From positions 4,314-68,313 of the forward strand of contig JANLHN010000003.1 of NCBI GenBank assembly GCA_024654505.1: a stretch of DNA of 64,000 bases. Direction: 5' to 3'. Source of the DNA: Nanobdellota archaeon. Its GTDB lineage: Archaea > Nanobdellota > Nanobdellia > Pacearchaeales > GW2011-AR1. Under the pieces are notes generated by a model. It had not been told where the DNA came from. It made no database searches and worked only from the letters and a program-made list of their open reading frames with translations. Numbering within the stretch: position 1 is the first letter of the stretch; each line of letters begins with the position of its first letter. The translations under genes were made by a program, and so were the position numbers. Shown one piece after another: positions 1-64,000 of the stretch.

Positions 1-1
1 A

Positions 2-1351
2 CTTGCTCCAAAGAGAGAGGATTCTCATGGAGAAGTTGAGAGGAGAGTTGTTTCACAATTACTAACTATGATGGATGGTTTGCAGTCTCGGGGAAGAGTT
101 GTTGTTATTGGTGCAACGAACAGACCTAACTCCCTTGACCCTGCATTAAGGCGACCTGGAAGATTTGACAGAGAAGTTGAGATTTCTGTTCCAGATAAAG
201 CTGGAAGATTACAAATTTTGAAGATTCATACTCGTGGGATGCCATTGACTAAAGATGTTGATTTGGATATGTTAGCTTCTAAAACACATGGTTTTGTTGG
301 TGCAGATATTAATTCTTTGGCTAAAGAAGCAGCGATGAATGTTCTTAGGAAAAATATCCATAAGTTTAATTTAGAAGATGAGGAAGAAGTCCCCCAAAGT
401 ATTCTAAATGAGTTGAAAGTTTCTGGTGTAGATTTTCAAGAGGCGTTAAAGACAGTTAGGCCTTCTGCTATGAGAGAAGTTTTGGTCGAGACTCCAAATG
501 TTGGATGGGATGATGTTGGTGGAGTTGATGATGTTAAAAGGGATTTGAGAGAAGCAATTGAATGGCCTTTGAAATTTCCTGAATCATTTACAAGAATGGG
601 AATCAAGCCTCCAAAAGGAGTTTTACTTTATGGACCTCCTGGAACAGGGAAGACCTTGTTAGCGAAGGCGGTTGCTAAAGAATCTGAGGCTAACTTTATT
701 CAAGTAAAGGGGCCTTCGCTGTTGTCTATGTGGGTTGGAAAATCTGAAGAAGGAGTTAGAAAGATTTTTGAGAGAGCCAGACAAGTTTCACCATGTATTA
801 TTTTCTTTGATGAAATTGATTCTTTAGCTGGAAAGCGAGGACAAGGATTTGGTGGCGGAGCAAAGGTAACGGAGAATGTTTTGAATCAATTACTTTCTGA
901 GATGGATGGTATTGAAGATTTGGCTAATGTGATTGTTATTGGTGCGACAAATAGGCCTGATATGTTAGATTCTGCATTGATGAGGCCTGGAAGATTTGAT
1001 AGGATTGTTTATGTTAATGTTCCTGATGAGGCTGGCAGATTAAAGATTTTACAAATTCATACAAAGAATATGCCTTTAGATAAGTCTGTTGATTTAGGGA
1101 TAATTGCAGCAGATACTGATGGGTATACTGGTGCAGATATAGAAGCATTAGTTAGAGAAGCCGCAATGCTTTCTCTCCGAGATGATATTAATTCAAAGAT
1201 TGTAACAAAGAAATATTTTGATAAGGCAATGGATAAAGTTCTACCTTCGGTTTCAAAGAACGATCAAGAGAGATACAAACAAGTTGAAGCAAAGTATCTT
1301 AGGTCGGCGAAGGCAGCTTTAGCAGAGAGTAGTGCGAAATATGCTGGGTAG
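2..1351 (+). CDS. cdc48: Cdc48/VCP-like AAA+ ATPase, 5' partial; D1 C-terminal part and D2 domain
   Basis: The open frame runs to the window edge, and the upstream residues [24 protein letters not shown] match the Cdc48 D1 second region of homology. The D2 Walker [16 protein letters not shown] and a second SRH are present. Confidence 0.85.
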
Positions 1352-1389
1352 TTGGGAAGATTTTTATATCCTTAAATGGTGTTAATTTT

Positions 1390-2253
1390 ATGAAAGCAGT
1401 AAAGATTTATGAGGCCTTGGAAAGAGATTTCATAACTCCTGAGCTTAGTGATGATTGGAGTGGAGAGCATAAAACTGGGAACGTAAGAGAGTTTCTTACT
1501 GATAGGTATAAGGAAAGGTGGATGGGACTAGCCTGTGATTTTACTGAGGATGTTAAGAGGGTGTATACTGCTGTTTTTCCTTCTGATAAAGTTATGCAAG
1601 AAATTTTAGATGATGGCGCAGAAGATGCTATGTTGTTTGTTCATCATCCGGCAGTTTGGAATCCTGCGTTGCCTAAGCTTTGGCAGAATATGAATCCTGA
1701 ATTACTTAAGGAATTTAAGGCGAGAAGAATTTCTGTGTACAACTTACATGTGCCTTTAGATAATTATATGGAACAGGGTACTTCGTTTGCTTTAGCAAAG
1801 GCTTTGGGTATTACTCCTGTAAAATCTTTCTTGCCATATCATGGTGCAATGGCTGGGGTGATTGGTAAAACAAATATTCAAACAGTGAGAGAATTACAAA
1901 AGAAGTTTGCGGAAGCTGTTGGGCATGATGTTTCGTTATATAGCTATGGAGATGATGAAATAGTTGGAGGATTAGTGGGGATAGTGGCTGGAGGGGGCAA
2001 TGAAATTTTAACTCATCAAGAATTGTTTGGAGAAGGAGTAAATGTTTTTGTTACAGGAATATCTAAGCCAAAATCTACTTACTTACCCTCTGTAGAAGCT
2101 CATGATTTTGCTAGAGAACATAAAATCAACATTCTTGGAGGAACACATTATTCTACTGAGAAGTTTGCGTGTATTGCAATGTGTGATTATTTTGGAAAGC
2201 TCGGTTTAGAAGCAAAATTCTTAGATGATGCTCCCGCAATGGAAGATATGTAA
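1390..2253 (+). CDS. NIF3-family dinuclear metal centre protein (DUF34)
   Basis: Metal-ligand motifs FVHHP and YNLHVPLDNY resemble NIF3 VHHG/HLPLDAH. A C-terminal GGTHYSTEKF motif is also present. Confidence 0.55.
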   Translation: MKAVKIYEALERDFITPELSDDWSGEHKTGNVREFLTDRYKERWMGLACDFTEDVKRVYTAVFPSDKVMQEILDDGAEDAMLFVHHPAVWNPALPKLWQNMNPELLKEFKARRISVYNLHVPLDNYMEQGTSFALAKALGITPVKSFLPYHGAMAGVIGKTNIQTVRELQKKFAEAVGHDVSLYSYGDDEIVGGLVGIVAGGGNEILTHQELFGEGVNVFVTGISKPKSTYLPSVEAHDFAREHKINILGGTHYSTEKFACIAMCDYFGKLGLEAKFLDDAPAMEDM

Positions 2254-2291
2254 TTGGAAGTGTTTTTAAAATCAGTTTATCTTGTTCTGTA

Positions 2292-3152
2292 ATGAAAAGA
2301 GGATTGGCTTTTATAGGGCTATTTATAGTTGTCTTTTTATCATTGGTTGTTAGCGCAGAGAGCAGAGAAATATCTCAATTTTCTACTTATTATAATGATA
2401 ACATCGCGGGAACGTCTTCTGTTGATAGGATATTTGGAAATCAAAGAATAGATGTTTATCTTGATGAAGAATTGTCTTATCATTTGATTACTTCAGAAGG
2501 AAAGATTATTGAAGAGGGAAATGGTGGAGTCGAGAAGCCATCACTTAATATTTATGTTGGTAGCGGTGTTCTTAATGAGTTAATGGAAGGTACTTTAGAT
2601 TTTCAAGAGGCATTGGCCACTGGAGGGATTGAGTATAGGGGTGTTGGTTTCATTTCTAATATCAAGTTTAGAATTCTCCATTTTTTCCAAAACCTATTTG
2701 TTAAACCAAAGGCTCCTAAAAATGAGATTAATGATTTGGGTTCAGAGTGTGGGAATAATAAATGTGAGGCTGGAGAGAATCCAAAGAATTGTTATAATGA
2801 TTGTTGTGGAACTTGTGGAGATGGAAAATGTAAGGGATATAGTTGTGGTGAAGACAATCCTTTAAGTGAGAAGTATTGTCCCAAACAAACGGGTGGAGAT
2901 TGCGGGAACATTTGTGGCGATGGAACCTGTGATAAGGGAGAAAATCCCCAAGAATGTCCTGCAGACTGTGATTGGATAAAGTGTGGCGATGGAATATGCT
3001 CTCCTGGAGAAGATGATTCGTTAAGTGATAAGTATTGTCCTAAACAAACGGGTGGAGATTGTGGAAACATCTGTGGCGATGGAACCTGTGATAATGGAGA
3101 GAACTTTAGGGAATGTCCTGGAGATTGTAAGATTGTAATGGGGTTTGATTGA
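2292..3152 (+). CDS. secreted Cys-rich repeat protein; N-terminal signal/TM followed by tandem CGDGTCDxGEN..ECPxDC repeats
   Basis: Hydrophobic N-terminus. Three or more near-identical ~40-aa Cys-rich repeats (KYCPKQTGGDCGNICGDGTCD). Confidence 0.6.
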   Translation: MKRGLAFIGLFIVVFLSLVVSAESREISQFSTYYNDNIAGTSSVDRIFGNQRIDVYLDEELSYHLITSEGKIIEEGNGGVEKPSLNIYVGSGVLNELMEGTLDFQEALATGGIEYRGVGFISNIKFRILHFFQNLFVKPKAPKNEINDLGSECGNNKCEAGENPKNCYNDCCGTCGDGKCKGYSCGEDNPLSEKYCPKQTGGDCGNICGDGTCDKGENPQECPADCDWIKCGDGICSPGEDDSLSDKYCPKQTGGDCGNICGDGTCDNGENFRECPGDCKIVMGFD

Positions 3153-3302
3153 AAAAACAAGTTTTTATAATCATTTAATTATGTTTTATTATGGTGATTA
3201 AAACCATTGTATTCGACATCGAGGGAGTGATGTCTATGGAAAATATGTGATTGTGTTTTTAACCACAATAATTCTTTTAAACCTATAATTGGTTTGTTTT
3301 TC

Positions 3303-3758
3303 ATGGCAGGAGATAGAGAAGTTAGCGATATTGAGAAATTGATGGCTAGATCAACAATTAATTTTCCTAGATCAATTGATCATAAAGAAGTTGGTGGCCT
3401 TTTAACTCATGTGGCCAGAGGAATTGGACCTGCTACAACAATTAATTATCGAGTTTCAAGTAATGAGAATATTGTTCCTGAAAGAAATAATTTGGGGAGT
3501 CTTACTGGGAAACATATTTCTGACCCAGGATCTGCAACGACTAGTGGAAATATATCTACTTCCTATGGTGAAGGAAGTGGAGCTGAACTTGCTATAATAT
3601 CTTTTGATTTAAAGAGAGAACATAGAACAGATATTAGAGGATATGATTCAATGAAATTCTTTACAACACCTGGTTATTCTTTAGAAGAACTTAATCCTAC
3701 TGAGTTGAGGTTGATGGATAATGTCCGAGCCCAAGTTAGAGGGTGGTTTGGTGTTTAA
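3303..3758 (+). CDS. hypothetical protein (ATG start; leaderless behind a conserved promoter)
   Basis: The ORF has a conserved CACAATAATTCTTTTAAACC promoter 38 nt upstream of the ATG. The same module precedes the genes at 15293 and 62180. Confidence 0.5.
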   Translation: MAGDREVSDIEKLMARSTINFPRSIDHKEVGGLLTHVARGIGPATTINYRVSSNENIVPERNNLGSLTGKHISDPGSATTSGNISTSYGEGSGAELAIISFDLKREHRTDIRGYDSMKFFTTPGYSLEELNPTELRLMDNVRAQVRGWFGV

Positions 3759-3828
3759 GGTTAGATTATTTTTTCTTCGGCCCGGTATTCTTTCTAGAAA
3801 AGATTGAGTTTTAGAACTAAAACCAAAG

Positions 3829-4707
3829 TTATTTAGTCAATATAACTACTAAATCTTCCCTATCTTCTTTACCTGGGACAATACATGGAAATTTTCTTTC
3901 TTCATAAGCCATTTCTAAAGTTTCAAAACTTGTTCTTCTTTTTGCAGGGTCATCTACAGGACCCTTATATCTTGGGGTTTTTTCTCCCATCGGGCTTGCA
4001 TCATAAACATAGGCGCCACAAATAACCCCTCCCTGGCTTAAATGATCTCTTATTGGAGAGACTATTTTCCTACAGAATCTTTCTAGATGATTAGGACTAT
4101 GGGGAAACATACTTTGAGTATAATCGGCTAGATTTGAGAGCATGACTACCCCAAATTCTTCATCTAATTTAGATGCTAAGTCTTTGGCAGATGAGTTGAT
4201 TAATTTAACCTCCGATTTTACTCTTGCTCTAACTGCTTCATATTGTTCTTCTGAATGTAAATAAGGATTACTTCGAATTCTTAATTTATCAATATCAAAT
4301 CTTTTATTAAATAACTTTGATCTTCGAACTTCTTCCCCATCCATTTCATTGATTCTGTAGACTCCATCAAAAAATCTAACGCAACCAAGAGATAATTCGT
4401 TTCTTATGGAAGAGTAAACCTTAAAATCCATTGTTCCTCCATCGCCTAGTAAAAAGAATCTTTTGAACTGCTCAAAATCTAACCTTTTTAATGCTTTAAT
4501 TTTAAGTTCTGCAAAGAAAGTAGCAAGAGTATTTATGTCAAAACAAACAACATCTTCTGCTCCAAATAAAAAAGAATTTATCATATGGTCTGCAGAACCT
4601 GTGACTGTTAGAACTTTCTTTCCTTCTAAATTTAAATTAGGCATGTATCCTGCAAGATTTTCTGTAGTAAATGGATAAACTTTTGACCTAGTTTCAAATG
4701 TAGGCAT
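3829..4707 (-). CDS. putative SAM-dependent methyltransferase-like protein (DUF3419/BtaA-like)
   Basis: Its N-terminal region, with GSADHM after a glycine-rich stretch, resembles class I methyltransferase-like DUF3419. It is the last gene of the radical-SAM operon. Confidence 0.35.
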   Translation of the reverse strand: MPTFETRSKVYPFTTENLAGYMPNLNLEGKKVLTVTGSADHMINSFLFGAEDVVCFDINTLATFFAELKIKALKRLDFEQFKRFFLLGDGGTMDFKVYSSIRNELSLGCVRFFDGVYRINEMDGEEVRRSKLFNKRFDIDKLRIRSNPYLHSEEQYEAVRARVKSEVKLINSSAKDLASKLDEEFGVVMLSNLADYTQSMFPHSPNHLERFCRKIVSPIRDHLSQGGVICGAYVYDASPMGEKTPRYKGPVDDPAKRRTSFETLEMAYEERKFPCIVPGKEDREDLVVILTK

Positions 4708-4729
4708 CTTATTGAGTTTTAATAAAAGA

Positions 4730-5467
4730 TTATTTAGAACTTTGAATAATATCTAATAATCTACTTTTAATCCTCCTTTTTACTTCTGTTGGACCTTTTC
4801 TTTTACTAAGTATTAAATATAATTCTGCTGCTCTTGCTATTAGCCATGTATTTGTGTCTTCTCCAAGAAGAGAATAATCAAAATCAATATTTGTTCTATA
4901 AATTCTTTCTATCTCCTTCCTTCTATCTGGGTTAGAGATTATCATTGAGGCAACATCTCTCCCAGGATGTCCCAGTCCACTTAACTCAAAATCAAAATAA
5001 TAATTTTGCCCCTGAAATGTGACCATATTTTTGTCCTGTAAGTCTCCATGAAGAATTGTTGTTAATTCCATTTCTACTTTTAAGTCAGATAGTGCTTTTT
5101 CAACAAGAGCCCCAAGTTCACCGAAGGCATCCTTATTTTCAAGAATAAATGAGGCAACAGCCTGTATGTTATGGGGGAATAACAATCGATTATTAGGAAG
5201 GGGATTTTTTATAAAATATGAATGGACTCTTGCCCATTCTGCGGCTGTTTGAAGAATGTCTTTTTTTTCAGTTTCTATAAAATGTGTTTTGAGACAAAGC
5301 CCTTCAACCCCATAAACTTTTGGCGTTCTAACTAATCCTGTTTTTTGGAACAAATCATAAAAGAATAATTCTCTTCTTAGGAAAATTGGCTTTTGGTGTC
5401 TTTTAGATACAATTTTTTGTCCTTCAACTTCGTAAACCTCTGAAAAATTCCGATTAAAATCTTCCAT
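4730..5467 (-). CDS. aminoglycoside/choline-kinase-like phosphotransferase (APH family)
   Basis: Catalytic HGDLQDKN motif (the APH HGD..N motif) and a downstream D-[FY] region. There is a 2-nt gap to the upstream methyltransferase. Confidence 0.6.
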   Translation of the reverse strand: MEDFNRNFSEVYEVEGQKIVSKRHQKPIFLRRELFFYDLFQKTGLVRTPKVYGVEGLCLKTHFIETEKKDILQTAAEWARVHSYFIKNPLPNNRLLFPHNIQAVASFILENKDAFGELGALVEKALSDLKVEMELTTILHGDLQDKNMVTFQGQNYYFDFELSGLGHPGRDVASMIISNPDRRKEIERIYRTNIDFDYSLLGEDTNTWLIARAAELYLILSKRKGPTEVKRRIKSRLLDIIQSSK

Positions 5468-5468
5468 G

Positions 5469-5972
5469 TTAAACCTTTTTGGCCAGAAATAAAATCATTT
5501 TATGTCGATGTGGGGGTTTACCATGTTCTTTGGAAAGCACAGAGGTATTGTAAATGATTTCCCAATCAGGGTATAATTTATTTAATACCTCTTCATCTGG
5601 ATAAAAATAAATCTCGTTTTCTGGATTCTCTTCATTAGACATACAAATTAGAAAGTGGAAGCCTTCTCTAATAGTGTTTTTTTGCATTTTTTTTATTAAT
5701 TGTTTAGCTTCTTCTTCTTTTAACAAATGTAAAATCCCCGTCCCAACAATTAAATCGTATTTCGGCTCGAATTTAAAGTCTAATATGTCTTGTTGGATGA
5801 ATGTGAAATTCTCTGATGATTGGGTTGTGGGTTTTCTATCAATTCCTATTACATTTATTCCCAAGTCAATAAATTTTTGAGAAAATTTACATTTACCACA
5901 GCCGATATCCAAAACAGATGTAGGGTTTAATTTTTGCATAATCTCCACAATTATAGGTTTAGCTGGTTGCAT
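5469..5972 (-). CDS. class I SAM-dependent methyltransferase
   Basis: Motif I VLDIGCGKCKF and motif II IDRKP. Overlaps the radical-SAM gene by 14 nt. Confidence 0.7.
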   Translation of the reverse strand: MQPAKPIIVEIMQKLNPTSVLDIGCGKCKFSQKFIDLGINVIGIDRKPTTQSSENFTFIQQDILDFKFEPKYDLIVGTGILHLLKEEEAKQLIKKMQKNTIREGFHFLICMSNEENPENEIYFYPDEEVLNKLYPDWEIIYNTSVLSKEHGKPPHRHKMILFLAKKV

Positions 5973-7050
5973 CTTTTGTATACCTGTCCTTGAGGTCTCC
6001 TGGTTTAACTAGGTTTCTAAAACACATAGGGTCTTTATTCATAAAATCTCCTGTTGTTGCATATGCTATTGCTCTACATCCCTTACAGTGAGAAACATAT
6101 TCACAACCAAATTCTTTTTTTAAACGCTCCAAATCTCTTAAATCTTTCATGACTTTCTTTTCTGTGATAAGCCTAACTAGTCCTTCACTAATATGCCCTA
6201 TCTCTATTGGGAGTCTTCTACATGGATAAACTACTCCATTAGAAAGAACTGCAACTCCTGAAAATCCTGCACCACAACCCCCTAAATATTTTCCTTTTTC
6301 TCTAGAAGCCTCTTTTAAAGGGTCATCACAATGCATTAAGTGCCATAAGACTTCTGTTTCGAGGAGAGATATTTTATCTCCATATCTTTCTTCTAATTCT
6401 CTTTGGACCTTATAAATATCATACATCCCTTTTGCATCAATAAATTCGGGGTCATTAACTCCCAGCTCTCTTGTTGGAACATAGGACTGAATTCCAAATA
6501 TATCTGCTCCAGCCTCTATAGAATCTTTTATGGCCTGCTCAATATGGTCTTTGTTTGATTGCATGGCTGTAAAAGAGACTGTAACTCCTATATCTTCTGC
6601 CCGACAATTAGCAATACCTTGCATAGCCCTATCAAAGGCATAGGGTCTTTGTCTTACATCATTATGCCTTTCTCTGTCTCCATCAACTGAAATTTGTAAT
6701 CTTTTTATTCCTCTTTCTTTCAATGCTCTTGCTTTTTCAGGTGTTATTAGGGTTCCATTAGTAAGAATTTTTGTGGCTACACCCCTTTGTTGAGTATACT
6801 CTAAGATTTTAAATAAATCCCTTCGCTTTAGAGGTTCTCCACCAGAAATGTGAAACCTTGGGTCCATACCCCATCTTTGAGATGTATCTACAAGATCATC
6901 AACCATGTCTTCTACTTCGGAGAGACTCATTAAGTCAGAGTCTTCTTGTCTATGGGCTTTTTCACCCTTTTCATTATGGTAACAATGGCGACACCTAAGA
7001 TTACAATCATTTGTCGAATCCCATTGAATGAACAGTTGCTTTTTTGTCAT
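5959..7050 (-). CDS. radical SAM enzyme with C-terminal SPASM domain (peptide-maturase type)
   Basis: CNLRCRHC CxxxCxxC cluster at the N-terminus. The SPASM signature GGCGAGF..YPCRR..C..CKGCR..PMC is present. Confidence 0.8.
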   Translation of the reverse strand: MTKKQLFIQWDSTNDCNLRCRHCYHNEKGEKAHRQEDSDLMSLSEVEDMVDDLVDTSQRWGMDPRFHISGGEPLKRRDLFKILEYTQQRGVATKILTNGTLITPEKARALKERGIKRLQISVDGDRERHNDVRQRPYAFDRAMQGIANCRAEDIGVTVSFTAMQSNKDHIEQAIKDSIEAGADIFGIQSYVPTRELGVNDPEFIDAKGMYDIYKVQRELEERYGDKISLLETEVLWHLMHCDDPLKEASREKGKYLGGCGAGFSGVAVLSNGVVYPCRRLPIEIGHISEGLVRLITEKKVMKDLRDLERLKKEFGCEYVSHCKGCRAIAYATTGDFMNKDPMCFRNLVKPGDLKDRYTKDATS

Positions 7051-7102
7051 TTGAATACCTTTCTATCTAAAACAACCTCTTAAATAGGCCCTAATTAAAA
7101 TT

Positions 7103-7285
7103 CTATTTTTCTTTTGAAGCGTAGCGATCGTTGCCATCGCAACTGACACAATTACTGCACCCCGAAACACAGGTATATCCTTCCTGTCTTACTTCGGGCA
7201 TCATGCTAGAGAGATATGCTTCTTCTCCGGCAGTCATTACACTAGGGGCCTCTTCAGCTAAAGCTTCTAAAACCGCATTTACCAT
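7103..7285 (-). CDS. putative RiPP precursor peptide (acidic helical leader plus Cys-rich core CVSGCSNCVSCDG)
   Basis: A 60-aa ORF lies 52 nt upstream of the rSAM/SPASM gene on the same strand. The leader is MVNAVLEALAEEAP.., and the C-terminal 25 aa carry four Cys. Confidence 0.5.
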   Translation of the reverse strand: MVNAVLEALAEEAPSVMTAGEEAYLSSMMPEVRQEGYTCVSGCSNCVSCDGNDRYASKEK

Positions 7286-7344
7286 ATTTTTAATTAGCGA
7301 TTGAGATATTTAAATGTTGCTAAATATAGGATATCTGAGACAAT

Positions 7345-7734
7345 TCACCTCTTCTTTGGTCCCGTATTCTTTCTAGAAAAGATTGTTAGTAGCTTATCAT
7401 CGATGTTGTCGGTGATTTTAGAGGGCCTTTTCTTTTGATTGACAACGCTTCTTCTCAAAATATCTTCGATTTGTTCGTTTAGGGTAAAGAGATTTTTGAC
7501 CGCCCTTTTTTCTAATGAATCTATGATTGATTTATCCAAGTAGGCGAATGTTTTGACTTTGTTACCCACATCTTTTTTTGTTATAATCTTTTTTGATTCT
7601 TTATTGAGTTCAGAGAAGACTTCTTTTATTGTTTTTTCTGTCCAATTATATTTGAGAAGTAGATTCTTTATCATTTGGTCGCTGTAACCTCTTCGCCTTG
7701 CTTCAAGAACATAGTTGAGGAGTTTTTGGTTCAT
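7345..7734 (-). CDS. hypothetical protein with possible ribbon-helix-helix-like C-terminal region
   Basis: ORF only. KTFAYLDKSIIDSLEKRAVKNL resembles a CopG-like RHH strand-helix. Confidence 0.3.
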   Translation of the reverse strand: MNQKLLNYVLEARRRGYSDQMIKNLLLKYNWTEKTIKEVFSELNKESKKIITKKDVGNKVKTFAYLDKSIIDSLEKRAVKNLFTLNEQIEDILRRSVVNQKKRPSKITDNIDDKLLTIFSRKNTGPKKR

Positions 7735-7848
7735 TTAAAGTCCTCTTTTGTTAATTTTGTCCATTGAAAAAATCATCCAGCGACCCTTTCGGATCACTGG
7801 GGGTCATGTTAATATTAAGAATGAGTCTATGTTTAAAAGTCTTTTGTT

Positions 7849-8142
7849 TTACTTCTTCTTACCAACATAGACCTTTTGGACTTGGAAGCTTTTGTAAATT
7901 CCTTCTAAAATGTCTGTGCCGGCGTATCCAGCTAATAAAGATAACCGATAATCAAAATTAAATACTAAACCTACAAAGACTCCGATGATTGCGGCGACTA
8001 GAACAGTTATACCATAATATCCCCAAAGAATTTTTCTCCGCAAGGATAATGCTTTGAGTAGTCCGACAATTCCCCTAGTTAGTCCACCGATACCGCCGAG
8101 GACTGCGGGTAAAACAAATTCATTTATAGTAGTTGGGTCCAT
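7849..8142 (-). CDS. small membrane protein (two TM)
   Basis: Hydrophobic segments in a 97-aa ORF. Confidence 0.4.
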   Translation of the reverse strand: MDPTTINEFVLPAVLGGIGGLTRGIVGLLKALSLRRKILWGYYGITVLVAAIIGVFVGLVFNFDYRLSLLAGYAGTDILEGIYKSFQVQKVYVGKKK

Positions 8143-8248
8143 TTTATAAACTAGAAACCTCTGTCATTTATCCCCCCGAAGATGATGCGCCCATGTTTTA
8201 CTATCTTTACCTCTTTATGTTAGCAGGGTTGATGAATTATTTAAGGGT

Positions 8249-8270
8249 TGTGGTTTTGTTCAAAACCACA
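8249..8270 (-). terminator. perfect 9-bp hairpin TGTGGTTTT-gttc-AAAACCACA downstream of the Cas4-like/Doc operon
   Basis: Inverted repeat read directly; it lies 67 nt after the Doc stop. Confidence 0.35.
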
Positions 8271-8336
8271 AAGGGGGATGTGGGAGATGTTTTGGGAAGA
8301 AAGTCTGAATAAGGACCTGCTTTTTACACAGAAATT

Positions 8337-8792
8337 TTAATCAAGCTTTTTTAATAACTCCTTATCTTTATCTATATTCTCTTTTGTTATCCTATTAAAT
8401 TCGGGATGTTCATCTGTAAGTCTTGAATGTGAAGAGAGCCAATTTGTAACTGTTTTTACATCTGTTTTTCCTTGAGCAACACTTCCAGTAACAAAATTAA
8501 TTATCCCTGTCTCAGAGGCATCAATAACTATCGCCCCAGAAGCCATAATTCCTTTTGCTATCTCAAACGCAGTTCTTTTATTTCCATTTTCAAAAGGATG
8601 TCCTGCTCCTGCATAATAAAGAAAATTTCCTGCTTGTTTTATTGGGTCTATTTCGTTATTTACTGAATCTACTGCAAACTCTAAAGTTGACTTATTTATA
8701 ATTCCAAAATTCCCTCCACTAACAGATAAAATATGTTTGTTGTGATTAATTATTTCTTCTGTAGTTCTTTTAATATTTTTAAAATAAGTCAT
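8337..8792 (-). CDS. doc: Doc/Fic family toxin (death-on-curing-like)
   Basis: HPFENGNKRTA matches the Doc variant of the Fic motif, HxFx(D/N)GNKR. Confidence 0.75.
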   Translation of the reverse strand: MTYFKNIKRTTEEIINHNKHILSVSGGNFGIINKSTLEFAVDSVNNEIDPIKQAGNFLYYAGAGHPFENGNKRTAFEIAKGIMASGAIVIDASETGIINFVTGSVAQGKTDVKTVTNWLSSHSRLTDEHPEFNRITKENIDKDKELLKKLD

Positions 8793-9439
8793 CTCCCATC
8801 ACACCACCCGCAACTCTTCTTTGGACAATCTTCGTTCAACAGCTTCAAGGCATCCTTCCAGGCTTTTTCTGCCATTTTGGTGTCAACCCTCATCTTAACT
8901 AGTTCGGTATCAAAGATGACTTCGCCGGTTGTGGCGACTTCTTTTGGAACATAGAATAAAAGGAAGAAGAAGTCTTCTGTTTCATGGCCGATTTTTCTTA
9001 GGAGGAAGTTGTAGGTATTTTGTTGGAGTCTGTAATGTTCTGCAGTATCTTCTTTTAGGGCGTAGCCCCTTGTTTTGTAATCTAGGACGATTAGTTTTTT
9101 GCCTTTGACTAGGATATTATCTATTGCTCCATGAAGTTCGTTTCCGGCCTTGTCTGTGAATGAGATTCCCTTAAAGTTGCTTTGCCAGACTTTCATCTTT
9201 TCTTCATCATCAAATAGCTTCATGTTTGTGCAGTGTTGGTGTTCGCAGAGTTCTGGAGGTAGTTCTCCCTTGTCTCGGAATTTGTTAAAGTGGTGTTTTA
9301 AGATTTTGTCCATGCCCGAGGGAAGAGATGGGAAGGGGCCTGAAGGTCTTTTCCATACTTTGTGTTGTGTAAGCCAGAAACAGCGGGGGCAGTCTTTCAT
9401 GAGATTAATGGCGGAGGGGGAGAGCTTGTGTGTGGTCAT
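8789..9439 (-). CDS. Cas4-like PD-(D/E)xK nuclease with 4-Cys Fe-S cluster signature
   Basis: An N-terminal CPRCFWL Cys is paired with a C-terminal C..CGWC triad. IVLDYKT is the PD-(D/E)xK core. The ATGA 4-nt overlap with doc indicates translational coupling. Confidence 0.6.
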   Translation of the reverse strand: MTTHKLSPSAINLMKDCPRCFWLTQHKVWKRPSGPFPSLPSGMDKILKHHFNKFRDKGELPPELCEHQHCTNMKLFDDEEKMKVWQSNFKGISFTDKAGNELHGAIDNILVKGKKLIVLDYKTRGYALKEDTAEHYRLQQNTYNFLLRKIGHETEDFFFLLFYVPKEVATTGEVIFDTELVKMRVDTKMAEKAWKDALKLLNEDCPKKSCGWCDGR

Positions 9440-9720
9440 TTTTTCTTTAGTTTTATCTCTCCTTTTGTTGCTGTTGCTTCTAATTCATCACCTTCTTTAA
9501 AACCCGAGTCTTTCACTACATCTTTTGGGATTACCACCTCATATTTAGGATATTTCTTTCCCTTTTGAGTATAGTGTTTTTGTAGCTTCATCCCCTTTTT
9601 AAAAGGAAATATTATTTAAAGATATCGGCGCCGAAAGGTTTATAAAGTTTAGGCGCCTAAGTGTTCCATAATTAAAAAGAGTATACAAAACATTTTAAAT
9701 GAAAGAGGTTAGGGGTTGAT

Positions 9721-10782
9721 ATGGAAAAAGAGTGGAAGGCAATAAGCTTATTTGCTGGGTGTGGAGGAGATACCCAAGGTTTAGAGGACGCTGGAATTAA
9801 GGTTGTGGGATTTGTTGAATTCTGGAAGAGGGCAATTGAAACACATAAACTCAATTTTCCAGAATCTACTTTTATTGGGCAAGATGTTGGGGGAGATATA
9901 ACCAAGATTTCTGATGAAGAGTTTAGGAAATATGAGGGGCAAATTGATGTTTTATTTGCCGGGTTTCCATGTCAGGGATTTTCTCATGCTGGAAAGAAAG
10001 ACCCAAACGATACAAGGAATAAATTATTTTGGGAGTTTGTTAGAGCTACAAAATTAATAAAACCTAAATGGATAATTGGAGAAAATGTTGCCGGATTATT
10101 ACATAGAAAAACTGATGATGGGGAAAGTGATGTAGCGGAAGTTATTGTTAAAGCATTTGAAGAAATCGGTTATAAAATGGCTAAACCAAAAGTTTTGAAA
10201 GCGGAAGAATATGGAGTCCCTCAAAAAAGGCGGAGGGTTTTCTTTGTTGGTAGTAAAGAGGGTATAGAGTTTGGTTTTCCAAAACCCTTACACACCAAGA
10301 ATAATTTACCCACAATAAGGCATTTAATTGAACTAACTAATATAAATTCTGTTGAAAGTAATCCCTCAGAGGTTCATGAATTAAAGGAAAAGGATATATT
10401 ATTCTATGATTCTGATGAAGAGCCAACAGGGAAACCACATCCCTATTTATTAATGAAATTAAAAGAAGGGAAAATTTCTTTTGGTAGAAGAATATCCCCC
10501 CACCATATAGAGATGGCAAACTTAGACTCTCCTACCAAGACAATCCATTGTGGATATAGTTTTCAACCAAGATTATATGTAGGAATAAAAAATAATAAAG
10601 GTTTTTTTCTAAGAGATTTTACAAACAAGGAATTGGCACAGATACAGGGCTTTCCAAAAGAATATATGTTCGCGGGGAATCGAGCAGATGTTGTAAAGCA
10701 AATTGGAAATGCTGTTCCTCCAAAACTTGTTGAAGAAATAGCCCGAGAGATTATGAAAAGAGATAAAAAATTGAGTGGTTAA
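9721..10782 (+). CDS. dcm: DNA (cytosine-5)-methyltransferase
   Basis: Motif I FAGCGG, motif IV GFPCQGFS, ENV, QKRRR. Confidence 0.9.
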   Translation: MEKEWKAISLFAGCGGDTQGLEDAGIKVVGFVEFWKRAIETHKLNFPESTFIGQDVGGDITKISDEEFRKYEGQIDVLFAGFPCQGFSHAGKKDPNDTRNKLFWEFVRATKLIKPKWIIGENVAGLLHRKTDDGESDVAEVIVKAFEEIGYKMAKPKVLKAEEYGVPQKRRRVFFVGSKEGIEFGFPKPLHTKNNLPTIRHLIELTNINSVESNPSEVHELKEKDILFYDSDEEPTGKPHPYLLMKLKEGKISFGRRISPHHIEMANLDSPTKTIHCGYSFQPRLYVGIKNNKGFFLRDFTNKELAQIQGFPKEYMFAGNRADVVKQIGNAVPPKLVEEIAREIMKRDKKLSG

Positions 10783-10844
10783 GTTATAATTTTGTCTAGA
10801 TGGAAGTGCATTTTACTTAAATAGCATACACCCCTTTATTATTC

Positions 10845-11687
10845 ATGCCTCAAAAGATAGATTCAATTGGGAGAGCACATGAATGGACTACAGCTTCCCT
10901 TTTAGATGATTCTGAAAATTTAAAGAAGAAATCAAAAGAGTATCTAAATCGGCTTTCATTGAAAATAGATCAAGATAGGGTGATTTTAGCAAGTAAAAAA
11001 GCTTCTGAAAAGATTAGGGAATTAGTGGGACAAGAAATAAAAACTGCCAAAGTTGTTGGGGAGGAAAATAAAAAACAAGGTGGAGAAGATTTCGATATTT
11101 TATTAGAATTGGTGGACGGATCTAGGAAAGGATATTCTCTTAAAACCCAAAATAATTTTAGTGGAGTTAATGTTAGGAATTTTACTCCAAACTCTCTTTG
11201 TAAAATCTTTACGGGTAAGGGATTTGAAGATTTTTTAGATAACGAAGAAAAAAAGAATTATTTGGAATTGGGTGATCTTTATTCAAAAGATATGGTTAAA
11301 TCAGAGGTTATTGGGAAATGGGGAGCTCAAAAATTAGCCGAGATTTTGAGTAGGGAATTTTCTATAGACAAAATATCTTTTGTTAAAAATTTACTTTCAG
11401 AAATGAGGGGAGGAACTAATCTTCTTTTGACTGTGGTTAATAAAAATGGAGAATTTAAGGGTTATTGTACTAAATTTTCTTCCATTTTCGAGAAGCTGAG
11501 AAAGGAACCGGAGAATCTTAGAATATCTTTCCAGGGTATAAGTGTTCTCTTTTATCTAAAAGAGGATAGAATATGTAAGTTTGATATCTATATGCAATCT
11601 ACTAGCTCTGGAAAGAAAAAGAAACTCCGGGGAGTAATAAGGATTGACTTTATTCCCGACAATTCTGGAATTCAAGAAACCTTATAA
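10845..11687 (+). CDS. hypothetical protein; candidate restriction endonuclease or partner of the adjacent MTase
   Basis: Position only, 62 nt after the C5-MTase. No recognisable motif. Confidence 0.25.
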   Translation: MPQKIDSIGRAHEWTTASLLDDSENLKKKSKEYLNRLSLKIDQDRVILASKKASEKIRELVGQEIKTAKVVGEENKKQGGEDFDILLELVDGSRKGYSLKTQNNFSGVNVRNFTPNSLCKIFTGKGFEDFLDNEEKKNYLELGDLYSKDMVKSEVIGKWGAQKLAEILSREFSIDKISFVKNLLSEMRGGTNLLLTVVNKNGEFKGYCTKFSSIFEKLRKEPENLRISFQGISVLFYLKEDRICKFDIYMQSTSSGKKKKLRGVIRIDFIPDNSGIQETL

Positions 11688-11709
11688 ATATCTTCTTCTT
11701 CATCTATTA

Positions 11710-12096
11710 ATGGCTGATGAAAGGGATGTAGTGGTAGTCTCTATAGATGATTACTCTTGGAACATTCTAAAAAAGAAAAACTTTTTTGCCTTTCCAAAAG
11801 GATCGAGGAAGATATTAAAGTATTTTGCGTTTTATACTGGTGGGAAAATTACTCATTATGCTAAGGTTAAATCATTTAAGGAGGCGAGTAAGGGTGAGGT
11901 TGGTTTTGGTTATTGGCTTTACTGTTTTCCAGATGCAAATCCCCCATTCCACCTAGTTCTTTTTGAGCGGATGATTAAATTAAAAAACACTATAAAGAAA
12001 GACAATCTTGGAAGGGGAAGGGGTCATGTTCAGGGTAGGATATATACTACCCTAAACAAACTTCTAAAAGCAAAAACAATTAAAGATTTGGCTTAG
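11710..12096 (+). CDS. hypothetical protein, possibly PUA-like (ASCH/EVE-type) fold
   Basis: ATG MADERD start chosen over the upstream alternative. The beta-rich small protein follows the MTase locus. The fold call is a weak guess. Confidence 0.25.
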   Translation: MADERDVVVVSIDDYSWNILKKKNFFAFPKGSRKILKYFAFYTGGKITHYAKVKSFKEASKGEVGFGYWLYCFPDANPPFHLVLFERMIKLKNTIKKDNLGRGRGHVQGRIYTTLNKLLKAKTIKDLA

Positions 12097-12143
12097 ATCG
12101 GGGTTATAGTAACTCTTTTATATGTGTTCCACATGTTAAATCT

Positions 12144-12431
12144 ATGGTAAAGAAAAGCCAAGATTCTTCCCAATTGAGTGTTGTAATTGGTATTTGTTTA
12201 ATCTTGGGTTTTATATTATTCTGGTTGAATTCAGGTTCTAGTGACAATTCAAGAATAATTAAGGATTACACTTCTTGTGTTGAATGGTGTGTTTCTGACC
12301 AAGAAACATGTATGTTTTTTAATATAGTCTATGATAACCAAAGAAATGCGTGGATGGACTTTGATGAAGTTGAGTTATGTAATTTGGAACTTGAGGGTTG
12401 TGTGGAGGATTGTGCCCCGAATATAAAATAA
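12144..12431 (+). CDS. small secreted/membrane Cys-containing protein
   Basis: N-terminal TM plus six Cys. Confidence 0.4.
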   Translation: MVKKSQDSSQLSVVIGICLILGFILFWLNSGSSDNSRIIKDYTSCVEWCVSDQETCMFFNIVYDNQRNAWMDFDEVELCNLELEGCVEDCAPNIK

Positions 12432-12958
12432 TGAAAAAGAAAAAATATGATCTAACAGAGGGGGAAGAAATAATAAAAGACTACTTGGATTCGGAAGATA
12501 TCAAATATGAGATCCAAAAGGAGATAGGCCCTTTAATAGAAGATTCTTATGAGAAGAGAATCTCTGACTTTTATTTGACTCAATATAAAGTTCATGTTGA
12601 ATTTTTTGGGCAATGGGGTATAGAAAAACATAAGGCAAGATATAAAGAAAAGAGGGATATTTACCAAAAGAATAAGGTTCCCTGTATTTACTTTTATCCT
12701 GAAAATCTTGGCTTCTTAGATAAAATATTCAAAAGAAGGTTAAAAAAAGTTTTACAGGATAACAAAGCTCTTAGGTGGCAATTATTTAGGTTAAATTGGC
12801 AGATGTTTCAAGAGCAACTTAGTTTATTTGTTGTTTTATTAGTTCTCTTAGTTTTTTATGTCGATGGGACAATATGGAAGGTTTTTTTTAGCCTGGTTGC
12901 ATTGTATCAATTTTATTTGGCAGCGAGAAATTCTTTTTTTAAGAGAATAGTAAAATAG
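12431..12958 (+). CDS. hypothetical protein with C-terminal TM segment
   Basis: ORF; MKKKKYD start taken right after the upstream stop. Confidence 0.4.
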   Translation: MKKKKYDLTEGEEIIKDYLDSEDIKYEIQKEIGPLIEDSYEKRISDFYLTQYKVHVEFFGQWGIEKHKARYKEKRDIYQKNKVPCIYFYPENLGFLDKIFKRRLKKVLQDNKALRWQLFRLNWQMFQEQLSLFVVLLVLLVFYVDGTIWKVFFSLVALYQFYLAARNSFFKRIVK

Positions 12959-13000
12959 TATTCATACCAATCTCCAATAACTATCCCTATAAAATCCTTT

Positions 13001-13047
13001 CCCCCAACATCCACCCCCACAATATTTATATTTGGGGGATGTGGGGG
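13001..13047 (+). promoter_or_regulatory. rarA promoter: TATA-like AATATTTATATTT flanked by the inverted G/C-rich repeats CCCCCAACATCCACCCCC and GGGGGATGTGGGGG
   Basis: Read directly. The ATG is 7 nt downstream of the right repeat, so the transcript is leaderless. Confidence 0.45.
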
Positions 13048-13053
13048 TTTAAC

Positions 13054-14310
13054 ATGAAAGTTAATAGCAACTCACCCCTCGCTTATCGTATACGTCCGCG
13101 AGTCATAGATGAAGTAATAGGGCAGGAGGCTTTGCTGGGGATGGGGAAGCCTCTTCGGATTATGTTGGAAGATAATAAGCTGCCCGGGTCGGTTATTTTA
13201 TGGGGGCCGCCGGGATGTGGGAAGACGACACTTGCTCGGCTCATGTCTAAATTGGTCGGTTATGACCTTGTGGAGATTAGTGCTGTGAGGGCTGGGAAGG
13301 CAGACATTGAAAGGGCTATAAATTCTTCTCGATTGATGGGGAAAAAGACAATTTTATTTGTGGATGAAATTCATAGATTTAATAAATTACAACAGGACTT
13401 CTTGCTTCCATTTGTTGAGTCGGGGGTAATTACTCTTGTGGGGGCGACTACAGAGAATCCCAGTTTTGAAGTTATTTCTCCATTGCTCTCAAGAAGCAGA
13501 GTTTTCATTTTACAATCTCTTAATGAGGGAGATTTACTTTCTATTTTGAATCGGGCGATTAATCATCCAGAGGGGATTAATGATGTGAATATTAATGAAG
13601 ATAATAAGAAACTAATTGCTAATTTATCTAATGGGGATGCTCGGGCCGCCCTGAATATTTTAGAGTTGGTTAGTTCATTAACTAAGGGCAAGGAAGTGAC
13701 TAAGGAAATTATTTTGACATCTGTTCAAAAGTCTTTGAGATATGATAAGGGTGGAGAGGAACATTATAACATTATTTCTGCGATGCATAAGAGTCTTAGA
13801 GATTCTGATGTTCAAGCGAGTATTTATTGGACTATGAGGATGATTGAGGCTGGAGAAGACCCAGAGTATATAATCAGAAGAATGATTCGTTTTGCAAGTG
13901 AGGATATAGGGAATGCGGACCCGAATGCTTTAGGAGTTGCGGTTAATGCAATGCACTCAGTTAGATTTCTTGGGTATCCTGAATGTAATACTGCTTTGAT
14001 TCAATGTGCAATATATTTGGCGAACGCCCCTAAGTCAAATAAGGTATACGAGGCAGTTAACAAAGCAAAAGAAGTGATAAAGAGAACCGGAAATTTGGGA
14101 GTTCCATTAAACATTCGTAATGCTCCAACACAATTTATGAAAAACATTGGTTATGGTGGAGGTTATAGGTATGCACATGATTTCAAAGATGCTAAAGTAG
14201 AACAAGAGCATCTTCCTTCAGAAATTAAAGATGAAGTTTTCTATGAACCAACGGATAGGGGATTTGAGGGAGAGATGAAGAGGAAGAGAGATGTAAGAGA
14301 GGAAAGGTAG
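13054..14310 (+). CDS. rarA: replication-associated recombination protein A (RarA/MgsA AAA+ ATPase)
   Basis: LWGPPGCGKTTLA Walker A, a DEIHRF sensor region and a conserved MgsA C-terminal domain (AMHKSLRDSD..IYW..RMIEAGEDP). Confidence 0.85.
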   Translation: MKVNSNSPLAYRIRPRVIDEVIGQEALLGMGKPLRIMLEDNKLPGSVILWGPPGCGKTTLARLMSKLVGYDLVEISAVRAGKADIERAINSSRLMGKKTILFVDEIHRFNKLQQDFLLPFVESGVITLVGATTENPSFEVISPLLSRSRVFILQSLNEGDLLSILNRAINHPEGINDVNINEDNKKLIANLSNGDARAALNILELVSSLTKGKEVTKEIILTSVQKSLRYDKGGEEHYNIISAMHKSLRDSDVQASIYWTMRMIEAGEDPEYIIRRMIRFASEDIGNADPNALGVAVNAMHSVRFLGYPECNTALIQCAIYLANAPKSNKVYEAVNKAKEVIKRTGNLGVPLNIRNAPTQFMKNIGYGGGYRYAHDFKDAKVEQEHLPSEIKDEVFYEPTDRGFEGEMKRKRDVREER

Positions 14311-14344
14311 AGTTTTTATAATTGTTAAAATTAGCATAATTGGG

Positions 14345-15112
14345 ATGAAACCAAAAATAAAATTTAGCATTCCAAAGCCTGAAAAGGCGGCAGAGTTTGT
14401 TTATTCTCTAAAAGAAAATCTAGGGGGAACACTGGGAGATGCTAAAGAAAGGTATGAGAATGAGGCCGAATGTATATTTATTCCCTTAAGTAAAAGTTTG
14501 GTTGAAAGGATGATTCTGAGTAAGAAATTAACTCCGAAACTAAGAGAAGAACTCTCAAAGATAATTACGCCGATATTGGAAAGAAAAAAAGAAAAGTTGG
14601 AGGGGATGATAGTTAAGATTGAGAGATTATGGGGGGAAGTAGGGAGTAGTTATTGGGAAGAAATAGAGAATTATTTTCCTGGGATGTTTGAAAAGGAGTA
14701 TAATGCTTATTTAACTAATGTTGTTTGCGGGGCTTATTTTGGGAAAAATGAAGTTACTATTCCCCTTTACAAGGGAGAAAATGAGAAGTTATTCGTCTAT
14801 GTTATGGCTGAAGAATTATTACATCTTGTTTATTGGAAATTTTTGGAAAAGCTTTTTGGTAAAGAGAAAACAGAGTTTATGTGGAAGTCAGGAAAGAAAA
14901 AGTGGAATGCATGGAATATTAGTGAGGTAATCCCTGAGTATATTTTAATTAATAATCCTAAATTCCAGAAGTTGGGGTGGAGAAAGTTTGATAGAACAAC
15001 ACATTATCCTTGGCTTGATGATTTGAAGGAGATTCTTAATCCTTTGTGGGAAAAAAAGACTAGTTTTAAAGATTTTGTAATAAAAAGTTATAAGGTTTTG
15101 GGAGTTTTATGA
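14345..15112 (+). CDS. hypothetical protein
   Basis: ORF only. Confidence 0.4.
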   Translation: MKPKIKFSIPKPEKAAEFVYSLKENLGGTLGDAKERYENEAECIFIPLSKSLVERMILSKKLTPKLREELSKIITPILERKKEKLEGMIVKIERLWGEVGSSYWEEIENYFPGMFEKEYNAYLTNVVCGAYFGKNEVTIPLYKGENEKLFVYVMAEELLHLVYWKFLEKLFGKEKTEFMWKSGKKKWNAWNISEVIPEYILINNPKFQKLGWRKFDRTTHYPWLDDLKEILNPLWEKKTSFKDFVIKSYKVLGVL

Positions 15113-15253
15113 ATAAAAAGATAATTTCTTTTATTACCAATGGTAAAGAATTTCTTGTTTTAAGAAATAATCTCAAAGACCCAGCTCATGGAGGGGACCA
15201 TTTAGAGAGCAATTTTTTGGCTTTTGTGATGAAGAAGCGGGATGAAAGAAGAA

Positions 15254-15273
15254 CACAATAATTCTTAAAAACC
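15254..15273 (+). promoter_or_regulatory. conserved leaderless promoter module CACAATAATTCTTAAAAACC (BRE/TATA)
   Basis: Near-identical 20-mers occur at 3265-3283 and 62141-62160. Each sits 38-39 nt upstream of an ATG. Confidence 0.5.
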
Positions 15274-15292
15274 TTGGATTGGTTTGTTTTTT

Positions 15293-15715
15293 ATGGCAGA
15301 AGATTTTGAAAGATTTAAATTGAAAACATATGATTTATGGGATTTATTTCTTCATGAGAGACAGTCTCCATACATCGGGAGGGCTTATGCCTGGGCAAGG
15401 AGACCTGAAGCAGATTTAGTTTCTGATGCTTCTAGAGGAGAGATATTGGAATTATTTGAAGTGGTTATTCCTGATTGGGAAAGAGCAACAAGGGAATTAT
15501 TTAGGCATGACAGATCTAATGTGGCGATACTCGGGAATGAAGCACCCCATCTTCATGCACATTTAATACCTCGATATCAAACATCTAGAACTTTCGCAGG
15601 GATAGATTTTGTTGACCCAAATCCTAGGGGAAATTATGCTCCCTACCCAAAAGTAGGTTTGGATGAAGCTGTTGTTTTTCAGATTAGAGATTTGATGAAG
15701 GGAAAACTTTCTTAA
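15293..15715 (+). CDS. HIT family protein (histidine triad hydrolase)
   Basis: HLHAHLIPR histidine-triad motif. Confidence 0.7.
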   Translation: MAEDFERFKLKTYDLWDLFLHERQSPYIGRAYAWARRPEADLVSDASRGEILELFEVVIPDWERATRELFRHDRSNVAILGNEAPHLHAHLIPRYQTSRTFAGIDFVDPNPRGNYAPYPKVGLDEAVVFQIRDLMKGKLS

Positions 15716-15737
15716 ACTCTCCTTTCTTTTATAAAAC

Positions 15738-16181
15738 ATGGACTTTACCACAATAATCCTTGTCGTCATCTTGTTAGTTGTTGTATATATTGCTTATAAG
15801 GTTGGACATCGCACGGGGGCTGGAATGATGGACAGAAAATGGCAGGAAGATTTGCCAGGATATCGCCAAGATGCGATTAATAGGTCTAGGGCTGTTCTTG
15901 GAGGGCATTTCTCTGAACAACTCGCTCCTTATCTGCCAGACTTTCCTTTTTCTCCAACAGAGTCTAGATTTATTGGAAAGCCAATAGATTTGATTGTCTT
16001 CAAAGGTGCAGATGGGAAGAACATTGATGAAGTTGTTTTTGTTGAAGTGAAGTCTGGAAAATCAAAACTTTCTGCACAAGAAAAAAATTTGAAAGAAACT
16101 ATTGATAAAAAGAGAGTTAGATGGGAAGAATATAGAATTCCAGAAGATATTACAAAGAAGAGGGATGTTGAGGAAGGCTAA
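15738..16181 (+). CDS. membrane-anchored PD-(D/E)xK / Holliday-junction-resolvase-like nuclease
   Basis: An N-terminal TM is followed by the IDLIVFK..VVFVEVKSGKS D..E.K core. Confidence 0.4.
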   Translation: MDFTTIILVVILLVVVYIAYKVGHRTGAGMMDRKWQEDLPGYRQDAINRSRAVLGGHFSEQLAPYLPDFPFSPTESRFIGKPIDLIVFKGADGKNIDEVVFVEVKSGKSKLSAQEKNLKETIDKKRVRWEEYRIPEDITKKRDVEEG

Positions 16182-16324
16182 ATCTCTTGTTTAAAAAGTA
16201 GTCATCTTAACCTTATCTTCAGTGATGGGAAAAATTACATCCTCTTCAGGGTCTGGAGAGTTCTTGAATATAGATTATCAATAAGAATAATTCTTAAATA
16301 GTCTGATTAATTTAAACAAATAAG

Positions 16325-16657
16325 ATGAGCCACAAATACATCCAAAAAACTAGTTATTTAAGATTTGACCCGCGAATATTGGAAGGGAGTGATGGGAGGG
16401 CCTTTCCGAGGACTGCGAGAATTCTTTGGCTTGGGTTGACTAGCAAAGTTCTAGACACTCCAAAGTTTAGAGACGAATGTTTGGAGCTCGCCGATGATTT
16501 CAAAAACGGAGGAGTTCCAAGAAGCCCAGATGAGCTGGGAAGAAAGTTGGAAGAGCACAGAATAAGAGTTGTTCCTGAACATTTAGAGGAATTATTTCCT
16601 TACATCCAAGAAGGTAGAGTTCCAGAGTATGAGATTGTTGAAGCAAAAAAGAAATAA
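16325..16657 (+). CDS. hypothetical protein
   Basis: ORF only. Confidence 0.35.
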   Translation: MSHKYIQKTSYLRFDPRILEGSDGRAFPRTARILWLGLTSKVLDTPKFRDECLELADDFKNGGVPRSPDELGRKLEEHRIRVVPEHLEELFPYIQEGRVPEYEIVEAKKK

Positions 16658-16664
16658 CATTCTT

Positions 16665-17570
16665 TTAAATCGTCGTTACTCGAACCTTTCCTTCAGCAAT
16701 TACAAAGGTATTTTCTATTTGACTGACTGGGGCCTTGCTTTTTTCTATCAACAAAGGGTAGTGATGTAAGATATCTTGTTTGACTAGGTTTGGTAAGATG
16801 AATTTTAATCTTGGGAGGCCGGCTTTCTCTAGCCATCTGGAACAGAATGGCCGGGTCTTGTAATTATCTTTGATGAATTGGATTACTTTTCTTGAATCAT
16901 TATCTCTAACTTGTGCTTCGGATATTAGGGCGTAGATTCCTCCGAGGTTTCCCTCATAGATATCTCCAATACCTGTTGTAACAAAGGGTTCTACTGCGAT
17001 TGCGATATTGTCTAGGATTGTTTTGTTGTCCGTTCTGTTATTTGAGACTGTTAGTCCTGCGTGGATAATATGTTGTCCTAATTGATGTCCTGAAAGGGAT
17101 TTGATTGTAGAGAACTGGGTGTTGTTTTCTTTGTTCCATTCTTGGACTGTGTCTTGAACCGAATTTCCAATTTTATTAACTTCTATTCCAGGTTTGATAA
17201 CTTCAAAAAGATTTTTCATTATTGTTTCATTTAGGTTAATCATTTCTTTATGTCTATTGTCTTCTGTTAGGTCTATGGTCATTGCAGTGTCTGCGATGTA
17301 GCCATCAATTGCGATTCCAATATCTATTGTGAAAAGTCCTTTTGCAACTTCTTCGCAGCCGATTTCTGGGGTAAAGTGTGCAGCGATTTCATCAATACAT
17401 AAATTAACTGGAAAGGCGGTCTCGGCCCCCATTTCTTCTATCTTGTCATCTATTGCAATTGCTATGTCAATTAATTTCATTCCTGGTTTGACTAGGTTTC
17501 TTGCGAACTTTTTTATCTCTGAGGCAATTTGTCCTGCCTTGATATAAGACTCAATTTCATGTTTATTCAT
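16665..17570 (-). CDS. map: methionine aminopeptidase, archaeal type 2
   Basis: Pita-bread metal ligands and a MetAP2-type insert. The N-terminus is archaeal-like, MNKHEIESYIKAGQIASEI. Confidence 0.85.
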   Translation of the reverse strand: MNKHEIESYIKAGQIASEIKKFARNLVKPGMKLIDIAIAIDDKIEEMGAETAFPVNLCIDEIAAHFTPEIGCEEVAKGLFTIDIGIAIDGYIADTAMTIDLTEDNRHKEMINLNETIMKNLFEVIKPGIEVNKIGNSVQDTVQEWNKENNTQFSTIKSLSGHQLGQHIIHAGLTVSNNRTDNKTILDNIAIAVEPFVTTGIGDIYEGNLGGIYALISEAQVRDNDSRKVIQFIKDNYKTRPFCSRWLEKAGLPRLKFILPNLVKQDILHHYPLLIEKSKAPVSQIENTFVIAEGKVRVTTI

Positions 17571-17589
17571 CCTATTTTATGTTAAAAGA

Positions 17590-19158
17590 AGTATTTAGGT
17601 TTTGTGGAAACGGCCTTTACGGCCGTTTTTAACCCGGGGCTCCCGGGTTTGGTTCCAAGAGGGTTGTTGTGTTCTTTGTGTGCTGTATAGTGTACTATAA
17701 GATAAATAAAAAAATTCATCCAACATCAGCCCGCCCCCTCCTGGTAAAGAAACCCAGGGTAGGAGAGGGGGGGCGGGCTACGACGGACGAGGAGGGGTGA
17801 GCAGGGAACTTTCTCCTACTCCTCAGGACAACGAGACCCTCTAGGAGAGGGGGACCGACCTACCGTGCCATTCCATCCCGAGGGAGGGAAGGGAGGCGCC
17901 GTGGGAAGCGCAGGGCAGGGATGAAACGACCTTGGGGTTTGCCAAACCACCAAGACAGGAGGGTAGTCGGTCGTCGTGCTATTCTCACGACTTTTCCTGG
18001 TTTGAGCAGGGAGAGAGACCCACCAAGGGAGGAGAGGGCCTTGGCAAGTCAAGATGGGTTAGTCGCCCCCAGCAGCTTAGTCGCGCTGGATGCACGAAAT
18101 TGACGGGATGCTTCACCCGACAGGTGCTGGGGGCGACTGGGTACTGTCTCGATGAAACGGAACTTCCGCTCCACCGCACTTTCCCAAGATTTCTGGTGTC
18201 CCGCCGGTGTCACTTCCTTCCGTTTGGAGGGCCCTTTTGTCCCTTTGGATATCCTTCATCCTGAGTTTTTTTTACCCTTCCTTTCACAGTATGGGTTTTT
18301 TCTCAGAAGTAGGTTTTCCTCGGGGAGATTCTACGGATTTGTCCGCTTCCTCCCTCGCATCCGTGAGCAACACCGACGGGACTAGCCCTATCAAAGGGGG
18401 GAACCCACTACATGGCAAGGGTGTACCTCTAACCAGTTTGGAGAACCCCATTTAGCCACTTATCCCTTGCAGGGTGGTTAGGGTTCGCCTTACTAGCACG
18501 TGAGGCCAGTGCCTAGTTTTCCGGGATCGCCGCCAGTGTGATAGGACCATGGGTTTCAAGAAGGAACTACCGCCCCCTCAGTTCCCTTTTGGGCAACTTA
18601 CCCTTGGGGTACTGGGGCTTTTAGGGGGCGGTTTTGATGCCGAGTAGATAGGGTTCTCCGCCGCCAATACTTTCGTGTTAGACGGCGGACCCATCAGGTA
18701 AAGGAAAAGGTCTCGGTGTGCCGGCCCGCTTACCTACAACATCTAGGGGAGGAGACCTCTTGCTACGCGCGGTCGCTCAGAGTGCCGACCTGGGCGGAGG
18801 GTATGCCCACAAACACTACCTTCCAGACTCTCGTGGTGACCGAGGGGCGGAAGTGTGATTCTCATTGCGGGCTTCATTCGCTCCACAGGACAGAAGACAG
18901 GGGCGGACCGGCACGATTTTCAGGCCAGGTGGGTGAAGCTAAGACATTGCCGAAGACCTTGACAGGAAATGCACAAGACGACCCCACCTGGCCCTAGATT
19001 TCAGTGAGAAATACCTGAAACACCTCTCAGCGACGGACACAGCAACAACTAGAAATAGAATTCTTATTCGATTGCTCGAATCTTCTTCCTGGTTTCTGGT
19101 GTTGCTAGGAATCGTCGTTGGTGGTTCTAAGATGACGGGGTCATCGAAGGAAGGTGTG
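17590..19158. other. GC-rich non-coding block (about 1.5 kb) with no long ORF on either strand; structured RNA or decayed foreign DNA
   Basis: Only 60-110-codon ORFs on both strands. The 16S/23S universal motifs searched for were not found. A GC hairpin, CCCGCCCCCTCCT..AGGAGAGGGGGGGCGGG, lies at the left edge. The edge motifs match those of the 27-34 kb island. Confidence 0.4.
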
Positions 19159-19232
19159 TTTTTTGGTATTTGTGAATATGATTGTAATGAAAATTGTTGT
19201 GATTATCCATTTAAATAGATTACTATACTGGG

Positions 19233-29052: not shown

Positions 29053-30333
29053 CTAGGTGAGGGGGAACTCGAGCAGGTCCTTGGTCCAGTCGCCGTTCTC
29101 CATGATGACGACCTCGCGGCCGTCCTGGAGCGTGGCGGTGATGATGGTGTCCATGTCCGAGACCATGACGTCGTGGTGGGTGTTGGACATGTTGCAGCCG
29201 ACTTCCTTCTTCTCCTTGTTGCCCATCTTGTCACCACCCCGGAGAGCGGTGGCGTAGGCCATGCCGGTGGCGACGTGGCACGACGCGTTCTCGTCGTAGA
29301 GCGTGTGCTGGTAGACGCGACCGGTCTGGAAGATGGGGGAGCGCTTGACGGCCACGAGAGCCACCTCGCCGAGGAAGCGAGCTCCCTCGTCGGTGTCCAC
29401 CATCTTCTCGTACGAGTCGAGGTTGTTGCCCTCGATCTTGACGAGCTTGCCCTCCTTGAAGTACAGGACGAGGTTCTCGACCTTGTTGCCGTGGACGATG
29501 CTGGGGCGCGTGCAGCGCAGGACGCCGTTCGCGGTCCGCAGGTCAGGGGTGGTGAAGGTCTCGAACGTGGGGATGTTCAGGGTGACCATCTTGCCCTTGG
29601 CCGTGTCCTTCTTCGCCGAGATCCACTCGTGCTTGGGATGGAAGCCGACGGTGAAGTCGGTTCCCTCGCCGGCGTAGTGGAGGTTCGTGATCCGCATCGC
29701 GTTGAGGCGGGCCGTGACATCCATGAGGGTGTCGACATGTGCGTCCCAGAGCTTGAGGCAGTTGGGCGAGTCGGCGAATGTGAATGAGAAGACGTCGTCC
29801 CAGAGGGCGGCGACAGCCTCGTCCGTCGGGAGGTCCGGGAAGACCTTGGCGGCCCATCCCGGAGAGGGCGGGCCGGCGAGACACCATGCCACCATGCGGC
29901 GGTTGATGCCTTCTTCGCGCCAGCGGTTCAGGAGCGTCATCGTCGTCGTCGTGTAGGCCTGCATCTCCTCTTCGAGGCCCTTGAAGACGTCGGGGTGGTT
30001 CTGGCTTCGGAAGCCCAGGAAGCACCCTTGGGTCTCGATGACGCGTTCCATCTGGATCCGCCGCCACGTGTGTACGAGGTTGCGGTCCTGCTCGGGGGCG
30101 TGGCGCAGCTGGATTGCGGTCAGCATCTCGGAGCCGAACCGGTGGTCCACGTTGCGTGCCCCCAACTTGTAGGCCACCTCGGAGGCCATCTCGGCGAGTC
30201 TGACGTCGGACTCTTCGAAGGCCACGACGACGAACTCTCCTTCTTGGACGTTGAGGCCACGCCTCACGATCAGCTCCACGTAGTTGCGGAGTTTCTCATC
30301 GAAGCTCAGGACCTGGGTCTCTTGGACACTCAT
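29053..30333 (-). CDS. M29 family aminopeptidase (AmpS/aminopeptidase T-like)
   Basis: MSVQETQVLSFDEKLRNYVELIVRRGLNVQEGEFV is a typical M29 N-terminus. The internal ATG with a GGAGGAAGG RBS is chosen over the 24-codon upstream extension. Confidence 0.7.
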   Translation of the reverse strand: MSVQETQVLSFDEKLRNYVELIVRRGLNVQEGEFVVVAFEESDVRLAEMASEVAYKLGARNVDHRFGSEMLTAIQLRHAPEQDRNLVHTWRRIQMERVIETQGCFLGFRSQNHPDVFKGLEEEMQAYTTTTMTLLNRWREEGINRRMVAWCLAGPPSPGWAAKVFPDLPTDEAVAALWDDVFSFTFADSPNCLKLWDAHVDTLMDVTARLNAMRITNLHYAGEGTDFTVGFHPKHEWISAKKDTAKGKMVTLNIPTFETFTTPDLRTANGVLRCTRPSIVHGNKVENLVLYFKEGKLVKIEGNNLDSYEKMVDTDEGARFLGEVALVAVKRSPIFQTGRVYQHTLYDENASCHVATGMAYATALRGGDKMGNKEKKEVGCNMSNTHHDVMVSDMDTIITATLQDGREVVIMENGDWTKDLLEFPLT

Positions 30334-30430
30334 GTGTCTAATTTCCTTCCTCCGTCTGCATACCTCACGCGAGGTTCCGGGCTGCGGACCGGCTATCCTA
30401 AACACCTGTTCAAGATAGGTTGCATTAAGG

Positions 30431-30502
30431 GCTCTTCGTCCCTCCGGCCGAAGAGCTTGTTGTAGAATTGTGGCTGAGCCCTATTTGTATAGCACCGGGC
30501 CC
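30431..30502. repeat. 72-nt intergenic module (hairpin GCTCTTCG..CGAAGAGC plus TATACAAATAGGG), copy A
   Basis: Copy B at 33617-33686 is about 90% identical. Confidence 0.6.
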
Positions 30503-30530
30503 GGGGGTGCTTGTCGGCGTTCGGTTCCGG

Positions 30531-33470
30531 CTAGTCGCGCCGGCCGGTGTTGGGACGCGCGGCCATGATGGCCTCCACGAGTCCTTCCCAGCCCGGCACG
30601 TTGCCGAACACCTTCTGGATGGTCTGGGCCGTCTGGTCCTTGCCGAACATGGCGATCGGCGCACACATCTGTGCGATTTCGGCGAGGACCTTCTTGTCGC
30701 CCAGGTCCTTGAGGGCCGGAGCGATCTTCTCGGACATGACGGAGACGAGAGCGTTGGTGATGTCGCCGTCGTTCTTGGCCTCCTGGAGACGGCGCTCGAG
30801 CTCGATGCCACCCACGCGGAGGTTCTCCTCCGTCTGGGCCTTCTTGCGCTCGAGTTCCGCTGCCGCGATCTTGCTGTGGCTCTCCTGCTCGGCCAGCTTG
30901 GCTTCCAGGCGCTCCTTCTCGTGAAGGATCTCCGCCTGGAGCTGCTTCTCCTTGAGAGCCACGTCGGCCTGGAGCTGCTTCTCCTTGAGAGCCACGTCGG
31001 CTTCCGCCATCGCAGCCTTGAGAGCCACGTCGGCTTCCAGCTTCGTGGTGGCCAGCTTGGCCTCCCTCTCCGCCGCCACCTTCTTCATCGCGAAGTTGGC
31101 GTCGTCTTCGAAGGTCCTCTGGTCCAACTTGTCTTCCTGGTCCTTCTTCGCCATCGCGGTCTTGGCACCGATCTCGGCGAGTGCGAGCGACGTCCTGCGC
31201 TCGATCTCCTCCTCCTTCAGTTCCGCGATCGCCCTTGCGGTCTTGGCCCTTTCGTCTTCCTTGCTGCGCTCGATCTCCTCCAGCTTCGTGGTGAGCTCGA
31301 GTTCTCTGCGAGCGGCCTTCAGCTTGAGAGTGCCGGTGACGGCCTCCAGCTCCGCCGCACGCAGTTCTTCTCCTACCGTTCCGTCGACGATGCGGATCGC
31401 TTCGATCTGCACCTCCTTGATGTGCATCCCGTTCTCCGGGAAGGTGCGGCCGGGACGCTTGCCGTCTGCGCCCTGCTTCCCGATGATGGCGTCCCTGACG
31501 ATGTTGATGCCCACATCGTGCATCTCCTCGACCGAGTGGGTCGAAGCGATGTTCCGAAGGAGGCTCCGCATCGTGGCGACGAGCAGCTGGATGTAGTTCT
31601 CGACTGAGAACCAGAGATCCTTGTGCTCCTTCAGGAAGTCCACCGTGTAGGCGATGCGGACCTTGAACTGGACGAAGTCCCTCGTCTCGACCGTGACCTC
31701 GTCTGAGACGGGGTTGTTGGCGATGCGGAGGTACACGTCCTCCTTGACCTTGTCGTCGGTCTTGGGGGTTCCGGTGAGCAGCTTGAAGATGGTGACGCCT
31801 TCGTCGTACTCAAGGAGTACGGTTTCCGGACCCACCACGACCTTCTGCTCGCCCGTCTTGGAGGTCACCTGGACAGCGTATCCCTCGTAGACCGAGACGC
31901 CCACGGCGCCCTGGAACCTCGTGTCGAGCTTGAGACTCCGGGGAGGAGTGAATGCACCGCGACGGCTGATCTCATCACCGGCGAACTTCTCCTCGGCGTG
32001 GCTGCCGATGGGGGCAGCGTAGGCCTCTTCGCAGAACTCCTCCGAGCCCCTCCGACGACCAGCGGTGAACGAGGCCGCCCGCAGCATCGCGGACTGGCTG
32101 CCCATTGCCTTGGAGATCTCCCGGAGTTGCCGGTTGTGCACCTGCGCTTCCATGTTGCCGGGGAAGAGCAGGTTGACGAGGCGGTCGGTCAGACCCCTCA
32201 CGATGTGGACCTGCCTGCGGGGGTCCGCCAGGAAGAGCTTCGGACCGCGGATGAGAGTTATGGTCCCCTCAACCTTGTCCAGGACGTATCGACCCTCACC
32301 CTTCGGGATGATGACGGCGAAGTGCTTCTCCTGCTTCTCGCCGCTCTCGTTCTCGTAGGTGATGACCGCGTGCTCGGGTCGGGGGAAGTAGATCTTCGTG
32401 TCCCTCCCCGTGATGAAGAGCTCTTCACCCTTCGTGTATGTCCTTCCGTTCTCCGTGTACTCCTCGATGACCTTGACGTGGATGCCCATGTCATCGTTGA
32501 GCTCGATCGCGCGGAAGACGCGGCTGCCCTCGTCGCTGGTGACGAAGGTCTCGGTGCTCTTGGGGAACACCACCCTGGGACCGCGGAGGAAGCGCTTCTC
32601 GCCGTTCTCGCCGAGGAGCACGCAGAACTCCATGGTTTCCAGAGTCACGGCCGAACGGACGTACTTCTCCTTCCCGTCCTCGGGGATGACGCGACCGCCG
32701 GTCGGCGGGATGAAATAGGAGTACACTGTGCCCTTGATGACGACCCGCTGGCCGCGTGTGTAGGCGGCCTGCTCGAGTTCGTCTTCGGGTTCTCCGGCGG
32801 AAGGCTCTTCCGAAGAGGTGTTACCACCTTCGTCGTCGCCATCGTCGCCATCGAGCGTGGGCTCGGTGTCTTTGATGCTCTGCTCGCCGCCGCCGGTCTG
32901 CCCTCCACTTCCGGTCTGCTCGCCGCCGCCGGTCTGCCCGTGCCTGGTGCTGCTCTGCTCGGATGTGGGGACGACCCGGTCGATGACCGCGGTCTTCATG
33001 CCCTCCTCGAACTGCTCCGGGTTCGTGATCTCGAGAACCAGGAACTCGTTCGTCTTGAGGACGTGTCCCGGGACGACCTGGACCTTCTGGCCAGGCCACA
33101 GCGGGATGGAGATGGGGCCGGGGATGTTGACGGTCTTGCCCACCTCCAGTCGTTCCCCCGAGTTCTTCGTACCGGTCTCCGGGAGCTTCCGGTTGCTGAT
33201 AGGGGTAGGGTTTGCCAGCACCAGGTAGGACTTCTCGTCAGCCGTGGCGAATCGCTGCTTCGCCTTGTCCGCCGGCGCCTCCACGAACCTGTCGTCTCCG
33301 TCCAGGACGACGACCTTGTCGTCGCTGGTGAGGTTGACCAGGCAGGGACCGACCCAGACCCGGACATCTCCCTTTTTGGTGTCCTGCACCCAGATGAACT
33401 CGTTGGGTGCCAGGGGAATCTCCAACTCTCTTGGAGTTGTTCCCCTCCTCAGGTCCTGCTCTCCGTTCAT
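30531..33470 (-). CDS. Major Vault Protein homologue (MVP repeats, shoulder domain and a coiled-coil cap helix)
   Basis: Shoulder-domain matches to metazoan MVP: [24 protein letters not shown] against [45 protein letters not shown] against [22 protein letters not shown], and WFSVENY..RNIAS..EEMHD..IVRDAI. A long E/K/A-rich helix sits at the C-terminus. Confidence 0.8.
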   Translation of the reverse strand: [979 protein letters not shown]

Positions 33471-33475
33471 GTCTA

Positions 33476-33615
33476 ACTTCTTTCCGCTCTTGCGAGCATG
33501 AGCCTACTCTCTTCCCACGAGATTACACAATGAGTGTTTTCTCGCTTGACTTCTTGCACCATGCAAGTTCCTGGGCTTAGAACCAGGCGCACCTTGGAAG
33601 GTGTGGTGGGTTAGA
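33476..33615. repeat. 140-nt 5' leader/promoter module, copy 1 (upstream of the MVP gene)
   Basis: Near-identical (2-3 mismatches) to 34343-34483. It contains the inverted repeat TTGCA-CCA-TGCAA. Confidence 0.7.
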
Positions 33616-33616
33616 G

Positions 33617-33686
33617 CGCTCTTCGTCCCTCCGGCCGAAGAGCTTGGTTGTAGAAATGATGGGCCCTATTTGTATAGCACCGGGCC
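33617..33686. repeat. 72-nt intergenic module, copy B
   Basis: See 30431-30502. Confidence 0.6.
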
Positions 33687-33710
33687 CATTGGTGCACGCC
33701 GTCGCCGAAG

Positions 33711-34337
33711 CTACGGGTTCTTGACTGGGGCGGCGATACCTGCGGGTGTCTTCCCGGGAGGGGTGGCCGCGGGTGCCTGACCGACTCCGGCAGGGGTCCG
33801 CTGGATGGGCTGGGCTCCCTTTGGGTCCTCTCCGCGGGGGTCCACCTTCTCCATCTTGGCGAACTCGAAGTCCGTCGTCCAGATGGTCATGTTGTCGTCT
33901 CCTCGCCGGAGGAACTTGGCGTCCTTCGTCGTGAACTCCAGCCACAGCGGACAGCCGTTCCGGAACAGGTTGCACAGGTTCTCTGCGGTGGCCTTGTCGA
34001 CTTGCTGTTCGCAGCGGATTCGCTGCTCGCTCGCGTCGTAGGCCTCGAACCAGATGTTGACTGGGAGTTCCTTGCCCTTGATGATCCGGATGGCTCCCAC
34101 GTTCCATCCGTCGAGGGTCCACTCTCCCGAGGTGGGGAGGGAGGAAGTGTAGACGACCGGGGCCGGCCTGGGGGCGGGCACCGGAGCCGGAACAACAGGG
34201 GTCGGGGCCGGAACGACTGTCAGGGTCGTGGTCGGCCGGTCGAGAGCGTGGCGGTCGCAGTTCTGGTGGCGATCGGTCATGCACCCGGTGAGGGTCAGGC
34301 TGGCGATGAGGGCCAGTGCGAACAGGATGCGCTTCAC
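33711..34337 (-). CDS. lipoprotein (signal peptide with lipobox LTLTGC)
   Basis: MKRILFALALIASLTLTGC, a Pro/Ala-rich linker and a GTG start. Confidence 0.55.
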   Translation of the reverse strand: MKRILFALALIASLTLTGCMTDRHQNCDRHALDRPTTTLTVVPAPTPVVPAPVPAPRPAPVVYTSSLPTSGEWTLDGWNVGAIRIIKGKELPVNIWFEAYDASEQRIRCEQQVDKATAENLCNLFRNGCPLWLEFTTKDAKFLRRGDDNMTIWTTDFEFAKMEKVDPRGEDPKGAQPIQRTPAGVGQAPAATPPGKTPAGIAAPVKNP

Positions 34338-34342
34338 GGGAT

Positions 34343-34483
34343 TCTTCCTTCCGCTCTTGCGAGCATGAGCTTACTCTCTTCCCACGAGATTACACAACGA
34401 GTGTTTTCTCGCTTGACTTCTTGCACCATGCAAGTTCCTGGGCTTAGAACCAGGCGCACCTTGGAAGGTGTGGTGGGTTAGAG
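34343..34483. repeat. 140-nt 5' leader/promoter module, copy 2 (upstream of the lipoprotein gene); ends exactly at the island/host boundary
   Basis: See 33476-33615. Confidence 0.7.
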
Positions 34484-34884
34484 TGACTTCTTATTTCTAT
34501 CAAGAACTAGGACTCAAGTAGTAACATATAGGTATTTCACTGATTTACCGACGTGAAATTGGTGATTTCTCGACGGAAAACCCTGTCTTTAGTAAAGCTC
34601 TAGCTACATAGAAGAATGATACCCTTTGTTGAAATCGGTTATTTCTAACTGATTTCGAGGGTGTTCCGCTGTGTTTCTGGAGTGTCGCTAAGGTGAAATA
34701 TGTGGTACGAAGAACGACAGATGTCGTTCGAGCGGTATGCTTTCGCATTATGTTACTACTTTTGTATGAATATTTATAAAAAAACCCCTTTAAAAATCTT
34801 TCGATTATGTTGTCCTTTAATAGTGACAGAGGATTAGGAGATTCCTATAATTTTGGATGTTAATAGTTAGAAATATTGGTCTTT

Positions 34885-35595
34885 TTAAGGATTACTGCTC
34901 TCTTGTATTGCTTCTGTTTCTGCATGTAGGACTTCCTTATCTTCTTGTATTTGTTCACTGGCTTCTGCCGTTTCTTTTTTCTCGCCCCTGTTAGCAATCC
35001 ATTCACTTAGTTTTCCAAGGAGTTGAGTAATCATTGTTGTGATAAATATGAAGCCTACCACAAATAGGAACATTACAATATAAGATATGATTGTTCCAGA
35101 GGGGAGCACCCAGTTCCAGATTATCTCTCCTAGATTGTAAACTCCTTTAGCAATGGCTGGAAGTGCCTTTGTAATTAGGAGAGTGATAAATAGGGCAAGC
35201 CCAATCCAGTGCGCCCATATATTTTTAACAAGAAGATTAGATATATTCCCTTTAAGAACAAGATTAAGGAACAACCATAGCCATATGTAAACAGTGGAGA
35301 AGAAAAGCAAAGAAACTGCGGGGATTATTCCAAAGACAAGAGCCAACCAAGGGGCACTGTCTTCAAACCATTTGTTTATTGAGTCTATTCTTTCTTCTGC
35401 CTTTGATTTTATTGGTGCAAATTTGCTACTATTAAAATTTCCAGAACTATCTAGCGGGATGTCGTTGTCTATTATTTCCTTTATTTGCGCAACATCTTTA
35501 TCACTCCCAGAGGTTATTGGAGGGTCTTGTGCAACAACATAAAACATCAAAGATATAATTAAGAGTGATATTACTAATAAAATTCCCCTTTTCAT
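34885..35595 (-). CDS. membrane protein (signal/TM plus multiple TM)
   Basis: Hydrophobicity. Confidence 0.45.
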   Translation of the reverse strand: MKRGILLVISLLIISLMFYVVAQDPPITSGSDKDVAQIKEIIDNDIPLDSSGNFNSSKFAPIKSKAEERIDSINKWFEDSAPWLALVFGIIPAVSLLFFSTVYIWLWLFLNLVLKGNISNLLVKNIWAHWIGLALFITLLITKALPAIAKGVYNLGEIIWNWVLPSGTIISYIVMFLFVVGFIFITTMITQLLGKLSEWIANRGEKKETAEASEQIQEDKEVLHAETEAIQESSNP

Positions 35596-35677
35596 AAAAA
35601 TCATAGGTCTCTTTTACTTTTAAACTTTGTTAGAAAGAGTTTTAAATATGTATTAACTAAATAAATCATGAAATTAT

Positions 35678-35730
35678 GACTTCATTGAAGTTTCATGTTT
35701 CAATTTATTAAAGGAGAAGACAAAAATATG
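35678..35730 (+). promoter_or_regulatory. conserved leader module GACTTCATTGAAGTTTCATGTTTCAATTTATTAAAGGAGAAGA..ATG (palindrome ACTTCA/TGAAGT plus SD)
   Basis: The same module lies upstream of the genes at 39655 (minus strand) and 47557. Confidence 0.55.
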
Positions 35731-36405
35731 AAAAAGAAGTTAATATTGTTGGTATTTGTTTTTTTATTAATTCTCCCCATTATTTTTGCTCAAGAGAGTG
35801 ATCCTCCCGTGGCTGGTTCGGGTGACTCAGGTGAAAGTGTTGTGACTGATGGAGAAGGAGTTAATTTAGTTGATAAATCAAAAGAACTTGGGAGTAATTT
35901 ATTTGATAAATCAAAAGTATCATTTCCTATAGAAATCTCTGTTCCTAAATGGATGCAGTCTGGTTCTGAAATTATATTTAAAGTGACCTCAGGGGATAAC
36001 TTAAGTATCTTTTTATTTATTGTTTTAATAGGCATATTTATTATTGTTTTTTCAATTCTTCAGAATGTTATTCACTTATTTACTCCATCTTCTGGAACCA
36101 TTTCAAGTGTAGTTTCCTTGGTGTTTACTCTTGTCCTTTCTTTCTTTGGAATTATAAAATCCTTGGCTCTTTCATTGTTTAGCTTTAAAAGTGAAAGTCT
36201 TGGTACCTTTCCTTCAATCTTAGTGATTCTAGGAGCTATAGGGCTTTGTTTTCTCCTCCATATTGTTGTAAATAAGGTTGTGAGAAAGAAAAAGATAGGA
36301 GATGCCATAGATGAAGGAACTGCTGCCGGAACTCAGATGTCTAAGTTAAAGGCCATGGCAGAAGTACAAGAGGTAGTAAATGATGGTACAATGGGTCCTC
36401 CATAG
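35728..36405 (+). CDS. secreted/membrane protein (signal peptide, acidic Gly/Ser region, four TM)
   Basis: ATG MKKKLIL behind AAAGGAGAAG. The upstream MFQFIKGED extension is a conserved leader, not protein. Confidence 0.5.
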   Translation: MKKKLILLVFVFLLILPIIFAQESDPPVAGSGDSGESVVTDGEGVNLVDKSKELGSNLFDKSKVSFPIEISVPKWMQSGSEIIFKVTSGDNLSIFLFIVLIGIFIIVFSILQNVIHLFTPSSGTISSVVSLVFTLVLSFFGIIKSLALSLFSFKSESLGTFPSILVILGAIGLCFLLHIVVNKVVRKKKIGDAIDEGTAAGTQMSKLKAMAEVQEVVNDGTMGPP

Positions 36406-36627
36406 GGTTGAGGGATTAGGAATGTTTATTTTATAGATTCTATTTGTAAGTATAGGAGGTAATATTCACATTAAAGTTTCTAAGGATTTATTCTGTATGT
36501 TTCTAGATTGGCTAGAATCCTAGCTCACCCTTTACTTTTTTATCTCTGCCTTTGTATTAATATAATATTTCTAGATATCTCAACAAAATGATGGAGAATA
36601 TATAGGGCAAGGAGATAATTTCTATAA

Positions 36628-37479
36628 CTAGTTCTTCAATCCAGATAGCTCTCTTATTGTCTTTTCAATCTCTTTTATATGCTTTCTAGCTGCCACTTTG
36701 TCTGCAGGTAATGCCATTGGATTTGCAATAATATTCTGATAGGCTTCTATACTTGTTGTTAGAGTATTTATTTGCGCCAAGGCTCGAGAGCCCTTGGCTT
36801 TAGAGATGCCTAGGTCTGCTCTTTCTTTGTAGATTAATCTTCTGAAGGTTGCATCAAACCAGAACATTAATAGGGAAAGTACAGCAAATATAATATATAC
36901 CCAAAGTGTAGCTTTAGCCCCTTCCACACCAAAGGTTCCTGTGGCGATAAGGTAACTTAAGAATGCAAAATAAACTAACCAAATTACTTTATTTGCTAAA
37001 CGAGACCGAATCTTCATAGTTATAAAGAACATAGCTAAGAAAGGTAATCCTATAAGTAATGTTGCAATGAATGCACTTGCCGGAGATGTTAAAGACATCC
37101 AAAGATCTTTAGGCATAAATCTAACACCTATGATTGCGACGATTATTCCGACAAAGAAGTTTGCAAGGTGTCCTGCTTTTGATTCACCAAAGATATTTAC
37201 AGAATCAAGAGTTGATACAATAACTATAGATGCTAAGAGAAACGTTAAAACCATTAAGAAGGCATTATTCTGTCCTGTTTGGTCTAATCCTAAAACTGCT
37301 TTGAATATCGGACCTAAAATTGTCATAAATAACTCACTTACCAAATTCATACCTTTCTCTGCGGTACCTCCCTCTAGAGCAAACCAACCGATAAGAAAAA
37401 TCCCTGCAAAAATAATAAGAATACCAACGACAACTCCTGCAAATATGTTTTGTCCTCTTTTGTTGAAGCCCGTTTTCAT
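36628..37479 (-). CDS. multi-pass membrane protein, paralogue family member 1
   Basis: About 60% identical to the 37642-38478 product. Shared C-terminal motif EKTIRELSGL. Confidence 0.55.
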   Translation of the reverse strand: MKTGFNKRGQNIFAGVVVGILIIFAGIFLIGWFALEGGTAEKGMNLVSELFMTILGPIFKAVLGLDQTGQNNAFLMVLTFLLASIVIVSTLDSVNIFGESKAGHLANFFVGIIVAIIGVRFMPKDLWMSLTSPASAFIATLLIGLPFLAMFFITMKIRSRLANKVIWLVYFAFLSYLIATGTFGVEGAKATLWVYIIFAVLSLLMFWFDATFRRLIYKERADLGISKAKGSRALAQINTLTTSIEAYQNIIANPMALPADKVAARKHIKEIEKTIRELSGLKN

Positions 37480-37641
37480 TTCCTCTTTAGTTAATCTTTC
37501 TTTATAAATATTTCGCTGGTGAATTATCTTTTTCTAAATAAAATTTTTCTCAAATAAATTAATTTCTTTTTTTGAGATTATTAGACATTATGTACTTACA
37601 AAAGATGTTTAATATTTGGGAATTTTAGGAAGACTATCTAA

Positions 37642-38478
37642 TTATTTTCCTAGTCCGGATAACTCTCTTATTGTCTTTTCAGTGTTCATCATTGCTTTCC
37701 TAGCGTCTGCTTTTGTTTTTGGATCAGAATTAGGGTCTGCAATAACAGTTTGATATTCTTGTATTAAGGCTTTTAGCTTCTGTATTTGGATTAGGGCTTG
37801 GGTTCCTTTTGCTTGAGCTATTCCTGTTTCAACTCTTTCTTTGTAAAATATTCTTCTTATACTTGCGTCAAAGATTAACATTACCAGGGAAAGAAATGCG
37901 AAGATGATATATATCCACATTGTAGCCTTAGCTCCATCTACATCGAATGTCCCTGTAGCTATAAGGTAACTTAAGAATGCAAAATAAACTAACCAGATTA
38001 CCTTATTTGCTAAACGAGACTTAATCTTCATAGTTATGAAGAACATTACTAAGAAGGGTAATCCTACGAGTATTGTTGCAATAAATGCGCTTGCAGGAGA
38101 TGATAATCCATTCCAAAGGGTTGAAGGCATAAATCTAACACCTATGACTGCGACAATCATTCCAACGAAGAAGTTTACAAGGTGTCCAGATTTGGACTCA
38201 CCAAAAATATTTATAGAATCTAAAGTTGATACTACTACTATTGCAGCCATTAGGAAGGCTAAGACCATCATAAAATCATTTGTTCCATCAAAACCTAGCA
38301 AGCCCTTAAATAATGGCCCAAGAATATCTACAAATATACTACTTACTAGATTCATGCCCCCTTCTGCAGAGCCCTTGTCAATCCAACCAAAGATAAGAAT
38401 CCCGAAAAAAATAACAAGAAGAACGACGACAACTCCTGCAAATATATTCTGTCCTCTTTTGTTGAAGCCCTTTTTCAT
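37642..38478 (-). CDS. multi-pass membrane protein, paralogue family member 2
   Basis: Tandem paralogue. Confidence 0.55.
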   Translation of the reverse strand: MKKGFNKRGQNIFAGVVVVLLVIFFGILIFGWIDKGSAEGGMNLVSSIFVDILGPLFKGLLGFDGTNDFMMVLAFLMAAIVVVSTLDSINIFGESKSGHLVNFFVGMIVAVIGVRFMPSTLWNGLSSPASAFIATILVGLPFLVMFFITMKIKSRLANKVIWLVYFAFLSYLIATGTFDVDGAKATMWIYIIFAFLSLVMLIFDASIRRIFYKERVETGIAQAKGTQALIQIQKLKALIQEYQTVIADPNSDPKTKADARKAMMNTEKTIRELSGLGK

Positions 38479-38563
38479 TTCTTCTTTAGTTAATCTTTCT
38501 TTATAAATATTTCGCTGGTAGATTGTTTAATATCAAACAAATGTTTTTAAACTTTGATGGGTT

Positions 38564-39370
38564 GTGAGAATTATGAAAAAAAAGATGTTAACTTCTCTAG
38601 TTACTTTATTTTCCTTTTCACTTGTGAGTGCCGCAGATGTTAGTGGAGAAATTCAAAAAGTGGGAGTTCTCTTGGGTTGGATAGGGGAACTGGTAGGAGT
38701 TCTTCTTAAGTTTATCTCGTTGGTACTATTTACACCCCCCTATGATAATCAAGAGCTGATTTATACTAAGCTTTTATTTTTTTTCCTTACATTTATAGTA
38801 ATTTATTTTATCCTTAATAAAAACAAGATTCTTTCTGATAAAAAAGGACTGAATTTTATAATAGGGCTAGCAATATCAATTCTTGCTGTTAGATATTTGC
38901 CTGATGAGTTAATTCAAGGTATTCGAATTCCTTATGGTGCTTTAAGTGTAGCTATCTTAGTCTTCTTACCATTAGCAATATTTTTCTTCTTTCTACATAA
39001 CAGTAATAATTTCCAAACATTTGGACGTCGGGCCGGATGGGTAATCTTTGCAGCGGCGTTTATTGCTCTTTGGTATTATGATAGCTCAAAAATTGGAATA
39101 ACAAATATTATCTACTGGATTGGTTTGGGGTTTGTTATACTCTCTTTTATCTTTGATAACGCAATCCATAAGTGGTTTGGATTGGCAGATTATAGGCAGG
39201 GAAGTGTGGGAGCCAAGACAAAACTTCGAGATAAGATGACTCTAAAAATCTTAGAGATGAGAGAGGAACAAATGAATTATTTGACTGCTACTCCTCCACA
39301 GACTGCCGCAGCAGAGCGTGTGGGGGATAGGATTAAGGAAATGGAAAAGGCCTTGAGAAATATCGGATAA
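38564..39370 (+). CDS. multi-pass membrane protein, distant paralogue of the two preceding genes
   Basis: Shared TM-core motifs (AVRYLPDEL / GVRFMPKDL; FIFDNAIHKWF / MFWFDATFRRLIY) and the C-terminal KEMEKALRNIG. Confidence 0.5.
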   Translation: MRIMKKKMLTSLVTLFSFSLVSAADVSGEIQKVGVLLGWIGELVGVLLKFISLVLFTPPYDNQELIYTKLLFFFLTFIVIYFILNKNKILSDKKGLNFIIGLAISILAVRYLPDELIQGIRIPYGALSVAILVFLPLAIFFFFLHNSNNFQTFGRRAGWVIFAAAFIALWYYDSSKIGITNIIYWIGLGFVILSFIFDNAIHKWFGLADYRQGSVGAKTKLRDKMTLKILEMREEQMNYLTATPPQTAAAERVGDRIKEMEKALRNIG

Positions 39371-39385
39371 TCTTTCTAAATAAAT

Positions 39386-39655
39386 TTAATCATCACTGCT
39401 TCTTTGGTAGGCTACAATTTTTCTATTTTTTCCTTCTCCTTCATAAATAGGAACTTCTCTTGCGGCCTGGTTTCCTCCAGACCCTCCCATTAGAGAGAAT
39501 AAAACTCCAACGACGATTAGGATAACTCCAGCTATTGTTATTATCATAGGACTTATGGTGTTCAGGATTGCCCATTCAAGTTTGAATGTTCCAAAACCTA
39601 TAGCCATTATCACTAAGCCAGATATTGCGATTGTATAGCTCACCCACTTTTTCAT
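39386..39655 (-). CDS. small membrane protein (three TM)
   Basis: ATG MKKWVSY behind the conserved leader module. Confidence 0.45.
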   Translation of the reverse strand: MKKWVSYTIAISGLVIMAIGFGTFKLEWAILNTISPMIITIAGVILIVVGVLFSLMGGSGGNQAAREVPIYEGEGKNRKIVAYQRSSDD

Positions 39656-39802
39656 ATTTTCATCTTCTCCTTTGATAAATTGAAACATGAGACTTCAATG
39701 AAGTCACTTTTCATATTTTATACTAGTCTAAGTTATTTATAAAACTTTGTTTAAGTCATCCTAAAGTATATTTTCTAGACTAAAAATATATATAAAGCAC
39801 TT

Positions 39803-40003
39803 TTGTTTATTTATGTAATGAACAAATTTATTGGGATAATTTTTGGGTTGATTTTGTTTCTTGCACCAATTTCTGCATGGATTGTGAATATTTGGGGTGT
39901 TGGTGATGCTGCATCTGTTTTTTTTAAGGGTGGTCTTGTTTGGATGTTGATTATTCTTGGGGCAATCCTATTAGTTATGAGTCTTAGCAGTTTGAAAGAA
40001 TAA
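39803..40003 (+). CDS. small membrane protein
   Basis: Two TM. Confidence 0.35.
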   Translation: MFIYVMNKFIGIIFGLILFLAPISAWIVNIWGVGDAASVFFKGGLVWMLIILGAILLVMSLSSLKE

Positions 40004-40014
40004 ATTATTAATTT

Positions 40015-43000
40015 CTAAAGCACAACTATCAAGATAATTATAACTATAAGAATTATGATTCCAATTATTAGGAATTTAAGGATTATTGGTAAGATCCCTT
40101 CGTTTGCTGTTGATGCTGTGGATGCTGTAGGGCTTTCACTATTGTCTTTATCAAGGGCAATTGAGTTTCCAGTTATTAATCTGGTTGTTGTTTCTCCACT
40201 ACCTAATATAATTGAATCCCCTGCGTTCAATACAATTGGTTCAATAGTTTTAACCTGGAGTTGTGGGATTATTTGATCATTAAAGTCTCCACAATTTCCC
40301 TCAATACATTGGCCGCTGTTTCCACCACTTGATGTGCTTCTGCTGTTTGAAGAACTTTTATATTCTCGATTGTCCTGACTATTAATACATCCAGAATCTA
40401 CCATGTCGATATCTCCATCTCCGTCGTTGTCGATTCCATCTTGACATTGTGCCATAGGATTTGTTTCATCATTGTCTGTAGCACTTGAGCATCCAAAGTC
40501 TGCTAAGTCTATGTAACCATCTCCGTCATTGTCAATTCCATCAGAACATTGTGGGGTTGTTGGAGGAATGGTATTTGTTTCATTATCATCATCCCAAGCA
40601 GAACATCCCATGTCTAATTGGTCTATGAATGAATCTCCGTCATCATCTAGACCATTAGAACATTGGTATGTTAAGTTGTTATTCACTTCATCATCGTCCA
40701 TTGAAGATGAACATCCAAAGTCTGCAGGGAAGTCTATTGAACCATCCCCGTCGTTGTCAATTCCATCTGAACATTGGTGAATATGAGAGTGATCCATTTC
40801 GTCATTATCCGAAGCATTCATACAGCCTGGGTCCGCGGGGAAATCAATTAATCCATTCCCGTCGTTGTCAGTTCCATCTGAACATTGAGGGGTTGTTGGA
40901 GGAATGGTATTTGTTTCATTATCATCATCCCAAGCAGAACATCCAGCATCAAGTTGGTCTATGAACGAATCTCCGTCATTGTCAGTTCCATCATTACATT
41001 GGAATGTTCCATTGTTTGTTTCATCATCGTCTGTAGCACTTGAGCATCCAAAGTCTGCTAGGTCTATGTAACCATCTCCGTCATTGTCAGTTCCATCAGA
41101 GCATTGATAATTTCTTACTAATATTGTTCCAACATTCACAGTTGCTGAATTATTACTTGGGTCAGTTGCAGTCATGTTTAGAGTGTAGTCTCCTACAGAC
41201 AATCCAGCAGGTATAATATATAGGACAGGCAAACTAGAGTTATTTGGAATGCTTGTTGGTCCTTGGGTGTTCACGAGGGTGCCGTTGCTATCATAAAGGT
41301 TAAATGTGATGTCTATAAGGTATTCTGAGCTATCAAAATCTACTGAAAGGTTTTGACTTTGTCCAAAGTTTGTTAGGGGTAATGAGGGAATTGTAAGAAT
41401 ATTAGATATTACAGGAGCTGTTACATCCTTAGATTCGTCATCATCTGTTGCGATAGAACAACTAGGGTCTGCTAAATCAGTTACACCATCTCCATCATTA
41501 TCAACACTATCTTGACATTGCGTTGTTGCTGAACTTTCGTTGTTTCCTTGATTTGTTGAACATCCAGGGTCTGCTAAATCAGTTACACCATCTCCATCAT
41601 TATCAACACCATCTTGACATTGGGCAAGAGGATTTGTTTCGTTGTTATCTGTTAGTGCCGAACATGAGAAATCATTTGGATAATCTGTTGCATTGTCTCC
41701 ATCATTATCAATTCCGTCTTGACATTGGGAGGTTGCTGTTGATTCGTTGTTTCTTGTCTTATTATAAGTACTTGGGTTTGTAACATCTGTCCAACATCCA
41801 GGGTCTGCTGTATCTGTTAAGGAATCCCCATCATTATCAACACTATCTTGACATTGTGTTGTTGCAGAGCCTTCGTTATTCCCTTGGTTTGTTAGGCAAC
41901 CAGGGTCAGCTAAATCAGTTACACCATCTCCATCATTGTCAATACCATCTTGACATTGTGTAAGGGGTGTGCCTTCTGTTGCGTCGTTTGCGCTTGAACA
42001 TGAAAAGTCATTTGGATAATCAGTTACACCATCTCCATCATTATCAATTCCATCCCTACATTGTGGAATTAAACTACATTGCCAAACCTTTACAATAACC
42101 TTCCCTTCTCCATTCCTGTTGTCAGTTATTGGTGTGTCTTTTATCCATACCCAAACATTGTTAGATAGCCAGCTACTATATGTTATGTTTGCGAATTGTA
42201 GGGCTCCTGCGTTTGCAGATTGTGCGGCTGATGCGTTTTTGTAATAGGCATCTTCTCCGAGGAAAAATCCGTTATAGTTGTTTGAACTAGTTTTGTATCT
42301 TACTTTTGCATCTGATAACCAAGTGTATCCATTTTTCCCACCAACATTTGTTGAGTCCTTATTATCAGAATTCCATCTACTCCATGCTCCAGAATATAAT
42401 TCAAATACATATTCTCCTACTGGAAGTTTGAATCCATTTCTTTGTGTGTCCCCTGCTGTGGCGGATTTTGTTGCATCTAGAGTTTTTGTTGTTTTAAGAA
42501 CCGCTTCGTATCCCGCGTCACAAATGTTTGTTTGGACACACTTTTGTATTCCTTCTCCGGGAATTCCCATATTTATCCTAGAAGCATACATTCCCCTTAG
42601 ATTCTTTTGGGGGTCTCTATTCTGGTTTACTGCAGTGATTCCCCAAGCAACTTGGCCATTTCCTTCGTCAGAATATACTGTGAAAGAATTTCCGCTTTTT
42701 CCTGCCAAAACAATTAGTCTACTATTAGAACTTATATTGTTTGCTGCTTTACAGATTATATGGCTTATGTGGTCGTCTCCAGAATCAACATAAATTACAC
42801 CAGTCATAATCTTCCCAGAACCACAAGAATTTTTTCCATCTACAGTAAGTTTTACTTTTGTTTCTGTATGGCTTACCAGAACTCCAGAGGTGTTCATACA
42901 TTTTAAGGCAGTTGCATGTCGGTCATCTTTATCATCCATTGCAAAACCACTAACAATCATGTTTCCAGGACACTTATATGTTCCAGAACCTTTTCCTTCC

Positions 43001-43146
43001 ATTTGAATAGTTTTTGTATCTGCTTGGTCAATTCCATTATCATAGCAAGTTTGGCTTGCGGCTGCAGTTACTATTGCTGAAAGTCCAATTAATAAGACTA
43101 ATGTTAAAAGAAAGACTATTTTGTTTGTGAAAGTAATCTTAGACAT
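40015..43146 (-). CDS. giant surface protein: signal peptide, 20+ CxDGxDNDGDGxxD Ca-binding-type repeats, C-terminal TM anchor
   Basis: Repeated QCQDGIDNDGDGVTDLADPGC units, the C-terminal hydrophobic tail ILPIILKFLIIGIIILIVIIILIVVL and an N-terminal TM. Confidence 0.65.
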   Translation of the reverse strand: MSKITFTNKIVFLLTLVLLIGLSAIVTAAASQTCYDNGIDQADTKTIQMEGKGSGTYKCPGNMIVSGFAMDDKDDRHATALKCMNTSGVLVSHTETKVKLTVDGKNSCGSGKIMTGVIYVDSGDDHISHIICKAANNISSNSRLIVLAGKSGNSFTVYSDEGNGQVAWGITAVNQNRDPQKNLRGMYASRINMGIPGEGIQKCVQTNICDAGYEAVLKTTKTLDATKSATAGDTQRNGFKLPVGEYVFELYSGAWSRWNSDNKDSTNVGGKNGYTWLSDAKVRYKTSSNNYNGFFLGEDAYYKNASAAQSANAGALQFANITYSSWLSNNVWVWIKDTPITDNRNGEGKVIVKVWQCSLIPQCRDGIDNDGDGVTDYPNDFSCSSANDATEGTPLTQCQDGIDNDGDGVTDLADPGCLTNQGNNEGSATTQCQDSVDNDGDSLTDTADPGCWTDVTNPSTYNKTRNNESTATSQCQDGIDNDGDNATDYPNDFSCSALTDNNETNPLAQCQDGVDNDGDGVTDLADPGCSTNQGNNESSATTQCQDSVDNDGDGVTDLADPSCSIATDDDESKDVTAPVISNILTIPSLPLTNFGQSQNLSVDFDSSEYLIDITFNLYDSNGTLVNTQGPTSIPNNSSLPVLYIIPAGLSVGDYTLNMTATDPSNNSATVNVGTILVRNYQCSDGTDNDGDGYIDLADFGCSSATDDDETNNGTFQCNDGTDNDGDSFIDQLDAGCSAWDDDNETNTIPPTTPQCSDGTDNDGNGLIDFPADPGCMNASDNDEMDHSHIHQCSDGIDNDGDGSIDFPADFGCSSSMDDDEVNNNLTYQCSNGLDDDGDSFIDQLDMGCSAWDDDNETNTIPPTTPQCSDGIDNDGDGYIDLADFGCSSATDNDETNPMAQCQDGIDNDGDGDIDMVDSGCINSQDNREYKSSSNSRSTSSGGNSGQCIEGNCGDFNDQIIPQLQVKTIEPIVLNAGDSIILGSGETTTRLITGNSIALDKDNSESPTASTASTANEGILPIILKFLIIGIIILIVIIILIVVL

Positions 43147-43243
43147 AGTACTACTACAAAATTACACCTTTATAAGAATTTCTGAGAAAATTCGTCTATG
43201 GGCAGTAGTGAAATAAATGTCTGAGATGTTGGTGTTAAACTTC

Positions 43244-44296
43244 TTAAGGGGCACAAGTACATACTGCTTCTCCAGTGGGTGATAATGTTCCCGTAACTAC
43301 TCCTCTAGGTTGTCCAACGACATATGAAGGTGAAGCACCACATTTTAAGTTATTATTTAGTGTTGCAGTACACGACTTTACAGGTGGTTTAATCTGGTTA
43401 GAGCAAAATTCTTTACTTGCAGTAGGACAATCCTTAATACCATCTACTTCTTCTTGACATAGTTGTTGCAATCTTGATTTAACTATATTTTTAGCTTTGG
43501 TTTGTTCTTTCAAATTATTATTCTGTTCATCCTTGTCAACATTATACCCTTCACTGGTGGAGATAGAACCTACGATAACTTTAGTACTTCCACCACATTT
43601 CCCTTTAGGAGGATTGACTTTTACTTCAGTTATTTTGGTTCCTCCATCTTCTAAAATGAAATAATTATTTCCATTGACATTCACAATATTCCCCTTATTA
43701 TCTGGGGGTGCACATAAACAAGTAATTTTTACATCTCCCTCTGAAGGAATTCTTAATACCATCTGACATTCCTGTTGGGGTGTTTCGCAGTCACCAAAAC
43801 AATCCTCTGGTCCCGCAATACCTCCATACTTAAAATTATCATCGGTAGTATATCCTCCTATACTTTTCCCTTGTTCTTCGGCCGCTTCTATGGCGTCGTC
43901 CATTGCTTCAATTTCATCGTCATCATTTAGGGTATAACCTCCTTCCTTAGATCCAAATTCCTTACACATAACACAACCACTAACTACTAGTGCTTGGGAG
44001 AGTGCCCCTCCAGGAATGAGTGAGACCATATTTACATCTTCTATAGGTCTTATACCATTAGCTAAACTTGCTTGATTATCTCTTAGTTCATTTGTTGGTA
44101 GAACGGGATTGATAATTCCTTCTTCTTCATTATCTCCAGGGAACACCCATCTCGCCAAATCTTCTAATGGACTCATTCTTACTTCTTTATTAAGTCCAAA
44201 CCAATTTGTTGAATACCCTATAATTAAAATGACAAGTATTATGATAAAAATCGTCAATCCCCATGATTTTTTAGAATTCTCTTTTTTCTTTACCAT
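43244..44296 (-). CDS. secreted Cys-rich protein with N-terminal TM anchor
   Basis: Signal-anchor plus about 16 Cys. Confidence 0.5.
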   Translation of the reverse strand: MVKKKENSKKSWGLTIFIIILVILIIGYSTNWFGLNKEVRMSPLEDLARWVFPGDNEEEGIINPVLPTNELRDNQASLANGIRPIEDVNMVSLIPGGALSQALVVSGCVMCKEFGSKEGGYTLNDDDEIEAMDDAIEAAEEQGKSIGGYTTDDNFKYGGIAGPEDCFGDCETPQQECQMVLRIPSEGDVKITCLCAPPDNKGNIVNVNGNNYFILEDGGTKITEVKVNPPKGKCGGSTKVIVGSISTSEGYNVDKDEQNNNLKEQTKAKNIVKSRLQQLCQEEVDGIKDCPTASKEFCSNQIKPPVKSCTATLNNNLKCGASPSYVVGQPRGVVTGTLSPTGEAVCTCAP

Positions 44297-44344
44297 CTTT
44301 TGATATCTTTATTAATTTCTTTTAGTATAAAAAGATTGCTATAC

Positions 44345-44923
44345 TTACTTCATTAAGAATATCAGGCACCCCTCTATGATAGAGGCGATTAATAATAATG
44401 GAATGATTACAAATATAAAAAATCTTATTGCTTCCTTAAATTCTTTTTTTGTTTTTCTTTCTTTTGAGAACAATGATACTCCTAACCTTAATCCAATCCC
44501 TATAGAGAACATAACTGCAGGGAGTTCAAATATCCCATGAGGAAGAATCCTCCACAAAATTAAAGGGCCTTCTATGTTTGATGCTTCTCTTGAAACGAAG
44601 CCGAGAAGATATCCATTGGTTACTGCTATAATTAACGGAATAATTCCAAATCCTATCCCAAATATTATTGCAAAAAAACTTGCTTGAAGATTATTAAAGA
44701 AGATGGCTATAATTCCTTCTATAAGGGTTTTCCCAAAGAAGATATCTGCCAATTCTATGAGGAGATTAATAATTTGTTCTCGAAAAAATATGGGAAAGAG
44801 AAATCCGACTATAAAAAAGAAGGCAAAAAGAATTATTGCAAAGAGTATATACTTTTTTGTTTCTTTAAGGAATTTCCAACAGAGAGAATAATTTTTGCTC
44901 AGAGAGTTTGTTTTCTTTTTCAT
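44345..44923 (-). CDS. SpoIIM/DUF95 family membrane protein
   Basis: ILPHGIFELPA signature and five TM. Confidence 0.6.
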   Translation of the reverse strand: MKKKTNSLSKNYSLCWKFLKETKKYILFAIILFAFFFIVGFLFPIFFREQIINLLIELADIFFGKTLIEGIIAIFFNNLQASFFAIIFGIGFGIIPLIIAVTNGYLLGFVSREASNIEGPLILWRILPHGIFELPAVMFSIGIGLRLGVSLFSKERKTKKEFKEAIRFFIFVIIPLLLIASIIEGCLIFLMK

Positions 44924-45639
44924 CGAGAGAAGTATTGGCTAATCATTTTAGTCCTTCTAGGGTATTTCCTTTTAAGGTAAAACCCATAACCTATTCCTAG
45001 AAGAAGTCCTCCAAGGTGTGCTATGTTTCCAATTGGAATTCCCAAACCCGAAGAGATTATCCAGACTACCACAATCAGAAAGGTCATTGCGGCCCACATT
45101 GGAAGGGGGATTATAAAAAATACCAAAACTGGGAGTCTTGGTGTTAAAACTGCTAAAAGTCCTCCAAGTCCGAAGATGGCTCCAGAAGCACCGACGGCAT
45201 AAATGTTTAAATCTGTTCCAGTCAATGCCGCAATTGCTACAAAAAATATCCCCGCGAAAATTCCTGTTGCGAAATAAATTCCTAAGAATCTTTTTTTACC
45301 AATTAATTTTTCTACAAAATTCCCAATAAACATTAGAGAAATCATATTTACAAATAAATGTGTAAGGTTTGCATGCATAAACATACTTGTTATGAAGGTC
45401 CAGATTGCCCCTCCCGAAAGAATTGTTGAGGGTTGTAATGCTGTGAGTGCCAGGGCCTCTTCTGTATTGCTGTTATTTACCAAGAGAATAAATGCTAAGA
45501 AGGCGATTACATTGATTATAACTATTATACTTGTGTACGAAAGTTTTGGCATGTTAATACCAACTGGCCTAATTCCTCTTCTAACTATCCCTGTTCTTGG
45601 ATTACCTTCTCTATATTTTTCATCAAACCACTTAGCCAT
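44920..45639 (-). CDS. rhomboid family intramembrane serine protease
   Basis: GASGAIFGLGG catalytic Ser motif and the AHLGG His motif. Confidence 0.8.
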   Translation of the reverse strand: MAKWFDEKYREGNPRTGIVRRGIRPVGINMPKLSYTSIIVIINVIAFLAFILLVNNSNTEEALALTALQPSTILSGGAIWTFITSMFMHANLTHLFVNMISLMFIGNFVEKLIGKKRFLGIYFATGIFAGIFFVAIAALTGTDLNIYAVGASGAIFGLGGLLAVLTPRLPVLVFFIIPLPMWAAMTFLIVVVWIISSGLGIPIGNIAHLGGLLLGIGYGFYLKRKYPRRTKMISQYFSR

Positions 45640-45647
45640 TTAATAGA

Positions 45648-46382
45648 TTACTTTTTCTTTTTAGTTTTTTTAACCTTTGAAACTTTTTTCTTCACAGGTT
45701 TCTTTTCCGTCTTTGAAACTTTTTTCTTCACAGGTTTCTTTTTACTTTCTGCTATCTTCTTTCTTGCTACCGCCCTAGCTGTTCTTAAAATTTTCTTTTG
45801 GGCATCAACTTCTTTTTGCTCTTTTTTATCTGCCCTTTTTCTTTTTTTCTTATCTTTTTCTCTAACAGTGCTCAGTTCGTTGACAATGAGTGCTAAATCC
45901 TTTTCTGTTTTGGTTATTATTGTTTTCGTTTCTCTGATTGACCCACTATTGTCTGAAAGCTCATAAACTTCGGCACACTCTTCACACGTGAATCCATTTT
46001 CTAGAGCTTTCTCTTCTGTAACTTCGATATTACACGATTTACATACATAATATCTTTTTGTTTCTCTGTTCCCTAAGATATTTTTGAAATCTTTAATTTT
46101 TGAAAGAAGAGATTGTTCAAGTTTTTCTAAACACTTTTCAGTCTTTAGTGTCCAATAATAAATGTACCACCCCTTTCTTTTATCCTTCTTTCTAATAAAA
46201 GATACAAGCCCATCTGCAGATAGTTTATATAAAATGTTTCTTACTTGATTTATCGTCAGATTCATCTTTTTTGCGATGGTAAATTCATTAACGTCTTTTT
46301 TTCTAAATAAGATGTCTACTATTCTGCCGGTCCCCTCATTTGCCATTTCCTCGACGAGATCGTGTAGAAGTTTGATTTGCAT
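45648..46382 (-). CDS. tfe: transcription factor E (TFIIE-alpha homologue) with Lys-rich C-terminal tail
   Basis: N-terminal winged helix plus a zinc ribbon CKSCN..CEEC. Confidence 0.6.
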   Translation of the reverse strand: MQIKLLHDLVEEMANEGTGRIVDILFRKKDVNEFTIAKKMNLTINQVRNILYKLSADGLVSFIRKKDKRKGWYIYYWTLKTEKCLEKLEQSLLSKIKDFKNILGNRETKRYYVCKSCNIEVTEEKALENGFTCEECAEVYELSDNSGSIRETKTIITKTEKDLALIVNELSTVREKDKKKRKRADKKEQKEVDAQKKILRTARAVARKKIAESKKKPVKKKVSKTEKKPVKKKVSKVKKTKKKK

Positions 46383-46515
46383 AACTAATAAATATTATTT
46401 CCTTTTAAATACCTTTCTTAAAGGTTTTTTTAGCGAAGATAAAACTGGTTTTTTTTGTGTAGTCCTTTTAAAGTTACTATAAACCTATAAAAACGAATTA
46501 TCCCCTTAATATGTT

Positions 46516-47058
46516 ATGGGACTCTTTAGTAAAAAGGAATCTGTGCCGGAATTGCCACCGGCCCCAGTTTTGCCTGACCTCCCAAGTATTTCTCATGAAA
46601 ATAGGGATTTGCCTGCTTTGCCCGTTCTTCCATTTACAAAAGAGACTGGTAGTGTGAATAAGAGAAGTGCGATTAGTGACGATTTATCTTTGGAAGAAAA
46701 TGAGGTAAAAGTAGATATTCCGGAAGATTTTGATGTTCATGAGATGGGAATTCCAAAGCTTCCAAGTCGGGTTCCTGAGATGAACCGAAGAAGAACTTTA
46801 GAGTTAAATGCTTCTGTAGACAACAAACCAGTTACCAAATCTATGGAACCTATATTCGTTAGAATTGATAAGTTTCAGGCTTCACAGAAAAATTTTAAAG
46901 AAATAAGGGAAAAGGTGACTGACATTGAAAACGTTTTAGAGAAAATAAAAGGTGTTCGGGCTAAAGAAGAGGAAGAAATTAATAATTGGTCCACAGAGGT
47001 CGAGAAATTAAAATCTAGATTAACAGATATTGACTCTGATATCTTTAATCAATTCTAA
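46516..47058 (+). CDS. hypothetical Pro-rich/coiled-coil protein
   Basis: ORF. Confidence 0.4.
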   Translation: MGLFSKKESVPELPPAPVLPDLPSISHENRDLPALPVLPFTKETGSVNKRSAISDDLSLEENEVKVDIPEDFDVHEMGIPKLPSRVPEMNRRRTLELNASVDNKPVTKSMEPIFVRIDKFQASQKNFKEIREKVTDIENVLEKIKGVRAKEEEEINNWSTEVEKLKSRLTDIDSDIFNQF

Positions 47059-47416
47059 TATGGCCTCCCAGGAGGACCTTTATGTTTTGATTGATAATGA
47101 GAGATATAGGGCTGGAAAGTCAGATATATTAAACAGCCAGGCAGATTTATTGAGGATTTTGAAACATATTCACCACCTAAAGGTTCTCTCTAGACAAAAA
47201 GCGGATCTTAATGCTGAGTTACATAGGTTGTTTTCATATATTGCTAAGACTATAGAGACTATAGAAGAAAGATTTCCAAATCCGAAAGTACCAAAAAAGA
47301 TAAATATGAATGGGGTTCGTGAGGAAAAGAAAGAAAAATCGGATTACTCTAAAAAAGAGAGCATAGATATGGAATTAGAGAGCATCCAAGAAAAGTTAAG
47401 ATTATTAAATGGTTAA
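47030..47416 (+). CDS. hypothetical coiled-coil protein
   Basis: ORF overlapping the preceding gene by 29 nt. Confidence 0.4.
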   Translation: MTLISLINSNMASQEDLYVLIDNERYRAGKSDILNSQADLLRILKHIHHLKVLSRQKADLNAELHRLFSYIAKTIETIEERFPNPKVPKKINMNGVREEKKEKSDYSKKESIDMELESIQEKLRLLNG

Positions 47417-47556
47417 AGTGATTTTTTGGAAGTTTATTCAATAACTAAATTTAAAAGTTACCTCATCTATGTTTAAACATGAAAAAGTGACTTCAACCAA
47501 GTAGGTCTAGGGAGGAAGTCTCATGTTTCATTTTGTTCAATAGAGGATATAAAAAA

Positions 47557-49323
47557 ATGAAAAGAAAAGAGTTAATTGAGACTTATTTAAAATTCTTTAA
47601 ATCGAAGAAGCATAAAGAGGTTGCTAATGTTAGTTTGGTCCCGGAGAACGATCCTTCTGTTCTCTTTACGACGGCAGGAATGCACCCTCTTGTTCCTTTT
47701 CTCCTAGGACAGAAACACCCTCAAGGGAAGAGGTTAGTAGGGGTTCAAAGGTGTATTAGGACTGGAGATATTGAAGAGGTAGGGGATACGTCACATCATA
47801 CTTTTTTTGAAATGCTTGGAAACTGGTCACTTGGAGATTATTTTAAGAAGGAAGCAATTGAGATGTCCTTTGAGTTTTTGACTAAGGTGTTGAAAATGCC
47901 CGTTGAGAGACTAGCATTCAGTGTTTTTGAAGGAGATGGGGAAGTAGATAAGGATACTGATTCTGCAGATATTTGGGCTTCTCTTGGAGTGAGTAACGAA
48001 AGAATTGTATATTTAGAGGAAAATTGGTGGGGTCCGGCGGGAAAGACAGGTCCTTGTGGTCCTGATACTGAAATGTTTTATTGGAAGCCAAACAAAGGAA
48101 AGTTACCTGGAAAATTTAATCCAAAAGATAGTAATTGGTTAGAAATTTGGAATGATGTTTTTATGGAATACAATAAAGACACTAAAGGGAATTATAATTT
48201 AGCGAAGCAGGAAAATGTTGATACTGGGATGGGTGTTGAAAGGACTCTTGCTGTTTTGAATGGACTTGAGGATAATTATTTAGGAGAGGTTTGGCAACCG
48301 ATTATTCAAAAGATTGAAATGATTTCAAAACATAAGTATGGGGAGGATGAAATAGTTACTAGGGCAATGAGGATTGTTGCAGACCATATCAAGGCAGCAG
48401 TTTTTATAATTAATGATGGTATTGTGCCAGGTAATTCGGAACAAGGGTATGTTTTGAGGAGATTGATTAGGAGAGCCGTTAGATATGGGAGGGTTTTAGG
48501 GATTGAAAGTTTTACAACGAGTATTGCAGATGTTGTTTATGAACTCTATGGAGATTATAAATTAGATGCGAGGAAAATTACATTGGAGCTGGCTAATGAG
48601 GAAGAAAGATTTTTGAAAACTTTAGCTCAAGGCCTCAGGATTTTTGATAAGGTTGCTGGTTCTAAAAAGATGTCTGGAACGGAGGCCTTTTTGCTTTACC
48701 AATCGTATGGTTTTCCAATTGAAATGACCTTGGAGTTAGCTAAAGAAAAGGGAATTAAGGTTGATGAAAAAGAATATTCTGATGCGTTAAATAAACATTC
48801 TGAGTTGTCTAGAACTGCTGCTGCTGGGAAGTTTAAATCTGGTTTAGCTGATGACAGCGAGGCGACAACAAGATTGCATACCGCGACACATCTTCTTTTG
48901 GCCGCGATGAATAAAGTATTACCAAAACTTGAAGGGATGAAGGAGATTCAACAAAGAGGAAGCAATATCAATGCAGAAAGAGCTCGGTTTGATTTTTCAT
49001 ACGACAGAAAACTTACTGATGATGAGGTTAAGGAGTTAGAGGATTTAGTTAATGGGTGGATTTGGGATGGCGCGGAGGTTAAAAGAGATGAGATGAGTTT
49101 AGATGAAGCAAAGAAGTTTGGTGCGGCTGGAATCTTTGAGGATAAATATAAAGTTGCCGAAAAGATAAGTGTGTATTCAATTGGAGATGGAAAAATAAGT
49201 AAAGAGATTTGTACGGGACCACATGTCAAGAGCCTAAAGGAACTTCAAGGATGCACCTTCAAAATAAAGAAGCAAGATTCTGTTGGTGCCGGTGCTCGAA
49301 GAGTTAAGGTTGTTTTAGAGTGA
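47557..49323 (+). CDS. alaS: alanyl-tRNA synthetase, short form (catalytic + tRNA-recognition + editing HxxxH/CxxxH; no C-Ala domain)
   Basis: NDPSVLFTTAGM, GPCGPDTEMFYW, HTATHLL, ICTGPHV. Confidence 0.8.
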   Translation: MKRKELIETYLKFFKSKKHKEVANVSLVPENDPSVLFTTAGMHPLVPFLLGQKHPQGKRLVGVQRCIRTGDIEEVGDTSHHTFFEMLGNWSLGDYFKKEAIEMSFEFLTKVLKMPVERLAFSVFEGDGEVDKDTDSADIWASLGVSNERIVYLEENWWGPAGKTGPCGPDTEMFYWKPNKGKLPGKFNPKDSNWLEIWNDVFMEYNKDTKGNYNLAKQENVDTGMGVERTLAVLNGLEDNYLGEVWQPIIQKIEMISKHKYGEDEIVTRAMRIVADHIKAAVFIINDGIVPGNSEQGYVLRRLIRRAVRYGRVLGIESFTTSIADVVYELYGDYKLDARKITLELANEEERFLKTLAQGLRIFDKVAGSKKMSGTEAFLLYQSYGFPIEMTLELAKEKGIKVDEKEYSDALNKHSELSRTAAAGKFKSGLADDSEATTRLHTATHLLLAAMNKVLPKLEGMKEIQQRGSNINAERARFDFSYDRKLTDDEVKELEDLVNGWIWDGAEVKRDEMSLDEAKKFGAAGIFEDKYKVAEKISVYSIGDGKISKEICTGPHVKSLKELQGCTFKIKKQDSVGAGARRVKVVLE

Positions 49324-49704
49324 TTACTTTTTCTTTATTGCTTTTTCTATAGAATCAAGTTTTTCTAATATATTTTCAATTTCCCTTTCGGCTTTAACAT
49401 TAACTCTGTAATCGTATCCTGATTTTAATCTGTCTTTCTGGGCTTGCCTGTTTTGACTCATAAGAATTATTGGCGCTTGTAATGCGGCTACGCAAGATAG
49501 AACAAGGTTGAGTAAAATAAAAGGGTATGGGTCCCAGGCATTTACCCACATGTAAACATTTGCCATTATCCACAAGATTAAAATTACAACAAATCCTAAA
49601 ATAAAAGTCCAACTTCCTGCATAACTTGCCAAACCATCAGCAGCTCTTTCACCAAAAGTTCTTTGACCTCTAATAATGTGATTAAACAATCCCTCTTTTT
49701 CCAT
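49324..49704 (-). CDS. DUF1003 family membrane protein
   Basis: Two TM plus PIILMSQNRQ. Confidence 0.5.
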   Translation of the reverse strand: MEKEGLFNHIIRGQRTFGERAADGLASYAGSWTFILGFVVILILWIMANVYMWVNAWDPYPFILLNLVLSCVAALQAPIILMSQNRQAQKDRLKSGYDYRVNVKAEREIENILEKLDSIEKAIKKK

Positions 49705-49734
49705 GTTTTATTGAAGGGTGTTTAGTTTAAAAGT

Positions 49735-50016
49735 TTAGCGTTGTTCATCTTTTTCTGAGACGAGCGTATCGTATAAAGCTCTACAAGTTAATTCTTCTCC
49801 ATCTCGCTCAATATGGGGATAAGTTTCACAAAATTTTCTCGCGAATCCATTTTCCACCCAATGAGTTATTGCTTCATCATCACTCATTTCTCGACCCCTT
49901 TCTTCTTCTAGTTTTTCTTTATGGACAGCAACACATTCTAATTGCCTAAAGAGATATCTTTTTTCTGGATTTGAAGGAGGTACATTTCTTCTTTCTAATT
50001 CTTCTTTTAATTTCAT
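49735..50016 (-). CDS. hypothetical protein
   Basis: ORF. Confidence 0.35.
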   Translation of the reverse strand: MKLKEELERRNVPPSNPEKRYLFRQLECVAVHKEKLEEERGREMSDDEAITHWVENGFARKFCETYPHIERDGEELTCRALYDTLVSEKDEQR

Positions 50017-50076
50017 AGGATAACCTTTGGGAGAGAATTTGTTCTACTTTATAATAACTTGGATGGTTTAAAAGGA

Positions 50077-52842
50077 TTATTCCAAAAAAATACTGGGCTT
50101 TCCAGGCTTTGCTTTACCGGCCTTTCCTTGAGGGTCATATTTGTTTTTGTCGTTGACAGCGAAGACATCTATGGGAAGGCCGACTTTCTTAGAGATTTTT
50201 TCTTTATTTATCTTTTTTATTTCAAAATGCATTGCGTAAAGATAAATCTTTTTTGGTTTAGTCGGAGTCTTTTCAAGAAAATAATTTATGTCTCTGATAA
50301 CTGTTTCATCCAAATTTGATTCAGATTTTTTATCTGTTACTTTTCCTGCCTTTGGCCATTCGCTCGTTGAAATGAGGTTTTTATTCCCTAGCCTGTTCCA
50401 AAGCTCTTCAGTTATGTGTGGGCAGATTGGGTTAAGAATTTGCAAAAATCTTTCTTTTGTTTCTTTTGATGCAGGATTTTTTTCAATTAAATCGAAAAGT
50501 TCTCTAATTTCAATCGTTGCTTTTCTATATTGGAAGTTTTCATAATAACTTTCTACATTTGAAATTGTTTTATTCAATTTATTTAGAACTTCTGGAGAAT
50601 CTTTTTCTTCCTTAGATTCCTCAAAATAATTTATAATTCTTTTAATTAATTTTGAACTTCCTTGTATTCCTTTAGTGCTCCAATTAAATCCTTTGTCGGG
50701 GGCTGCTACAGAAGTTATAAAGAACCTAAGAGTATCTGAGCCATATTCTTGGATTAATTTTAGGGGTTCTACGACATTCCCTTTAGATTTGCTCTGTTTT
50801 TGTCCTTTCTCGTCGTTAATCATCCCCTGATGGAACAATCTTTTTATAGGTTCTCTGAAGTTTAGTAATCCCATATCATTCAAGAATTTAGTATAAAACC
50901 TTGAATAAATTAAATGCATACATGAATGTTCTGCTCCACCAATGTAAGTATCTATTGGGCACCAATAATTTACCTTATTTTTATCAAAGATTTCTTTTTT
51001 GTTCTGGGTGTCACAATATCTAAAGAAATACCAGGATGAGTTGACAAAGGTGTCCATTGTATCTGTTTCTCTTTTTGCCTTCCCCTTGCATTTTGGACAA
51101 GATACATTTACCCAATCTTTTGCCGTTTCCAATGGGTTTCCTTCACCGAACTTAACTTTCTCTGGGAGGATTACTGGAAGGTCCTTTTCTGGAACTGGAA
51201 CAGTCCCACATTTTTCACAATGGATGATTGGAATAGGGGTTCCCCAATATCTTTGACGTGAGATTCCCCAATCTCTGAGTTTGAATTGGACGATTTTTTT
51301 ACCAAATTCCTTTGTTATTTGATTTATTGCTTCTTTGTTATCAAGGCCATTGAATTTTCCTGAGCTGATTAGGGTTCCTGTGTCTGTGTGAATTAGTAAT
51401 TCTTTGTAAAAGTCATTTTCTGCAAGCCATGAATAAACATTTTCAGGATTCTTTTTTGGTTTTTCATTATTAAAAGTCATTCCATAATTATCAATCAGGT
51501 CGTTTGTTTTTTCATTTAGTTCAAATTCTTCTAATTTTTTATTTTTGTGTTTAAATATAAAATAAAATCCTTTAGGGGTGCTAAACTCATTCCAAAATCC
51601 TGGCTGAAGGTTTTTTCTAATAAAACTTTTATATTCTTCAAGTTTACCAAAAGGAATCTTGATTTTGAAAAATCCTTCTTCTGTTTTTTCAATGATTTTT
51701 ATCCCTATCTTGGCTATGTCTTTTTCATTGATACCCATAACATAACTATAACTTTCATTATGCTCTTTTAGCACAACAGGTTTGATTTTAATTTTATACT
51801 TTTTTGCGAACTCGAAATCTCTTTGGTCGTGGGCGGGGACTGCCATTACCATTCCAGAACCATAATCAGCGATGACAAAATTTCCAACATAGATTGGAAC
51901 TTTTTCTTTGTTGGCTGGATTGATCGCATAACTTCCAGTGAATGCTCCTAGCTTATCCATTTCTGCTAAATCTTTTTCACTTACCGAACCTAGTTTATTC
52001 AAGAAGTTTTCAACTTCTTTCTTCTGTTCTTTTGTGACTAAGCTCATTAACCCTTCATGTTGTGCCGAGATGACCATAAAAGTTACACCGAAGATTGTGT
52101 CTGGCCTTGTTGTAAATATTGGCCATGGTTTTTTATTTATTTCAAAATCAATTTGGGTTCCATGACTTTTTCCAATCCAATTTCTTTGCATTGCTTTTGT
52201 TTTCTCTGGCCAGTCAAGTTTGTCTATGTTCTCATAAAGTTCATCTGCATAGTCGGTTATTTTGAAAAACCATTGTTTTAAGTGTTTGATTTTTACAGGT
52301 GTTTCACATCTATCACAAGTTCCCGATTGTGCCTGTTCATTTGCTAGAACGGTTTTACAACTTGGGCACCAATTAACAGCCCTTGTTTTTTGATATGCTA
52401 AACTCTTTTTGAACATCTCTAAAAATACCCATTGGTCCCATTTGTAATATTCGGGGTCTGCTGTAGAAATGACTCTTGACCAATCATAGCTTAGGCCCAA
52501 TGCTTTTTGTTGTTTCATAAAATTAGGGATAGATTTGTCAGTGTATTCTTTTGGATGGGTTCCAACTTTTATTGCTGCGTTTTCAGCTGGAAGACCTAAA
52601 GAGTCATACCCCACAGGGTACATTACATTCAAACCACTTAATCTTTTGAATCTGGCGAGGATGTCTACCAACGTAAAATTAAATGTGTGTCCCATATGGA
52701 TTCCTTCACCAGAAGGATAGGGAAACATTTCAAGAGTGTAATATTTCTTCTTCTTTGAGTCTTCTTTTACTTCAAATGTTTTCTCTTTAGACCACCTATC
52801 TTGCCATTTCTTTTCGATTTTAAAGAAGTTGATTTCCACCAT
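50077..52842 (-). CDS. leuS: leucyl-tRNA synthetase
   Basis: HMGH (HIGH), the CP1 editing domain and KMSKS-like SKSKGN. Confidence 0.85.
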   Translation of the reverse strand: MVEINFFKIEKKWQDRWSKEKTFEVKEDSKKKKYYTLEMFPYPSGEGIHMGHTFNFTLVDILARFKRLSGLNVMYPVGYDSLGLPAENAAIKVGTHPKEYTDKSIPNFMKQQKALGLSYDWSRVISTADPEYYKWDQWVFLEMFKKSLAYQKTRAVNWCPSCKTVLANEQAQSGTCDRCETPVKIKHLKQWFFKITDYADELYENIDKLDWPEKTKAMQRNWIGKSHGTQIDFEINKKPWPIFTTRPDTIFGVTFMVISAQHEGLMSLVTKEQKKEVENFLNKLGSVSEKDLAEMDKLGAFTGSYAINPANKEKVPIYVGNFVIADYGSGMVMAVPAHDQRDFEFAKKYKIKIKPVVLKEHNESYSYVMGINEKDIAKIGIKIIEKTEEGFFKIKIPFGKLEEYKSFIRKNLQPGFWNEFSTPKGFYFIFKHKNKKLEEFELNEKTNDLIDNYGMTFNNEKPKKNPENVYSWLAENDFYKELLIHTDTGTLISSGKFNGLDNKEAINQITKEFGKKIVQFKLRDWGISRQRYWGTPIPIIHCEKCGTVPVPEKDLPVILPEKVKFGEGNPLETAKDWVNVSCPKCKGKAKRETDTMDTFVNSSWYFFRYCDTQNKKEIFDKNKVNYWCPIDTYIGGAEHSCMHLIYSRFYTKFLNDMGLLNFREPIKRLFHQGMINDEKGQKQSKSKGNVVEPLKLIQEYGSDTLRFFITSVAAPDKGFNWSTKGIQGSSKLIKRIINYFEESKEEKDSPEVLNKLNKTISNVESYYENFQYRKATIEIRELFDLIEKNPASKETKERFLQILNPICPHITEELWNRLGNKNLISTSEWPKAGKVTDKKSESNLDETVIRDINYFLEKTPTKPKKIYLYAMHFEIKKINKEKISKKVGLPIDVFAVNDKNKYDPQGKAGKAKPGKPSIFLE

Positions 52843-53017
52843 GTTAATCCAAGGGTTATGGAGTTTTAAAAGATTGCTTTCTGCCCCAAATCTGGCTTCG
52901 CCCAGATTTTTTACACAGAGGGATTAAGTAAGATTCTAAGTTTTTTTATGGGTTGATTGAGGGGATTACATTTAAAAATTAACTATTCATTTTCTTGTAA
53001 AGACACTACGTGTAAAA

Positions 53018-53046
53018 GCTCTCGTAGTCTAGTGGCCAAGGATACC
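53018..53046 (+). pseudogene. partial duplicate of the tRNA-Glu 5' half (29 nt identical to 53159-53187; acceptor+D arm), diverging into TCACAATTTGCATTTG
   Basis: Direct comparison. No matching 3' half was found downstream of it. Confidence 0.6.
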
Positions 53047-53158
53047 TCTTCACAATTTGCATTTGACGAATACAGAAATTAGGTCAAAAGCGAATTGCTC
53101 ACCCTCTCAGTCTCGATGGCGTAATCTTTAAAAGCCACTGACTACTTTCTTTCATTAG

Positions 53159-53356
53159 GCTCTCGTAGTCTAGTGGCCAAGGATACCGCCCTCTCAATTT
53201 GAGGTTCCTCGAGATAGAAGTTGGTAAGTTAAACTTCAAGAGGTGGGGAGTTCCAGTCGATGAGACCATAACTCCAGTCTGACTTCAGACAACTACTTTA
53301 AGCGAGGAATCCTTCGGAGAACGGCGGCGACCCGGGTTCAAATCCCGGCGGGAGCA
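53159..53356 (+). tRNA. tRNA-Glu(CUC) with 125-nt intron (53198-53322) after position 38
   Basis: Acceptor GCTCTCG/CGGGAGC, D-arm TAGTCTAGTGGCCAAGGAT, anticodon loop CTCTCAA on stem CCGCC/GGCGG, T-arm CCGGGTTCAAATCCCGG. Confidence 0.7.
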
Positions 53357-53488
53357 TATACCCTCAATGATACCTTCAGGGAGTGCTATTTTACGTATAA
53401 AAGAGGGTAGAAATCATCTAATTATTGGGTAAATTTGCTGAAAGTACAATGCTCCGGCGGAGCATAGAGACATGATAAGCTAACCTTT

Positions 53489-54175
53489 TTATTCTAGATG
53501 TTTCTTACAACCGATCAACTTGATTTCGTATTTTTTTCCTTTTCTTTCTACTAGGCTAACATAGGTGTTTCCATATTTTCCACTATGCTCTCTTACTAAT
53601 TTTCCGCCCTCTTCTCTACTTCCAGTAGTAATTGCAAGAAGTGTTAAGACTGAGGACCCATGAGCAACTACTAAAACATTTTTGTTCTCACGTTCTATAT
53701 CTTTGAATGATTCTTCACATTTTTTAATGAATTCTTCAAGATTTTCATCATCTAACATATCCCTAAGCCTAGGATCAGTTTTTATTTTTACATTATGAAA
53801 TTTGTTTATTTCTTTAGCAGTTTGCACTGCCCTCTTTAGATCTGAAGAATAGATTACACTAATTTTCTCACTTTTTAATCTTTCAGCAACTTTTATTGCT
53901 TGTTCTTTACCTTTCTCTGATAAGGGGGTATCTGCCCAATCATCACCTTTTCCTTGAGAAATGTCTTTATGATTCGCAACGGATTCACCATGGCGTACAA
54001 GAATAATATTCATAAAGGAATTGGTTATCTTTAATATATAAATATATTGTAATTGTATTTTAGTTACGGCAAATTCTATTAAATGACTTTTATTACTTAA
54101 TGAGTCATCAATTAAAAGTTTTTCAAATCTAGCTAAAGATGACTTATCAATATTGATATTAATCTTCTTTTTCAT
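53489..54175 (-). CDS. histidine phosphatase family protein (PGM-like) with ~50-aa N-terminal RHH-like extension
   Basis: LVRHGES and SSDLKRAVQTA. The N-terminus NIDKSSLARFEKLLIDDS resembles CopG. Confidence 0.6.
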   Translation of the reverse strand: MKKKININIDKSSLARFEKLLIDDSLSNKSHLIEFAVTKIQLQYIYILKITNSFMNIILVRHGESVANHKDISQGKGDDWADTPLSEKGKEQAIKVAERLKSEKISVIYSSDLKRAVQTAKEINKFHNVKIKTDPRLRDMLDDENLEEFIKKCEESFKDIERENKNVLVVAHGSSVLTLLAITTGSREEGGKLVREHSGKYGNTYVSLVERKGKKYEIKLIGCKKHLE

Positions 54176-54651
54176 TTTAATCTTTTAATCCCCCATTTTT
54201 CATAAGCAGCAAATACCTTATCTATTTCTTCTTTCGAGGAAGAAAAAACCTCAATTTCTTTCAGCTTAGTCAACTCAACTCTTGGGATGTAGATGGCCTG
54301 GTTTTGCCCCCTTTGATACAATGTATCCTCTTGATCATTAGAATTAAGTTCTAAACCCAACACCACCCCAGAACTTCCACTCTGGATAGCATAACCCCTA
54401 GCACTTATTTTAGAAGGAGTTAGACTTATCCTCTTTACTCTATGTTCTACATCTCCATCTCTATAGCCGATTGAAGCAAAAGCTAAAACGGCTTCCTCTA
54501 AAGTTTTACAGGAATACCTCTTCATTAACTCATCCTTCATCTTTCTAATCTCTAAACTTCTTAATGATCGCTCATAAGGGCTAATTATCGCCCCATCTCT
54601 AGCTATAGCTAAAGCTGCCCCAATATCGGTTCCATGATAGTACCTAACCAT
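54172..54651 (-). CDS. hypothetical protein with N-terminal YYHGT motif (possible ADP-ribosyltransferase/Tpt1-like fold)
   Basis: The YHGT motif is as in KptA (LYHGT). The fold call is weak. Confidence 0.3.
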   Translation of the reverse strand: MVRYYHGTDIGAALAIARDGAIISPYERSLRSLEIRKMKDELMKRYSCKTLEEAVLAFASIGYRDGDVEHRVKRISLTPSKISARGYAIQSGSSGVVLGLELNSNDQEDTLYQRGQNQAIYIPRVELTKLKEIEVFSSSKEEIDKVFAAYEKWGIKRLK

Positions 54652-54850
54652 AAAAGTTACAAGGAGTCATACCTTTTAAATCTTAGCATTTGTTACTACT
54701 TTAAAGATACACTAATGGATTAACCTATCAAATTTTTAATCTGTCACCCTCCCGTGGTCGACAACTTTTATATATCGTGTCAGCAACGGTGAATCATGCT
54801 ATTACACCAAAACCTCACAAAACAAGGAACACTCCTCGAAAGCATCATTG

Positions 54851-54865
54851 GACGGTCCAACCCGG
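54851..54865 (+). repeat. 15-nt exact copy of the tRNA-Glu 3' end (CCCGGCGGGAGCATA); att-like scar
   Basis: Identical to 53345-53359. Degenerate versions lie at 53443-53457 and 54895-54907. Confidence 0.55.
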
Positions 54866-54978
54866 CGGGAGCATAGCGACCAGAGGGTGCAATCTTCGAT
54901 TGCCGAGGCGGGAGCATTAGATAAGATTTGACCAATTAGTGAGACTTTTGGTAAAGATTATTATAATAGGGTTTAGAA

Positions 54979-55431
54979 CTATCTTAGGGATTCTTGAACT
55001 CTAGATTTTAAGATATTATATCTAACCTGATTCATACCATAAGACAACATCTCATCTCTTGTTGAAGAGAAACCTCTTGGAGTATAGTTTCTAGTTACAA
55101 CCCTAGTTCCAGCAGGAAATTGGTCTTTTGTAAAATCTTTTTCTACACCCTCAACCCTATTGAGGTAATGAGAGATTTGACTTCCATCGGGAAGATTTGC
55201 ATCAGCAATAACAATTTCCCCACCAAGATAATCATTTACAACTAAGGAGGTGGCAGCACATTGTGCAAAGGCAGGATTATCACTAGACCAATTCCCGGGG
55301 TCAGAACTACTTTGTCTAGTCCAAGAAGTTCTTAATGCTGTTTCAAGTCTGGATTCATCGACAGCACCTGGAAAATCTTTGCTCCTTTTTATTGGTTTAT
55401 CTTGTGTTAAATTCATACTTCTATAAGTCAA
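54979..55431 (-). CDS. hypothetical protein
   Basis: ORF. Confidence 0.35.
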   Translation of the reverse strand: MTYRSMNLTQDKPIKRSKDFPGAVDESRLETALRTSWTRQSSSDPGNWSSDNPAFAQCAATSLVVNDYLGGEIVIADANLPDGSQISHYLNRVEGVEKDFTKDQFPAGTRVVTRNYTPRGFSSTRDEMLSYGMNQVRYNILKSRVQESLR

Positions 55432-55564
55432 AGGAGATATTTAAACCTTTCCATTTGTTACTACTTGATAGTTAATCATAAAGCACGAATAAAGTAATTG
55501 TTTAATTCCTTAATCGTTAGGCTCATTACACACTCCTAGCGTTTCCGAGGAGAGGGTGTGATTT

Positions 55565-57442
55565 TTATTCCCCCATCTCCATCATATCATCATTGATAAA
55601 ATAAGTGGGTTTCTTCCCTGGATATGTGATATAAAGCATCTTTTTTGCTCGAGATATGGCTACATAAAACAACCTTTTTTCTTCTTCAGTCTTATTGTAA
55701 TTGTCCATCTTTACCATTTCTATTGCTGGATGGTCTGTTGCCTTGCATGGAAAATTCTGTTCATTTGCCCCTATTAGGAATACCTTTTCTGCCTCAAGTC
55801 CCTTTATTGCATGAATTGTTGCAAGAGTTACATCACCTTCCTTGCCTTCTACAGGTCTTCTTACTTCATCTGTCTTCAAGACATGGGAGATATTTGCCAT
55901 TTTCATTATTTGGGATAGTTCTTGTAATTGTCTGTTTGTTCTGGCGAGGACAAATATTTCATTTCTCGGAACCTTTGACTCCAATATTTTTCTTATTACA
56001 AATTCTCTCTCTGCATTCTCATTCTCGAAATTTATGATTTTGATTTTTGATTCATCTTGACGGTGGTGCTCTAAATCTGGAAGACCCATTTCTTTAATTG
56101 CCTTATTCATAAATTCAACTATTCTCTTGCTACTCCTATAGTTCTTTGTTAGGTGTATAACTTCACTTTGACCATATTCTTTTTCAAAGTCTAAGATATA
56201 TCCTATATCTGAACCCCTCCAACCAAAAATGCTCTGTCTAGGGTCTCCAACAGCGAATATGTTTTTTGCTTTAAGTAAGTTTATCAATTCAACTTGCATT
56301 GCATTGACATCTTGGTATTCATCAATGAGTAAATGTTCAAATTCAGGAACTTCTTTCGGATTTTCTTTTAAGAATTTTATTGCATCGATTAGTTGGTCGG
56401 AATAATCTCTAAGTCCTTGTATCTCCATATGCTCTTTTAAGTATTTGTTAATTAGGTAAACTCTCTCGGCATTTTTCTTGTCTTTTGGTTCTACATCTTT
56501 GCTAAAATTATATTCTTTCTCTCCAGTTACTTTAAAATATTCCATCACAGAAAAACAATCATTCATAAAATTATTGAATAATTGATTTTGGGTTTTGAAT
56601 TTTCTTTGTTGTGGTCCAAAGTATTCTTTTATTACATCTTCCATTTCAATTCCAAGTCTCCCAAATGCCATGGTCATTCCTAAAATCTTATCCCCATATC
56701 CTTGGACGCCCATTCTTTTTCCATAAATTACTCCCTCATATTTTTTTAAGATTCTCTCACAGAATGAATTGAAGGTATTTACTTTTACGCCGAAGATTCC
56801 GCTATCTTTTAATCTTTTTTCCATTTCATTCTTGGCCTTACGAGTGAATGTAATGGCTAGAATTTTCTCTGGATTGATTTCTCTGTGTCTTATCAAAAAT
56901 TCTATTCTTTTTGTTAGGACTGTGGTCTTTCCAGAACCGGCTCCAGCAACACAAAGAATCTTTGATGCCATGGAGATAATTGCCTTTTTTTGATTTTCAT
57001 TATATCCATTGAGAAAGTCATCTAATTTTACAAATTCGTCTCTTTCTTTTTTTGTTATCTCGGCTTCACTGAATTCTATTTTGTTGTTTAAACTTTTGTT
57101 TTGGAGTGTGGGATTAAGAATTTCTTTCCCTCCTTTTGAAGTTATTTCTAAAACCTTTATGAATTTATTATAATCGCTTGTGACCCATTCAATCATCCTA
57201 TTCATTATTAAATTGTCTATTTTTTGTGAAATTGCTGTGCTTTCCCATTTAAGAGTTCCAAAAGTGTGTAGTCTGTCGAGCCGATTATTTATTATAGATT
57301 TATTCTTATAATCTCCCTTTAGAAAATCTATCAATAAATTCTTTCCTACCTGGAAGGGTAATTCCATTAAAGCTTTTAAAATCTTTAAGTATTCCAAATC
57401 TTTCGATTTTACCTCTTCCTGTTTTTGAATAACGTCCTCCAT
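55565..57442 (-). CDS. UvrD/PcrA-like superfamily 1 helicase with N-terminal winged-helix extension
   Basis: AGAGSGKTTVL Walker A, DEYQDVN motif II and the VISRAKK motif VI. Confidence 0.8.
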   Translation of the reverse strand: MEDVIQKQEEVKSKDLEYLKILKALMELPFQVGKNLLIDFLKGDYKNKSIINNRLDRLHTFGTLKWESTAISQKIDNLIMNRMIEWVTSDYNKFIKVLEITSKGGKEILNPTLQNKSLNNKIEFSEAEITKKERDEFVKLDDFLNGYNENQKKAIISMASKILCVAGAGSGKTTVLTKRIEFLIRHREINPEKILAITFTRKAKNEMEKRLKDSGIFGVKVNTFNSFCERILKKYEGVIYGKRMGVQGYGDKILGMTMAFGRLGIEMEDVIKEYFGPQQRKFKTQNQLFNNFMNDCFSVMEYFKVTGEKEYNFSKDVEPKDKKNAERVYLINKYLKEHMEIQGLRDYSDQLIDAIKFLKENPKEVPEFEHLLIDEYQDVNAMQVELINLLKAKNIFAVGDPRQSIFGWRGSDIGYILDFEKEYGQSEVIHLTKNYRSSKRIVEFMNKAIKEMGLPDLEHHRQDESKIKIINFENENAEREFVIRKILESKVPRNEIFVLARTNRQLQELSQIMKMANISHVLKTDEVRRPVEGKEGDVTLATIHAIKGLEAEKVFLIGANEQNFPCKATDHPAIEMVKMDNYNKTEEEKRLFYVAISRAKKMLYITYPGKKPTYFINDDMMEMGE

Positions 57443-57503
57443 TTTTAGAATTTTCCTGGCCTAGGTTAATATGGTTCTTTTTAGGTAATTTATACCTTTC
57501 GGA

Positions 57504-58073
57504 TTAATAATCATGCCCGGGAAGAAGTTTGTATCCCTTTTTGATTAAAGCTCTTAATTTGTTTAAACTTTTTGTCATCTTCTTTGGGACAGAGTTTTCT
57601 AAATCTGTTCTCCCAACGCCATTGTTGAAAAGAGTGTCTCCTGTGAATAAAAGTTTGTTTTTGTGGTCTACAAATGAGACGCAACCCCTAGTGTGTCCAG
57701 GTGTTTGTATTACTTCTAGCTCATTTATTCTACCTTGAAAAGGAACTAATTTATTCATTAAAACATCATAGACCTCGGTTGGAACACGACTGAAGAAAAA
57801 ATTAAAATGATTTATTTTAAAGTCCTCAATTTCTTCTTCATCTGCATAAAACTCTGCATTTGGGAATAAATCAACATTTCCAGAGTGATCATAATGTAAG
57901 TGTGTTAATAGAACTTTTTTTATTTGGTCTAGGGGGACGATACTCTCAATTTGTATACGAATACTATTTTTTTGAGACATACACCCTGAATCAATTACTA
58001 TAGGTTCTGGTTTTAAAATTAAGTATACGTTTCCTTCACCTGAAATCTTGTAAACATCGTCGGAGATTTTCAT
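57504..58073 (-). CDS. MBL-fold metallo-hydrolase
   Basis: THLHYDHSGN. The internal MKISDD start was chosen to avoid a 59-nt overlap. Confidence 0.6.
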   Translation of the reverse strand: MKISDDVYKISGEGNVYLILKPEPIVIDSGCMSQKNSIRIQIESIVPLDQIKKVLLTHLHYDHSGNVDLFPNAEFYADEEEIEDFKINHFNFFFSRVPTEVYDVLMNKLVPFQGRINELEVIQTPGHTRGCVSFVDHKNKLLFTGDTLFNNGVGRTDLENSVPKKMTKSLNKLRALIKKGYKLLPGHDY

Positions 58074-58074
58074 G

Positions 58075-58785
58075 TTATACCTCGTATGTGAAAATCTTAT
58101 CATATGGTATAAACCACTTGACAGTTTCTTCAACAGAAGCTCCCTCGGCCACCTTTCTAAAGAGCCTTATTGAATTTCCGTGTGCGGAAATAACTACACT
58201 AACTTTGTTCTTTTTCATAAATTTCTTTAAGTCTTTGATAAATTTTCTTACTCTCTTTTCAACATCTTTAAAGGATTCTCCGTTTGGAGGTGCTACATCA
58301 AATCCCCTATGGATTGCTTTATACTCTTCATTTCCTAAAAATTCTTCAACTTTTTTTCTTAATTTTGGCTCAAGATTCTCGATTGCATCCCCCTCTACTT
58401 CCAAGTCATATTCTTGTTTTCCAATCCTTTTTTTGAATTGATCATGTGTAATTCCTTCTAAGTCTCCATAACTTCTTTCAATCATTCTATTATCTTCAAT
58501 AACTAAGACACATTCCGGGTGGTCCTTTAAAACTGGGGCTAGTGTATCTTTAGAACGTGATAGACTTGTTCTTATTGCAACCTGAAACTTCTTTCTTTTT
58601 AGTGTCTTAGCAAACCCTAGTGCCTGTCTTTTTCCCTTAGCAGTTAGTTTGGCATCTAAATGCCCTGTAAACCGTCCATCACGATTATATGTTGTCTCTC
58701 CATGTCTAAATAAATAGATTTTCAACCTCTTTTTCTTCATAGACTTACTACACTCTAGAGGTATAAAAACATTTTTATAAGACAA
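58075..58785 (-). CDS. histidine phosphatase family protein (third paralogue)
   Basis: LFRHGETTYN RHG motif. Confidence 0.65.
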   Translation of the reverse strand: MSYKNVFIPLECSKSMKKKRLKIYLFRHGETTYNRDGRFTGHLDAKLTAKGKRQALGFAKTLKRKKFQVAIRTSLSRSKDTLAPVLKDHPECVLVIEDNRMIERSYGDLEGITHDQFKKRIGKQEYDLEVEGDAIENLEPKLRKKVEEFLGNEEYKAIHRGFDVAPPNGESFKDVEKRVRKFIKDLKKFMKKNKVSVVISAHGNSIRLFRKVAEGASVEETVKWFIPYDKIFTYEV

Positions 58786-58800
58786 AAGTCTTATTATACC

Positions 58801-59112
58801 ATGTCATTTGCTCTCCCAGTCATTGTGCTAATTGCTTTTATTATAGCTGGGTTATTTTTTCTTAAAACAGAACATCAGTTTAGGAAGGTAAAGATTGTAT
58901 TAATAATTTTATTGGGATTTTTTTTGTATTTTTCTATAGTTAGTGTATTTACTTCTGAAACAGTAGACCTATCTTCACCAGGGGGTGTTGTAAAAGGAGT
59001 TTACCTTTATTTTGGTTGGATTGGTAGGGCTGTGGGTAATCTCTGGGATGTTGGAGTTGATACAACTGGAGCGGTTGTAAGGGCTGTTAAGATCAATAGG
59101 ACAGATGGTTAG
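58801..59112 (+). CDS. small membrane protein
   Basis: Two TM. Confidence 0.4.
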   Translation: MSFALPVIVLIAFIIAGLFFLKTEHQFRKVKIVLIILLGFFLYFSIVSVFTSETVDLSSPGGVVKGVYLYFGWIGRAVGNLWDVGVDTTGAVVRAVKINRTDG

Positions 59113-59113
59113 T

Positions 59114-60883
59114 CTATCTTACAGTAACACTTTTAGCTAAATTTCTAGGATAATCCACATTGTATCCTCTAAGAATGCCTATATTATAAGACAAAAGTTG
59201 TATTGGAATCAGGTTTGCGATTACGGAGGCCACTTCATCGACCTTAGGAGTTTTTATCCAATAATCAAAGATTTCGTTTTTTTCTGGACTAACTCCAATT
59301 ATTATAGCCCCACGTGATTTTACTTCCATAGCGTTGCTTAAAATTTCTTCTTTAGTTTTGTCTTCAGCAATTAAAGCAATAACAGGTGTTCCTTTTTCGA
59401 TTAGGGCAATGGGTCCGTGTTTTAATTCTCCCCCCGCAAAACCTTGGGCATGAATATAGGAAACCTCCATTAATTTTATTGCGGATTCTATGGCTAGAGG
59501 ATAGTTTATCCCTCTTCCAATTATGAATATGTCTTTATTTTTATAGACCTGTTTGGCCACATATCCTATATGTGCCTCATATCTTGGGTTTAGCATATCA
59601 TTGACCTTTCCTGAAAGGTCTAAGAGGATTCTATCTGCTTCCTTTATATTTTCTATACATGCGTATGCCAGAAGAATTACTACGGCGATTTGAGAGGTTG
59701 TGGCTTTGGTGGATGCGACCGCCTTTTCTGGACCCGCATTAATTGGGAAAGTGTAATCTGAAATTCTTTCCATTGATGAACCAGGGTTATTCAAAATTGA
59801 AATAATCTTGCAACCCTTTCTTTTTGCAATATTAAGTGCGTCTAGAACATCTGCAGTCTCTCCACTTTGAGAAACGGCGATTACTAGCGTTTCTGGGAGG
59901 AGAAAATGTTCATAGTTTTCAAATTCGGAGGCTGTAATATAATTTATGTGTTTATTTGCAACCTTAGAAAAAACATATTCTGCAATATGGCATACCCTCG
60001 CTGCGGTTCCACACCCAATAAAGAATACCCCTTTAGCCCCATTTATTCTTTTAGCAACTTCAATTAGATGTTCTTTATTTTGATTCATAGCACTAATGAG
60101 TGTTTCTTTTTGTTCCATTATTTCTTTTAACATAAAATGTTTATAGTCTCCAAGTTCTGCTTCTTCCGCCTTCCAATCAATCTCAATAACTCTCTTTTGG
60201 ACTTGATTCCCTGTTTTAAAATCATAAAATTCTAAATGTTCTCCTATACAACAAATCTGCCCGTCATCTAGATAGGTTACCTTTTTTGTTTTGTCTAGAA
60301 AGGCAGGAATGTCTGAGGCAATGAACACTTCTTTTCCATTAGTTATACCTAGGATTAGTGGAGAACCATTTCTGGAAGCAATCATTTCTCCGGTATCTGA
60401 AGATAAGGCTACAAAAGAATTTCTTCCCCTGACTAAATTGGAAATTCTTATCACAGATTCTTTAAGACTCATTCCTTTTTTCAAACCCTCTTCTAAAAGA
60501 TGTGCTAATATTTCTGTATCTGTTTCACTCCTAAGAGTATGTCCTGTTTTTTCTAAATAATCTCTTAGCTCTTTGAAGTTTTCTATTATCCCGTTATGGA
60601 CTACAGCGATTTTTCCAGAACAATCTTTATGGGGGTGAGAGTTGATTTCATTTACTTTCCCATGTGTGGCCCACCGAGTATGGCCGATTCCCATATTCCC
60701 TGGGAGTCTTTCACATTGGGTATCACTAATTTTTCCAACCTTCCTTTCAGTCATTAAATCTCTGTTGTTTAGGGTGGCAAAGCCAAAGCTGTCATACCCT
60801 CTATATTCTAACTTTTTTAATGAGTTTAGGAGTATATCAAACGCATTTTCTGTTTCAGACCAATATCCTACAATTCCACACAT
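59114..60883 (-). CDS. glmS: glutamine-fructose-6-phosphate aminotransferase
   Basis: The N-terminal MCGIVGY catalytic Cys and two SIS domains. Confidence 0.9.
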   Translation of the reverse strand: MCGIVGYWSETENAFDILLNSLKKLEYRGYDSFGFATLNNRDLMTERKVGKISDTQCERLPGNMGIGHTRWATHGKVNEINSHPHKDCSGKIAVVHNGIIENFKELRDYLEKTGHTLRSETDTEILAHLLEEGLKKGMSLKESVIRISNLVRGRNSFVALSSDTGEMIASRNGSPLILGITNGKEVFIASDIPAFLDKTKKVTYLDDGQICCIGEHLEFYDFKTGNQVQKRVIEIDWKAEEAELGDYKHFMLKEIMEQKETLISAMNQNKEHLIEVAKRINGAKGVFFIGCGTAARVCHIAEYVFSKVANKHINYITASEFENYEHFLLPETLVIAVSQSGETADVLDALNIAKRKGCKIISILNNPGSSMERISDYTFPINAGPEKAVASTKATTSQIAVVILLAYACIENIKEADRILLDLSGKVNDMLNPRYEAHIGYVAKQVYKNKDIFIIGRGINYPLAIESAIKLMEVSYIHAQGFAGGELKHGPIALIEKGTPVIALIAEDKTKEEILSNAMEVKSRGAIIIGVSPEKNEIFDYWIKTPKVDEVASVIANLIPIQLLSYNIGILRGYNVDYPRNLAKSVTVR

Positions 60884-60918
60884 GATATCTAAAAGTGAGA
60901 AGTCTTTTTATAGTTTTA

Positions 60919-61257
60919 TTAGAAATTCATTCTAAATTCTAGTCCTTGTTCAGAAAATCCGAGCCTTTTATAAAGTTCATGGGCCCTCGTGTTTGGGTGT
61001 TTACTTGTACAAATTAATTTATAACAATTATTTACTCTAGCTAACCTTACCACTTCCTCAACAATTTGGGTTCCGTACCCTTTGCCCCTCATATCCTCTT
61101 CAACAAATACATCTTCCATTAGCCCAAAGGGGCGGTCGTGAAGGTCGTTCTTCATTACATAAATATATGCTCTGGCAACTTCTCTGCCACCCTCATCAAT
61201 TGATAATCTTATTCCTCTAGCAAGAACTTCAGATAGCAATACTCTTTTCCTTTCCAT
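60919..61257 (-). CDS. GNAT family N-acetyltransferase (short)
   Basis: MRGKGYGTQIV acetyl-CoA binding motif. Confidence 0.6.
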   Translation of the reverse strand: MERKRVLLSEVLARGIRLSIDEGGREVARAYIYVMKNDLHDRPFGLMEDVFVEEDMRGKGYGTQIVEEVVRLARVNNCYKLICTSKHPNTRAHELYKRLGFSEQGLEFRMNF

Positions 61258-61455
61258 AAGCCACAGACGGGGATCACCTCACAATTTGCATTTGCTCAAG
61301 ATAGTTGAGATTAGTTCGCAAAAGCAAATTGTTCGCCCGTGACGTCCCGGGTTTGAACATAAGCCACAGACTGCTCACACTTCACTCTTGATTAATTATA
61401 TTCTAGCTCAAGAGCAAAGATGTTCGGAATCAAACATTTGATCCCTAAAGCAAGA
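61258..61455 (-). repeat. array of scrambled tRNA-derived fragments (two extra copies of the tRNA-Thr 3' end GTCTGTGGCTTATG, T-arm fragments in both orientations) plus the motif TCACAATTTGCATTTG
   Basis: CCGTCTGTGGCTT at 61261-61273 and CAGTCTGTGGCTTATG at ~61326-61345, both read on the minus strand. CCCGGGTTTGAAC at 61347-61359. The 16-mer at 61279-61294 is identical to 53050-53065. Confidence 0.55.
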
Positions 61456-61528
<73 letters not shown>

Positions 61529-61587
61529 ATTATTTCTTATCTTTTTCCTTTACTTAAATTTATAAATGCTTTCCTAATGACTTATTC

Positions 61588-62127
61588 ATGGAAAAGTGGG
61601 TTCGTAGAACCTTCGATTCCATTTTATTCAATAGGAGAAACGAAAAAATGGAAAAAACAGAACGAGACTACAGGGTGGAGTTTGAGGTACTAAGAAAACA
61701 ATATGATTTGCCCGAATTTAAGGGGTTGGCGGAAGATTTTGATATAGAGAAAACTTTTGATAGTGAATCAAATTTTTTATTAAGAGAAATAAGGCGTGGA
61801 ATAAATGAAAAGCTTGCTGCATATTTGCACTTATTTGAGACATTGATTAGTCCGAATGCCCCCCCAATGTTTATTTTTTCTGTTTTAAGAAAGATTAGTG
61901 AGGAAGACCGAAAGGAGATTAAAGAGATTTATAAAAATATTTCAAGACTAGAGTTAGGAATTATGAAATTAGATACTGTTTATTCTGAAGAAAATGAAGC
62001 GGAATTTATTAAGCTGGCATTTGGAGAATGGCAAGAAATGAAACACAAGATTCTCAAAATAATTGAGAACTTTAATGGCAACTTTGATGAGAGTTCAAAT
62101 TCTACACAGAAAGGGTACTTTGGTTAG
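61588..62127 (+). CDS. hypothetical protein
   Basis: ORF. Confidence 0.4.
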   Translation: MEKWVRRTFDSILFNRRNEKMEKTERDYRVEFEVLRKQYDLPEFKGLAEDFDIEKTFDSESNFLLREIRRGINEKLAAYLHLFETLISPNAPPMFIFSVLRKISEEDRKEIKEIYKNISRLELGIMKLDTVYSEENEAEFIKLAFGEWQEMKHKILKIIENFNGNFDESSNSTQKGYFG

Positions 62128-62179
62128 TTTATTATATTATCACAATAATTCTTAAATACCTTCACTACTCTTTGTTATT

Positions 62180-62479
62180 ATGTTAAATTATCTTGAAAGA
62201 TTCAGAGAAAAACTTGGGGATGATTGTTACTCTGAGGCATATAGAATCTTAAGAGATCACCCTGAAGTTATTCCTCGCCTCTCTGTTCCAGAAATTACTG
62301 GGATTCTTGTCACTTTTGATAAGGGGTTTATGAGAGGGGCATCCGCATATTTAGTTGAAAGGGCAAGAGAATCTAAAACTCCTAGGGAAATGGAAGAGAT
62401 TAGGAAAAACCGCTCGATTGCTCGTCTTTTAATGGAGATTGTAGGAGAATCTGGAGGGGATTTTTGTGATAGCACTTAA
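62180..62479 (+). CDS. hypothetical protein (leaderless, conserved promoter 62141-62160)
   Basis: ORF plus promoter module. Confidence 0.45.
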   Translation: MLNYLERFREKLGDDCYSEAYRILRDHPEVIPRLSVPEITGILVTFDKGFMRGASAYLVERARESKTPREMEEIRKNRSIARLLMEIVGESGGDFCDST

Positions 62480-62487
62480 ATTTAATT

Positions 62488-64000
62488 CTAGTTACTCAAA
62501 AATCCCAAATCAATTTCAAGTGCAACAACAGGCATCTTAATCTTCCAGTTTTTGAGAACTCTTGGAGCAATTTCTCCAATTAGTCCAATTGTCTTTTTAT
62601 CGACGATAATTTTTCCAGAACGACCATTAATGTAGTTGTTGTCTTCAACATCTTCAATTGAATATTCTTTGTTAAGCATTTTAAACAAATAATCTAATAT
62701 TTGTTTTAATTCGGTGAAGTTAACCTCCTCATTAGCTAATGCAATTGCTAATCTTTCAGTTTCTTTTATCCCAGTTTCAGTTTCCTTTGAACTGTCCAGA
62801 GCGAAAACTCTTCCCATTTCAAAAATCTTCTGAGGATAAGACGCGTTAGAGTTTTCAGAGAAGATTTGTAGAAGATTTGTTAATAAATCAATTCTAAGAG
62901 TGTCTCTATCTGTTTTAGAGTCCTCAATATCTATAAACTCTTTATAATCAAAGTGCATTTTTTTCACATCTTTCTTTAAAACTAGATGAAAAGAAGAAGT
63001 TTCTAATAAGCCAAGACCGGCTAAGATTTCTGAGATTATTCTTTTATTTTTTCCATGAGGGTCTTCTCCTCCAATAGTTGATATCTCAGGAATTTCTGGT
63101 TCAAAATTTTCATAACCATATGCAATTGCAATATCCTCTGCTAAATCAATCCAATGCAATACATCTGCCCTATAGGAAGGGATTAGGGCTATGCTTTTTC
63201 CCTTTCTATTATCATATCCTATACCCATTTTGGCAAGAAAGTTCCTGGTTTGTTTTTCGGTTAATTCAATTCCAAGTGTTTTTTCTAGGTTTTTAATCTC
63301 GAAAGGCATTTCTGAAAAAGTCATATCTGGTGTAACTAGATTTCCTGATGGGTCTTTGATGTCCATAGAGTAAATCTTTCCACCCATTTCTGAAAGTGTA
63401 AGGATAATAATGTTTAGGCATTTGTTTAGATAGTGCAAATTATGACCCGAACATTCAATAAAAATGTCTTTGGTTTTTTCGGTTATTCTTCCAGTCTCTT
63501 CCGAGTTGATTATTGGTGGCATGCTTAGAATCTTTCCATCAGCATCGGTGAATATTGGAAAAACTTCTGAATTCTCTAGAAGATGTGCGTATTCTTTTCC
63601 AGTTGGATGATTTTTTAGAATTTGTTTCCCATTCATTTCTTTCCTATCTGGAGAATCTAATGGAAGGAAATTTATATCTCCTGGTTCTTTTGCAGAAAAT
63701 GTAATTGGGAGTTTGATTTTTTCTAAAGGATAAATTCCTATTGCAACTTTCTTTCTATTTCGTCCAATTGAATTATGAAGTTTTTCTTGTAGGTCAATAA
63801 TCTCCTTTATTTTTTCATTATCAAACTTTAGATTCTTTACAATTGCACAAACTGTGTGTGGTCTGACGTTTTTTACAGATTTTTCAACCTTCACAAGATA
63901 ATCTTTTTCAGGTTTTTGAATATTAAACTTCGCCAAGTCACTCTTTCCATTGAATTGGTTTACTGCAAGAGCAAAATTCTGTAGGCTTAGCAAATCGGGT
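62488..64000 (-). CDS. pheT: phenylalanyl-tRNA synthetase beta subunit, archaeal type; N-terminus beyond window
   Basis: B3/B4 domain (VRPHTVCAIVKNLKF) and the C-terminal catalytic-like domain EIAPRVLKNWKI. The frame stays open to the window edge. Confidence 0.7.
   Translation of the reverse strand, partial: PDLLSLQNFALAVNQFNGKSDLAKFNIQKPEKDYLVKVEKSVKNVRPHTVCAIVKNLKFDNEKIKEIIDLQEKLHNSIGRNRKKVAIGIYPLEKIKLPITFSAKEPGDINFLPLDSPDRKEMNGKQILKNHPTGKEYAHLLENSEVFPIFTDADGKILSMPPIINSEETGRITEKTKDIFIECSGHNLHYLNKCLNIIILTLSEMGGKIYSMDIKDPSGNLVTPDMTFSEMPFEIKNLEKTLGIELTEKQTRNFLAKMGIGYDNRKGKSIALIPSYRADVLHWIDLAEDIAIAYGYENFEPEIPEISTIGGEDPHGKNKRIISEILAGLGLLETSSFHLVLKKDVKKMHFDYKEFIDIEDSKTDRDTLRIDLLTNLLQIFSENSNASYPQKIFEMGRVFALDSSKETETGIKETERLAIALANEEVNFTELKQILDYLFKMLNKEYSIEDVEDNNYINGRSGKIIVDKKTIGLIGEIAPRVLKNWKIKMPVVALEIDLGFLSN

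Follow-up and report, generated by a model that had tools for sequence, protein, structure and literature searches.

A major vault protein family gene on a foreign GC-rich island in a Nanoarchaeota (DPANN) chromosome

The locus analyzed here raises the question of how a gene for a major vault protein (MVP) homologue came to reside in an archaeal chromosome, and whether its product, together with those of the neighboring genes, could build a vault-like compartment. Such a compartment was suggested in an initial annotation, made by reading the sequence alone, which described a full-length MVP homologue on the basis of three blocks aligned by eye with MVP and pointed to a protease and a zinc-ribbon protein encoded nearby. 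The window, i.e., the whole stretch of 64,000 nucleotides that was analyzed, contains the gene and the respective protein regions as follows.

30531–33470, minus strand: MVP-family gene, 979 aa (ORF, Pfam, phmmer, predicted structure)
aa 14–168 and 236–428 of the MVP protein: beta repeats
aa ~175–219 (nt 32814–32948): insertion 1, G/E/D low complexity, lineage-specific
aa 429–471: helices
aa 523–585: repeat (Vault_3)
aa 586–696: shoulder
aa 697–922: cap helix (prediction and alignment)
aa 772–848 (nt 30927–31157): insertion 2, coiled coil with a 33-nt tandem repeat, lineage-specific
aa 927–971: small C-terminal helical domain

This ORF is a real gene and its product is a true member of the MVP family. 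In a Pfam search, which the initial annotation had proposed, the MVP_shoulder (PF11978; 79.9 bits versus a cutoff of 25, E = 1.9e-22, aa 586–696, 116 of the 118 profile positions) and Vault_3 (43.8 bits versus 28.8, E = 2.9e-11, aa 532–576) models both scored above their curated cutoffs, and no match to Band_7 (PF01145) was detected in the 979-aa protein at E<=0.1. Furthermore, rat MVP (4hl8) was matched directly by HMMER phmmer (E = 7e-17, 64 bits, query 523–847 versus rat 458–800), an alignment that recovers the three blocks noticed by eye.

The domain architecture of repeats, shoulder and cap helix is complete. The AF2 model built from a 120-sequence alignment (mean pLDDT 69.6), which supersedes an earlier model from a 20-sequence alignment (pLDDT 59), is confident in the repeats, the shoulder and the helix, with low confidence for aa 280–370 and two loops. 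Beta-repeat units are predicted over aa 14–585, N-terminal to the shoulder, and number about 7–8, the count being approximate because the low-confidence segment lies in the middle of the model. In agreement with the beta-rich N-terminal repeats originally described, they match the crystal structures of murine MVP R1–R7, including 3gnf, in a Foldseek search (E = 6.5e-11 to 9e-10). Each of the 12 top Foldseek matches is a vault MVP, with E values from 6e-26 to 3e-19 and about 950 columns aligned; in the structural comparison, which the initial annotation had also suggested, the best match is full-length vault MVP. The long C-terminal helix is present as well, but it spans about 225 aa (697–922) rather than the about 170 aa first estimated; in the phmmer alignment, it corresponds to rat MVP residues ~647–800.

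The initial annotation named one outcome that would speak against MVP, namely matches solely to generic SPFH/band-7 domains. This is not what was found because the MVP-specific Pfam models and MVP structures are the best matches by far. The underlying alternative is that the protein is a generic SPFH/band-7 membrane scaffold, comparable to HflK/C-FtsH or stomatin-NfeD, with the adjacent M29 aminopeptidase as a client and with no vault-like soluble shell. Indeed, the shoulder has the SPFH fold, the next-best structural matches after MVP in Foldseek are flotillin, HflK/C, prohibitin and stomatin, and some relatives of the 979-aa protein match PF01145 Band_7 or are named "SPFH domain-containing protein" by NCBI. 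However, the matches to SPFH structures are confined to the shoulder plus helix, with E >= 1e-5, some 20 orders of magnitude worse than MVP; the shoulder is preceded by about 580 aa of MVP-type beta repeats that match MVP R1–R7; and the AF2 model contains no long hydrophobic or anchor helix. The features that define membership in the SPFH/band-7 group (an SPFH main domain, a membrane anchor and a Band_7 match) are not those of this protein, and we consider a membrane scaffold of this kind improbable.

The place of the protein within the MVP family is indicated by the more than 1700 prokaryotic and viral relatives that were retrieved, many of them labelled "major vault protein" by JGI. The 979-aa protein scores 600+ bits against the bacterial-type family versus 64 bits against rat MVP, the single eukaryotic MVP compared, and, judging by sequence similarity, belongs to the bacterial-type MVP family. 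Its best relatives are 37–44% identical and include proteins from Gemmatimonadaceae, Nannocystis, Riflebacteria, Planctomycetota and Anaerolineae; the best 80 genome loci with MVP relatives are all bacterial. The alignment with 119 homologues is collinear from end to end, with 37–43% identity to each, and all 76 columns that are invariant among the 120 sequences are kept. At the same time, this is the most divergent of 157 homologues, with no more than 44% identity to any of them, versus an average of 59% among the bacterial members in the same comparison. A metagenome scan with MVP peptides found no close relatives of the island that carries the gene, and exact-protein look-ups for P0001 and P0243 matched no contigs. 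The statement of the initial annotation that MVP is only patchily reported outside eukaryotes is an understatement, given these relatives and the publications on bacteria, phages and Asgard archaea; accordingly, the novelty of the finding is modest, and the archaeal copy adds a host to a prokaryotic protein family that was known before, rather than representing an ancestral archaeal vault.

The immediate surroundings of the gene are compositionally distinct and encompass several other genes.

27607–34483, no strand: core of the GC-rich foreign island (55–67% GC; gene GC3 0.80–0.91)
33711–34337, minus strand: 208-aa ORF, matching no family; bacterial-type lipoprotein signal (MKRILFALALIASLTLTGC), Pro-rich linker
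29053–30333, minus strand: M29 (PepS/AmpS-type) aminopeptidase, 426 aa (Pfam E = 4e-115)
27690–28781, minus strand: Cys-rich ORFan, 363 aa, helical N-terminus followed by Cys modules
27469–27606 and 28869–28964: small transmembrane ORFs, each after a copy of module B (see below)

The MVP gene lies inside a sharp island of 60–65% GC in a genome of ~35% GC, which the initial annotation does not mention, and the GC3 of the island genes is 0.80–0.91 (~0.86) versus 0.24–0.35 (~0.30) in host genes. The island, ~7 kb long, is located between core genes of the Nanoarchaeota MAG, with archaeal flanks (PolB, FEN1, TFIIE-alpha and a PAN-like AAA ATPase). In the closest relative, locus L164, whose PolB is 65% identical, only ~250 nt separate the counterparts of g26768 and g34885, the genes that flank the island; compared with this empty site, the largest inserted stretch is about 26990–34884. 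The 24 syntenic loci contain neither a GC-rich window nor any of the island genes. Thus, the full-length MVP gene announced in the initial annotation is indeed present in an archaeal chromosome but is not native to it: the island was recently imported and is bacterial in character. Taken as a whole, the data make it likely that a bacterial-type MVP gene was carried into the Nanoarchaeota (DPANN) chromosome on a ~7-kb foreign high-GC cassette, with a donor that would be unsampled, probably bacterial and possibly phage-vectored.

The same evidence bears on the idea of an ancient, vertically inherited archaeal MVP, which would inform the archaeal origin of eukaryotic vaults. MVP homologues are encoded by Asgard archaea, and some of these cluster with eukaryotic ones, in apparent agreement with this scenario. 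However, a gene with GC3 of 0.86 in a genome with GC3 of ~0.30, which is absent from the 24 related loci and occupies a site that is empty in the closest relative, and with bacterial-type affinity at only 64 bits to rat MVP, does not fit vertical descent, and this explanation is effectively refuted by the composition and the synteny.

The extreme jump in composition, combined with the proneness of MAGs to chimeras, also raises the possibility that bacterial DNA was mis-joined into an archaeal contig during assembly or binning. Against this, host genes are found on both sides of the island within the 370-kb contig, and the right edge of the island coincides exactly with the end of a repeat module. 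Moreover, identical MVP, M29 and Cys-rich proteins are encoded, in the same order, in two GenBank MAGs (on 85-kb and 370-kb contigs, possibly from the same study), with the island genes equally spaced from PolB in both and with PolB proteins that differ at 2 of 800 residues; an artefact would require two mis-joins reproduced in both assemblies. Given the empty site in the closest relative and the presence of the island in two separately assembled MAGs, a chimera is unlikely, to the point of being barely credible.

A more specific version of horizontal acquisition, which is a variant of the explanation favored above and not exclusive of it, is that the island is a remnant of virus or mobile-element cargo, for example, from a huge phage, with MVP as a viral accessory gene. 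MVP homologues are encoded on about 100 IMG/VR contigs, many of 100–500 kb, and in GenBank huge phages of 462–735 kb (36–37% identity to the 979-aa protein); MVP genes are present in many CPR bacteria and huge phages, and phage MVPs have been published. The phage-encoded copies show that the MVP gene is mobile. Furthermore, the island is rich in ORFans and contains duplicated regulatory modules and ribozyme-like leaders. On the other side, the ORFs scanned inside and next to the island include no phage hallmark such as an integrase, capsid or terminase, neither a tRNA nor an att-like flanking repeat could be detected, the 979-aa protein is nearer to bacterial (mean identity 40.7%) than to viral homologues (36.6%), and the median GC of viral MVP loci is 0.39 versus 0.62 here, so we regard a viral origin of the island as unlikely. 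The defence, phage and NCBIfam libraries yielded no meaningful match for any island protein, and plasmids share with the island only a 130-nt stretch of conserved peptidase sequence.

The order of genes in the cassette is the lipoprotein-like gene, MVP, the M29 aminopeptidase and the Cys-rich ORFan, plus the two mini transmembrane ORFs. On inspection, the 208-aa ORF contains a putative lipobox. The protease and zinc-ribbon neighbors are as initially described. The closest relatives of the M29 protein are only ~45% identical to it and are found in genome contexts unrelated to the island. The Cys-rich protein, for which no homologue at all was found, comprises at least 4 tandem 8-Cys (RING/PHD-like) modules with a 150-nt period and has 44 Cys in total. 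The initial annotation further proposed to check whether these neighbors co-occur with MVP elsewhere. When 160 MVP loci (80 bacterial and 80 viral) were searched by tblastn with all island proteins, the M29, Cys-rich and 208-aa proteins were matched in none of the other loci, and all-against-all clustering of the neighbors in bacterial MVP loci revealed no common family. MVP therefore has no conserved gene partner here, and a conserved neighborhood, with the protease or the zinc protein as vault cargo, is rejected; because these neighbors are not conserved partners of MVP, the reading of the locus as a compartment with cargo lacks comparative support, and no evidence ties the putative MVP cage to the neighboring peptidase. 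The membrane scaffold alternative is affected in the same way: although a protease gene adjoins MVP and a lipoprotein gene lies upstream, M29 accompanies MVP nowhere else among these loci and shows no terminal extension relative to its homologues that could be used as a targeting signal.

The intergenic regions of the island consist of duplicated modules, one of which is a full-length, sub-threshold match to a twister ribozyme.

34344–34483, minus strand: leader module D1 copy 2, 140 nt, immediately upstream of the 208-aa ORF
33615–33704, minus strand: module A, double hairpin, just downstream of the 208-aa ORF
33477–33616, minus strand: leader module D1 copy 1, 140 nt, immediately upstream of MVP
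30348–30431, minus strand: twister-P1 (RF03160) candidate, 15 nt upstream of the M29 start codon
27629–27683, minus strand: module B, GC hairpin, downstream of the Cys-rich gene

Module A has the layout GGGCCC...GGGCCC around TATACAAATA, followed by GCUCUUCG...CGAAGAGC, and recurs at 30428–30519, downstream of MVP; the second copy of module B, at 28989–29043, is downstream of M29. The twister-P1 candidate scores 32.2 bits against RF03160, below the gathering score of 67.2 (E = 6e-4 in an 8-kb search and 2e-5 in 261 nt). Like type-P1 twisters, it covers the whole model, with compensatory changes in P2 and P3, retains both the cleavage motif UAA and the core GCCGGUCC..AGCCCGG, and has a hairpin at the optional P5 position; the P1-P2-P3-P4 arrangement with the UAA motif and the conserved L4 loop is recovered in agreement by the Infernal alignment and an independent MFE fold. 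Unlike RF03160, it lacks two A residues of the UAAA segment and has ACC in place of GCC. A CCG/CGG complementarity may correspond to pseudoknot T1. The cleavage site is predicted at U30427/A30426. We tentatively interpret the M29 leader as a twister-type self-cleaving RNA, an assignment by model comparison that we hold at somewhat short of even confidence.

The two D1 copies are 98% identical, with 3 differences, and the 5' end of copy 2 is the right edge of the island. The fold of copy 1 is multi-branched (z -3.9) and resembles a twister in layout; if a ribozyme, its UAA cleavage site would be U33613/A33612. Unlike RF03160, the 140-nt module contains an extra stem, and it has no match in Rfam at E<10; its folding is compatible with a twister-type self-cleaving leader, albeit with still less confidence than for M29. 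Two candidates were discarded in this connection. Apparent twisters beside MVP in viral loci proved to be motif matches to tRNA T-arms, and the possibility of integron gene cassettes with attC sites was dropped because the scanned flanking ORFs gave no Phage_integrase-type match such as IntI, because three different kinds of repeat are present, and because repeats of one kind lie directly next to start codons. A scan of the island for sigma-70 promoters and intrinsic terminators gave no more than expected by chance. Separately, the window contains a 1.35-kb GC-rich, highly structured non-coding block at 17.7–19.1 kb.

The four island genes appear to constitute separate expression units that have leaders (GCGGAAGGAAGAAU..AUG) and downstream hairpins in common, and the leaders in front of M29, MVP and the lipoprotein gene might act as twister-type self-cleaving RNAs that trim each message. 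With regard to expression in the archaeal host, however, the lipoprotein signal and the leaders look bacterial. By analogy with eukaryotic MVP, the monomers could align side by side via the beta repeats and SPFH-like shoulders, with the long C-terminal helices bundled into a cap, which the 77-aa coiled-coil insertion would lengthen, and with the acidic low-complexity loop possibly decorating the barrel wall. Whether the MVP-family protein forms such a soluble cage or half-vault shell appears, from this analogy, an evenly balanced proposition. A far more ambitious reading has little probability. Here, the island is a self-contained expression cassette transferable between domains, with each message released and insulated by a divergent twister-family ribozyme in the leader; the DPANN archaeon, an ultra-small symbiont, would gain a vault-like nanocompartment from it, and the aminopeptidase and the multi-zinc-finger ORFan, transferred along with MVP, would be the lineage-specific contents or partners of that compartment. 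If true, this would imply three ribozymes in 7 kb and a twister class at work in an archaeon.

As this locus shows, MVP genes cross the boundary between bacteria and archaea and can land in genome-reduced DPANN symbionts. It is also a warning not to take an archaeal MVP as a sign that eukaryotic vaults originated in archaea before the composition and the synteny of the gene are checked. As the most divergent bacterial-type MVP sampled, with a cap helix longer by 77 aa, the window copy is a useful outlier for the requirements of cage assembly; its practical value is modest because the locus offers no conserved partner. More original leads may come from the ribozyme-like leaders and from the large, structured block of non-coding sequence.

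Compared with eukaryotic MVP (rat 4V60 and 4HL8; human 9BW5 and 9MXV; rabbit 9Z4W), the 979-aa protein shares the repeats-shoulder-cap-helix architecture and is directly similar in sequence from R9 through the shoulder to the cap helix, whereas the identity in the structural alignment is only about 15–17% and the cap helix is about 70 aa longer. In human MVP, the NAD+/ADP-ribose pocket is formed by a basic keyhole loop with R504, K506, R507, H509 and R511 (PMC12280208). The G-x-P-K core of this loop is kept in the 979-aa protein and is invariant in the family, with K506, the only one of these residues retained, corresponding to K570 and R511 corresponding to K576; R504, R507 and H509 are replaced by T568, T571 and D573, respectively. 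No TEP1/TROVE, PARP4 or vault-RNA-related families were detected by Pfam in the 38 window ORFs scanned, a subset of the ORFs that includes all long ones up to about 8 kb from the island, and Rfam scans of the window gave no match to vault RNA.

Among archaea, the representative Asgard MVP has five repeats, and half of the ten Asgard homologues group with eukaryotes (Nat Microbiol 2026, PMC12962969). The protein described here is likewise an MVP-family member in an archaeal genome but, going by the published description of the Asgard proteins, differs in having about 7–8 repeat units, bacterial-type affinity by sequence and a location in a horizontally acquired DPANN island. Phage-encoded MVPs (bioRxiv 10.1101/2023.11.10.566534), such as those of the huge phages LR756500, LR756501 and LR756503, belong to the same family and are of similar length; unlike them, the window copy has no phage genes around it, and the identity is only about 33–43%, with a mean below that for bacterial homologues.

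Bacterial MVP-like proteins have been described previously (Daly et al. 2013, PMC3762200; Sokolskyi 2019, bioRxiv 10.1101/872010). The archaeal copy differs from these in its archaeal host, in its location on an island of foreign composition that has repeated regulatory modules of its own, and in its length, about 150 aa above the median of 829 aa because of the two insertions, whereas it has the same domain order, namely, repeats, shoulder, long helix and small C-terminal helical domain.

The gene at the centre of this locus encodes a protein that belongs to the major vault protein (MVP) family, and this assignment is solid.

30531–33470, minus strand: MVP-family ORF of 979 codons

In Pfam searches, the protein matches MVP_shoulder over aa 586–696 (79.9 bits against a cutoff of 25; E = 1.9e-22) and Vault_3, the MVP repeat model, over aa 532–576 (43.8 bits against a cutoff of 28.8), and its sole phmmer matches among all PDB sequences are major vault proteins (rat 4hl8, E = 7e-17), with rat residues 458–800 aligned to residues 523–847 of the window protein. 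The MVP homology proposed in the initial annotation is borne out by these matches, and the three blocks that had been aligned with MVP by eye are recovered in the phmmer alignment to rat MVP; given the Pfam MVP models and the MVP-only phmmer matches, the region is not assigned merely to generic SPFH/band-7 domains. An AlphaFold2 model built from a 120-sequence alignment of this protein and its homologues has a mean pLDDT of 69.6 and is organized as follows.

Predicted architecture of the MVP-family protein (AlphaFold2 model)
aa 14–168: beta-repeat units, confidently modelled
aa 169–229: disordered loop
aa 236–428: further repeats, of low confidence at 280–370
aa 429–471: helices
aa 458–512: disordered loop after the helices
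aa 523–585: repeat
aa 586–696: shoulder
aa 697–922: almost continuous helix
aa 927–971: small helical C-terminal domain

The top 12 Foldseek matches in the PDB are vault MVP entries with ~950 aligned columns, including rabbit 9z4w (6e-26), human 9mxv and 9bw5, and rat 4hl8 and 4v60; crystals of the murine R1–R7 repeats come next (6.5e-11), and the SPFH cages flotillin, HflK/C, prohibitin and stomatin rank below MVP, at 1e-5 and weaker. TM-scores are low, which is no surprise for a flexibly hinged rod of 979 residues. Judged against homologues of median length 829 aa, the protein carries two insertions, namely a G/E/D low-complexity stretch at aa ~175–219 that derives from an 18-nt tandem repeat, and a 77-aa lengthening of the coiled coil (aa 772–848) that holds a 33-nt tandem repeat. 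The residues compared for the NAD+/ADP-ribose pocket of human MVP include R504, K506, R507 and H509 (PMC12280208). When these are placed on the window protein through the rat alignment, K506 corresponds to K570, within a G-x-P-K motif shared without exception by the 120 aligned sequences, and R504, R507 and H509 are replaced by T, T and D, so that the pocket appears to be only partly conserved.

The MVP locus is a cassette that a DPANN archaeon acquired horizontally; it encodes a complete, conserved MVP-family protein, and the case for horizontal transfer is clean. The window has ~35% GC except for ~27.6–34.5 kb, where GC content is 55–67%; GC3 of the four genes of this island is 0.80–0.91, compared to 0.24–0.35 in the host genes on either side. 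The flanking core archaeal genes encode family-B DNA polymerase (PolB), FEN1, TFIIE-alpha, a PAN-type AAA ATPase and several aminoacyl-tRNA synthetases, and the MAG is labelled Nanoarchaeota at NCBI. Among 24 syntenic loci fetched from metagenomes via PolB, the closest one, L164 (PolB 65% and FEN1 72% identical), encodes homologues of the two host genes bordering the island, g26768 and g34885, ~250 nt apart; in the window these genes are separated by 7.9 kb, with the island in between. The GC-rich segment and all of the island genes are missing from all 24 loci. Given these two observations, the island is a lineage-specific insertion, with a composition that shows no drift towards that of the host.

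An assembly artefact at the island junctions seems unlikely because two separate assemblies yield the same junctions. The MVP, M29 and Cys-rich proteins each have two GenBank accessions (MCR4284634–36 and MCR4323428–30), which come from two MAGs with contigs of 85,288 bp and 369,652 bp; the island genes are five protein accession numbers away from PolB in both, and the two PolB sequences are identical except for 2 of 800 residues.

On the minus strand, the island genes are arranged in the order 208-aa protein, MVP, M29, 31-aa ORF, 363-aa protein, 45-aa ORF.

First in the minus-strand order of the island, minus strand: 208-aa protein with a bacterial-type lipoprotein signal
After MVP in the island, minus strand: M29 aminopeptidase (E = 4e-115)
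28869–28964, minus strand: mini-TM ORF of 31 aa (MNYIGDIGILLFF...), after the hairpin copy at 28989–29043
27690–28781, minus strand: Cys-rich protein of 363 aa with 44 cysteines, in at least four tandem C-x2-C...C-x2-C 8-Cys modules
27469–27606, minus strand: mini-TM ORF of 45 aa (MYHVGIIIVCFLV...), after the hairpin copy at 27629–27683

The M29 protein, which is without a terminal extension, has best relatives that are 45% identical. The Cys-rich protein consists of a helical N-terminus followed by the 8-Cys modules, with a DNA period of 150 nt, and shows only a weak RING-finger match; with no homologue among 5.8 billion proteins, it is, as judged from its sequence, a true ORFan with the look of a eukaryote-like multi-zinc-finger protein. 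PADLOC, PHROGs and NCBIfam gave no result for the island proteins. The protease and zinc-ribbon neighbours had been read as a possible sign of a vault-like compartment or particle. Comparison gives this reading no support: none of the island neighbours is found within 8 kb of MVP at any of 160 other loci, bacterial and viral, and no neighbour family common to bacterial MVP genes was found. For these reasons, the neighbourhood is particular to the island and a cargo relationship lacks comparative support; no cargo emerges from the comparative data on MVP loci.

The intergenic regions of the island contain repeated modules.

34344–34483, minus strand: 140-nt block immediately upstream of the lipoprotein gene, 98% identical to the MVP copy
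33615–33704, minus strand: double-hairpin module after the lipoprotein gene stop codon
33477–33616, minus strand: 140-nt block immediately upstream of MVP
30428–30519: second copy of the double-hairpin module, after the MVP stop codon

The 5′ end of the 140-nt copy at 34344–34483 is the exact boundary between GC-rich and host sequence. A GC hairpin and a mini-TM ORF follow both M29 and the Cys-rich gene, and this unit appears to be duplicated. The motif GCGGAA(G/A)GAAG is located upstream of three island start codons, and the related ACGGAGGAAGGAA precedes the M29 start.

A permissive Rfam scan yielded one match in the island, to the type-P1 twister ribozyme over its full length, at 30348–30431 (minus strand), 15 nt before the M29 start, with a score of 32.2 bits, below the gathering score of 67.2 (E = 6e-4 when 8 kb are searched, 2e-5 for 261 nt). 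Each of the stems P1–P4 pairs in this match, and P2 and P3 contain compensatory substitutions. Both the UAA site and the GCCGGUCC..AGCCCGG core are retained, the penalised 13-nt insertion folds as a hairpin where the optional P5 would lie, and the unconstrained MFE fold contains the same helices. The two departures from the model, CCC to CCG in L4 and GGG to CGG at the 3′ side, are complementary to each other and would correspond to the T1 pseudoknot of the twister fold. The M29 leader is a credible candidate for a divergent twister. The 140-nt module, the 5′ half of which aligns column by column with the M29-leader element (MAFFT), is a weaker candidate; it is predicted to fold as P1-UAA-P2-[P3][P4][P5], like the M29 leader, with an extra stem (z −3.9 and −3.1), and has no Rfam match. 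In 2.9 Mb of fetched sequence there are five occurrences of the strict P4/L4 core motif; three lie in these island leaders, all on the coding strand. Look-alikes of P4/L4 in viral loci were rejected as twisters, being tRNA T-arms. If the assignments are correct, a single 7-kb island within an archaeal genome would contain three leaders that are candidates for self-cleavage.

Several other features of the window deserve mention.

~17700–19060: ORF-free block of 1.35 kb with 52–59% GC in a 35% GC genome, flanked by M24 peptidase and PUA genes
19724–20353, minus strand: histidine-phosphatase (His_Phos_1) gene, with the PUA gene on one side and RsmB on the other
36628–37479 and 37642–38478, minus strand: adjacent paralogous genes with near-identical N-termini, MK(T/K)GFNKRGQNIFAGVVV...

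The ORF-free block is unrelated to the MVP island and gave no Rfam match, even when thresholds were permissive. Its folding is much more stable than that of shuffled sequences (z −4.9 for the plus strand, −7.3 for the minus strand), and the minus-strand centroid is well defined. The block is missing from syntenic relatives, in which the M24 peptidase and PUA genes abut; it is a candidate for a large structured non-coding RNA or a mobile RNA element. A counterpart of His_Phos_1 was found by tblastn in none of the 24 syntenic relatives, and RsmB and PUA abut in several of these (L171–L174 and L179), suggesting another lineage-specific insertion in this neighbourhood. The N-termini of the two paralogs, neither of which has a Pfam match, look like archaeal class III (type IV pilin-like) signal peptides. 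These genes belong to a run of six Pfam-negative ORFs (34.9–43.1 kb) that includes a secreted-looking protein of 1043 aa.

A search of 5.8 billion proteins detected more than 1700 relatives of the window MVP. An identical protein is already deposited as a 'hypothetical protein' of an archaeal MAG (MCR4323430); the remaining top matches are 808–928 aa long, 35–44% identical and bacterial wherever named (Gemmatimonadaceae, Nannocystis, Riflebacteria, Schekmanbacteria, Microscillaceae, Planctomycetota, Anaerolineae), and many top relatives are labelled 'major vault protein' by JGI. With one genome per species searched, 301 genomes matched, and the best 80 of these loci are all bacterial, ten of them from CPR (Saccharibacteria, Magasanikiibacteriota and Paceibacterota; loci L002, L004, L007, L015, L043, L060, L061, L063, L065 and L069). 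Together with the present DPANN case, the ten CPR loci suggest that ultra-small episymbionts repeatedly acquire or retain MVP genes. MVP homologues are also encoded in ~100 IMG/VR contigs, many of 100–500 kb (source of loci L081–L160), and in huge phages of 462–735 kb in GenBank (LR756500, LR756501, LR756503). In several viral contigs (L117, L130, L135), a tRNA array adjoins the MVP gene. The window MVP is the most divergent of 157 full-length homologues, with at most 44% identity to any other and mean identities of 40.7% with bacterial homologues and 36.6% with viral ones, compared to a mean of 59% among bacterial MVPs. The protein therefore belongs to the bacterial-type family, as a long branch for which no sister could be identified.

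By analogy with solved vaults, the repeats and shoulders of the monomers would pack laterally and the cap helices would bundle, yielding a cage whose cap is longer and whose wall bears an acidic loop. Because none of the papers we found reports the assembly of a prokaryotic MVP, we put the formation of a soluble cage or half-vault at roughly an even chance. Expression signals of its own appear to come with the cassette, among them perhaps leaders processed by ribozymes.

No paper on MVP in DPANN, Nanoarchaeota or Woesearchaeota was found among the top-ranked literature matches. For specialists, the surprise is mild, and the locus alone makes no long-standing question testable; the main lesson is one of caution, in that recent import is possible for archaeal MVPs. 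Earlier papers describe homologues in bacteria (PMC3762200; bioRxiv 10.1101/872010), in gut phages (bioRxiv 10.1101/2023.11.10.566534) and in Asgard archaea, the last with ten homologues, the representative of which has five repeats (PMC12962969); the viral MVP genes seen here go far beyond the two gut phages that had been described as the 'first viral MVPs'. Given these precedents, the protein is of a known kind, and what is new here is the host lineage, reached by cross-domain transfer.
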